DNA from: Intoshia linei
Taxonomy: Eukaryota; Animalia; Orthonectida
Length of the DNA stretch: 64,000 nt
NCBI GenBank assembly: GCA_001642005.1
Contig: LWCA01000062.1
Span: 1,413-65,412 of the forward strand
Direction of reading: 5' to 3'
Part shown: positions 1 through 64,000 of the stretch, one piece after another
Layout of the letters: the number at the start of each line of letters is the position of its first letter
How positions within the stretch are numbered: the first letter of the stretch is position 1
Made by a program: the position numbers and the translations under genes
Notes under the pieces: generated by a model
The model's database searches: none
What the model was told of the DNA's origin: nothing
What the model saw: only the letters and a program-made list of their open reading frames with translations

Positions 1-1410
1 AAAATTCTGACCAAAAATTTCAATCTTAACAAGTGACGCATTCACATTCAAAACAAACAGTTTATTTTTTATTTTTAAATTTGCAATTATTTGATTAAAA
101 AATCAAAAATCAAAAAATTTTATTAAATATTTAAATTAATATTTTCGTTGTTGCAACTTGCAAAAATTAGAATTAGTAATTAATGTGTTTACAATGATCA
201 ATTTAATTTATGTCTTCACTTAAAAATTCAACTGCAAAAAATTTTAAACCGTTATAACGTAAATATCGATAATTGGTCAATATTAATTTCTACATTTAAA
301 TATGCAAACAATTTAATACATTTAAAATTACATTTTAATTAATATCCTTACAATTCAATATATTACAATACAAGGCATAACGTAATTTTACAATGTTTAT
401 CTATTGGTTACTATTTATTTAAGAAAGTACTCGGCGTAGAATTTTTAAAATACCCATTTCTAATACGATTTTTAAAGGGTGATGTTTTATCGTAAATTTA
501 ACTTTCAGAAAGATGAATCTTTAAGGTCAAAATCACTAATTATCCTTTTTTTAAAATTAAAATTATCGATTCCTAGAATTATAAAAAATACAAAATCTAA
601 CATCTTCACGGCAAAAACCTAACTTACCCTTTTTTGGAACAATGAAAAGTACTAAAATGTTATATAACATAAATTGCGGGTAAGTTTTAAAATCATAAAC
701 ATTATCATACTTGCAAACCTAAAAAAAATAATTTTCACGATCAAAACCCATATTACCCTTTTTATAAAAAATGAAAATAATCCCAAAATTTAAAAAAAAA
801 AATTTAATAAAAAATTTTACTATGAAAAAGTGATGCCTTCAAAAAACACTTTAGTATTCATTTTTATTTATTTTGTAACTATTTTTATTTGAAAAAAAAT
901 TGAAATAATAAATCAATAGGTCATATAATTAAAAACAAGACATTATTCTGATACTTCTTATTCCAGCTGATAAATATACAAAATTTCAAACCCAAAAATT
1001 ACGCATTCTCGGTGAAAAAAAACTTTGGATTTGGATTAAAATTAAAAATTAATCCTACAATTTCAAAAAAAATGTGCATTTGAACGTTTGAACATTGAAT
1101 GACTCTAGACATTTCCAATAATGAGATATGGGTGGAATTCTCATATATTGATTGCTTCGAGTATGTTCAATGCCACAAAATTTTTCATTTTCAATTACTC
1201 ATTTTAACATGTAAATTAAAAGATAATGTGAAATGACCGGTCCATGGTGAAATAAGTTAGAGAACCGATCCATTAAAGGATTGATAATAGTTAATAGTGA
1301 CATTTTTAAGTAAGATTTTATTATTGAATCTATTTTTTGGTAGAATTAAAAAAGTGCGACCTCGATAGAACTAGGTGCTGTTTGTACAAAGTACATAACA
1401 GTCAACCTAG
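1..1410 (+). mobile_element. 3' part of a non-autonomous Helitron-like repeat (inside a PFK intron)
   Basis: Shares internal blocks with other copies in the window. Ends in hairpin ctgtttgtac-aaa-gtacataacag followed by tcaacCTAG|T at 1410. Confidence 0.65.
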
Positions 1411-1582
1411 TATTATCATAAAAAAACAAACATAAAATAATTTTAAATTTTAATAATAAGATTTTGTAATAAATGTATTTTTTTGTATAATTCAAAAAAG
1501 TCTAAACGCGGCAGGCTAGGCACTGTTTTTAAAAAGTACACAAAGTCAAGATATCAACAATAAATTTTTTTATATTTTCTAC

Positions 1583-4523
1583 CTAAAGGCAGTGGTTGAA
1601 ATGTGATCAATAGATTCGATAATTCTGTGTAAAGCTGAATCTGCTCCAATAGTCATATCTGTACCATAAAAGTCATTATCTATCGATCCCACGATTCCAA
1701 CAATGTTGAATTTCATTTTTAGTCTATATTCCTCTTGGTTGATTTCGTCTAATATAGTAAAATAATCTAGTACGTTAACAGGTTCATTGAAATAACCAGT
1801 AAAATACAATACGTATCAATCAATGAAAATAAAATATCAATTTAATTAAAATTGTATTGTACTAATGAAACAGTTGACATTTACTGATTTATATAATCAT
1901 ACCATTTTTGTATAATTCTTCAATTAAACTTTCCCACTCTGATCTAAATGTATCTGCACCAGTGAGACTACCATCACCTAACATAATTTTGATAAAATAT
2001 TAAAAATGCGTAACCTCCAATTACAATTAAATTTACTATTTTTCGTTTGACCAAGTTTAGAGCGGCTTTATATCGACCCTCACGTGTTCTAAATTCCTTA
2101 CACCTTGAACTTCCCAAAACGGTGCCGCCCTAATTACAATTATAATACATGTACATAAGGGTGTCACATCAAATATTTTTTTTAAGAAATTCAAAAACAT
2201 ACCCAGTAGATTAGATGTAATTTGATAAAAAAATAACAATCCAATGACTAATTCTGAAAAATACTTATTAATGACTCAGCGTTGATTAATTAAGTTAACC
2301 CACAAACATTGATTAAACCCCAAAACATAATGATCATAATAATTATAATTATAAAAAAAATATTTTCGTTATTATAAAATAAAGTAAATTGTAAATGATG
2401 CAGCTAAACTCGTTTTATTAAAATATACAAATATTTTTAATTTTTCTCTATAAACAAAGCAGAAATTTCACTTTTTGTAAAAAAAATTAAGAAAAACATA
2501 AAAATAAACTTAAATTTAGCTCTTTTTTGTTAATTAAAAATTGATCAACGCTGAGTCATTAATGAGTATTTTTCAAAATTAGTCATCGGATTGTCATTTT
2601 TTTATTAAATTACATCTAATCTACTGGGTATGTTTTTGAATTTCTTAAACAAAATATTTGATGTGACACCCTAAGTTACACTTTATTAATGCAATTTTAT
2701 TACCTTTTGAATTATACCCGACACATCCACCCAATTTGATTTAGTTATATAATTTTCACCTTTAATCAGTCCAATGTAACCCTAATATTTTATATATTAC
2801 AAGTCGCAATCGCTTTCAATTATATAACATTACATTTTAAAAAGATGCATTTTCCGATTTTTACACGATTATCCTTATAAACCCCATTAAATTATAATAT
2901 AATTATGTTAATATTGTTGGAAANAAAACAAAATCATCATAATAATTATAAAAAAAATATTTTCGTTATTATAAAATAAAGTATATTGCAAATGATGCAG
3001 CTGATCGCGTTTTATTAAAATATACAAACATTTTTAATTTTTCTCCACAAACAAAGCAGGAATTTAAGTTTTTGTAAAAAAAAATTAAGAAAAACATGAA
3101 AATAAACTTAAATTTAGCTCTATTTTGTTAATTACTTAATTGATCAACGCTGAGTCATTGATGAGTATTTTTCAAAATTAGTCATCGGATTGTCATTTTT
3201 TTTCAAATTAAATCTAATCTACTGGGTATGTTTTTGAATTTCTTAAAAAAAATATTTGATGTGACACCCTAGTGTACATTCTCCTTATCATTATATTCTA
3301 TGTATATTATGGAATTCACAGCCAATCCTTTTGGCCAAATATCCTCCTTACATTATAATAATAATAATGTATATTTATTTAATGAGAAGGATGGTTTTGT
3401 TTCTTTGAGGACAGTAATGCAATATTTATAGATATATGTGAAGAAGAAACACTATTCTANCCCCAAAACATAATGATCATAATAATTATAATTATAAAAA
3501 AAATATTTTCGTTATTATAAAATAAAGTAAATTGTAAATGATGCAGCTAAACTCGTTTTATTAAAATATACAAATATTTTTAATTTTTCTCTATAAACAA
3601 AGCAGAAATTTCACTTTTTGTAAAAAAAATTAAGAAAAACATAAAAATAAACTTAAATTTAGCTCTTTTTTGTTAATTAAAAATTGATCAACGCTGAGTC
3701 ATTAATGAGTATTTTTCAAAATTAGTCATCGGATTGTCATTTTTTTATTAAATTACATCTAATCTACTGGGTATGTTTTTGAATTTCTTAAACAAAATAT
3801 TTGATGTGACACCCTAAGTTACACTTTATTAATGCAATTTTATTACCTTTTGAATTATACCCGACACATCCACCCAATTTGATTTAGTTATATAATTTTC
3901 ACCTTTAATCAGTCCAATGTAACCCTAATATTTTATATATTACAAGTCGCAATCGCTTTCAATTATATAACATTACATTTTAAAAAGATGCATTTTCCGA
4001 TTTTTACACGATTATCCTTATAAACCCCATTAAATTATAATATAATTATGTTAATATTGTTGGAAATGTAAAAAATGTTGCAATTGGAAATGTACAAAAT
4101 TTATCAAACCGTATGTATTATTTTGTGAAAAAATTGTATGTATTAATTTGAATGGATAGACAGCTCAGTTAAAAATGACTAACACAATTATAGTGGATTA
4201 ACTATACAAGTGTAAGTAACGTAAATAAGCTTTTAATGTATGAATGGTTCAGGAATTTCTAAACATCATACATGATAATAAATAATTTAATACCTCTTTG
4301 ACCATATAAACTTCGGATCCTAAATAAATGCCCATCCTTACCACAGCCCGAATAGCAGCATTCATACCTGAAAATGGGCAGTCATATGAATTTCAATAAT
4401 TTAACCTTGACAGTCTCCACCACTCGTCAAAACTGCAATGGACGCTAAATTTCCAATGTTCAAGCTTGTGATAGATGATCCTTCATGACCAATGCTATTC
4501 ACAATTGATAATCTGCGTTCCAT
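1583..4523 (-). CDS. PFK: ATP-dependent 6-phosphofructokinase, 5' exons only (gene continues left of the window)
   Basis: Spliced translation: MERRLS...[36 protein letters not shown]...[28 protein letters not shown]...[11 protein letters not shown]/...[33 protein letters not shown]. These are diagnostic PFK N-half motifs, with GT-AG introns. Confidence 0.95.
2159..2671. mobile_element. MITE with long (about 130 bp) terminal inverted repeats, probably Tc1/mariner-type; further partial copies at about 2925-3270 and 3461-3814
   Basis: gggtgtcacatcaaatatttt...gactcagcgttga at the left end and its reverse complement ending gatgtgacaccc|ta at the right end. Confidence 0.75.
3461..4066. repeat. Apparently identical duplicate of 2318-2923 (includes one PFK exon), bounded by single-N gaps; likely assembly overlap
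   Basis: Sequence identical by eye. N at 2924 and 3460 lies exactly at the copy boundaries. Confidence 0.8.
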
Positions 4524-4646
4524 ATTTTAAATTAAATAAATAGTTACTAATGGAAATTGAGATTGATTACTTTTAGTTATATATGTAGTTCACGAGATTT
4601 GAGAACATTAAAAATGTATTAACAAATGTACAATTAATTAATTTAA

Positions 4647-5788
4647 TTATTCAGTCCATTTATTGAGACATTCTTCATTGCAGCAAACATAATATAGCCG
4701 CATTCCCTCCTAGATGAAAAAATTACATTACCAAATCAATATCATACAGATAAAGACTTTGATTGAAAAAACACAGCCTCTTTTCTTTTACATTTAGGAC
4801 ACGCATGTTCTTCTGTTCTAAATTTCATTTAATATAAACCAAAAAACTTTTACCTAGGTAATGATGGGTCCGATATAACGTCGGGAACAATTTGAGTTAA
4901 TTCGCTAAGAATATAATATATTACAATATATTTATTTAATTTTTTTACTCAGTTTCATGTTTTATATTATTAACGTATACACAATTGTTGCTCGCTACTT
5001 CTTCAAAATGACAGTTTCTACACTTTCAGGATTATTTAGTATATATTTAAATTTACCACAAACATTAATACTTTCTCTTGTTCGTTAGGTTTAGGGTACA
5101 ACATGTTGTTACTAAAATGTAAAATTGAGTCGTGTACGTCAATATGCTATTCACATTATTCATAATTAAACGAAATTAAAATTAAAGTTTTAATAATTCT
5201 AAATTTCATTTTAATCGAATGTCATGTTTTTAAACTTTTAGTACGGTTTTAAATTCAATGCATATTTTCAATAAATGCTTACCGATTATCAATGACATGA
5301 TGGTCAAGATTATTTATAATACTATTTAATCATTAAATTCTAACGTTAATCAAAAATAAATTCATTGTAAAAAGTATAATTAATAATTTATAACTTTATA
5401 AGTCATGACATATCCCACCAGGAGTGTCAGCATTTTATGTTAAACTATATGATTTTTTTTAAATTAAAATAAATATTCTCTTATAATCAATATAGTAATA
5501 TACAGTGTTTTATTAATGAAATTAAATGTTTCATTGTGTACCATGATGACCCTTGTTAGAAAGTTAGTATATTGTGCTCATTCTAAAGAAATTAATATCG
5601 ATTCCATAGTATAGTGAAAAAATATAAACATTTTAAATTAACAGTAATAAATAATAAAGTCAAACATTATATATATTCTTAACAGTAATTACCCAGAAAG
5701 TCATATGAGACGAATTCGTGTTGAATAAAATATTAAAATATTACCATTCTTGACAAAATACAACTGATGTAAATGCCTTTTTGACCAT
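4647..5788 (-). CDS. POLR2I: RNA polymerase II subunit RPB9
   Basis: MVKKAFTSVVFCQEC/NNMLYPKPNEQEKVLMFV/CRNCHFEEVASNNCVYVN.../ELTQIVPDVISDPSLP/RTEEHACPKCKRKEAVFFQSKSLS/EGMRLYYVCCNEECLNKWTE*. Two zinc ribbons matching RPB9. Confidence 0.95.
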
Positions 5789-6129
5789 TTTATTTTCGTT
5801 TATAGATTAGTTAATTTATAGATTGAAATTTGAAAAAACAATAAACATTTTTTACTTTTAAATAAATTAAAATCATATCGTTACCTTATATACCAAATAA
5901 TAAGATTTTCAATTTTTACTAAAGTTCAGATTGATTTAAATATTATTAAATTTTTTTGAACAATTTGTTGTTAAATTACAATTATTGTATGTCGAGATTC
6001 GAATATCAACTTTTTATGTCTTTTATGATTTATGATTTTTATGTGTAGCTAGCAATAGTCATATGATTATCACCTACGTATAATGAGTGTGATATATGAT
6101 GCCATTTATAGATATAATATTTCAACGTA

Positions 6130-7251
6130 AAAATTGTCATAAATAGCATAACTTCCCGCAAAATAAAATTATAAAAACTTATTTTTTCATTTTCAGTGTG
6201 ATGGTATATATTCAGTACTAATTTAATAAATACTTAAAAATACCAATTATGTATCAGTAATTAACGGAATCTTTACTTTATAAACATCTCAGTCGAATTT
6301 TACCAAAATTGCAAAGGATTATAATGAATATAAATACATTATTTAAACACACAATAAATAAATAAATACAACAACAATACAAACAACATTAACAAAGTTG
6401 TATTACTTTTAGTTTCTATTTAAATTTTATTAAAAATGTTTTGAAAATGAGAATTTGAAATTTAAAAATTGCGTAGCAATGAAAAAAATTCCAAAAGCAT
6501 GAATTATATAGATTTTCACCCATATTTCTATATTGGAAATGTGTAGACGTACAATGCAAATTCTTTTTAAAATTGTGGGATCAATATTTACATTTTTAAC
6601 TTTTTTAATTGAAATATTTGAAAAATATGGGTTGATAATATATTAAAAATTATTTTTCATCGGGAATGCGTAGATTTCTCGGGTTACTTTTGCATGTATA
6701 TCAATTGGAATAAGCTCTATCAGAATAATCTTCTTTTTTTAATTTTTGGAGGGTTTATTATTTCACATTTTTTGTTTTAATAAAATATTTCGGAAAAAAA
6801 ATATATGAATACTAAAATGCTTTTTTGACCATGAAGTCATCGATTATTCGGATTGAAATTTTTTGTGTGTGTTAACAGGATACAACTGTACCACCCGTAA
6901 TTTTTTTTAAATTTTAGGGCTTTTTTCATTAAAAAAGAAGGTAATTTGTGGTTTTGGTCCTGAAGATATAATTTTTTTAAATTTAAATTTATGATAATGT
7001 TTATGATTTTAAAATCCGTATCAGCGTATACATTTTTTAAAATTCTCCAACTCGTGTGATTTTCAAAAAAAAAACAATTGGGCTTTTTGACCCGTAAGAT
7101 GTGAGTTTGAGAGGTTGAAATTTATCTTATTATTACCCCCACAAAGAACTGAATTGAAATGTGGACTTTATAAAATTATAAGACTGGTAGTTATTTCAAT
7201 AAAGTGGAACACACACAAACAAATATTGCGTAGCATATTATATAAGTAAGA
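6130..7251 (-). mobile_element. Helitron-like repeat copy (5' portion, reverse orientation)
   Basis: Reverse complement of the family 5' end (tcttacttatataatatgctacgcaatatttgtttgtgtgtg) at about 7205-7251, plus shared internal blocks. Left boundary approximate. Confidence 0.6.
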
Positions 7252-8528
7252 ATAGCAATGAAAATACAATTGTATTGTTAACACAAGTCGAACTTAAGAT
7301 AAAAGTTACGGAATAAGTGCATTATAAGTGATCTGCGAATTATGTTATTATTAGAGCATTACAATAGAAATCTTATGTATTAAGCCAAAGCTTCCCACAC
7401 TTTTTTCATGATGGGCCTGTAGTAAATTATAAAATTTATCGCGTACCGGTAAAAATTTTTTTTGACTGGAGGATTGTCAATAATATTTCGAGCTATAACT
7501 GTAATAAGTTTACTAACCCATTCTACTAATTTGATATTTTCAATAAACTTCCTAATAGTGGAATTTGATGCCCGATTAAATGAAAAAATTTGTTATTATA
7601 TCATTTACACAAATTATTCATTATAGCAAAATTATAGTCCGTAGCATTATTTTATTTTCAAGTACTTAGTACAATAAATAAGTACGCAATTATAATTATT
7701 TAATGTGTGCGATTTTTGTCTGTGCCGTTTTTGTATGTGCCATTTTTGTAGATAAACACCGAGCTTGAGGTCATTTGATTATGAAATAAAGGTCCTAAAA
7801 AAAATTAGCAAACCGATTGTAGTATTTTATGTTACCTCTTTAAGGTCTTGACTAAAAACTTTTAATTTACAAACAAAATAGTTATGATATTCAAGTGCAA
7901 TGTATATAATATAATTAGTAGAAATGATGCCCAATTTACAAAAATTTCGCCGAGGCCATCCGAACGGGGTCTCAATACGTTAGGCTGAATACTGATCATT
8001 ATGCTATTAAATTAATGGTAATTATCATACTTAAAGCGCATGTTTCCTTAAAAATGTGACATATTAATAATAATAAAACTAAAAATTTATTGAAAAAAAC
8101 CAAAACCATAATTTTCTCGAAAATAAACTGTGTGTAGTAACAAGTTATTTTAAAAGTTTTTTCTAGTGCACCATTACATTTACAAACTATTTTTTCACTG
8201 AAATTCTTTTATTTAGGGCGGCGTGCATATTTTTACACCAACGGGAATTAAACCCAAATAAAATTTTATACTACTACATCGATCGCTTGTAAGCGACTTT
8301 AACATTAAAAAAATCCACAACTTGCAGTGTGTGTGAGTTGACATTTTTATGATTTTGCCTCTGTTGAGGCAGAGTGACTACCCCTAGTTATATTGACTAA
8401 ATTTAAATTTTTCACTACATTATTCACATAGTTCAAATAAATACCAAATATAAAAAAGTTGCTATGTGGTAAACGCAACAAACAAAAATTAGTATAGATA
8501 CATAATATAAACATAAATATCATACTAA

Positions 8529-9477
8529 ATGTCAAATTTGGGTTCAGAGGAAATAGAAGAAGAACAGGGACCATATTTGGGAGAATACGAAGGCGAAAGA
8601 AACCAAAAAGACGAAAGACATGGTCGAGGTAAAGCAATTTTGCCAAACGGAGACACATATGAAGGAGATTATGAAAATGGTCAAAGAAACGGTACAGGCA
8701 TATATAAATTTAAAAATGGAGCTCGTTACACTGGAGAATGGTTAAGAAATAAAAAACACGGTACAGGAACATTTGCATTTCCAGATGGATCTAAATATGA
8801 AGGATCCTGGAGTGAAGACCAAAGAAATGGAATAGGAAAATATTGTAATTTTTATTTTATTTTCCTGAACGTGAATTAATTTATTTTTAGATTACGTCAA
8901 TGGAGACATTTATGATGGCGAATGGCTAAATCATGAAAGATCTGGCCAAGGATCATACACAAATGCTAAAACGGAATCAACATATATTGGAGTTTTTCAC
9001 GAAGGTAAAATGAGTGGTATGGGAGAAGTTGTTTATGGTACCTACAAATTTATTGGATCATTCAAAGAGAATAAACCTGAAGGTAAAGGAAAATTTGTAT
9101 TTGCAAATCAGTGTGTTCAAACCGGTGAATATAATTGGGTTGAAAAACCAAATATTGCTGGGGATGAGGATGAAACTGTCATTGTTCCAGTTTGGAATGC
9201 TGAAGATTTAAATATTGTGTCACAATTTCATACAGATGAGTCAATTATTAAAGATATCGTTATATCTGAAGATCCGATACCAGAAGATTTAGATGATAAA
9301 ATCGATTTACATAATTCTGTTAATGAAGCAGTTGAAGAAATTGCTGAGCCGACTGCAGAAAATGAAGCTTTACTAGAAAATTTTGATAACGTGGATAACG
9401 TTGAGAAAACTGCAGAGGAGCTAACGGAAGAACCTAAAACAGATGAACCAGAACTTGTAGAAGAGAAGGAAGAATAA
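8529..9477 (+). CDS. RSPH1: Radial spoke head 1 homolog (MORN-repeat ciliary protein)
   Basis: [46 protein letters not shown] is the RSPH1 N-terminus. Several MORN repeats and an acidic tail; a 46-nt intron (8845-8890) joins the two ORFs in frame. Confidence 0.93.
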
Positions 9478-9655
9478 ATTGTATATTTACATAAAACATT
9501 ATTAAAACATTTCTTATTCTTTGAAACTCATTAGATTTATTTCAAAATATCATTCCTCTATAATAGGATTCAGAACCTTATTTAGCTCTCTTTTTTGACA
9601 TAAAAACTTTCAATAACAACATAAATGGGATATCAATCCTTACCTTTATAAATTA

Positions 9656-10178
9656 CTAGCTTGACTGTTATGTAGATCATACAAACATTCGTTTTAAATC
9701 ACTTAATGGACTAAAAATGTTTTTATTCTTAGCATTAAAGAGTTCAGTAGACCAAAATCGAACTTAACATACTCGCGAGCCAGCAAAAAATCAAAAATAA
9801 GCACCTAAATTTTTTTCATAAATATCTATTATAATTTTATTTTTTATAAAATTTGAGGATTTTTTGATTTCTAAAAAAAAAAGTAATCTGGGGATTTGAT
9901 CGTGAAAAAACACTTTTCTGAGATTTCGATTATTGATAATAGTTATTATTTTAAAATTTTTATCAGACTGTATTTTTGTAATTCTAAGACTCGTTTGAAT
10001 TTTAAAAAAATGGAAAATTGGGTTTTTGACCATAAAGGATTCAAATTCGCAAACTGAAAAATAAATATCAACATCCCCTGTGAAAAATCGTATTAGAAAT
10101 TGGGATTTTTTAATTCTACGACTGTTCATTTTTTAAATATACGGTAACACACAGATATTTAATTTTATATAAGTAAAT
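9656..10178 (-). mobile_element. Short, internally deleted Helitron-like copy
   Basis: Minus-strand 3' end ...cataacagtcaagCTAG|T at 9656. Family 5'-like sequence near 10150-10178. Confidence 0.55.
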
Positions 10179-10866
10179 GGATTATTTCATATATTTTTTA
10201 AAGCTCAGAATTCTAATTTTTATTGGTCACATACAATATATAATTATATAATATAATAAACAACTATATATATTGTATGTCGAAATGTGTCGTTTATATA
10301 TTTTGCAAATTAATTTTATTTTATTCAAAACAACAAATGTTCCAAATTAAAGTTTTTTATTTTAAAATTGATATTCTCTGCGCAACATTTTGATATAAGA
10401 AACATCTTGGCTATAACACATATCAGAAACTATAAGAAATATGCGACAATAACTTATAAATGGCAAGCTATTATTTGTCGAAATTCGAGCGAATTATAAT
10501 GAAATAGAATATAAACTATAATAATGTATTTCTTTTTTAAAGTTGATGAAATATTGTTTTAATATTAATGACTAATGTGGTAAGCTTTAAACTGTAAGAT
10601 CTCCTCGTTTTGAAATTTGGAGTCTATTTCTCTTTTCTGTTATAACAAACAGTTATGTACGACTAAAACAACACTAAACGAGCATTTTGCTAAATAAGAA
10701 AATCAAAATTGCAACAAGGCCATCATACCAAAATTATATAGTTTTTTAAAATTTTTTCAGTAAGCCACATCATATATCCTTTGATTCTAATTACAGTTTG
10801 TAAATATTTATCATTTGTATATTAAAACAATATAAATACAATAATATTGGTATATGTCGTATAGAA

Positions 10867-11318
10867 CAGTGGTTGCCAAATTGTGCGCTTGACCTCACCA
10901 GGGGGACTACAGAGTCTGAGCTGGGCCGCAAATTTAAGAAAAATTTTACAATAAAATTAGAATTGTTGATATTAATTTGATTTAGTATTTGATATTTAGT
11001 ATATTTTTGAAATTTGAGTTATTTTGGATTATAATAAATTTAAATGTTATTAACCCTTACGAGACAATAACACGTATATAAACAAAAAAGAATCATCAGT
11101 CATCAATTTACAATTGTTTGTATACTAGGTTCTAGTAACTAGGATGTCATCTAATAACTAAAAAAAAATTAGTAATATTAATATTAAAAGATATCTTTTT
11201 TTAATCGCTGTAATAATAATATAATAAACATATTCACTATGTTGTACTAATTAATCTTCTCTAAAAATATTTGTATACAGTTAGGGGGGTCAACAATATA
11301 TTTTTTTGGGAACCACTG
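10867..11318. mobile_element. hAT-type MITE
   Basis: TIRs cagtggttgccaaa / tttgggaaccactg and a perfect 8-bp TSD GTATAGAA on both sides. Confidence 0.85.
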
Positions 11319-11865
11319 GTATAGAATGTGTAAAACTGTGAAATGTACACATTCTATGGGAAAGTCGTAGAATGTATACATTTCATGGATGACTCGTAGA
11401 ATGTGTAAAATTTTCATTTTTTGAACTAAATTTAAAAGGGGGATTTTAGAAATTTTTTTTTAATCAAACTTTCAAGGGGATTTTAAGATTTTGATTTAAC
11501 GATATTTTCAAGGGAGTTTTTAAGATTTACCAGGCCCACTAAAAATTGTAGGCCCACCAAATTTCAAATATCTACCAAAAATTTCATCATCTCCCACTGG
11601 TGGAAAACACAGGTTTAAAGGTTAATACCATTAACTATTTTCTAGTAGTGCATATGACTTTTTTAAAAGGTCTGTTGTTTGACTGTTATTCAGTGTTATA
11701 TTGACATTGCAATAAAGATGTAATAAAATATTGCGTTACATTGATATATAAATATTGGACTTATGCATATAAATGGAATTGTAATATGCGTATTTTTTTG
11801 TATAAACATATTTTTAGCAATGTCACCAGTATTCACAATGTCTAATATGTTATCCTAATCAGCCA

Positions 11866-14800
11866 ATGTACAGAACAAGAAATAATGTTCCCATTTTTAG
11901 TAATGGTCAGGGAAATAGATCAATTCCAATTTATCGCGTCAATCCTCCAGTATATGCACAGCAAAATTCACAATATTCACACAAAAAACACATTTTCCCT
12001 CAACAAGCGTACCAAAACGGTCAATATAGAGGACAAAATATAATGAATATAAATAGATTAAATCAAAATCGAATTCCCATTCCTATTCGATCAGTAAACA
12101 CATATTACACACAGAATCCAAGATTGAATCAAAATGTTAGAAATGCGTATAATTCTAATAATCAACCTTATATAACTAAAAAAACTCAAATTTCGGTGCC
12201 ATATAATCATAGACTTCGACAAAATTTTGTTCAAAACCCAAATTTAATGAATCGTTTTATCTGTAGACCCGATTTAAATAATCAAATGAATTTACAAAAT
12301 TTGGATTCAAATTATCATAATGGTGTCAAGGAAGAAGTTATTACAATGCATTTTATTTTTGTTGAGGTAACATTTACTAGAATAAGATAATTTTAAAAAA
12401 GTAATTGTTAGAACGATGGGAACAAAATTAGGGACTTTTGTTGTCTGAACTTGGCTCTGAAATTATTTTTCAAATTTTATCCTAGTCCCCACAGCGGCTT
12501 TTAGCAATACCCTCAGTTAAAGATGAATCCTTTAAGACTCTATTATTCTTGTTTTTTCCTCTCTCCTCTTGTAAGGTTACCCCACAGCGGCTTTTAGCAT
12601 TACCCTCCGTTAAAGATGAATCCTTTAAGACTCTCTTATTCTTGTTTTTTTCTCTCTCCTCTTGTGAGGTTACCTCACAGCGGCTTTTAGCATTACCATC
12701 CGTTAAAGATGAATTCGTTAAGACTCTCTTATTCTTGTTTTTTTCTCTCTCCTTTTGTGAGTTTACCCCACAGCGGCTTTTAGCATTATCCTTCGTTAAA
12801 GATGAATCCTTTAAGACTCTATTATTTTTGTGTTTTTCTCTTTCCTACGTCAGAGTCCCCTGTAATGATTAAAGAATAACATTTTAAATCAATGAAATAA
12901 TACTGTAGTCTGCGATAATCATCACATTATCGTTTTTTCAAAAAATTTAAAAAAATTTATAAAAATTAACTGGATAATTTAAAATTTGAGTGGATATAAA
13001 TAATTAAATTTTCAGCATGCCAGTTATAATATTTTTTTTAGCTTACACCTCACACCACGTCAAAATTAACAAAATTGAAGCATGCTACAGCAACAATTTT
13101 CCATAATAATGTAGAAAAAAATACTAAATATGCACTGAAAACTGGAAATAAATTTACTTGGAATTTCGATACTAAACTGTAAATAAATTACAAACTTGAG
13201 ATTTTCAGAGTCCTTTGATAGCATCAGTACCAAATTTTAGACACGACCATAATGTATGATTAAATTGACTTAATTTTCCGACGGTCACCATTCGCACGTA
13301 AAATAGAAATTAATAAATATTAGTCTTACACATGGTATACACAGCTACAGGCCGAACCTACCAAGCTCCAGTTCACCCGATATAGAAAAATAGGCCTTTA
13401 AACATTAAAAAAAAATATAATATCATGTAGACCTAGTCACGTTTCCAAGTCTTTTGACTTGAAATTTTAAATTAAATACTCAGAATCGTTATGATAGGTA
13501 ACATTACATTAATTAAATAATATTTGAATTATAAATAATATAATTTACTTTTTAATGATAAATAAGATATTAATTAATATAATTTTAATTTTATTAATGA
13601 TCAATTTGGAAAAATATGGCTCCTATTTTAGAGGAGTCTACACACGGTAGGTTCGGAATGAACCCTACAGGGCTGTCATTAAATAAAGAATACTGGGTCG
13701 CACATTTTTATATATATATTTTAAATTTTTGAAAATAATGGGTTTTTTGGATTGTTTACCATGAAGATGTAAAATCTGAGGAAAAAATAGAACCAAATTG
13801 AAAATGGTACAAAATTAAAATATTAGCTCTGTGTTGGATATTTTTGTAAAATTTATTATTAATAATTTAGTGAAGCATCTCCGGGACATGGTGAATTCGT
13901 AATTAAAGTGTACAAAGTGGTAATATTTACTTTTAACAGCATATCATCGTTATGATTATCATCATTGATGAGCATATGACTTCTTGCAACATTTATAGAA
14001 CATTTGGAATGGTATAAATTTATAATTTTTCGTTTAACCAGTAAACAAAATCTAAATCAAATATAAATATTAAGTGTCAATTCCTGTTTGATTTATATTT
14101 TTTGTGATAAAAATCAATCAAACGTCATTAAAGTTTCATTGTTTATTTAGCATAAACCTTGAGAGTAAAATGTTGATAAAATAAAAATTTAGATTTATTT
14201 ATAGAGAACTCTTTAAGAAATAAAGAAATATTCAATACTAAGAAAACCTAAATTCAATTTTTAATAATTAGAAGTCATATTATTACGATTTTTAATAAAT
14301 TTTTTTTGTAATATTTCCTGGTAATTTTAATTTAATAGTCCGTTATAAATTTTATAATTTATTACAGGTTCGCCACGACAAAAGTGTGGGATCCCTGGCT
14401 TATAACTTAAGACTTATACTGTAATGCACTAATAATAAGTTTTGGACATTTTTTACTATTATAACTTTATAAAATACTAATTATATTTTTAATGGACGTA
14501 ATATTCATAAAATGATACTCGTAGTAATTTTCTGATTAATTTGTAAAATCTTGACTTTTTGGTCTTATATTTGCTTTTGAACTATATTTTTTAATGTTGC
14601 GGCCCGTGAAATTTGTAAAATTTATTTTGTGGCATTCAGTCGCCATATGTTTGGAAGACCCGGTTATATAATATGAGGTTTCTGATATTTTTATTCTTAA
14701 CTCACCCGTCCGTTTTTCTCCTTCGTCTCCGCGGAAGGTCTCTAATGTAACTTTTAATGGCTATTAATATTTATTATTATTAATGTTATTTATGAAAACT

Positions 14801-17450
14801 TTAAAACGTATTTAAATTTCTAGAAAACATTGTACTGTTAGTAAATAATAAATTTAGAAGAATAAATCACTCAAGTATGTCGGATGTGGTAAATTGGAAA
14901 ATTCAATTCAATTTAAAAATATCAAAACCCCAGTTTTTTTAAATTTAAATTTTGAAGATGAAACTGGGAAGCATACAGGAATGTTTGAAATTAATATAAG
15001 TGTAATTCATTTATTTTATATTTTTCAATGTACAGAAAGGAATCATCAATACTGATACCGGCCAAACATACAGTTGAGCGACATAATCATCGATTTTGTT
15101 AATTAATATAAATATTTATTTTTAGACAATATTTTTGTGGTTTCTTTAATGACGATGACCAACATTTTGTAGAGTTTTTAAGGAAATATTTTTTCTACCA
15201 TTTTTTTACGATTTTGAAAATAATTTTGGTATTAAAATTTTGTAGTGTTTTTAATGGAAGTTTTTTTTGACTCAATTTTTAAAGATTTTGAAGACAATTT
15301 TGGGACCAAAATTTTGTAGGGTTTTGAAAGGAATATTTTAAACATTTTATGGGATCTTTAAAAATTGTGTAAAAAAAATTTCTTTTCAAAACTTTGGTCC
15401 CAAATTTATCAATATAAGTTAATAAAAAAAATACTAAAATATAAATAAAAAAACCCATTAAAATTTCGTGAAAAAATCAAAGATAACAATTTAAATAATG
15501 TAAATAGCCATAATTCGAGAAATTAAATCGTTAATAAAATCCAAAAAAATTGAGATAGAAACAAATTTTTATAAATAAACAGTATAACTAAACATGTAGA
15601 ACAATATTATGAGGTGGGTACCACGTTTAAAATCTCAAACGCCAATTTCCGTTAAAATAAAGTTCCGTTTTAATTTTGTAATATATAGTATATATATAGA
15701 AAACTTAAAATGGTCAGGCTATCTTTAATAATCGTTGAAATGCATTAATGTTTTGGAAATATCATTTTTTTTGAGACACATTTAAATTACAGTTTTCCGA
15801 TAGTGATTTTTAATTGCAAAATTCATTTTCTAAGGTTGAGTCCTTCATGGAGAAAAACCGAACCCCCTTTTATTAAAAATTAATTGATCTAGTTAAAAAA
15901 ATTAATTAAAATTTAATAAGCCGCCCTAGTGATAGCTAGCAGCTGTTTGTACGAAGTGCATAACAGTCAAGCAAGTCTACTATACAAATCTAATTTTATA
16001 AAAGTATACTTATGATGACAGTAAATTTTACGACATAATTGCATATATATTATTTTTAGGTAAATTACCAAAAATTAAGAGTTGAAAAAATAAAAGAAAT
16101 TGATTCACCAATATTAGATAATCAAATAAAATCCAATAAAAAAAAAAAGAAAGTGTGTGATAACATTGAAAAAGCCGAAAGTAAAATTAAAAAATTGAAT
16201 TTGAATGTCACTTCAGACGAAAATGAAAAACCACTTCATTGTGAAAATGAAAATGAAATTCAAAATGATACGAATTTTAATTTAATTTTTAATGATCAAG
16301 ATGATGAATTGACACTAATAAATCACGAAAAAGAAGAAACAGAGACAGAAAAAGCAAACAGATTGTTGGAAGAATGTAGTGCTAAGGATGTTGACGCTGA
16401 CAATGATAGTTACAACGAGGACATACAAGAGGTATTCTTATGTATTAAATCGACATAAACATCAAAATAATTAAGAAATTAAAAACCTACTTTTCGTGGC
16501 TTTAGCCAAAAACCTTACCATAGTGTGACCATGTTTTATACGTACAAAGTATTAGATGTAAATTACAAAAGAAATTAAAAGCCAATAAATCTTAGATTGT
16601 TTACTTAAATAATTAACTATCCCACAGGCTTTCGCGATCGATTTAATAACTTATTGATTTTGGTATGTAATCCACAGTGGCTTTTAGCATTACCCTCCGT
16701 TAAAGATGAATCTCTTAAGACTTTATTATTCTTGTTTTTTCTCTTTACTTTTTATACAAATACGTACGATGGATCATATCAATAAATAATAAAATCGCAA
16801 AAATTGTCACTGTCGCAAAAACTAATTATTTAAGTATACCATATAAAATATATTGGCTTCTAATTTCCTCTGTAATTTAGCCTTAACACATTAAAGTACC
16901 TAGAAATAATACATTAGTGCAAAAACGACTTGTGGTGTAATAAATACACTGCAACTACACAGCTTGTTTTAAATTTTACAACCTTAACAATTAAATCTTA
17001 TTTTAAAATGGAGAATATTCCTCAAAGGGTTAAGAACGTTAGATCTGCCCTTCTCAAAAAATATAGGTGGGTGGAAGGCATCACAGGAGTAAGTAAATGT
17101 TTTTTAACATGTAATGTGAATACACAACTTTGAAAAATTCAATCCTATATTTTTGCGTTAAAAGAATGTATAAATAGTATGGATAGAATATAGTAATTAC
17201 ATATGATCCGAGACATAAAAAAACACATAGGTAAATAAATATTATTTTTAATACAGCAATAATAATACTTATAGGACCACCTTGAAAGTGGAACCGAGAA
17301 TTATGGCATAGATTCAGATCTAGAATCTGAAATTAGTGAACATTTGTCAGGTAATAAATTTAATATGGGAAAGAATTTTAAAATGTAATTAATATTCACC
17401 AAAAATTATAGAATTCCAACAAAAAATAAACGGCTTAAAATCAAAATTCC
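11866..17450 (+). CDS. Putative multi-exon uncharacterised gene with an N/Q/Y/R-rich low-complexity first exon and an acidic exon at about 16060-16431; exon chain unresolved
   Basis: 174-aa ORF at 11866 with a donor (GAG|gtaac, about 12366). Acidic ORF 16153-16458 with flanking splice signals and several small AG/GT-bounded segments. No family recognised; may be more than one gene. Confidence 0.4.
12488..12845. repeat. Tandem array of about 4 x 93-bp units; solo copy at about 16672-16743
   Basis: acagcggcttttagca recurs at 12491, 12584, 12677 and 12770, an exact 93-nt period. Confidence 0.9.
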
Positions 17451-19361
17451 CTAACCTTGATAGAATTACCCTTGAAACTGCACTAGAGGATAATCGAAAC
17501 AATGTCGATGAAACTATTGACATGTTGAAACAATTTGAATTGTAATTTATACTTTTTTTTAATAAATTCTATTTTCATGATATAGTTTGTTTTTGGTTTA
17601 TATTATATATTCTCCCATTTTCGCGGAACAACACACTTTCAAACATAAGATTTTAAACATACCAAAATTATTTTTATTGACTTCATGTCATGTTTATGTG
17701 TTAAACTACAGTTAAATACAAATAAAATTCTTATAATTTTAGTAAAAGTGTATTCCATCATTTTTTATTTACGAATTGCACAATGCTGTTTTTATTCCAA
17801 TTTATTTAAATAGTTTACAAAATGTTGAGTATTAAATTGTAGTATGCATTTTGACTGGGAAGATATAAATTTATGATAGTACATTTCCTGAAAAACATTA
17901 TCTTAGAATTGGTTTTTTAAATAGTGTGTAACACAGAGATAAAAATACTATTTTATTTAAATAATGACATACAATAAAAAAAGTAAAACAGCATTTATTC
18001 AAATAGTATTTTTAATTCAATTTTAAAATCATTAAGTTTACTATTCTTTAACATCAAGACTGGATTAAAAATTGTTAAAGTCAAAAATTTTGGGTATTTA
18101 GATGTATTTTTTAATTACTCTGAAATAAATAATGAATGCACATTACATGTTAACCAGTTGACATTTTCGATGCAACAGTTTCACCAAATATTGGGAATAT
18201 ATGCACAGCAATTTCATAAAACTAATTCAAAAAACATGGTATGTGAATATTCATGTTGATGTAAAATCATGAATCAAAAATATTTGTATTCATCAGTAGT
18301 CACTTTATCAGTTTTTCATTTCATGAGATTTTCGTCTCATCAGAATTAATCATATTAATGATTTATTAATAATATTGTAAATAATGAAATTAAAAATTTG
18401 ATACAAACAACAAAAATATTTTAGTTTTTTTGAAAAGAATGTTATCTTAGATACCATTTTTAAAATTTATTTCAAAAATACTAAAAAAACCCGTTAGAAT
18501 TTGGTTAAAAAAATTACCAAATAACACACTTTAAATGATTAAAGTTAATATTTAGGAAATCGAAACTGAAAATAAATATGCTGAAATTTAAAATAAAATG
18601 GGCGTGTTTTTAAATACTGTTCATATTACAACTTCCCGCATATGTGTAGCTTTGCAATTTTGTCAATTTGAAGTCTCCACGCATATGTGGAGTTTTAAAT
18701 ATTTTAGATTTTAAAACTACATATATATTTATCTTATATATCTTAACTTATATAATATGCTACGCGATTTTTGTTGTGTGTTTGTGTCTGTGTGTATGAC
18801 TTTAATAAAATAACTAGCTGTCTTAAAATTTTTTAAAGACCACATTTCAATTACAGTTTTTGCCAGGGCGTATAATAAAATAAATTTTAACCTCCCAATT
18901 TTACATCTTACGGGTCAAAAACCCCAGTTGTCCCTCTTTTTGAGAATCAAACAAGTTAAAGAATTTAAAAAAATATATACGCTGATGCGGATGTTAAAAT
19001 CATAAACATTATCATAAATCTAAATTTAAAAATTATATCTTCAATGCCAAAATCCCAAATTACCCTTCTTTTTTAATGAAAACAGCCCTAGAATTAAAAA
19101 AATTTACAGGTGGTACAGTTGTATCCTGTTAACACCCAAAAAAATTTAATTCCAATAAGTGACGATTTCACGGTCAAAAAAGCATTTTAGTATTTATATA
19201 TTTTTTTTCTGAAATATTTTATTAAAACAAAAAGTGTGAAATAATTAATGTCCGTAAATTAAAAAAAGATTATTTTAATAGAGCTTATTCCAGTTAATAT
19301 AAATACAAAATTTCAACTCCAGAAATCTACGCATTCCCAGTGAAAAATAATTTTTAATATA

Positions 19362-20294
19362 CAGTCAACCCTCTACTAAGTGAACATTTGAGACTCGAAT
19401 ATTTGAGTGTTTGTGATTGTAGAAATGGTGAACAAAAAATTTATTTACATAGTAACCGTAAAATTAAAATTGATTCAATATCAATTCATTTTTTTCTTTC
19501 TTTAGTAGAACCAAAGTAATTAGTTATTTTTGATGATCTGGCCAATTTTTCAGACTTTATTTCCTGCATTAAAGTCCATACACTGGATAATTTTAATGAT
19601 ATGTCTTGATAAAAACTTGTGCAACCATCCATTTGAAGTTTTAAAATTATCCACATTAAATTGGTCGGTTAATTGAAAAGCTTTATACTGCAATATATCA
19701 CCACTAATGGTTATATTCCTGGTTCTTTGCCTTTGAACCATTCGTATAATATCGAATCAATTTGGTGTTTTTTTAAGAACAGGTTTTCTCTTTTGGCTCA
19801 CATTTTCATTATCATTCAAAATTCGTTCACGATTTAATAATAATTTATTTACAAAGCCTAAAAATAAATAATAAGAGTACAGCTAAAGAGCATATTATGG
19901 ATTATTATACAAATATTAATTAAATAACTAACCTAAAGATACATTGTGTTTTGATGCAAGAAAACGTAGTGTACTACCTTTGTATTCATCAAAAAATCGA
20001 ATTAGTTATTTCTTTGTAGATGCAGCTAAATCTTTAAATTATATTAATTTTTTTTTTTAAATTTTCTTTGTTCATTTTGCAGAAATAAAAAATTTTCAAA
20101 AAGCACGTTTTGTATACAATAATTGTGAATAACAATTATAACTTCACTTTACTTTGGATAAATCATGTTCATCATTTACTTAGTAGAATGTTCCCGATTC
20201 ATTAACTTTTTTAATAATAAACTATAACACATTTTTTTTTTCATTATTGGAGAAGTTCACGTTATAGAGAGTTCATCTTATAGAGGGTTGCATG
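19362..20294 (-). mobile_element. pogo/Tigger-like DNA transposon deletion derivative with a decayed CENP-B-type HTH transposase fragment
   Basis: Imperfect TIRs (cagtcaaccctctactaagtgaac versus right end RC catgcaaccctctataagatgaac) and a TA duplication. Peptides LASKHNVSLGFVNKLL, SILYEWF, ISGDILQYKA and FKTSNGWLHKFLSRH, with stops and frameshifts. Confidence 0.85.
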
Positions 20295-20571
20295 TATTAT
20301 TACCAATATTTTTTTCATTGCTACGCAATTTTTAAATTTTAAATTCTCATTTTGAAAACATTTTTAGTGATAACATTAAAATTTAAATAAGACACTACAA
20401 CAACGAAACTAAAATTTTGTTAATATCATTTTTATGTTACAATCCTTTGCAATAATATTAAATTTGACTGAAATGTTTATAAAGTGAAGATTCGGTTAAT
20501 TATTAATACACAATTAGTATTTTTAAGTATTTATTAAATTGGTACTGAATATACAAAATGTATGTCATCAC

Positions 20572-20832
20572 TAGCCATTCATAGAGGATAATGACTAGGT
20601 TACGCAAGATTTTTAGGATGCTCTTAAAGAAGTTTGCATCATTGTGAATTACATAATGGTGTTTATTTGTTTACATTTTATTTTAAATTATATGAAATGT
20701 ACTCAATTGTATGTAGTTGCTTAACGATTTCAGAGCATCCGACTTGTAAGTTATTTAAAATTATATGAAATGTAAACAATTGTTATGTATTGTTGCTTAA
20801 CGACTTCAGAGCATCCGATTTGAATGGCTCTA
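20572..20832. mobile_element. hAT-type MITE inside the Helitron-like element, with an internal duplication of about 65 bp
   Basis: tagccattca ... tgaatggctcta ends and 8-bp TSD GTCATCAC. Confidence 0.75.
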
Positions 20833-23249
20833 GTCATCACATTGAAAATGATAAAATAGGTTTTTATAATTTTATTTTTTCTGGAATTTATGCTATATAT
20901 GACAATTTTTAGGATTTGACTGTTTTTATTTTATTTTTAATATTATACACACATTCTCTCTAATAAATTAAAAAAATGGGATAACAATTTTTTTTAAAAT
21001 TCTTTACGCCAATGTTAACAAACAAAAAATTAAGATGAAATAATTCACTTTATAGTAAAAATTAATGTGATATGATGGTTCCACCTGACACAAATTTGGG
21101 AACCACTTTTTTAAAGGATTGATAATAGTGAATAGTAGGATTTTAAAGTTAAATTTTCAACGCAAATTTATTTTTTTTGTATAATAAAAATGTGCCCTCG
21201 GCAGAGTTAAGTGCTGTTTGTACGTAGTACATAACAGTCAACCTAGTTTTATTTATATTATCTACTATATTTCCACATTAACCCCGTTGAAAATGGTTGA
21301 TGTATAGTATTTCGTCATGTTTTATTCAAAAACTCATAATAAAAATAAATACGGCCATTTAATGGCTTTTATTTAAAAAATTAGATTCCGCTATCAAGTG
21401 TGCTACTATGGGAAAATTCCATATTAATTGAAAATTACTAAATTCCGTTAATAAAAACTTATACTGTAATACTGAATTTATTACATTTAAACTGACATTG
21501 CAATATTAATATATGGTAGTATTCTTTGGAGAAATGACTTTTAAATACAAAAATATATAAAAATTGAAACAGGAGACAAATAATATTTATATCATATTGG
21601 TAATTAATCCTGTTAGCTCAGTGAACCTGAGGTAACCTGATTTAACCTTTAAGATAAAAGTAATATAGCGAAATTTTTCCGTTGTTGTTATTTTTAACAA
21701 TTAAACTAAAAATATGATAAAATTTATTACATCAAATAGTATCTAGAAATTGGAATACATTTTTGAAATGTATAAATGTTAGATTTATATTTAGTAATTT
21801 ACATTTTTTAAATTGATGTTTTGCCAAGATTTTGTTAGTACAGGTTAATATAAATAATCAAATGTGAAATCGATATAGGTAAATTTTATATCGTAAAGTA
21901 TTATATGCATTATCGCTTATATATCTCGAAATGTGTTTATTATAAGGCCATAAAATTTTTATATTTTTTCTATATACATTAGTACATACAGCATACAATG
22001 TATGCTGCATACATATGTATATTAGTACGGCAATTAGAAATTATATCAATAATGGTAAAATATTTTTGGTGGTTTCGTTTGATACATCAATACACGATAA
22101 GAGTATCAAAACAGAACAATAAAGTAAAATGTACAATTGTTCAAAGGCAACATACATTTAAATATAAACATAAATGTATATATTTAACAAATTACTTTCT
22201 TTTGTAGGCCACCCCGCATCACTTGTTTGGTACGACGTGTCAATGGAAACCTTTCCAAAAATTATAATGGCGCAGAGTTACCAGACATAAACTTATTACT
22301 GTTTATGTTGAAACCTGTGTTTTTGATGTATACAGTTCTTTTTTTGTAGAAATAATACCATAAATTAATCATAAATCTAGTTCCAATTTGAAGATAAAAG
22401 ACATTTTAATTATAATTCGTCTAATTCCGCTTACGGTAAATTATATATAAAAAATGAAAGAAATTATAAATTTGTGCAAATATCAAAATTATAACATTCT
22501 GATTAAAATATTTAGTAAAAGTAATAAAAAATTAATTGCAAAATAAAAATATAACAATATTATAACGGAAGTGAGGTATGACGGGGGATGAAACAAATAT
22601 ATGTTGAGAACAACTGGTTTAAAGAATAAATATTATTTTACCATTTTATAATACATATCTGATTTTGTAGTTCATATCTGAGTGCACAACAATAAATAAA
22701 TAATAAAATAATCTAAATATTAAATAACTTATCATTAAAAATTTATAACTCTGATCTAATCGTTATCATGTATGTTGACATTTTGACAAACATTATCATG
22801 ACATTACATTTTTTTAAAATTTCATTTCAGTCCGCCTTTGTTTTTCACAAAAAATTTCAATCTGAATAAATTAAACTTCAATTTCTCTAAAAACACCTTT
22901 AAAAATATGGTTAAAAAAAATTCCCCCTAAAACCCCCTCAAAATATGATAAAAAAAATTCCTAAAAACCCACTTGAAAATATGGTAAAAAAAATTACCTA
23001 AAAATCCCTTTGAAATATGGTAAAAAAATTACCCTAAAAAACCATTATAAAATTTGTTTGTTGTTTGGAAATTAGGAATAAAAGTATAGCCAGTTGTGAT
23101 CACAACAGAGTAAGGGAGTATTTGATAAATGTATATCTAATAATAATGATAAATACATATCTAAGACATATTTTTATTATAAAAGTGTTGTTTGACCTTG
23201 AAGACATCACTTAGTGAAATCAAATTGAGGTAATATCTGGCGATAACTG

Positions 23250-23746
23250 CAGAGCCGTCTTAAGCCACTTCATGGCTCTGGGCTAAGCAAAGGGCCGGAT
23301 GCCCTTTAAAGTTTTGAACGAAGCAAAAAAGTATTTCAAGCGCAGCGATAAAAAAATTTTAGGGCCCATTTTTTAAAAATTAATAAGTGATCATCAAAGA
23401 TTTACTACTTTCTTTTTTGAATATTCACTTAATAGAATGGTTTTAATGTTTAATATTATCATTTGAAACAGTTTTCATGTCAATATTATATGATGAACAT
23501 TGTAGAATATATTTTAAATTGAATATTTACCAGAACTTTGATTCTTTAAACTATTTTCTTTCTATCTATTTGAATTCTTACACTTCAAAACTTATAAACT
23601 ATTCTTAAGATATAAATGAAGTATTTTTTAATAAATTAGGCTTCTTTTTAAGATATAAGTGTGAAGTACTTTTATTAATTAGGGGCCTTTTTTAATGAGT
23701 GACCCTGGGCTACAGCCTATATTGCCCATGTCTTAGAACGGCTCTG
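23250..23746. mobile_element. hAT-type MITE
   Basis: TIRs cagagccgtcttaag / cttagaacggctctg and perfect 8-bp TSD GATAACTG. Confidence 0.85.
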
Positions 23747-25310
23747 GATAACTGTATGAACTGTAATTTTTTAAAAAAAGGGTGTTTTGGGGTTTATACC
23801 CTAAAGATATATTTTGTAAATTCTAAAACTCGTTTGATTTTCAATAAAAAGTATAATTTGGGTTTTGGGTTTTAACCGGTAAGATGTGAGTTTCTGAGAT
23901 TGAAATAGATCTCACTTTCACATCTAAAAAAAACTGTAATAGAAATATGGAATTGTTAAATTTCTAAGACTCTTAGTTATTGAAATAAACGATAACACAC
24001 TCAGAAAAACGAACAAATAGTTTTATAAGTAAAGATATAGTATATACCAGGGGTGCCCAACCTTTTTTTAATGAGATCAACTTTTAAATTTTTCATTGAG
24101 TGGTGATCGACTAATACATTGACTAGAAAAAAGTTTCTGATCGGAACCTATGTTAAAAATTAAAAAGTAAATCGTAGAAAATTATAATATTAAGCAATTT
24201 TGCAATATATTTCAACATTATAGGCAAAACCTATTATAAAGCAATAGTGGATTAATCAAAATGTTATAATTTAAGGTAGCAACTATATCATTTAATAATA
24301 TTGCTAGAGAAGTGGTTAAATAAGTAAAGATCCGGTACTCACTCCACATATAGTAAACTAGTTTTTAACAATATATATTACAATTAAATTTTATAAATAT
24401 TAAAATATATTGTTTTAAAATAGGGGTCATTTTAAACATTAAATATTCAAAGTATTACTAAAATAAAAAAATTAATTCTAATTTATAAATTTTGGCGATC
24501 AACTATAAAATCATCTGCGACGGACAGGTTGGTCATCTTTGATAAATAAGAAAATAAATAATAAGGAAATGAAAATACAACTTTATTTAATGGAATCTTA
24601 CCATCGAGTATGCTAGTTATGATTTCACTTTTTATCTTTAAATTCAATTCTACTTAGTTTAATTTTAATATATACAGTTATGGCCAAAAAAAACGCATAT
24701 AGCTATATGTATATAATCGAATCAATTAATTAAAAAAAAAATTAACTCACTTATTAATTCGCATTAGACATTTTTATGTACACAATTTACTTTTTTTGAA
24801 TNATGAAATTTACATTATAAGCCAAAATATATACTATACGAAAAGAAATTTGAGTTAATTTTATAAATTTTTAGATTTTAAATTTTTTGTATTTTTAGTA
24901 TAATTTTATATTTTTATCGTTTTTAAATCCCCCTTAAAAGTTTGATTCAAAAAAAATCTTAAACAACCACTCTTGAAAGTTTGGTTCAAAAAAAAATTAC
25001 TAAAACCCAAAATTAAAATAAAATATAAATGAAGTTTTATACATTCTACGACTTGCCCATATAATGTGTATATTTCACAGTTTTACACATTCTATACCAG
25101 TGTTTCCCAAATGGGGGCTTGGCCCCACCAGGGGGCCTATAGAGATTGAGGGGGCCGCAGATTTAAGAAAAATTTTAAAATTAAATTAGAATCGTTAACA
25201 TTAATTTGATTTAGTATTTGATATTTAATTAATATATTCTTAAAATTTGGATTAATTGTGAATTATAATAAATTTAAAAATTATTAACCTTTATGTGACA
25301 ATAACATGTA

Positions 25311-26824
25311 CAGTTGTGGCCAAAAAAAACGCATATAGCTATATGTATATAATTGAATCAATTAATTAAAAAAAAAATTAACTCACTTATTAATTCGCAT
25401 TAGACATTTTCATATACACAATATACTATTTTTAAATTTAACTTGAAATGGTCGATATATCTTAAAATAAAATTGAGGCGGACAAAAAAAACGCATAATT
25501 TACATAAACATTTATTTATTAATAAATATACATACATTATAATTAAAATTAAAAACTTGTATGACTTCCTTTAGCTCGATAGCACTTTCCACCCGTTTTA
25601 ACATAGATTGAACATATTTTCTACACGTTTGATTTGTAATTTGAAGCCATTCCTCTTTTACTATTATTTTTAATTCATTTAGATTCTTCACCCTTCTTTC
25701 ATGGACCTTTTGTTTTAGATGAACCCATAAATTTTCAATATGGTTAAAGTCAGGACTCTGTGCTGGCCATTCCATCACGTCTATTCCCTTTTGCTGGAAA
25801 AATGAGGTTGTTATTTTAGCTTTGTGCTTAGGGTCATTATCTTGTTGGAATATGAAATTCTCCCTTAAGCCTAGTTTGTGTGCCGATAACATTACATTTT
25901 TGTTTAGAATTTGTGTATATTTTTATGCGTCCATTTTCCCTTCAATTATTTGGATTTCACCAACCCCGTAATAACTAAAACAGGCCCAAATCATTAAACT
26001 ACCTCCGTCAAATTTAATTGTTGGGCAAATGTTTTTTAAATAGAAGCGAGATCCTTTTTTTCTGCGAACATACTGCTTGCCATCAGACCCAAAAAAGTTT
26101 ATTTTGTATTCATAAGATCAAATAAAGTGTTTCCAATAGTCCATCCCACTTAACAAGTAATTTTTTGCAAATATAAACCTTGCATCAATATGCCTCTTCC
26201 TTAAATATGGTTTCCTGCAAACTGAATATGCTTAAAGGTCATTAGCGGAACATACTCTTCGTAGTGTTCGAGGTGAAACAATTTTATTACATTGATCTTT
26301 CATGATATTCGACAATTTGGTACACCCCATTTTTGGATTCGACTCCAATTCACTTTTAATTCTAGTCAAATCAGCATTCGAGATAATTTGAGGACGTCCA
26401 CTACCTTTTTTACGATCGAAAGTTTTAATTTTGATATTTTTTAATATTCGTGATATTGTACCTTGATTTTTACCATAAAAGTGTGCCAACCTTTTTTGAT
26501 TCCAACCATCAGAATATCTTGCCAAAATTTGAAATTTTTCCTTTTTTCTTAACTGCTTAGTCATGTGCTTGTAAAATAAATTCATATTTAAATGTAATTT
26601 CATCCTTTAAAATGGCGGGTTAATTGATCTAAATAAAGTATACATTTTTTTTGTCCGCTCTAATTTAATTATCCTATAAATATGTGACTTCAAGACTGAT
26701 TTCAATAAAATAAAATACAAATAAAATGCTGTTACACAATCACAATGTAGGTAGTAAAGTTTTTTTTATTTAATTCTACGAAATATCTCATTTTTAATAT
26801 ATGAATTTTTTTAGGCCACAACTG
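25311..26824 (-). mobile_element. Tc1-like transposon (about 1.5 kb) inserted into a hAT MITE copy
   Basis: TA|cagttgtggcc ... ggccacaactg|TA termini. The flanks rejoin to match the empty MITE at about 11050-11130. Confidence 0.9.
25512..26564 (-). pseudogene. Disrupted Tc1 transposase
   Basis: HTH region with GSGRP, QQDNDPKH and WPAQSPDFNHIENLW motifs; in-frame stops split the ORF. Confidence 0.9.
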
Positions 26825-27620
26825 TATATTACCAAAAAAAAACTATCATAAATTTACAATTGTTTGTATACTAGGCCCTAGTAACTATAAGGTGGTCAAC
26901 TATATTAAAATATGATTTATAACGAAAATGAATCCACTAATATTAAAAGATAACATTTTTTTAATCGCTGTTATAATTTACCGTTTTCTACCGTTTTCTC
27001 AAATTTACACATAATAAATTTCAATTATAACTGAAGAGAAACGTTTCTAGTATATTCAACAAAATAATATCCGGAACGATCTGAAAATTGAGTAATAAAA
27101 TGACTATAATAAGCCAATTATAGTATAAAATGATTAAACCGATATTTTAAAGTTGAAAAATAAATAATTTACATATTTACTCAAATATCACCAAAATTAT
27201 TCTGTAGGCATCTGGTTGCCGACCACTGAGATAAAGAAAATTTCATTGTGTATGCCATTATTAAGAAATTATAAAAAGCAATAGATAATAATTATACTTA
27301 TTACAATTTAATTTAAATAGTTGAATATAAAACCCAATTATAAATGACAAAATTATTATAATAGAATAAAATAAAAAATATTCATCGGAAAAACATCTTA
27401 ATCAATTAATTTAAAAGAATTTGCTAATAAGAAAATTTATAAACCAATCCAGTAATTTGATATCCTCCATACATTAATTAAATTGTATAGTAAAAGTTTA
27501 AATACAAAAGCTGTTACATTTAACATAAAATACAAACGTACAAAAATAAAACTACACGTAATATAGGTACTTTTCTAATTAGAAATAAAATAATGCATAA
27601 TTCGATACTGTATTAATTAC

Positions 27621-28068
27621 CCAATGAGGCAGATATACAATTCCTTCTTTAGAAACAAATTCCAGTACACCGCAATGTGTAACTTTGTAGTTGTCCTCTT
27701 TTTCGTTTGAGATGGAAAACAACATTGGATACTGAATGTTTAATTGTACTATTAAAAAATGTAAAAAAAAAAAAAAAAAATCAACATAATTGTTCCAAAG
27801 CAGAGTTTGGCATAATAACTAAATAAATAATTTAAATATAAAATAATATAATAAATGCTTAACATATAAACAAATTTACTTTTTCCACCACAATTGACTT
27901 CATCAACTTTTTTATAACCATCAAACATTGTTACAGAATAAGCTCGATACTTGTGATGAAATTCGTTGGAAAAGTTATCAAACTGGCGAAACATATTTGC
28001 TGCATTTATCTTAATTTGTTAACAATTGCAATATAAATAATTACCAAAGATCCAAAAATACTGTGCAT
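27621..28068 (-). CDS. UFD1: Ubiquitin fusion degradation protein 1, first four exons; downstream exons not found
   Basis: MHSIFGSL/...FSNEFHHKYRAYSVTMF...VNCGGK/IMPNSALEQL/QLNIQYPMLFSISN...VTHCGVLEFVSKEGIVYLPHW is the UFD1 N-terminal domain. Confidence 0.9.
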
Positions 28069-28396
28069 GAGTCAATTAAACTGATTTAAGCAAGAAAGTG
28101 TCGTTAATCGTATAACTATAGAATTCTCGTTGTGATAGTAGCAGTGAAATTATATAATGTTGAAATTAATTAGTTGAATTAATTAGGTTGTAGTACACAT
28201 TTGAAATTTGTAAATTAAAGCTACCCAAATAAATACAGACAAGTAAGCCCAACTTTATTGATTATCTAAATTAAGTTTTAAAAATTGTTATCCTTAACAC
28301 AAAAATTGAGGCAAATTATTTTCTAACAGTATAAGTTGCAAATAATGTTCATTTTGGAGTAATCGATAAATTAATTCCGATTCTTTAGTTTTATAG

Positions 28397-31300
28397 ATGG
28401 AACATGTGAAAACAAGTAAAAATCCCGTGTGGGGTGAACACGAGGTACGATTGCAAATAATTATAGATTAAATTTTAATCATGTAACAAGGTTATTGAAA
28501 ATGAAAATATAGAGGATATTGCTGAAAAGTATAGCATGTTACCCAGTGAGCTGAGAAAGATTAATAAACTGTCACGAAGCCTTGTATATACTGGCCAGGT
28601 TGATTTGCTATTTAAATCAATAATTTTTATTTTTAGAAATTAAGAGTTAATTGTTCTCAAAATATTGAACCGAACCAAGATAATAAAAACTACAATTTGG
28701 TTGTTATATAATTATATTTCATATTTATATATTGGTAATTTAGAAAAATGTTGATATTGAAGAAAAACTCAAAATGACTCATTTGGCTGAGAAATGTTCA
28801 ATACATTATTATTCCAAGAGATTTACAAACAAAAACGTATTTTACATTTTTTATTGGAAAAAATTTAATTAAATTATAGGGTGTCGTCAGTGGTAAAATG
28901 TATATTAGCCCAAATACGTTTACATTTTATCCTAACCGTACGGACCCATTAGTGATCGAAAATTTCCAAGAAAAGTATAGTTTAAAAGTACCTCTAAAAG
29001 ACATTATGTTTGTTAATTTATACCCTGAAATTGAAGAAATTAGTGAAACTGCTCGCCATTGGTTTTTTTATTTCATTTTTACTTGAATTTTATTTAGCGA
29101 CGAGTGCAGTGTTTCAAATTTAAAACGGTTTAGTAGTAGTCCTACGCCGAATACTACTGGCAAATTTCGATATCAGTCTCGAAATAAACAAATTTATAAC
29201 AGTAAAAATAGCCCATTTCCCTGTACTGGTACCAGTAAAAGCACTCAAAAATTCTTTTCAAAGACGTTTGATGTTATGGGAAAAGTTAGTTCGTCAGGTT
29301 CAGAGACTATTAATTATATTTCAACGTTTAATCCGTTTTCCAATAAAGTAAAAGATGGGTCTTTGAAATCTACTGTTAAAAATGGCAGCAAAAATTACAA
29401 TTATTCTTATTTAACTTTTGATTCCAATGAAAATGTTAAAACAATGCTAAATAAACCGATCCATCAACATTTGAAATACAATATTGAAGAAACTCCAGAA
29501 AAAATAAATTTTATTCGCATTCGCACAATCACAGAAATGCCTGATGAACGGTATTTTATCTTTACTTATATAATATGCACTGATATATTTGTTTGTGTGT
29601 GTGTTCCACTTTATTTCAATAACTACCAGTCTTAGAATTTTATAGTTCACATTTCAATTACAGCTTTTCTAAGGGTGATAATAAGATAAATTTCAACCTC
29701 CCAAACTCACATCTTACGGGTCAAAACCCTGTTGTCTCTCTTTTTGAAGAGCAAACGAGTTGGAGAATTTAAAAAAATATATCAATTGTCCTTCTTTTTG
29801 AAATCAAACGAGTTGGAGAATTTAAAAAAAGTATAGTTTTTTTCGGGACATATAATAAGATAAATTTCAACCTCCCAATTTCACATCTTACGGGTCAAAA
29901 ACCCCAGTTGTCCTCTTTTTGAAAATCAAACGAGTTGGAGAATTTAAAAAGATATATAAGCTGATGCGGACTTTAAAATCATGAATTTAAATAAAAAAAA
30001 ATTATATCTTTAGGGCCAAAACTACAAATTACTTTTTTTTTTATAAAAACAGCACTAGAATTTTAAAAAATTTATAGGTGATACAGTTGTATCCTCTTAA
30101 CACACACAAAAAATTTCAATCCGAATAAGAGACGACTTCACAGTCAAAAAAGCATTTTAGTATTACTTAGTATTAGTATATTCAGGGTTCAAATATTGTT
30201 TGTATAGAGAGGCAAACACCATGGTAGAGGTCCAAAAATATGGGTTCTTAACTATTTTCCACTTGGCAACCCTTAATTCAATAAAATTCGATGTGGCACC
30301 CCAAAAATGTAAACTTAAATTCGAAAAAAGTAACGCTGTAATGTAACCTAAATTAATTTTGACTTATAATACACAGTTTCATTCATTTTGCACGCTGTTA
30401 TTTATTAGATAAAGATTTAAACAAATTACATTGCATTTATTGAATGTGTTATCGATTTTAATAACGAGTATTATTAAAATAAAATATTAATTCTAATTTT
30501 GGCGATCGACTACAAAATCGACAGGTTGGGCATCCTTGATTTCCCGGTTCTCGACTTTTGTCATTTCCCGGGAAATCACAATCACTACCTAGAAGCCACA
30601 TATGGTCATTCAATCCTACGCTAAGGTTAGCTAGCCAATTTTAATGTTTTCAATTTCGACTATCCATTTCATGTAAATTCAATTGTAATGTGAAAATTTA
30701 GTTGTCTCGAGGCTTTCAACTATCATGAACATTTCCGAGAATATTGGTTCGCAATAAACGAACTAAGGTACTGCAAAAACAATAAATAATAATCAAAACA
30801 TTGATAATTAGATCTGGTGAAATAATATGCAAACTAAACACATTTTTAAACAAAGACGTTGCTGAAAACGTTACTTCGATAATGAATAAGAATCTGGATT
30901 TTGATCAGTACAACATAATTGAAAATCAGAGCGATAGTAAGTTTTAGTTATAGCAATATTATTTGTTTAGGTAAATCTTTATTTCATTTTTGCGATTGCC
31001 CTATCAACATGAAAGAGAAGAATCTTTTTGGTGTATACGAAATACCTGAAACGGCGGAAGAAAAAAATGTTGATATTGATAAGCATAAATGTAATACAAT
31101 TTAGTCGATACTACCAATTACAATTACATCTGATTCTCAAGTGACGAACATTTCGCTAGAACCCGATATCAATTTTTATGAATATGGGGACGAATCGAGT
31201 ATACTCGATGAAGCTGAGTTTAGTCAAGTTTTATAGATTCTATTACAAATGTATTTTTTTTAGGTTTCCAATTATTACCCACGTCGTACTATTGGGAGTA

Positions 31301-32461
31301 TGCTGAAAATGGTTTATACCTCTGAAAAATTAGGGTTTTGTATGAATACGCTGTATAACCGAGCGAAATCTGACGAGAATCAACACCCAATGTTATTGTT
31401 AATTCAAGATAACTATAAAAATGTTTTTAAATTTCAAAACTTAAACTTTATGTATGCTTTAGAAATTTGGGGCATTCTTATCAAAACCTCTTGTCGTTAA
31501 TTCACAATTTTATGGATCTTGCGAAAACTGGCTTTTCACGTTTTATCCAGAGTTTAATGTTTATGGAGTCAGTGGAATTAACAATTATTATGTCAAAAGT
31601 GACTTTAATAGCATAGCCATTGGATCTTCGTGGTATTTAAATATTTTAATCGTGTATGAGCAGGGTTGCCAACTGCATTATTTTCCCCCTGAGAATTCGG
31701 GTTTTCAAATTCAACTCAGCGCTCAGGGTTAAGTGATATTTCTCAGGGTAATTTAATTATTTCAATAAAAATCATCAGATCAGACATATTTCATTTATAT
31801 TCTATAATTTTTTTCTCTATGATGAAGGACTCTTAGTGTTAGCAGTTATTCCATTACTTAGTGACACCCATATTTTGGATTTTTTCTCTAAAGTATTCAT
31901 TAAGTCATTTTGAAATGTGCTATTTGCTATTTTTTATGAAAAATTTAAAGTATTCATTTTAAAAGTTTTAATAAAAATTGTGTGTAAACTGTTATTATTT
32001 TTTGAAAAAGAGACACCCCATAGTAAAAGAGGGTCCCAAAATTTTTTTTCTTATGGCGAAATTGCACAACACGCTGCGATTCCCTATATGGCACTTCGAT
32101 CAAAAATTCAGGTTGAGAATAACTTAATGTTGGTAACCCTGTGTATGAGGTGGTCAAATTATGACTCTTGAGAAATTTTCAAAAAATTATATACAAAATC
32201 TACCACAATTTAAAAAAAATTTTTACTTTGGAATACCGAATAACTTATTTGTCAGTTTTAGAGTTATTTAAAATTAACATTTACGTTAAAAAATATTCGG
32301 CTTTATCGTGTAATATACAATTTAGTGGACATCATGGTCTATGGTTGAACCGAGAACTATATAGAGGTCGATCGCAGCCATGTACTACATTTAACAATAC
32401 TTGTTTAACAGAAGACGAAGATTTTACAGTATCTACTTTGGAATTGTGGATATTTTCTTAA
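28397..32461 (+). CDS. OXR1: OXR1/NCOA7 (mustard) family LysM-GRAM-TLDc protein
   Basis: LysM (IEDIAEKYSMLPSELRKINKL...VYTGQKLRV), GVVSGKMYISPNTFTFYPNRTDPLVIEN, and TLDc (VYTSEKLGFCMNTLY...KFGAFLS...FYGSCENWLF...GLWLNRELYRGRSQPCTTFNNTCLT...LELWIFS*). Confidence 0.9.
29559..30160 (+). mobile_element. Helitron-like 5' fragment in an OXR1 intron (similar fragments at about 35520-35803, 39190-40340 and 51230-51950)
   Basis: Family 5' end atctttacttatataatatgc...gtgtgtgtgttccac and the repeated aatttcacatcttacgggtcaaaa block. Confidence 0.6.
31661..32141. mobile_element. hAT-type MITE in the last OXR1 intron
   Basis: TIRs cagggttgccaac / gttggtaaccctg and perfect 8-bp TSD TGTATGAG. Confidence 0.85.
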
Positions 32462-32503
32462 AAATAAATTATAATGTACATAAATAATTGTGAATAAATT
32501 AAA

Positions 32504-33346
32504 TTAATATCCCTTGTAATGATTGAAATATCCAGGTTCCACTCGTGTGGTTTTAATAGATTTATATTTTCTGCTGTACTTGATGCTTTTAACAATAGAA
32601 TTGGAACCAGGGAATGCAGTTATTCCTCCATAAAATTCGTCAGTTTCTGGGTCGAAACGGACAGGATCAATTTCTATAGACAAATTTTTTGGTAAAGTCG
32701 TACTAGCCAGTTGTTTTAATTTATCGCTTTGTACAGTTGGTTCTAAAAAGTAGTTTATAACCCTTTGTGTGGTATCCATCAATATCAAATCATTATTTCT
32801 AATATCTTTATTAAAAGCCATCATCATTTTATTTAAAATCTAAAAAACTATTAATACTTTAATAAAGGCGTTCCAAAACTGGACCACGGGACCGGCTCAT
32901 TTTTTATTTCATCAGTCTATTTTTATAAATATTTCAAAATGTTTAAACAGTAGATTACAAATTTGCGTTTTAATATTAAATTTATTCTGAAACTGGTGGT
33001 CTGCATTAGGGAACTATTCTTTAATATATTACGGAACCTTGAATTTAATTTTTAAATCCTTGAAAACATAATCTTTGTAATTATTTTCATCACAGTCTGT
33101 TAAATTGATAATAATTTCTTTGCATTTATCCGACACATTAGAGGGTGGATCATAAAGCTGGGTTTGATCAATTGACCTGGTAATTTCGGATTCATTAATA
33201 TTTTCAATCAAAGTTTCTTTAGTTTCAATTTTTTTCACCATTTCTGGTTTTTTAGTTTTCCATACAAAGTTTCGTATAAAATTTGCATTCTATGTAGTTT
33301 TAATAAAAATATAAACCCATATTACCAATTTTTTCATATTCAGCAT
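32504..33346 (-). CDS. MRPL50: Mitochondrial ribosomal protein mL50
   Basis: YDPPSNV...DLKIKFK/ILNKMMMAFNKDIRNNDL...VINYF...LPKNLSIEIDPVRFDPETDEFYGGITAFPGSNSIVKSIKYSRKYK resembles invertebrate mRpL50 as recalled. Confidence 0.8.
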
Positions 33347-33432
33347 TTCAATAAAAGTACGTTTATTTTAAATTAAATATATTGAATTTGTACATTACAA
33401 TTATTTTTAAAATATAAAATTGCGTAAACCAA

Positions 33433-36261
33433 ATGAGTAGTGTTTATGTGACTGAACCAGCCACAAATGGTAAAATATTGATGGTGACGACCGCTGGAGA
33501 TATTGACATCGAACTATGGCCAAAAGAAGCTCCAATGGCCTGTAGAAATTTCATTCAACTTGGTTTGGAAGGATACTACGATAACACTATATTTCATCGT
33601 GTTGAAAAAAATTTTATTGTTCAAGGTGGTGATCCTAGTGGTTCAGGGTTTGGTGGAGAGTCGATTTATGGCAAACCTTTTAAAGTACTTATTAACAAGT
33701 ATATTTAATACGTTTAATTAAATTAAGGACGAATTTCATTCACGATTGAAATTTTCACGGAGAGGTATGCTTGGAATGGCAAATTCAGGCAAACATGATA
33801 ATAATAGTCAATTTTTTTTTACCTTGAATGCTGCCAACGGATTAAACAACAAAAATACTTTATTTGGAAAGGTTTAATTTTCATTATAATTTAAATTAAA
33901 ATGTAGATAACAGGAAATACAATTTTTAATATGCTTCGAATTCCTGAAAATGTAGAATATGTAAAGAATGGTAATAATCGACCCGTAGATCCACACCATA
34001 TTATAAAAATTAAAGTAATTTTTAAAAAATAAAAAAATAAAACATTATTATAGATTTTAAAAAACCCTTTTGACGATATAGTTATTCGGAATAAAAAGAA
34101 CACGGATATCCAAGTTATTCCATCTAAACCGGTTAAAAGGTTTGACGTTTAGATTTAAATTTTATATTTTTCATTAGAAATAAAAATTTATTATCATTTG
34201 CTGTTGAAGAGGAAGAAATTAAAGATAGTGTTTTTTACGTAAGGCAATATACAATTTTGTTTAATTTAGGAAACAAAAGGTTGCATTAGTAGTCACGATA
34301 TTCTTAGTGATGCCCATTTGAGTAAAGAAGCTGTTCAAGTTGGCATTCCTGCAAATTTCAAAGTTTTCTTTTTATTTATAAATTCAGTTTAATGTTAGAA
34401 ATCCAATTATTCAAAAGTAGAAAAAATTGATGAAGACTCGCCGCACATGTTGAAACTCAGAAAGAAAAGGTTTTCAATTAAATTTTTTTTTAATTGTATT
34501 TTATTAGACATGCTGATATTAGAGAAATTCAACGCGAATTATTGGCTAAAAAAGCTTTAACTCAGGAACAAGAAAAAGGAGAACATGGTAAGCGGTAGAG
34601 GCATTATAGTTTAGAAATAATGATCAGTTCCCAACCTACCGTACCCGATAGCACTTAACGGGACTCGATATCATTTTTGTAACAAAGGGCATTATTTTTT
34701 TCCAAATTGAACATTAAAAAAATATTTTTGAATGTCTTAACTAATTTGTGTATTAAATTTAAAATGAAAATAATAAATGAAGAGTCTTGGATTGTTATTG
34801 TTGTGATTAGGGCTATATGACATTACGCATCGTTTGCAAAAAAAAATTGGATCGTATTTTTCATTTTCTGGATTCGTCAAGCTTGCTAAGTTCGGCTTTA
34901 CTAATGATAATCATTAAAAAATATTATATTTAATTGGAGGGCAATTCTACTACAATGTAATAGTATTGGCCAGCATAGTTTCGGCCCTGTGTGTCATATA
35001 ATTTATAATTACATTTATTTATTTATACAGAACACATGGTTAATAATTTGGCTTTATTGGAATCCAAGGAAAAATTTAGATATAAATTCAAAAGTACCCA
35101 AATCAGAAAACAATCTGCTAGCGAAAGAGAAAAAAATAATTTACATATGCTAGAGCAATTTGAATCGTTGATAAAAATGAACTCAGCTTTAAGTAGCTAT
35201 GCCGCAACTAAAGATAGTGATGATGAAGACGCAGGAAACACAAAAGGAGATGATATGAGTTGGTACGTTAAATTTAGTAAATACGGTTGCCAAGTAGAGT
35301 TCTGCAACACAATCCGAACAAGAACTTAGGATCGTTTTGGATCGTGTTTTAAGTTATTAACTAACTAATCTTTAACTTAATTTAATTAATTTTTGTTCAA
35401 TTAAATTTTAATCGTGTTTCGGACAAAAAGTTTTTGTTTCGTAGATACATATCATCTCATTTCGATCCAATGAAGAACTCTACTGTCAAGGCGTAGTATA
35501 TCCTTTAGGTTCTTAATTTTGAAATTTTAAAAACAATTGTTATTCCATTTTTTTAATTTTCGGACTGTTAATCATTTCACACTTTTTGTTTTGATAAAAT
35601 ATTTCGGAAAAAAATATATGAATACTAAAATGCTTTTTTGACCGTGAAGTCGTCCACTTATTCAGATTTAAATTTATCTTATTATGTGTCCCGGAAAAAA
35701 CTGTAATTGAAATGTGGACTTTATAAAATTCTAAGACTGGTAGTTATTGAAATAAACGGTAACACACACACAAATATTGCGTTGCATATTATATAAGTAA
35801 GGATGTAATGTAAGTAAATCAGGGGTGGACAATCAGTTGCCCACAGAATAATTTTGGTGGCCCTTTCAGTTAATATGTAATTTATTTTTCAACTTTCAAA
35901 CATTTTCTACTATAATTGGCTCATTAAAATCATTTTAATACTGAATTTCCAGATCGCCCTGGATTTTATTTTGTTGGATATACTGAATGTTGTTTCTCTT
36001 CAGTTAAAATTGAAATATAGCATCTGTAATTTTTTGTGTATAAAAAAGTGGCCCACTAGATTCAAAAGGTCCCGACCCTTGAAGTAAAGAATGTAAATAT
36101 TTAATTGAAATTTGTTTAGGTTGAAGCATCAGTTAATCTACTTAGAACCAGAAGACAAAGGTTTAAATGCCAATGTATACGAAATAGACAGATATCATCT
36201 TTCCGATCCCAAGCACCCCACAAATCGTCATAGGCGTGGTGATTTCGACAAAAATGTATAA
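33433..36261 (+). CDS. CWC27: Spliceosome-associated cyclophilin CWC27
   Basis: MSSVYVTEPATNGKILMVTTAGDIDIELWPKEAPMACRNFIQL...EGYYDNTIFHRV...DEFHSRLKFSRRG...NTLFGKITGNTIFNML, with C-terminal WLKHQL...DPKHPTNRHRR*. Confidence 0.95.
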
Positions 36262-36521
36262 CATTAGTATAAATAAATATTGTATCATATTTTTCTACAC
36301 ATGAGTTACAAATTTCAAAACTTACAACTTTAATGGTTTTGCCCGGGGTTTTTTTTAAATTGCAACCTGATTGGATGCAAATTGAATTGTATTTAAATTT
36401 CTCGTTGGATGATAGGGTTTTTATACAAAATTTTATAGACAGACAGTATATACATTTCTAATATACATGCAAGTATAAATAAACACTATTATAACAAGGA
36501 AATTTATTTACAAATGATATT

Positions 36522-37171
36522 TTAAAAAAAATTATTGAATGATTTTAATTGTATTGGAGAATTTAAATTCATATCTTCAACTTGAATATTTTTTGGGTTT
36601 GCATAAACAAAAAGAGAATTTGACTTGTGAGCATGAAGTGCAAAAATGTTTTTTGAAATATTTGTAACATAAACTTTTCCAAAACCAATACGTTTTTCCA
36701 AAGCTATACAAGCACTTAACAATTTTTGGTCATTAAGGTGGATAGGAGATTCATGTTCAAATGTAGTGATTAAAGAACCGTTTACCTTTAAAACTCTTAA
36801 AATTTCAAATAACGTAGAAGAGTGTAAATTGAGAATCCCAGAAAAATTTGAAACGAGAACATGATCGTATATATTTGATGCAATAGAGAAATGGGCAGGA
36901 CTGGTGTGAATGAAAAGTTCATTTTTGTCAAGTTTCGTATTACAGTTTAGCCATTTCAAAGTGTGTTTTTTGTTTAACAATCCCTCCAATTCTCGTAATG
37001 AAAAATCAATTATAGTGAGTTTCGACTCGTTATCTACAATTTATGAAAAAAATAAAATTTAAAAAAAAACATACTTTGAGATGCGCGAATATATTGTTGC
37101 AAAATATCCCAATTGGTTAGGGTTCGGATTTTCATGATTGAAGTTCCAGTACAAAATTTTAGAGCTGCCAT
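36522..37171 (-). CDS. Anamorsin/CIAPIN1-like N-terminal methyltransferase-like domain protein; 3' end uncertain
   Basis: A 2-exon model (ATG 37171) joins the 155-aa ORF. YDHVLVSNFSGILNLHSSTLFEILRVLKVNGSL resembles anamorsin (D-I-I-L-S...LHS...EI.R.L.P.G.L). Canonical Fe-S cysteine motifs are not seen. Confidence 0.5.
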
Positions 37172-37675
37172 TTCACATTTTTTATTTTTTTCAATGTAGA
37201 ATGTCTACAGTACTTTAATTAATGTGTAGTAATTAAACTTGTCGTCTTATCAACTTTAGGGAGACCTAGCCTTATCATTAAAAATATACAATGTCGAAAT
37301 TTGTAACAATTATCTTGGATAAGTTTCAAATGTTTATTGCTATGATTATACCTCTCTCACACTCAATACATGAAATACTCAATCTCAAAATCTGAAATCA
37401 CCGCAGATCAGAAAATTGAGTCTAAACACCCATAACATTTACAAATACAAATGTAGTCTTCAGTTAAATCTTGTTATTTTGAATTATGTCACTGTTCCAA
37501 AGCGGAAATGAAGGCCAATTTTTTAAATTCATTAAAAATTGAATTGATTGAATTGAATTGATTAAATTAAAAAGTTACATAATAACCTTTTTAGATTTTT
37601 GCAGATTCATAAATCTCCATTTCTTCCAAATTTGCTTCAACATTAAATTTTAATAAAGTTTATGGTTATTCTTAA

Positions 37676-40600
37676 ATGGATAGAAACGTTTTTGTAATAT
37701 CAAAGGCATGGTCTGTACAGACAACCAAAGGAGTAATGGCTAATTCCTCAACTAGGGATATGTAATCGAGAAATGTTTAATTCTATATCAATCGTATTTT
37801 AGGTTTCAAGACAAACTGCAAATGACACATTTGCCGGATATGTTATTCGATTGCAACTCTTTAACTTTAAAACACGTTTCTGGATGTACACTATCTTTTA
37901 ATGTTATGGATGCTCTAAGTTTAGTTCCTGATACGATAGAACATAAAGTAGCTGTTGCTAATAAATGGAAAACGTATTTCAATAATAACAATATTTTATA
38001 TTAGTATAGACTTGAAGAAATTAAAAATGTTTCATTATCTAATACAGTAAATTATGATTGGACATTTTCTTCTAAATTTAATGGAACTTTACTGAATGGC
38101 GAAATTCATCAATTTGAGGTTTTTTTAAAATGGAATATACGACAGGGGTGTCAAAAATGTACACTAAAATAGAATTCAATATTCGCCTTAAATTAAGGTT
38201 TAATTAGTAGCGCGAAATACTTTGAAACTTTTGTACTCCTGCAGGGTGGCGCTGAAAAACAAGTTTTGCAACGACTGCTATAATTTATAATTGTAGAAAT
38301 CTACATTGTAAATTTTCTTGTTTTTAGATATCGAAACACCCTGAAGAGTTAAATATGAAATTACTGAGTAGTAAAGACAATATACTTTTTTACGATGAAT
38401 TAACACTCTACGAAGACGAATTGGCTGATAATGGTGTGTCGAAAATGGATGTTAGAATAGTGATATTATTAATATTTTAAAATTAATGTATTTAATAGAG
38501 GGTAATGCCAACATTTGCCTTCATTTTGTTAAGACACTACTTAAGAGTCGATGGTGTGGTTGCTGCTATTGCCGATAATCGCTTTATAATACAGGTTTAT
38601 ATAATGAAATTCACGTTACTAACATATTCAATTTTAATATTATATTTCATAATTGAACTTAATTATAATTAATCTAATTTAATTGTACTAACAAAATCAT
38701 AATTATAAAAAATATTGTGATGTATCAATATTTTATAATTGCATAATGAAACAAGCAATGGTGGATATCACGAAATATTTAAAATTTTTATTATTGGAAA
38801 TGTGTATGGATTGTAATTCTCTAATTCTATCTGATTCTAATGGTCTGAACACGAACTTTGGAGTTGGTACTACGTGATAATATTAAAAAAAATTTATTTC
38901 TAAGTTTTTAAATGTTTTTACTTCTGCTGGGATGCCAGTGGCTTAAAGTAACTAAAAAAGTTATTATACTAGGGAATATTAACCACTGCGTTAGGGTAAT
39001 TTACAACATCCAGGTCAAACTGTATAGTGTTTAATGAAAAAAGTTAAAATGAAAAATAATATGCTCGTTTTATTCTGTATGAATTTTTTTCACCCGATTT
39101 TTATAAAAAGTGTTGAAAACACATGTTTTTCTTAAGATTCTTATTAATTGAATACAGTGGTTCCTTATTAGGTTTCAATTTTTTTATATGCGTAGTAGGA
39201 TAACTGTTATGTACTTTGTACAAACAGGACTTAGCTCTGCAGAGGGCTCACTTTTTTAATTATATCAAAAAATAAATTAAAAATTATTTTTTATATGTTA
39301 TGCGTTAATTTCTGGGGTTGAAATTTGTATCCATATCAACTGGAATAAGCTGTATCAGATTAATCTTTTTTTAATATTAAGACTATTCATAATTTGAAAT
39401 TTTTTGTGTTTTTATAAAATAGTTTCGAAATAAAAAAAATTAATACTAAAGTGCATTTTTGACCATGAAGGCGTCACTGTGTTAAGTTGAAATTTTGAGT
39501 GTGTTTATTTTATGTATATATTTTTTTTAAATTTTAGGACTATTTTAATTTTTTTAAAAAGCGGTAATCTGGTGTTTTGATTGTGAAAATTAACTTTTAT
39601 GGTTTTGCAATTTGATAATATTTATGATTTTAAAACCTATCTTACAATTTATCCTAACTTATATAAAGGCTACGCGATTTTGATTTGTGTGTGTGTTCCA
39701 CTTTATTGAAATAACTACCACTCTTAGAATTTTTTAAAGACGACATTTCAATTACAGTTTTTTCCGCGATGCATAATAAGATAAATTTCGACCCCCCAAA
39801 TTTCACATCTTACGGGTTAAAAATCCCTGTTTGAAAATCAAACGAGTTGGAGAATTAAAAAATATATACGCTGATGCGGATTTTAAAATCATAAACATTA
39901 TGATAAGTTTAACAAAATTATATCTTCAGGGCTAAAACCCCAAATTCTCCTTCTTTTTTTAATGAAAACAGCCCTAGAATTTCAAAAAATTTACAGGTGG
40001 TACAGTTGTATCCTGTTAACACACATAAAAAATTTCAATCCAAATAAGTGACGACTTCACAGTCAAAAAAGCATTTTAGTATTAATATATTTTTTTGTCC
40101 GAAATATTTTATTAAAACAAAAAATATGAAATAATTAATGGTCTGAAATTTAAAAAAAATTAATCTGATAGACCTTATTCCAGTTGATATAAATACAAAA
40201 TTTTAACCTCAGCGATTTACAGATTTTCGGTGAAAAATAATTTTGAATGCAATTGTTAATAAACCAAAATTAAGACGGAATAATTCACTTTAAAGTAAAA
40301 AGTAATGTAATATGATGGTTCTACCTGAAACAAATTTGGGAACCACTCCTTTATTTATTGTAAATGGGTTCACAACTAAAACGTTAATCAACCCTTCCAA
40401 ATGTATATAATTGTGATATAATTTTAGAAAAACGACGATTACATTCTTAGAGAATATTCCTATAGAAAGTTAGATTTTGCGTCAATATCGGTAATTTTAC
40501 TAAATTTGTTGAGCAACGATAATTTTGGTGATTTAATGAGCTTACTTTTATTTACTCTGACTCAAATATACACCAACTCTAGGCTGACAATTTGAATTGT

Positions 40601-40977
40601 TACAAATGGTCAATAATAATCCATTAAATTAAATTATAAATCTGACGTATATACCAGGGTTCCCACACTTTTTTCATGCCTTTGGACCTGCTTCATATTA
40701 CAAAATTTATAGCGGAACATTAAAAAAATTTTGATAAAAAACAATAAATTGACTTTTAATTAGAAATTTTTTTCAATACTGTTGCGGACCGGCATTTGGG
40801 AAACGCTGGTCTAATTATATTCTAATAATACTATTATAATGCGCATTTTCAGAAACCCTTAATATATTCATTTAGCTTCCCATTTCAACTATAAAAAATG
40901 CAACCATTCTATACCAAAAACTTGAACCAACGAATGTCAATATTGAAAAATTAAAAATTAAAGAAAATATAAATTAA
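37676..40977 (+). CDS. TIPRL: TIP41-like protein (PP2A regulator)
   Basis: LPDMLFDCNSLTLKH..G..LSFNVMDAL, KYDWTFSSKFNGTL, ILFYDELTLYEDELADNGVSKMDVRI/RVMPTFAFILLRHYLRVDGV, YILREYS. Confidence 0.93.
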
Positions 40978-41038
40978 AATGTGTATTAAATATTGAACTA
41001 AATTTAAATACGAGGCATGAAAAATATATTTAATTACA

Positions 41039-42477
41039 TTAATGGTGACGATGTCGTCGTTTGGATTTGGAATGTGTATGTTTAATATTTTCGCTATGTC
41101 GTTTTGAATGATGAGTTTTTGATTTGCTAGATTTTTTATCTTTATTTGCACGGTGTCGTTTGGAGTCTTTAGAATATCTAGATGATTTACGTTTTATTTT
41201 TTCATGATTAGTTGAATTGTTTTGAAGATTTTCTGGACTATCTTTTAATTTGCTAAGTTCTGTGGTAGCTGTCTCATCTGTCGGTTCTGGTATTTTAGGT
41301 GAACTAATGTTTTCTGCTGAAGAATCTGAATCGGTGTAATCTGCACCTATAAAGATATACAAATGTAAAATAGTAAACATACATAAAATTTTGGATTTTG
41401 AAAGCTTTTTTACTAAAATAATGTTAATTACTCATTAAAAAATTTGTACATTTTCTTTCGCTAATACACTGCGTGGCAAGAATTTTTAATTCGTCCTCCG
41501 TAACGTCAATTAATATTTTTGTTAGAGCCCCAATCTAATTATACACTACATGATATATTGAGAAAGTTTTACTTTAAATTGTTCCACCTGTGAATCAGTT
41601 AAATTTACGCTGCAATCCAAAACGTTGGACTGCTCCTTTAAAAATATATATGTAAAAATCAATATACAACCTCATCAGAAATTGATACTACACTTTCATC
41701 GCTCACATCCGACACCTTTTCAATGTTTTCAGAATTGTTTAATTCCTCATCGGTTATACTTGTTTCCATTTTTTTACGTTCCATTACTGCCAGTCCGTCC
41801 CTAATCCAAGCTGGTAACTTTTTAACTTTATTTATTGATTTTTCGACAAGTAATTCTTTAAAATTATATATAAACAAATCACTAAACCAAAAATTTTCTT
41901 CCCATATGTTGATATATAAACACTGAAAGTGAAGAATTACCTTCTGTAATCGAACCAATATTCTGACTATTGTTAACACAAACCTGTTGATTCTCATAAT
42001 GACTTACACCTATTGGCATTCCATAAACAGCAGGGTCCTGGTATGCATTTACGGGTTTCTGATACATGTAAGGATAAAGCGGAGGTTGTATGAAGGGTTG
42101 ATTGGCAGCTGCATTGGATGAGTGATTATTTCGATAATTAGGCGTTAACTGGAATTCTGCCGGGTAATTTTGAAATACTGATAGATCTCTTAGCTCCGGT
42201 CTCGTGTAAATGTTTGGCGTGTTGGGTAAGTAGTTGGACATGGGTACGTTTTGTTGTATGACACTAGGTCGATTTTGACTGTGGTTATATTGGTACACGT
42301 TTAAATTTGACTCTTGTTGCGAATTGCTAATCTCTTTGTAATTGTAAACATCCGAATTTACGTTTCGATTTTCAGGATGCATGAATTGAAATTCCAATAA
42401 AATTAGTTGTTTTGCTATGGCAATGCTAAGACATTAAAAATATTTATTTTTATTTTGTTGTCATACATATTGTTCAT
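41039..42477 (-). CDS. PNISR: PNN-interacting serine/arginine-rich protein (start exon tentative)
   Basis: KKLPAWIRDGLAVMERKK and LTKILIDVTEDELKILA match the PNISR domain. P/Q/Y-rich N-terminus and K/R/S/H-rich tail. Confidence 0.82.
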
Positions 42478-42500
42478 TATCGCGTCTGTTTTAATTTAAA

Positions 42501-45500
42501 ATGTCTAAAGATTTTTTCATGAGATATTATGTCGGGCATCGAGGAAAATTCGGTCATGAATTTTTGGAGTTTGAAATCAAAGGCGATGGTATTTTTTTAT
42601 AAGCATGTACTATTTTTAGGAAAAATCAAGTATGCTAATAACTCAAACTACAAAAAAGAAACTCTCATTAAAAAAGAGGTTTTAATTTTAATATTATTTA
42701 CTATCGCACGAAATTTTTCAATAATATAAGAAAACCAGTGCAAATATGCAAAGTAAATGATGACCTGATGACATTTTTCTTGTATTGAAATTTATGAATA
42801 GGTTAATTTGGCAAATCTCACAAAATTTTCATTAACACGTTCTAAAAATGAACTATGTGGTGTGGACTAGGGTGTGCAATCGATGAAATTTATTTAAATT
42901 ATAAATTAGCAACCCTACTTGTGACCCATGACTGAAAAAAGCGTTGACCTGATTTATCATATAAACATTTTATTAGGCTTATATAAGTCAATCAACTATT
43001 GATGAAATTATTCGAATTATCAAAGAATCACAAATAGTTGAAGAGAATGATGAAGTTTGGCCAGAAGGAAATAGAATCGGAACCCAAGTATATTTTAATT
43101 TACTTACCATTTTAAAGTGATTTATATTCACATTTAGGAATTAGAAATTAAACTAGGAAACGATCACATTTCATTTAGTACCTGTAAAATAGGTATTTTT
43201 GCTATTTTCAGTAATTTAATTTTTTTAGCCAAAATATCTGATACCGACAAGTGCAAGTAATTTTTCTTTTAAAGTATTATTATATTCTATACCAGAAGGG
43301 AGGATTTACTGTCTGAAGGCCGCACTAGCGTACCAAAAAAATTTAAATTTAATACAGCCGTACTTCTCATGGGGTGACTAATTTTATTGGGTGGTGAATA
43401 TAAAAATTTTACCAATCTTTAAGGAAAAAATCCCTCTATGTGATCCCAAAAGAAAAAACATTTTACCAACCTTTAATAAAAAAATCGCTTTTGCTAATAT
43501 TTTTCTGAAAGATCTCATTTTACCAAAAATTAATTTTTTAAAAATAATATAATAAATTTAAATGAAGAATAATTCAAATTGTTCAGAAGTCCGCATGCGG
43601 CCTTAATGTCACACTTTCCCCACTTCTGTTCTAGTCTATTTCATCTTTATGTCTATTATATATCAGTATGTTACAATATAAGAAGTGGTTTTTAAACATA
43701 AAACACTACGGACCGCTATTTTTCTTAAACCCTCATAACTTAATGGACTAAAGTTTTTATATATAATTAAAAAATTATCAATACTAATTCAATGTAATTT
43801 AATGGTCAATTCATGAAAATAAACTGAATTTTTCATAACTGAATCAGGGTCGTGAAAATCCAGCAGTAGAATTGGGACAGATGAAAATTGTAGGACCCAT
43901 ATAAATTTTTTTTAATGAAACATCTTTAGATTATTTAATCAATTGTTTATTGTCTAAAAATTAAAAATAGCATTGTTCATTATAAAATTTTCCCACATTA
44001 CATATTAGCAAATTAAAATTGTGGCTCCTAGTTCTCTTCTCCACGGTCTGAGCTGAATATACTATTCTCAAGACCACCACAAAGTAAAAAATAGGCGGCT
44101 AAAAACTATTGCTAATGAAAAAGTGATACGTAGTATAATAATAACCGAGCTACTTTTCCACGGCTTTGACTTACACTTTAAATTTGATACACAAAACTGT
44201 TATAGTTAAAACTATAATTTGGAAAACGATGCCGCGATTTTACAAAAATTTTATCAAGGTACCGAAAGGGGCTTTGAGACGATAGTTTGGTTGTGCTATC
44301 TAAATTTTTAATGTTGATTTTAATTCAATTTAACATTTGGTAAATTCAAAAAATTTGCTTGATAAAATGTGTTTTTGACCGGGAAGATACAAATTTTTGA
44401 GGTTAAACTTTTTTTTCTGTATCATGAAAGAAAACAAGAAAAATGCTTTAAATTTTAATATTTATAATATTAAAATGGTTATTTTGAGTTTTTCATTGTG
44501 ACAATGCAAAAATTTGTATACTCCCTCGCAGGAATTTTGCAATTATTAGAAACTAGTCTCAGTGATACTCTAAGGGTCTGAATTTTTGATGTATTAATCA
44601 GAGAAGAAAGATCTATTGTAGGCTAAAAAAAAATAAAAAAATGGACCGAATTAATTTGTAGAAATTTACCTTTTTCATTTATATGTAGATATGAATGTCT
44701 TAACAATTTTGCAAAACAATAAATATAACTATTTATTGATCATACAATATAATTATGCATATATCAAATTTCCATTATTCATTATAACCTCGTACATTTT
44801 TGCATTAAATTATTTATGTAGCCTCATAATTATGTCTTTTTTTTTAAAAATTATTTCTGGACAATATGAGATATTTTCTGCTATACATGCATTTTCGAAT
44901 TGAAGTTTGAACCATCATCTGATTTTCCATAATTGACCATAGATTTTCTACTTGGGGTATATCAGGAGAATAAGGAAACCAACCTAATAATTTTATTGAT
45001 TTAGCAGGAAACCTTTCCCTTGTTTTTTGATCACATGAAGTCTAGCATTATTTTGTTGATAGACAAAGCCAGGAACTATGTTACTTAGTTGAGTAAATAC
45101 ATCTTCAAATAAAATTTTTTTATAAGAATCGCTATTAACAGTATGGTTCAATTTCCTAATCATAACTTTCCTTGAAGATGTTAAACAACCCCAAATCATT
45201 ACGGATCCACCTCAAATTGATCTTTTCGTAATTTTGATGGTTTGCACGACATGAGATAATCACAATCATCTAAGGAAAATATAAATTCATCCGAAAATAC
45301 GATTTTATCGATATCAACCCTATTAAAAAAGGTTGCGTACAAAATTTAGGCGGCCATTCTTGTATACATCAGTCAATGTCAGTTTTTGCAATGAACGTCG
45401 ATACTTCAAACCGCTATTATTAAGGGCCCGTAAAATAGTTACTCTTGAAGGACCACATCGCAGCACGGGCAGCAACGGATGTGGATGTAACAACCCTTCT

Positions 45501-47169
45501 AGATTTTTGTACCCCATCAGCAAACTTTTTAATTGCTTTTTAAATTATTTCTTGTTTTAAAGTTGTAATTCGCTTCGATTTAATTGATTTTTATTCATTT
45601 GAAATGTTATAACTTGTTCTAAGGGAAACATTGCAGGTTTTTGGGATATTTACCTTTTCGATTTTATCCTTCAAATCTTTTTTTATTAATTTTGTAACAA
45701 AATAATTAAAAACTTCAATTTCTACGACTTGTTTCAGATTTTTTTACCAATGAAAGATCTTGCCAAATCGTTTAATATATAAAAAATTGAAAAACATAGC
45801 ATGTAGTTTAGATTGGTTTATATCAGTGATGGCAAAGTACGTGTTTGCGTGTAAAAAATACACACTTGAAAAAATATATAAGTTGACTTCAAATAAAAAA
45901 TTCAAAGATTTATAGCCAATTTTTCAAATTGCGTGGGTCATCCTCTAGTTGGATTTCATTGCATTATACACCAAGAAGTACTAAGCTTTAAAACAGCTCT
46001 GAGTCACTTAAATATGGTTGTTATCACTGCAACCAAAATCATTAATTACATCCAAGCACGCGCCTTACACAAAAGAGAATTCACTTTGATTTTAAAGGAA
46101 ATAGAATCAAGTTGTAATGAACTGCTTATGTACAGCAATATCAAATGTTCAGTAAAGGTAAAGTTCTTGAGCGCTTTGTGGAATGCTTATCAGAAATTAA
46201 AACATCTTTAAGATATAAAGATAATTTTTAATTAGATTATAACGATTGGATTGTTAGTGTTATGTTTTTTACTGACCTTTTATTGCATTTAAATGAACTT
46301 AACCTTAAATTTCAAGGGTACGGGAAGACTTGTAATGTTTAGTATTATTATGGCATTTGACTGTAAACTATCAATATTCTATCGTGATATAGAAAATAAA
46401 GATTACAAATGTTTCCCTAAATTGAAAAAATTCATGATAGAATCAAATTTTTAAATATAAATAAATGTAAAAATTATTTTTTTAACTTATTTTTAATCAA
46501 GTTGTTCGACTTAATTGATGGTTTGGATTGACCTAATATTTTTTAAATAAAAACAGAAAAAAATTTCTGAAAATAGTATTAAATTTAACACACCTAGTTT
46601 TAGTTACTGCCATCACTGGTTTATATCAATTTTAAAATTGCTGCGAGGGAGTATACTATTAAGTAGCCGATAATAGATTAAAGATTGGAACCACTAGACT
46701 CAGAGTCTAACCTATCGTACTAGAGACCCCTCTTAGGTGGGGTCGACAACATTTTTCCAAATTGACCATTAAAAAAATTTATATTCGTTAATATCAACTA
46801 TACATGTATTTTGTGTTAACTTTAAAATGTCTAACCAACAACATTAGTGAGGTGGTTAGGGCTTATATTTGGTCGTCATCGTTTGTGAAATTTTTTTTAA
46901 GTGCCTATTATTCATTAGCAGGTGTCTTCGAACTGGGTCGACTCTGGCTAAACTAACTGTATAAGTGTCATTGTTCCATGATTTATTAATGGAATAAGTA
47001 TTGTGAAATTTGTTAGTTTTAGATAAAATTCGTAAATATAATTAATATTGAGGCATTTATTCAATTTAGAGATAAAGAAGGTCTAACAGTTTTCCACTAT
47101 TTTGTTCAAGACATGAAGGCAATGGTTTTCTCTATAATAGGACTACATTTCAAGATAAACCCTATATAG
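42501..47169 (+). CDS. MAGOH: Mago nashi, exon junction complex core (6 exons; last intron about 3.8 kb of nested TEs)
   Basis: [25 protein letters not shown]...YANNSNYK...[13 protein letters not shown]...[30 protein letters not shown], 146 aa. Confidence 0.96.
44521..46651 (-). mobile_element. Decayed Tc1/mariner-superfamily transposon in the mago intron
   Basis: TA|ctccctcgcag ... ctgcgagggag|TA. Fragments [19 protein letters not shown] and [12 protein letters not shown] with frameshifts. Confidence 0.85.
45824..46618 (+). mobile_element. hAT (Charlie/SPIN-like) deletion derivative nested in the Tc1-like element
   Basis: TIRs cagtgatggca / tgccatcactg, 8-bp TSD GTTTATAT, and transposase motif FHCIIHQE...[16 protein letters not shown]. 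Confidence 0.88.
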
Positions 47170-47234
47170 GAATATGTTTAAATATATTAAATTTTAATAC
47201 AAAATTTTAAATTTTTTTGGAGATTATCGTTGAT

Positions 47235-49791
47235 TTATTTCATTGTTCTCCATTTTGACTCGGATTCATATTTTGAACATCCAACGTTAGAACTTGAGAT
47301 ATAGGTGTTTGGTGCAGATGTGACAGATAGTTTGATTTTTTTTGGTATGCTGTTAGATTGCAAGACTGATCGATCTGAGCATATTCTTGATTTTTGTTGC
47401 CATACATCTGAGGTTGGTTTATAGGTTTGTAAATTTCTCTGTAAGATAATGATTGCGTTGTCGGATAATTTGACATCAGTCCTGTCGTCTCCATTGGATT
47501 CCTGGAAATCTTCTCGTACATTTGAGTGTTCGGGTGTTGTTCCAATAACCAATTTATCGATTCCACCGTTGTGCATGGGCTCTGCGGTATTATCGAGTTC
47601 TCCATCTCTAGGTATGGAATGGCATATTCCTCGCTGATCATTGTTTTGTTCAGATTGTTGCGATTTTGCAACAAGTAATTTAGCCGTTGTGTCAAGTTTC
47701 TGTCTAAAAATGGAAATAAAAAGGCAAATAATTATTTAGGCAAAGCAATAATAAATTTTTTTTTACTACTCTAAAAAACACACAACTTGTACACAACTTG
47801 TACCTTTGACATTTTTTTCAAGTGTTTTGATAAGGTGTATAGTGGAATCAATAATATTGAGTTTGGTGTTGGGTTTGTTGACAATATCTTCAGATTTTTC
47901 AATCATCTCTTTGAGCGTCTGAAATGATTCATTCATATCTCGCACTCGCACACTAAAAAATTATTTTTGAACAAGGACAACCCAGTCGGTAACATTAGCT
48001 ATAACGCACACCTCAAATGGAACCAGTGTCACCCTATCAAAAACAATGAGTTTAAACCCTATTTTAGCAAAGCAACTATTACAATTTTTATTGAAAGAAA
48101 CCTAAGTTGACGGTTTTTATTTTGCAAGTTTACAATTACAGTAGCGGAACTCTGCAGTATCATGAGCTTTGTCATGTTCTGGCAATTGCCGCGAAAAGGG
48201 CAGATTATTTTTCCAAGTGTGTTATAGGCTTCGTTAATATCACGGACACGTAAACTATAATGTATATAATGTTCAGACGGGGCTGACTTACCGTTCTCTC
48301 TGGTTGTTAAGTTGTCTTCGTATAATTTCCTTCTTTGTCTTATTCTCTGGGGCGTTTAACTCAGTGTCTCTACAAATAATTACATTAAGACGTGTACATT
48401 AAATTACTTTTCTGTAGTATTTACATTGACAGGGTTAAATGGAATGAGTTTATTGTATTGGGCGTCAAAGGAATTATGAGCAAAATTGTCGTTTCCTGGA
48501 AATTTTTCTCTTCTGACGTAATGAGATTTTACTTCAAAGTTTTTGTATTCGTTTAGTTTTTCTTGATTTTCAATCACAATTTGAGAATTATTAAATTGAT
48601 TTATACTGTGTATATTTTGTTGTTCTGTCAGTAAACGTAACTGTTCAGAATTATGGATAATATTTTGAGCTCCTTTATTCAAAAAATCGCCATATACACT
48701 GGATTTTTGAGTATCGTCGTTCATAGGTTTTGATTCTTCAATCTAATTTCATTTGTTAGTTTTATTAAGTATTTGTTACGTTTTTTAAAGAGTTGCTTAT
48801 CAAGTTTTCGCAGTTGGTTAATATTTTTTCGTTCCAATCTAAAAATTATTTTCAAAACAAACACAATCAACCTTCTATTTGATTGATGTCTTCATACATA
48901 TCGGAGTCGATTTGTTTGTTTGGGTGTCCAGTATTATCATTATTAATCTACGTTTATATTTACATAACACTTTATTGTTTATTAAAGTAAGCTTAATTTA
49001 AAATTTCAAAGTAATCATTACAGTCTGCAATGCTTCGATTAAATTGCCCATGTATACCATACCCATTAAAACATGTTAACTGGCAGTCATTGAATTAAAA
49101 TCAAAAGCCCAGAAAACTACCAGCCTGAAGGTGACACAAAAAGACTGAGATTAGCCACTTATGTAATTCAATGGCTAAAAATGAATTAAAAGTTTTTTCA
49201 TCTTAATAAAAATGAGAGCAATCTGGTATTGCCTATCAGTCAATTCTGACAAGGGTGCAATATAAAAACAAAAAATACACTGTCATTGGATATCTGATTA
49301 TAGTCATTCGAAAATTCGGAATTTTGAATATCATAAAGGGATACAGAATTGTCAGTGTTTTTGCTGGCTAAAAGATAATTAGACTATATTTGGAAGGAAT
49401 ACTTTGTGAAATGAGTTTATCGTTAGCCACAGCATATGTTCCCACAGAAAAATTCTGAGACTCGTTTGATGTGTAAACATTATAATTAACAGCATCACAT
49501 TTTATATCATAGTCACAATTGTAAAATGTCATATTTTTCTTTTTAATAGAATCATTAACGTCTGAAGTGGACTAAAAATTAAATTATATACTATCATCTT
49601 ACATCATCTCGTAAGTTTTCATTAGAATCTAAAAAATGAACATTTACTTTACTTTTTGGAGATGAAATGTCATATTCAGACTCTGCACGAGAATCCTGAA
49701 ATAATAAAAAATTAAACAAAAAAATTAATACTATTACACTAGATGACCACTCGTTTTCTCTTTTTGAAGTAAATTTTGTTTCAGAATCCAT
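47235..49791 (-). CDS. Class I bHLH E-protein (daughterless/TCF3/4/12-like) with two alternative HLH exons and a dual-frame last exon
   Basis: Basic exon 48292-48369 (RRQLNNQRER). HLH-A 48102-48254 ([14 protein letters not shown]...MTKLMILQ). HLH-B 47804-47952 (VRVRDMNESFQTL...NTKLNIID...LEKNVK) then DRNL. Matches E-protein [21 protein letters not shown]...TKLLIL...QVRERNL. Confidence 0.88.
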
Positions 49792-50120
49792 AATTAAAAT
49801 TTAGAAAACATAAGTATTGTAAAAAATTTAAATTAAATGTACGTAGAAAAATAAACTCTATTTGTAAACAAATTCATAATTAGTGTAAACTAGGATATAC
49901 TTCAAATTCTGTGTTGCATTTAATGTTTGTTTAGAATTACACGATTCAGACAAGGTTAATAATAGGTTCAATCAAATTATAAAACATAACCAAACAAAAC
50001 ATGAATACATTGCTTTTGTTTGATTTTACCGCTGAATGAAATACTACGTGATGATTTTAAATTAAAATGTAAAATATTCATTTATTCAACCAAAAAATAA
50101 CAACTGACACATGACTTGTT

Positions 50121-53100
50121 TTATTCAACAGAAGAGTCGAAATGGTAAAAATTTTCTTGTCCAATTACTTCCCATATATATGAAAGAAAATAAGTTTCGG
50201 TTGCAGTTCTTTTCACGTAACATAATTTGGCATCCGGATATTTCTATTTTGAAATAAAAGTCAAAACTTTAATTAAATTAAGTATACACTGCAGTATAGT
50301 CTAGTTTGACATTTGAATGTTATTTTAAAAAATTGTGATTTATATTTGTAAATGCTTTTAGTTTGTAACTCACTGAATAAATAATAAAAAAAAACAACAT
50401 TTTCGAGTAATGACAAAACTGGTCGTTTACTTAATTATTCGTCTTATTCATTTTGAAGTATACCATTAAAATTGATGTATCAAAACTGTTCATTTGAAAC
50501 TGTATTTGAGCTAAAATAAAATGATTTTAAAATATAAAAATATACCCAAAATATCTTCATAAGACAATTCTTCAATATTATCAATTTTATTAAAAAAATA
50601 AGCAATTATCTTTAAAAATTGTAGATATGATAAAAAATTAAACCTTATCAATATTTTCCATTATTATGTATATCGATTTACCATTCAACAAGGTAAATAA
50701 AGAAACTCGTTGAATTACTGCATAAATCTAAATGTATATTTATAATTTTTTAAATGAAAATGAACAAGCTAATTACGGTTGACGAGTCAATGATTAAAAA
50801 AATTAACTACATCAGTGTCACAAGATTTTAAAAATACGGACAGGTGAAACTTTAAATAAAATGCTCAATGTGTATTACCAGAGCCGATCCCTCCCAGCTC
50901 GAAACCACTGAAAATGAAACATACCCCTAAAAAAATTTTCAGACGAAGCATAGTGTCATATAAGCACAAGACACCTCTAAGGATTTTGATTAGCATTTTA
51001 AATTTAGCACACAAAATAGCTGATATTGAAGAATATAATTTTTATACAGTATAACCCCGTGTTGGGGCACCTTTTTTGAAAAGTGTCCCAAAAAGCGGGG
51101 GTTCCCCAAAAACTAAGAATAATGATAATATTCTATTATGTATTAAATTAATTGAACGATTATAGTATTTAATCATAGTAAGAAAGTTGATAAGATAATA
51201 AAAAAATAAAGCGCCCAAAATCGATTATTTAAATAACTACCCATCTTAGAATTTTTTAAAGACCACATTTAATTACAGTTTTTTTGGAACGTATATTAAG
51301 ATAAATTTCAACCTCCCAATTTCACATCTTACGGGTCAAAAATCAATTGTCCTTCTTTTTGAAATCAAACGAGTTGGAGAATTTAAAAAAAGTATAACAA
51401 TTGTCCCTTTTTTTGAAAATCTAACAAGTTATAGAATATAAAAAAATATATAAGTTGATACGGATTTTAAAATCATAAACATTATCATAAATTTAAATTT
51501 AAAAAAATTATATCTTCAGAGCCAAAACCCCAAATTCTCCTTCCTTTTTTTTGAAAACAGACCTAAAATTTCAAAAAAATTCAATACGAATAAGTGACGA
51601 TTTCACAATCAGAAAAGCATTTTAGTATTCGTATATTTTTTTCCGAAATATTTTATTAAAACAAAAAATGTGAAATAATTAACCGTCCAAAAATTAAAAA
51701 AAAAAAATTATTCTGATAGAGCTTATTCCAGTTTATATAAATAGAAAAGTTCAACCCGAGAAATCTACACATCCCCGGTGAAAAATAATTTTTAATATAT
51801 TATCAACCAATATTTCGATTAAAATAAAAATTGAAAATGTGTATTGAACGTCTACACATTTCCAATATAGAAATATGGGTGATAATCTATATAATTCATT
51901 CCTTGAGAATTTTTTTCATGCCCTTCATTTTTTTTAAATTTTCAAAGTCATTACTATTCTATTTTGAAGTTAATAAAACCTTGTTTGTTTTAAATCTCAC
52001 AAGTTTGCATAATTATCTTAACAATTACATTTAAAAGTCATTTAAAAATATTTAAATTCAAAATAATGGGTAATTCTTTGTGGTTTTAGCCGTGAAGATA
52101 TAAGTTTTGGAAATTGAAATTTAAGTTGAATGATCATGATTTTAAAATACAAAGTATCATAGTTTACATTTTTTAAATTCCAGTAATTTTTTATTTAAAA
52201 AAGGGTACTAAGGTTTTCATCTGAGGTGAAAATGCAAGTTTCTGAGGTTAAAATTCACAGTAATGTTTATCATTTCAAAAATTTTCCAGAAACTTTGTTT
52301 TTTTATAACAGTAAGCTTCATACTTTCTTAAATAACAAACAGATATATTTTTAACTAAATCAATTTTATATAACAAAGGATTTGAATCAGAATATTAAAA
52401 TATATGATATGCTATAGATAGTGATTGTTCTCGGTAAAAATACAGAGACAAATCCCAGGATTCCCCCAAAAAATGTCGAAAAAATTAAAAAATAAATAAT
52501 ATTCCAACATTTTAAGTGATAAAAATGTATCCTACCTAAAAAGTGTATATTGAGTGTATAATGTAATTAATTATTACTGTAATATGAAAATATTAACATT
52601 TTATTCAATAACTCACCATAAATTTCAAATATAAAACTAAAAGTTTTTTACAAAATTAGTTACGATAGTATGTACTTAAGTTTTAAATAACGTTAAAATT
52701 TAAAATGATTCTAAATTGCAAAAGTGGTTTTCATCAATCCTTAAATTATGGTTTTACCAACCGTTAAGGAAAAAATTCACTTTTACCAAATATTATATGC
52801 GATTCTAAAATACGCTCTCTTTTCATATTGGGTATTGAATTAGATTTCTTTATGCAAAAATAAAATTCCATTTAATTTACAAAATTATAATTTTTAAGAC
52901 AAGTTTTTAGCTTAGATAAAATGTTATTACCTTTAGCCTTATTGAATGAAAACGTGTATATTTTATATATTGTATGGGTTACTGTGAATTTATATAAATG
53001 TATAATTACGCAAGATTTATAAAAGATCACAATAAAAGGAAAAAATGTGAAACCGTTAATGATACAAAAAAGAATATTAATTAAGAAAAATAAGCTCCGT

Positions 53101-55133
53101 CATAACCGCCCCTGTACATATGCCATTTTTCATATCAATAAAAAATACAAAGAAATAACCCAATGAATATCATACCAGATTTGAATTCATCAAAAAATGA
53201 TTAAATAAAATATGATTAATAATTTCCAAAAGAGATTTTATTGTATCCTGTAAAGCAGAGGTTTCAATAGTTTTATCAACATTATTTTCAGTTTCATTAG
53301 GTAAATAGCAATTTTTCGTAATAATCTCCAACAAACTAAAAAGTATTGACAATTTTGGGATAAATTACTCTACAAGCTTTTGTGAGGTGAGTGGGCATAT
53401 ATTTACACAGTGCCGCGATAAATTTGAGACTATTGCAAGACAATTTGAATGATAATATAAATCCTAAAATATTAAATATTATTAGTAATTAAAAATGGTA
53501 AATTATACCCTATTTTTGTCTAAATTGGTTTGAAGGAGACGAATAATAACTGTAATTAAAAAACTCCCAGTATTTGCGTTTCCTAAATTATATTCCTTGT
53601 ACCAACTCGAATCGTAATTATTCTAATAAACTATAATTATAATTTATAATTACGTTGTATTTAATTTAAATTTTAAATGAATAGTACACTTTGGAAGCAG
53701 TATTTCGAAAAATCGTCATCTTGGCTGAAAATTAGTAAAATGGTTAAAATTAAATAAGTTTCCTTTGATGTACAATTTACATCAACGTAAAGTTGGTGTA
53801 AATAAGTATTGATTAAAACCATAAGTGATTGGATTTGGTTTTTACAGAAATAAGACACAAAACTTTCATTAGTAGATATCAAATTGCGTAATATAATCTT
53901 GGAAGATTGAGTATATGATAAATTAACGATAGTTTTAATGAATTCATCGAAATTGGTCGTGAAAGATTTTTTTACGCTAACGGCTAAAAGTAAATGATAA
54001 TAAATAATAATAAAAATCACTTGGCTGTCCGGAATAACAAGCATTAAGAACTCGTTTAAAAGGATTTTTAAGAGTCAAGGTATTACAAAGCGTCAACAGT
54101 AAATGCAAACTAGTGTGCTGTATAATGCAACTTTGAGAGTAAAACGGATTTTTGGTGTTTTTAAATGTCACATAAGAAATAATACTTCCTATACAAGGTA
54201 AAATAGTATTAAATGGAAAAACATACCAAGCGTCGAAAAAACTTTCGATACCATAGATTGGTGTCCATCAAAAATATCGAAAGGAGAGGTAATTTGCTTC
54301 ATAAAAATGTCCATAAGAGTTTTAACAAAAAGAGAAGAATAGAGGTTTGAAATGCTAACAATTATAATTAAAATCAACATTTCAACTAACCAATTTTCTG
54401 AATAAATCATCTTTAACAATTTTCGATCAGAATTTAAGTGTTTATGATTGGCAAGAGACATTATGGATAGTAAAATTGATATAGACTCATAAATAACCCG
54501 ATAAGTTGCAGACCTGTTTTATTCAATTACAATTAATAACAAGCCCATACCTCAATTCTACATTCATGACGACTTTGATTATAGATTTAAAAAAAAGCTC
54601 CAACGTATTTTCTAAAAAATAATATATTATTTATCAATTTTTGTCAACGTTCAACGGTTTCAAGGATAATTTGATCATTGAGCTGACTGAAACAATGTTT
54701 AAATATATAACGAATAATAAACAGAGATGTGCTATAATTCATCATCAAAATATCACTAGAAATGTTCACATTAATATTGAATAAAATTTAAAGGGTACTT
54801 TTCATTGCTTGGGTAAGTAAATATAATTTTTGCTATCGAATTGAAGGATTTAACGAGAAAATTAAAATTATTTGTTGCACTGCAGTTTATCAAAAATTCC
54901 TTTATGAATCCACACGCGGATTCTTCAAACACTTTTTCGTCGTTTCTAATAAATATTACTAGCAATATTTAATATACCTACTTTGATTTAAATAGTAATA
55001 TCTTTCGGTTAAATAAATCTGTCCAAAATTTACTATTCTCATCTATTGATTCAAGTGATGCCATGTGTTTTAATTCATCATTTTGTAGTGGGAGCGAGAA
55101 ATTTACTTCATTTAGACTTACAGTCTGACCCAT
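50121..55133 (-). CDS. DYM: Dymeclin
   Basis: MG N-terminus, YLILTILLIFSQDDDF, VIIRLLQTNLDKNR/DLYYHSNCLAIVSNLS, IMENIDKIIAYF, and KYPDAKLCYV...YFLSYIWEVI...* match dymeclin blocks. Confidence 0.88.
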
Positions 55134-55829
55134 TTCAATAATTTTTTAGTTATATAATTTATTTTAAATTGAAATAACTTTATTTTTATTTTTTCGTTCG
55201 ATTGGTAAATTTTTAATTGTTAGATTAAAACTTTGAAAAAAACGATAGCATGAAAAAAATGGAAACACAGAAATTAAAGTTGTCTCAAACTTTGAAAATT
55301 GAAAGTTACATCTTAATTTAAACTTCATTCTGGATGAAATCAACACATCTTTTTCAATTTTTGAGTTGATCTAAAAATTAAAAAGTAGCCATAGTGGATT
55401 CATCTCCCAGAATACTAAACAGACTCTCTAATTGACGTCTCTCATGGGGTGACTGGTTCACCCAATGAATACAACACTTTTAGATGGTGATAAATGAATG
55501 AATGTAAATTTCTAGAATATTATAATAAAAAATATATCTATGCGACGAAATCTAAGCTTTGAAAATCTTAACTGTATCGTGTATTACATCCATTATGTAA
55601 CACTTATATCAGGTTTATACGAAATGTATTTCAAACTTTTCAAGTTATATGCAATGAATATCAGTATCCTAATTGGAATCAAAGACATTTAAATTATGTG
55701 CGATTTTCGACACACAATAGATCACATATTAACGATTAATCGTATGCAACATTGACAATACTATCACATATCCTAGATACCATCAACAAAATTTGCCAAT
55801 ACAGGTAATTAATATTTTATTAAATTTTT

Positions 55830-56335
55830 GTACATTCTGTGACTTTTTCATCGCTTTCGCTAATGACATCTAATTGAGATACATTACCTAGGCCTATAAG
55901 AATAAATTACATGTAATTAAATTAATTAAAACCCAAGTTTGAACAATTTGAAGCTTTCCTATTTAAATGTGGTAGGTATTTGTCGTGTAAAGAAATTGAA
56001 TTATGTTCACTGTCAGAATCATAAGACTTAGAGGTATATATTTTTGGTGTGGAGAGTTTTAATTTTTGAAATTCTTTCACATCAGATTTCCAAGTCAAAT
56101 CCGACAAAACATTATTTGAAGACACACTTGATATAGAATGGTGTACAGCTCCAATCGCTTCACCAATATCTGACATGGAATTTGACCTGTAACGTGTCAC
56201 ATTCACATCCAGTAAATCTTTCCTATTGGGTGGTTCAAATTCTTCTATTGAATACCTACTAGATTGTCTGAGAGAGTTTGGAGAAACAGGGGTTGAGGCA
56301 CATTTTGAATATAATTTATTAACGTCTAAATTCAT
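55830..56335 (-). CDS. Uncharacterised Ser-rich protein (partial model)
   Basis: 137-aa ORF with RYRSNS and RKAS kinase-site-like motifs, continuing into a small spliced exon near 55835-55895. No family recognised. Confidence 0.5.
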
Positions 56336-57009
56336 TACTTCGAAATGCGTTGAAATGTTTAAAATCTAGTTAAATAGTTACATGGTAGTACGCAGTATGC
56401 TAAAATAATAAAAGTAGGACACTTATTTGTAATATTGCATGATGATAGGTTTTGGTTATCAAGTGTTATTTTCCAGATTAGTATTAGTTTTAGTCTTTTT
56501 TCGAAGAGTAATTTGGAATTAAATTATGTTTATTGATTAGACTGACAAATATGTCAAATATCGATAATCGAGAAACAGTAAACCCATCGACCTCTCCCGT
56601 TAATTCAAATACCTACTTTCAAAGATATAAAGACCCGGAATTGAGATCACAACAATATCTGTTGGAAAATGATACTGAGGGACTATTTAAGGTGACGTTC
56701 GTATAATCGCACTTAATATTAATTTTAGTCACTCACATGTTCGCTTATGGAAGATATGCCAGTCAATTTGCGTCAATATATTATTGATTGGCTCCAAACC
56801 AGAAAGTTGACAGTTTAATAAATTAGTTATTAGTTTTGTTTCAATGTTGTATATTATAAATTTTCAAGTAAGCAAGTTGACATATATTGTTTTTACTATA
56901 AGGGAATATTCTTAAATCCAACCATTTTTACCAACTCTAATAAAAATACTTAGAAAACGAAGAAGACTACTAAATCATAATATAAAATATTTCTAGGATT
57001 TTATAATTA

Positions 57010-59400
57010 ACTAGATTGACTGTTTTGTATTACGTAAAAACAGCACCTAGCTCTGCCGAGGGAGGACTTCTAATTCTACCAAAAAATAAATTCAATAATA
57101 AAATCTTAATTAAAATTTTTACTCTATATTAATAAAATAGTTTGGAAATAAAAAAAATGAATATTATAATACTTTTTTGATCGTGAAGGCCTCACTTATT
57201 CAGATTTAAATTTTTTGTGTATCTTAACAGGATACAACTACCAGCATTAATTTTTTTAAATTCTAGGGCTGTTTTCATTTTAAAAAAATGGTAATGTGGG
57301 TTTTGATCGTGAAAATTATTTTTTTTGAGGTTTCTATTCTTGATAATGTTTATGATTAAGAAAATTTTAGAATATATTTCATTTTTAAAACAAATCATTT
57401 AAAGAAGTCATTCCTAAACTTGCATTTCACATTACCTTTTAATTCCCACTTTATTTTATTTGGTTAGCATTTTTTAAAAACAATTTTGTGATCCCATTTA
57501 TTCAATTTACTAGATATAATGAGTGTATAATCTTAAAAATAAAGACAAAATTGTCAAAATAGCTTAAATTCCATAAAAAATAAAATTGAAGGCACATGGT
57601 AATTCGATAATTATCGTTTATATATTTATTTCAATGTGGGTACAATTCACCCGACATATGGTTTTAAAGTGCTGAGTCCGATAATCATTTACTTATATAA
57701 AAATGAATGTGTGTAATCTTTTATTGAAAAAATTGACAGCCGTATGATTAAAACCACAATTTTTAATACCGTTCCTAGGACGTGTTTTATCTATTTTTTA
57801 GTCTCAGAATTTGAGCCCTTCAGGGTAAAAACCCAATTTCGCCTTTTGTTTAAAAACAAATCAGCCAAAATTTTAATAAAACATACATTCTAAAACGCGT
57901 TTTAAAATCATTAACATTTTTGTTAATCTCAGTCTCAGAAACGCATACCTTCATGGTCAAAAGCCAAAATTACCTTTTGTTTTAAAAATGAAACATAACC
58001 TAAAATTTTCTTAATCGTAAATTCTGGGATAGTTTTTAAAATCATAAACGGAAATCTCAAAAAAGAAAATTTTCACGATGAAAACCCAACATTACTATTT
58101 TTTTTAAATAAAAACAGCCTTAGAATTTAAAAAAAAAATTACAGATGGTAGCTGTATCCTGTTAAAACACATAAAAAATTTCAATCTGAATAAGTGACGC
58201 TTTCACGGTCAAAAAAGTACTTTAATATTCATTTTTTTTATTTCGAAACTATTTTATTAAAACAAATAATTTGAAATAATTAATGGCCCTACAATTAAAA
58301 AGAAAGATTATTCTGATAGAGCTTATTCCATTTGATATAAATACAAAATTTCAACCCCAGAAGCCTATGCATTCCGGTGAAAAATAATTTTTAATATATT
58401 GTCGACCAATATTTTTCAAATGTTGGATTAAAATTAAAAATAACCAACCTACAATTTAATAAAAAAATTTGTATTGAACGTCGACACATTTCCAATAAAT
58501 AAATATTGGTGGAAATCTATATAATTGATTCAATCGGGATTTTTTTCATTCTCAAATTCTCATTTTCAAAACATTTTGTTACAAATATAAACTACAACAA
58601 CGAAACTAAAAATAATACAACTTTGTTATCATCATTTTTATTACAATGCTTTGCAATATTGGTAAAATTCACTTGAACTATGTTTATAGAGTGCTGATTC
58701 CGTTAATTATTGATTAAATTGGTACTGATTCAGTAAATAAACTTTCTAGTTTCTAGGTCCTTACGACACCGTCGGTTTCGGTTCACGGTCTACACGACAA
58801 TACTAATTTTAAATTACATGCATTAATTCTATATTTGTTACAAATTTTTACATTTTACTATGAAAATAAAGTTTAAATTAAACTTTTTAGGGAAAAATTT
58901 CGATGTTGAGTGGCCGGGTCCAAACTCAATCAATTTGAATAATTTTTTCAGGAAAGTGATCACCAATAATCCTAATGGTGAAAAATACTCTTTGATCTTT
59001 GAATATGGTAATCACCCTACTGAATATATATTATCACATTGAAAATGACAATAAGTTTTTACAATTTAATTTTTTGGAATTTATGCTATTTATGACAATT
59101 ATTAGGATTGTACCTGTTTTTACTTTATTTTTAATATTATATACACATTCTGTCTAATAAATTAAAAAAATGGGATCAAAAAATCGTTTTAAAATTGTTA
59201 ACATTGACAAAAATGTTAACAAAATAAAATGAGAAAAATTCACTTTAAATTAAAGGGTAATGTGAAATGACGACCCATAGTCAAAAAATGTTTGGGAACC
59301 ATTACCTTAAAAGATTGATAATAGTGAATGTACCCTTTTTAAGTAAGAATTCATTTTTTGGATAGAATTAAAAAAGTTGGTCCTAAACAAAGCTAGCTGC
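57010..59400. mobile_element. Two Helitron-like copies: minus-strand 3' part from 57010 and a plus-strand copy at about 57685-59400
   Basis: actagattgactgttttgtattacgtaaaaacagcacctagctctgccgaggg is the reverse complement of the family 3' end. Internal blocks shared with 18741-21246. Confidence 0.6.
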
Positions 59401-60241
59401 TGTTATTTAAATGTAGTTTTCAATTTAATGAAATTTTTCCATTTTCTTTAATTCATTCAATGAAAGAATGAATTAATTAAATGAAAGGAAAATATTTATC
59501 CTTTAAACAAAAAACATTCACCAATGTGTCTAGCATTTTTTCCAATAGCGCAAAATAAAAATTGCATGTAAAATTAAACCTTACTTAAATAAAGTAAAAA
59601 TTTATAAAAATGCGACTCTCGAAATTAAAAAAATATATTTTTAAAATGCTCAGTCAGTTTTTTTTAGCTCAGAAGGCAAATTTCAACTTCAGTAATTTGT
59701 ATTTTAAAAACACAAATTACCCTCTTTTGAAAAATGAAAAAAACAGTAATCATAGAATTAAAAAAAATATAGCTAATAGTTTTTCCGATTAACATATAAA
59801 AAACTAAACATCAGAAAATATCGGCTTAACCGCAAAAAAGACACTTTTCTTATTTTTTACTGATTATGAAAATTAGTTCGGTTCTCACAATATTAAGACA
59901 TAATTTGTATGTGTTAAATGAATTCTACACATTTGATGTAAATAATATTAATAGTGTATTTAGCATAAACATACATCCATTTCTAATCCTCCCTATAGAA
60001 CTAATCATAGCCATGGGGAATAGATAGTCAATAGAATTATAATTCTTCATTAAATTCAATCGATGACATAATAGATAATTTGGACTAATTCTTAAAAAAG
60101 TTCATAAAAATAATGTGTATTAAAAAAGAATTAACTTAATATCTGTCAATAAATTTCAGTTAAGACGTTAACAGTTTATTCAATATTCGAATGAGTTTGA
60201 ATTTTGTCATAATCATAAAATGAAATAAATGAAAATTTAAT

Positions 60242-61686
60242 TTACAAATATCTTCTAGTAATAAATCGTTTATTACCTCGGGGTTTATAATTTCTTACAT
60301 CATTATTTTGATCATTAACATATCTTTGTGTAATTGGTTCCACATATCGATGAGGTGATTCAAAAGAGTCTTGCCGCGTATTGTACCCTCTATTACCACG
60401 ATACTGAGGACTATCGAATCTACCCCGAGAATTTTGAAAACCTCTATTTTGATGAGATTTATGCTGTTGCATTCCACTAGAGCCTTGTCGGTTCTGAAAC
60501 TTTGGCATATTGGCTGCAGCAACTTCTTCAATGTTTAGTTGATTCACTCGCCCCCCTCGGTCGGGTATCTAAAATACTAAATAGTTACATTTAAAATTGA
60601 TATAATTACATAAATATAGTTAATATTCATTTTCTTTACGTCGGATTCAATTTTTTTATAAGACATAGAAATGCTTTGAAAGTCTAAAAAATGTAAATCT
60701 AAATATCACGTTATTATTCACCTTGCCTTGCAGCTAAACATTCATAAACGTTAATATTTGTATCGTATAATTTCATTTTATGGGTAAACCTACTAGCTAA
60801 TTTGTCAATCTTGGCTTGATCAATATTCTAACAATAAATCAATTTTAAAAATTAAAAAAACAAACAATGCCGTCATTCCCCTCCACAAATACACTTTGTG
60901 TAATAAAATAACGTTTTTTCATCATTTCACAACGAATTTTGTAATAACGTGAATATTTTTCGCAAGAATCAAAAAGCAATTTTTCAAACGATTCCAAGTC
61001 GTTCATGTTTATCATATTAAAATTAGAAATGGCACTTTTCTGTATTTTCAGGTTTTGTAGCTAACATTATATGGCATTAAAAAATTTTAAAAATAATACT
61101 TTTATCAATACATCCACATATAATGTATACCTGGTTAATTAATACATCCGCACCGTTTGGAGCAAACAAGATTTCAGATATTTTAAAAGGTAATTCGGTT
61201 TGGTTAATTTTAGTTAGTAAAGATTGACATTCATCAAATACAACGTCATCCATATTTTGTAATTTGGTTTTTGTATGCAATTTTTCCATTAAAACTTGTC
61301 CGGCTTTTAATATTAAGAAATCTAATTTTAACATCATAATAAATTCAAACTAACAAACCGAGTAGTTCAAAAAAAAACACATGAGGTTCTTGGTTTTGGT
61401 CTATATCGCGTAGATATTCACCATTAACAAAATTTTCATCTATAAATTTAAGGAAAAAAGGAATGGCACTTTTGGTGTTAATATTTTCAAATTTAATTTT
61501 TTTATAAGTTGTGTATTCCAAAATAAAATGTAAGGCTTTATAATATTCAGTAGAATCTGAACATTTTGTAAATTTTTGAGCATCATTTGCAAATTCTTTC
61601 GTATATCTAATCGAAAATTACATATTTAGTTTAAATTACCCAATTTCTTTCAATATACGTTCAATTCTCTTCCAATTCATTGTCAT
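60242..61686 (-). CDS. FAM98: FAM98 family protein (DUF2465; tRNA ligase complex associate)
   Basis: N-terminal ILKEIG/Y, signature IPDRGGRVNQ...MPKFQNR, and an RG-rich low-complexity tail. Confidence 0.8.
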
Positions 61687-61869
61687 TATATTTCAAATAT
61701 AATATTTAACAATATTTTAAAATTTAAATGTTTACGTTAAATGTTTAATTTTAAAATAAAATATAGTTTATTGTGAAAAATTGATACTAAATAGTGAGCG
61801 AAAAAATAATTATCATCAAGATTTATATCATAGATTAAATTTTCTAAAATAACTACAATTTTTTAAAAA

Positions 61870-62594
61870 ATGACTAGCATTGAAGAAACCGCACCTGAAT
61901 TGGAAAACATTGAAACTACAGTATAAAATATAAATATATATGACAATTATTTATAATTCTAGGAAACAAACAACGTGAAAGACAAAATTAAACAATCCAA
62001 AGGAGAAAAAAAATCGAGAAAAATTATATCTAAATTGGGTATTTTTGTTTAAAATTTAATTAATTTTATGTAGGATTAAAGCAAGTGCATGATGTTATGA
62101 GGTTGGTTATTACCCGCTCAAAAAACATGAAATTTGTGATCAACAATCCTGAAGTATATAAATCTTCTAATGGCGTATACGTTGTTATAGGGGAAGCTAA
62201 GGCATTTATATTACATTATTTATCTACACATTCCAATAGGTTGAAGACATGAATCAAAATTTATCTATGGCCGCTGCAGAACGATTAAAAAATACATTAC
62301 CAAGTATTTCCAACGAAGAAGCTAAATCAGAAGAATGTACTAAAATTAAAAAGCCTAGTGAAGAGGATATACCAGAGTTGGTTACAGTCAAGAAAGAACC
62401 AGAGATTGACGAAGTACTGGACGAGGAAGGGTTAGATCCCAAAGAAATTGAACTTGTTATGAAACAAGTCAATGTTTCCAGAAATGTTGCTGTCCGAGCT
62501 TTAAAAGAAAATAGTGGAGACATCGTCAATGCCATTGTGGTATGATTTATTTTTTCTTTATATACCTTTCTATTTTTAGTCACTTACTATTTGA
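61870..62594 (+). CDS. NACA: Nascent polypeptide-associated complex alpha subunit
   Basis: [21 protein letters not shown]...[10 protein letters not shown]...[12 protein letters not shown]...UBA domain [41 protein letters not shown]. Confidence 0.95.
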
Positions 62595-62629
62595 AAATCT
62601 AGAAAATATATGTATTAAATAAAATTTCA

Positions 62630-63856
62630 ATTGGATAAATTTTACTTTACAAATTTGACCCGTCATAAATATCATAGAAATTATCCGTTTACAATGAACT
62701 TCCTTTTTCGAAACTGATATAATTGACACGTTTTTGATTTTTTTAAATCTCGTTTATTGTTACATTATCAATATTGGTTCGATATAGATGCAAATGATGA
62801 CCAGGTTTGTCTGCGTAGCAAGTAAAAAATCAAGAATTTCGTTTATCAATTCAAAATTATAGAAATTTTTTTTTTAAATTTTATTGGTCAGGTAATGAAA
62901 CATTGCTAAAAATCGGCATTTTCGTCGACGATTGTATTTCATTTCGGGCCCTTTGCACCTCGATGATGTATTTCATTTTGTCGATTCAAAATACTTAAAA
63001 CATGATTGAAGACTTAATAAGTCGGCGAATATATTATGCAATGTTAGTGGACAGAAAAATTACCAAGGTGTCAGATTGACATAAACTTTTGTTGAGAATG
63101 AGTTTATACAAATCGAACAAAATAGCCAAACAAATTTTATGTAAATTAAATGCTACACCTTTAACTTTACGTGTAAGTTTTTAATATATATTAATTTAAT
63201 TTACGTGTCATAAAAATAGTTCAACACAATTCAAAAAACCGAAAAATGTCCTTTACATCGAACTCAAAAATTAATCTCAATGTTTCCATTTGCAAAGAAA
63301 CCCATGTGTTACTTAAAGCTTTCAAAGTATAAACTGTCAGGTTAGATTTAGATACCATTTTATCGCAATTAAAAGGTTGAGTTTAACTTCAAGTACACAT
63401 GCATTTACTTTTTCTCTACAAATTGTCATTATTTTTCGAAAGACTTACAAAGGAGCTAAGAAGGGCGACTTGTACTGTATAAAATTACTATATTTAGTAA
63501 TTTTATTTTTTATGTATTCCGGCAGATTGTTTGACCAAGTGGTAAAATCCAAAGAAAATTAAATTTATGTTTGTAATTAAGATATCTGTGTTATTGTAAC
63601 AATCGATTTCATTTTTTTCTGTAAAAATGTTTAATTGTTTCAAAAATGTTGTCAACTACAGAATTTTAGTTTATTATCCATAGGTTATGTCTGGTGCACA
63701 ACCTTTACATCAATGAAGCAACCGCAAAATTCATTTTAAACAGATAATTATATGTTTATCACCATGATTATAATCATTGTGCAGTAGCAATGGTCTTAGC
63801 GTACTTTGGATATGTTTTTTTATTAGAAACCCCATTTTGCCCGTGGATGTACCACC
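62630..63856 (-). CDS. Probable 3' exons of an unidentified gene entering from the right
   Basis: Several AG/GT-bounded open segments (e.g. FSLDFTTWSNNLPEYIKNK...FLAPL and LRLIFEFDVKDIFRFFE). Chain not resolved. Confidence 0.3.
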
Positions 63857-64000
63857 TAAAAGCATGCTTAAAATTTTTTTTCGCATGTCGCATATATACA
63901 ACAATTTGATTTTTAATTAAAAAATTACGCTTTTAATATTGAAAACAAATTTTTTAATAATGAAATGTATTTTTCCTTCTCAATGAGAAATTTGGGCCTG

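Follow-up and report, generated by a model that had tools for sequence, protein, structure and literature searches.

Most documented cases in which a docking site pairs with a selector to choose among tandem exons come from arthropods, along with a few mammalian genes. According to the accounts given in PMC4691838, the docking site of Dscam exon 6 lies upstream, after a constitutive exon (Graveley 2005), whereas that of 14-3-3 xi lies downstream of the exon cluster (2011 work, cited in PMC4691838). A stem of this kind had been predicted in an E-protein gene of the orthonectid Intoshia linei, where the short intron before the first of two HLH exons (A) was proposed to pair with the sequence just upstream of the second (B) and thereby loop out exon A, and both insect genes had been invoked as analogies. 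The layout fits that of Dscam exon 6, with its upstream docking site, in that a docking candidate stands right after a constitutive exon, its complement stands right before the downstream variant, and the proximal variant would be looped out; however, the Intoshia locus has two variants and one selector, and its docking candidate takes up nearly the whole of a 37-nt intron, the 5' splice site included. The analogy to 14-3-3 goes no further than the idea that RNA pairing picks among tandem duplicated exons, as its downstream docking layout fits L047, a related E-protein locus considered below, and not the Intoshia stem.

Zipper stems in yeast introns bring the 5' splice site closer to the branch point and leave both of these single-stranded. 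The Intoshia proposal shares with them the notion of a stem by which a long intron becomes short in effect, but here pairing begins at intron position +2 and extends over the branch-like motifs CUGAAC and CUAAU. A further model is that of Ivanov and Pervouchine (2018, PMC6071210), in whose account competing structures can arise by tandem duplication, and Intoshia is alike in combining tandem exon duplicates with intronic complementary elements. As far as that account goes, selectors should under this model be direct repeats of one another, whereas the Intoshia sequences before exons A and B are complementary and not similar.

Within the same gene family, vertebrate TCF3 (E2A) also has two tandem alternative exons for the HLH dimerisation surface. 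The vertebrate E12/E47 exons carry the basic region as well, whereas in Intoshia and in annelids the basic region forms a separate constitutive exon. In human TCF3, the choice between E12 and E47 is set by hnRNP H1 and PTBP1 (PMC6795145, PMC6120717); it is thus under the control of proteins and not of RNA pairing.

The E-protein gene of Intoshia linei

The gene (A3Q56_00888; deposited protein OAF71314.1) lies on the minus strand of the window, i.e. the whole 64,000-nt stretch of DNA that was analysed. Among the database matches of the deposited protein, itself excluded, all 46 are TCF3/4/12-type or unnamed bHLH proteins, and a basic region of the RRxxNNxRER plus xRVRDxN type precedes the HLH domain, as in class I bHLH E-proteins. 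Judged by its sequence, the gene is a member of that class (TCF3/TCF4/TCF12, daughterless). Searches of the organism's own 41.6-Mb assembly found the locus in single copy and the arms of the proposed stem without repeat copies. For the exon assignments below, exons were searched singly and the deposited protein was taken as it stands in the database. All features are listed in the order of transcription.

Intron W, 48407-48370, minus strand: 38 nt, before the basic exon; its GT..AG borders fit the deposited protein.
Basic-region exon, 48369-48292, minus strand: 78 nt, in frame, with equal phase at both ends; ends in ..RRQLNNQRER.
Intron X, 48291-48255, minus strand: 37 nt, 38% GC; proposed docking side, with paired positions 48290-48267 and an extension to 48262.
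HLH exon A, 48254-48102, minus strand: 153 nt (0 mod 3); Pfam HLH match at 2.3e-5; weak-looking donor GUUUCU.
Intron Y, 48101-47953, minus strand: 149 nt, 33% GC, with three GGG runs.
Tract of intron Y complementary to W, 48029-48002, minus strand: adjoins the core target of X and shares 48011-48007 with the extension pairs of X.
3' arm in intron Y, 48005-47971, minus strand: core pairs with X at 47997-47972; five extension pairs, 48011-48007, lie outside the arm, just 5' of it.
HLH exon B, 47952-47804, minus strand: 149 nt (2 mod 3); Pfam HLH match at 3.6e-6; leads on into the last exon in its canonical ..RNL.. frame.
Intron Z, 47803-47704, minus strand: 100 nt, 24% GC; opens on a tandem duplicate of the donor, 13 nt long.
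Last exon, 47703 to about 47235, minus strand: open in two frames, whose stops lie 5 nt apart.

Exons A and B both match positions 12-53 of the Pfam HLH profile and stand in tandem behind the basic exon. The deposited model joins the two, prolongs exon B into its intron and reads the last exon in the frame that is not reached from a 149-nt exon B; it probably fuses two alternative exons. A comparison of positions 47100-49300 with Rfam gave zero matches, so the GC-rich tract of Y is not accounted for by any known intronic RNA gene. A relic exon within intron Y was considered and rejected, as the translations of Y, inspected by eye, hold no HLH-like sequence.

Complementarity of introns X and Y

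The arm sequences and coordinates of the original prediction match the window sequence exactly, and most of what it had said of the duplex itself holds. It had counted about 25 pairs, G-U included; RNAduplex gives 21 pairs (2 of them G-U) for the quoted arms, in four helices of 4+6+3+8 and at -21.3 kcal/mol, and 26 pairs for the whole introns, five of them beyond the arms, at -22.2 kcal/mol. The perfect 7-bp block AACAUUA/UAAUGUU is present among the pairs of the quoted arms. A duplex of -22 kcal/mol falls within the range of working docking/selector pairs. From the last pair, at 47972, to the exon B acceptor, whose AG lies at 47954-47953, there are 17-18 nt, close to the 20 or so foreseen. 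The two introns are also unusually GC-rich, as had been noticed: X has 38% and Y 33%, as against 12-31% in the eight other introns of the gene. In each, the richest 15-mer holds 10 G+C, a level reached by 0.66% of the 15-mers of the window, whereas the gene's other short introns attain 2-6. The island in X is C-rich and that in Y is G/U-rich, the latter intron having three GGG runs; the other short introns of the gene have neither such islands nor a single GGG run.

The X:Y complementarity is real and slightly, if marginally, better than chance. With both introns dinucleotide-shuffled, its energy was equalled or bettered at p=0.051/0.043, with Y alone shuffled at p=0.038 and with X alone shuffled at p=0.14. 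It falls in the top 1.2% of random genomic placements of the same geometry (4% when these are GC-matched), and Y ranks in the top 1.2% of 1704 window tiles tried against X (2.1% GC-matched). Shuffling of the arms alone gave p=0.002, but the arms had been picked after the match was seen. When all 45 intron pairs of the gene were put to one test, five had p<=0.05 and X:Y was the fifth of these, outranked by pairs such as i3:i5 and i1:Z for which no role is conceivable. The original prediction was to fall if the duplex energy proved no better than that of shuffled controls; it is about 2 sd better, but only 1 sd better with X alone shuffled, and the prediction thus came close to falling. Given these marginal controls and the fifth rank among 45 pairs, the order-specific complementarity of X and Y is ordinary; the unusual part is composition, namely a C-rich island facing a G/U-rich one.

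A second complementarity, between W and Y

Intron W forms a duplex with 48029-48002 of intron Y at -20.7 kcal/mol, with p=0.004-0.007 when both are shuffled and 0.019 when W alone is, and with a place in the top 0.5% of tiles. Among 3194 tiles, the energies obtained with both X and W were reached only by tiles that overlap Y, trivial antisense self-matches aside. The duplex relies on G-U pairs, its energy being -20.7 kcal/mol in the sense orientation vs -6.9 in the antisense, and it crosses X:Y in a pseudoknot topology. It is treated here as a lead rather than a result because it was one of many post-hoc tests and because the smallest of 45 p-values will be <=0.004 about one time in six. Two further ideas were tried and rejected. 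An inverted-duplication origin is at odds with the targets of W and X, which stand in the wrong order in Y, as well as with the strong strand-specificity of W:Y, and pairing that would loop out exon B found no excess (p=0.72 for Y:Z and p=0.44 for X:Z).

Folding context and splice signals

The stem is less secure once its surroundings are folded along with it. The 351-nt cut proposed for folding along with the original prediction does contain it in the MFE, with P about 0.6, but taken as a whole that fold does not exceed shuffles in stability (z -0.24), and no other cut had the stem in its MFE. With 20 nt of the basic exon added, stem P dropped to 0.22, and with the whole basic exon to 0.03; it was 0-0.13 in longer cuts and about 0 in the full pre-mRNA. 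In the longer folds, the end of the basic exon becomes a local partner for the C-rich part of X, and forcing all exons to be single-stranded left stem P at 0.02. Since long-range folding predictions are unreliable and nested-only models exclude crossing helices, these figures are not decisive. The stem appears not to be robust across the folded contexts modelled; as a putative device of splicing control it is plausible.

Three details of its fit are awkward. Positions +2 to +5 of the sole donor available to either isoform are taken up in the stem. The perfect block, moreover, joins the best branch-like motif of X (CUGAAC) to CUAAU, the best one ahead of exon B, and might thereby obstruct the acceptors of both exons. 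One selector only is found at the Intoshia locus, with neither a second selector nor a rival pairing for exon A. Splicing that skips exon A would remove a 339-nt intron, in a genome whose median intron is 57 bp (PMC6543705); such a length is not prohibitive in this gene, which has an annotated intron of 331 nt. Exon A is 153 nt long and in frame, and A and B therefore need not be exclusive.

Related HLH exon clusters in annelids and other animals

Searches for close relatives returned distant ones. The last-exon peptide had no match in a word-indexed protein database. The exon B peptide, compared with 1.84 billion representatives, found the deposited I. linei protein as well as read-through ORFs of other animals, and no I. 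variabili sequence. The deposited protein, used as query, found distant E-proteins only, with no orthonectid relative and no transcript-derived isoform among them. A metagenome scan seeded with one of the read-through ORFs yielded 80 animal E-protein loci, many of which we infer to be host DNA of gutless oligochaetes. All of the loci compared, oligochaete and other, share with Intoshia an intron at the same position and in the same phase, namely within the final Arg codon of RER (CG/GT).

The oligochaete clusters comprise three HLH exons in tandem, and their common length of 146 nt makes these exons exclusive by frame. In some species the third is decayed (an in-frame stop and no AG acceptor in L011, an in-frame stop in L023); L047 has five exons of this kind. 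Exon A of Intoshia is closest to the first exon of the annelid clusters (46-48% identity, with a common ..MTKLMIL.. motif). Exons A and B both align with the annelid clusters, and Intoshia thus has tandem HLH exons in common with annelids. From this likeness, the A/B pair looks inherited, in agreement with the placement of orthonectids within that phylum (PMC6543705).

A counterpart of the Intoshia stem was sought in these clusters. Flanks of the first HLH exon in ten oligochaete clusters, all distant from Intoshia, showed no excess pairing (p 0.32-1.0), and the oligochaetes yielded no conserved block after the basic-exon donor and no docking site there, ahead of the first HLH exon or beyond the last one. 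A 13-nt inverted repeat of L020 recurs, among 14 loci searched, in L028 only. RNAduplex on whole annelid introns of 2.6-3.6 kb gave long, rambling duplexes of no use. The oligochaete intron after the first HLH exon does hold five conserved (U)GCAUG blocks, and the one before the third HLH exon a conserved G-run block; these blocks point to protein factors, in the manner of human TCF3. Intron Y of Intoshia has no GCAUG and three GGG runs, and a Fox-1_C search of the I. linei genome had no match, which is weak evidence.

L047 offers a different picture. Some 940 nt downstream of the cluster lies a sequence complementary to a motif that recurs after exons 2, 3 and 4, at distances of 40-145 nt. 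The duplexes have energies of -36 to -37 kcal/mol, which were reached by 0/300, 1/300 and 1/300 shuffles. This makes the locus a good docking/selector candidate, and pairing may thus serve this gene family, in another layout.

Weighing the explanations

The account favoured here is of a constitutive basic-region exon with two HLH exons of ancient origin, A and B, in tandem behind it; the choice between these two would be set mainly by splice-site competition together with putative proteins bound to the GC islands. The weak GUUUCU donor of exon A, the short, first-come intron X and the G-runs of Y are hints in this direction, and a role for proteins is proposed in part because protein control of the family is known or suspected in other animals. 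Pairing of X with Y may at most add to the exon choice, and the analysis leans slightly towards their complementarity being plain chance or incidental to the presence of two GC-rich islands in the introns, to which proteins probably bind. Some observations sit uneasily with a by-product. GC islands against an intron background of 12-31% GC suggest selection, and these two complement each other; W, too, is unusually complementary to the adjacent part of Y, and L047 is a docking/selector candidate; the pair sits exactly at the position expected from Dscam exon 6, and -22 kcal/mol is strong in absolute terms.

That the stem works as originally conceived, with X docking and the pre-B tract selecting, so that the branch region of X is hidden, exon A is looped out and exon B is chosen, is doubtful, though it is the most credible of the other accounts. 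Position, length and energy all fit such a stem (21-26 pairs, -21 to -22 kcal/mol), which stands in the top 1-2% of genomic placements and at p=0.002 for the arms alone, but its distance from shuffles is only about 2 sd (p 0.04-0.14) and its rank among 45 intron pairs is fifth. Both arms are GC islands unique within the gene, and the stem is a local MFE with P about 0.6, yet it is gone from folds that include the basic exon, where local pairing outcompetes it. If formed, it would cover donor positions +2 to +5, which the splicing of exon B needs, in addition to the CUAAU before B. The A-skipping intron of 339 nt, set against the 57-bp median (PMC6543705), might seem to call for such a device, but the 331-nt intron in the same gene indicates that long introns are spliced anyway. 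Exons A and B are old and common to annelids, which argues that some mechanism of choice is needed; this one has a single selector and no competing pairing for exon A. L047, finally, indicates that pairing may be used in the family, whereas ten oligochaete clusters held no counterpart of the stem. In a further version, the pairing would have a function of an inhibitory or kinetic sort: by tying up the 5' splice site, together with the branch regions of X and Y, it would delay splicing and select no exon. This version could claim that the stem covers the donor GUAAG as well as both branch-like motifs; it has the same statistical weakness as the looping model and is very improbable.

It is also improbable, if less so, that A and B are not alternatives at all, both being included or A being a simple in-frame cassette, with the complementarity having no part in exon choice. 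The 153 nt of exon A keep A+B in frame, and OAF71314.1 joins the two; that model is, however, a prediction, and one that also runs exon B into an intron. The annelid counterparts, at 146 nt each, are exclusive by frame, and the last exon, open in both frames, suggests splicing from A directly to it. To our knowledge, an HLH-HLH product with no second basic region is without precedent.

Returning to the favoured account, in which the complementarity is incidental, W:Y leaves scope for a more elaborate idea. The 60-nt, GC-rich tract of Y at 48029-47972 might be a pairing hub beside the exon B acceptor, binding both of the tiny introns that flank the basic exon; exon A would be looped out through X, and the basic exon as well through W. 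Such a hub, which is unlikely, would together with L047 make pairing-based choice of E-protein HLH exons recurrent in spiralians.

Implications for the gene family

Were the stem to work, choice by docking site and selector would extend to an annelid relative that is extremely reduced and whose median intron measures 57 bp. It would also be apparent how a genome of this sort copes with an exon-skipping intron of 339 nt, and the E-protein family would gain an RNA-based isoform switch. Were the hub to prove true, pairing of W would lead to an Id-like, HLH-only product, which is possible because the 78-nt basic exon is in frame, and the locus would be, as far as we know, the first such system in an animal with tiny introns. 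Lineages appear to differ in how HLH exons are controlled, with UGCAUG and G-run blocks in the oligochaetes and a docking/selector candidate in L047. The more solid outcome, at the level of sequence comparison, is an arrangement of tandem, apparently alternative HLH exons behind a separate basic exon that Intoshia and the annelids have in common.

Possible alternative splice sites in the Intoshia linei E-protein gene

In the E-protein gene A3Q56_00888, which lies on the minus strand, the donor of HLH exon A (48082-48101 region) reads GUUUCU, with a pyrimidine at +3, and a consensus-like GUAAUA is found 19 nt 3' of it. If GUAAUA served as the exon A donor, translation would stop in the following exon, within its first few codons.

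The basic-region exon (48292-48369) is 78 nt long and has equal phase at both ends, and its skipping would produce, in frame, an HLH-only, Id-like product. Intron W (48370-48407), which precedes this exon, is complementary to 48002-48029 in intron Y (-20.7 kcal/mol; p about 0.005), and this pairing is strongly strand-specific. The target of intron W adjoins that of intron X, the intron between the basic-region exon and exon A, and the W:Y and X:Y pairings cross.

Downstream, the exon B donor is tandemly duplicated (47778-47803), a 13-nt unit beginning GTACAAG being present twice. The last exon (47235-47703) has two frames that are open over about 150 codons, with their stops 5 nt apart; the canonical E-protein motif ..RNL.. 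is continued in the frame entered from a 149-nt exon B, and with the second of the duplicated donors, exon B would be 162 nt long and the last exon would be read in the other open frame. The deposited model, OAF71314.1, employs a third donor, at 47766, thereby extending exon B by 37 nt into intron Z, and joins exons A and B in tandem (47767-48254). This model probably merges two alternative exons. Elsewhere in the gene, an annotated 331-nt intron (48948-49278; 30 % GC) contains three GGG runs, and an exon or element missing from the annotation could lie within it.

The Hyalella azteca protein KAA0201310.1 (P0006) has two HLH segments visible in its sequence. For P0013-P0015, which are Pongo TCF3 isoform X4 and the TCF4 of Taenia and Echinococcus, query coverage (24-26 %) suggests a second HLH.

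Tandem HLH exons in other animals

The oligochaete-like E-protein loci from the metagenome scan (L004-L046) have a separate basic-region exon followed by three frame-exclusive tandem 146-nt HLH exons, as in the following example.

Three-exon oligochaete-like HLH cluster
L007:5222-6458

Conserved in these loci are five (U)GCAUG blocks in the intron downstream of the first HLH exon and a G-run block in the intron upstream of the third. The third HLH exon is decayed in some species, with an in-frame stop in both L011 and L023 and, in L011, no AG acceptor. No published description of these clusters was found in the literature searched.

Another animal E-protein locus, L047:1-3500 (JAAUXW010237106.1), carries five HLH exons in tandem.

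HLH exons of L047, 146 nt each
79-224
757-902
1199-1344
1762-1907
2334-2479

Exon 1 is flanked by a 21-nt inverted repeat (21-41 / 507-527; 90 %). Motifs of the GGCYTGCAAMCA type lie 40-145 nt downstream of exons 2, 3 and 4, and a tract 3' of the cluster (~3405-3440) is complementary to them (-36 to -37 kcal/mol; p 0.000-0.003). This tract is a candidate downstream docking site, a layout of the type seen in 14-3-3 and Dscam exon 4.

HLH exons in tandem may be a widespread arrangement that gene predictors often fuse.
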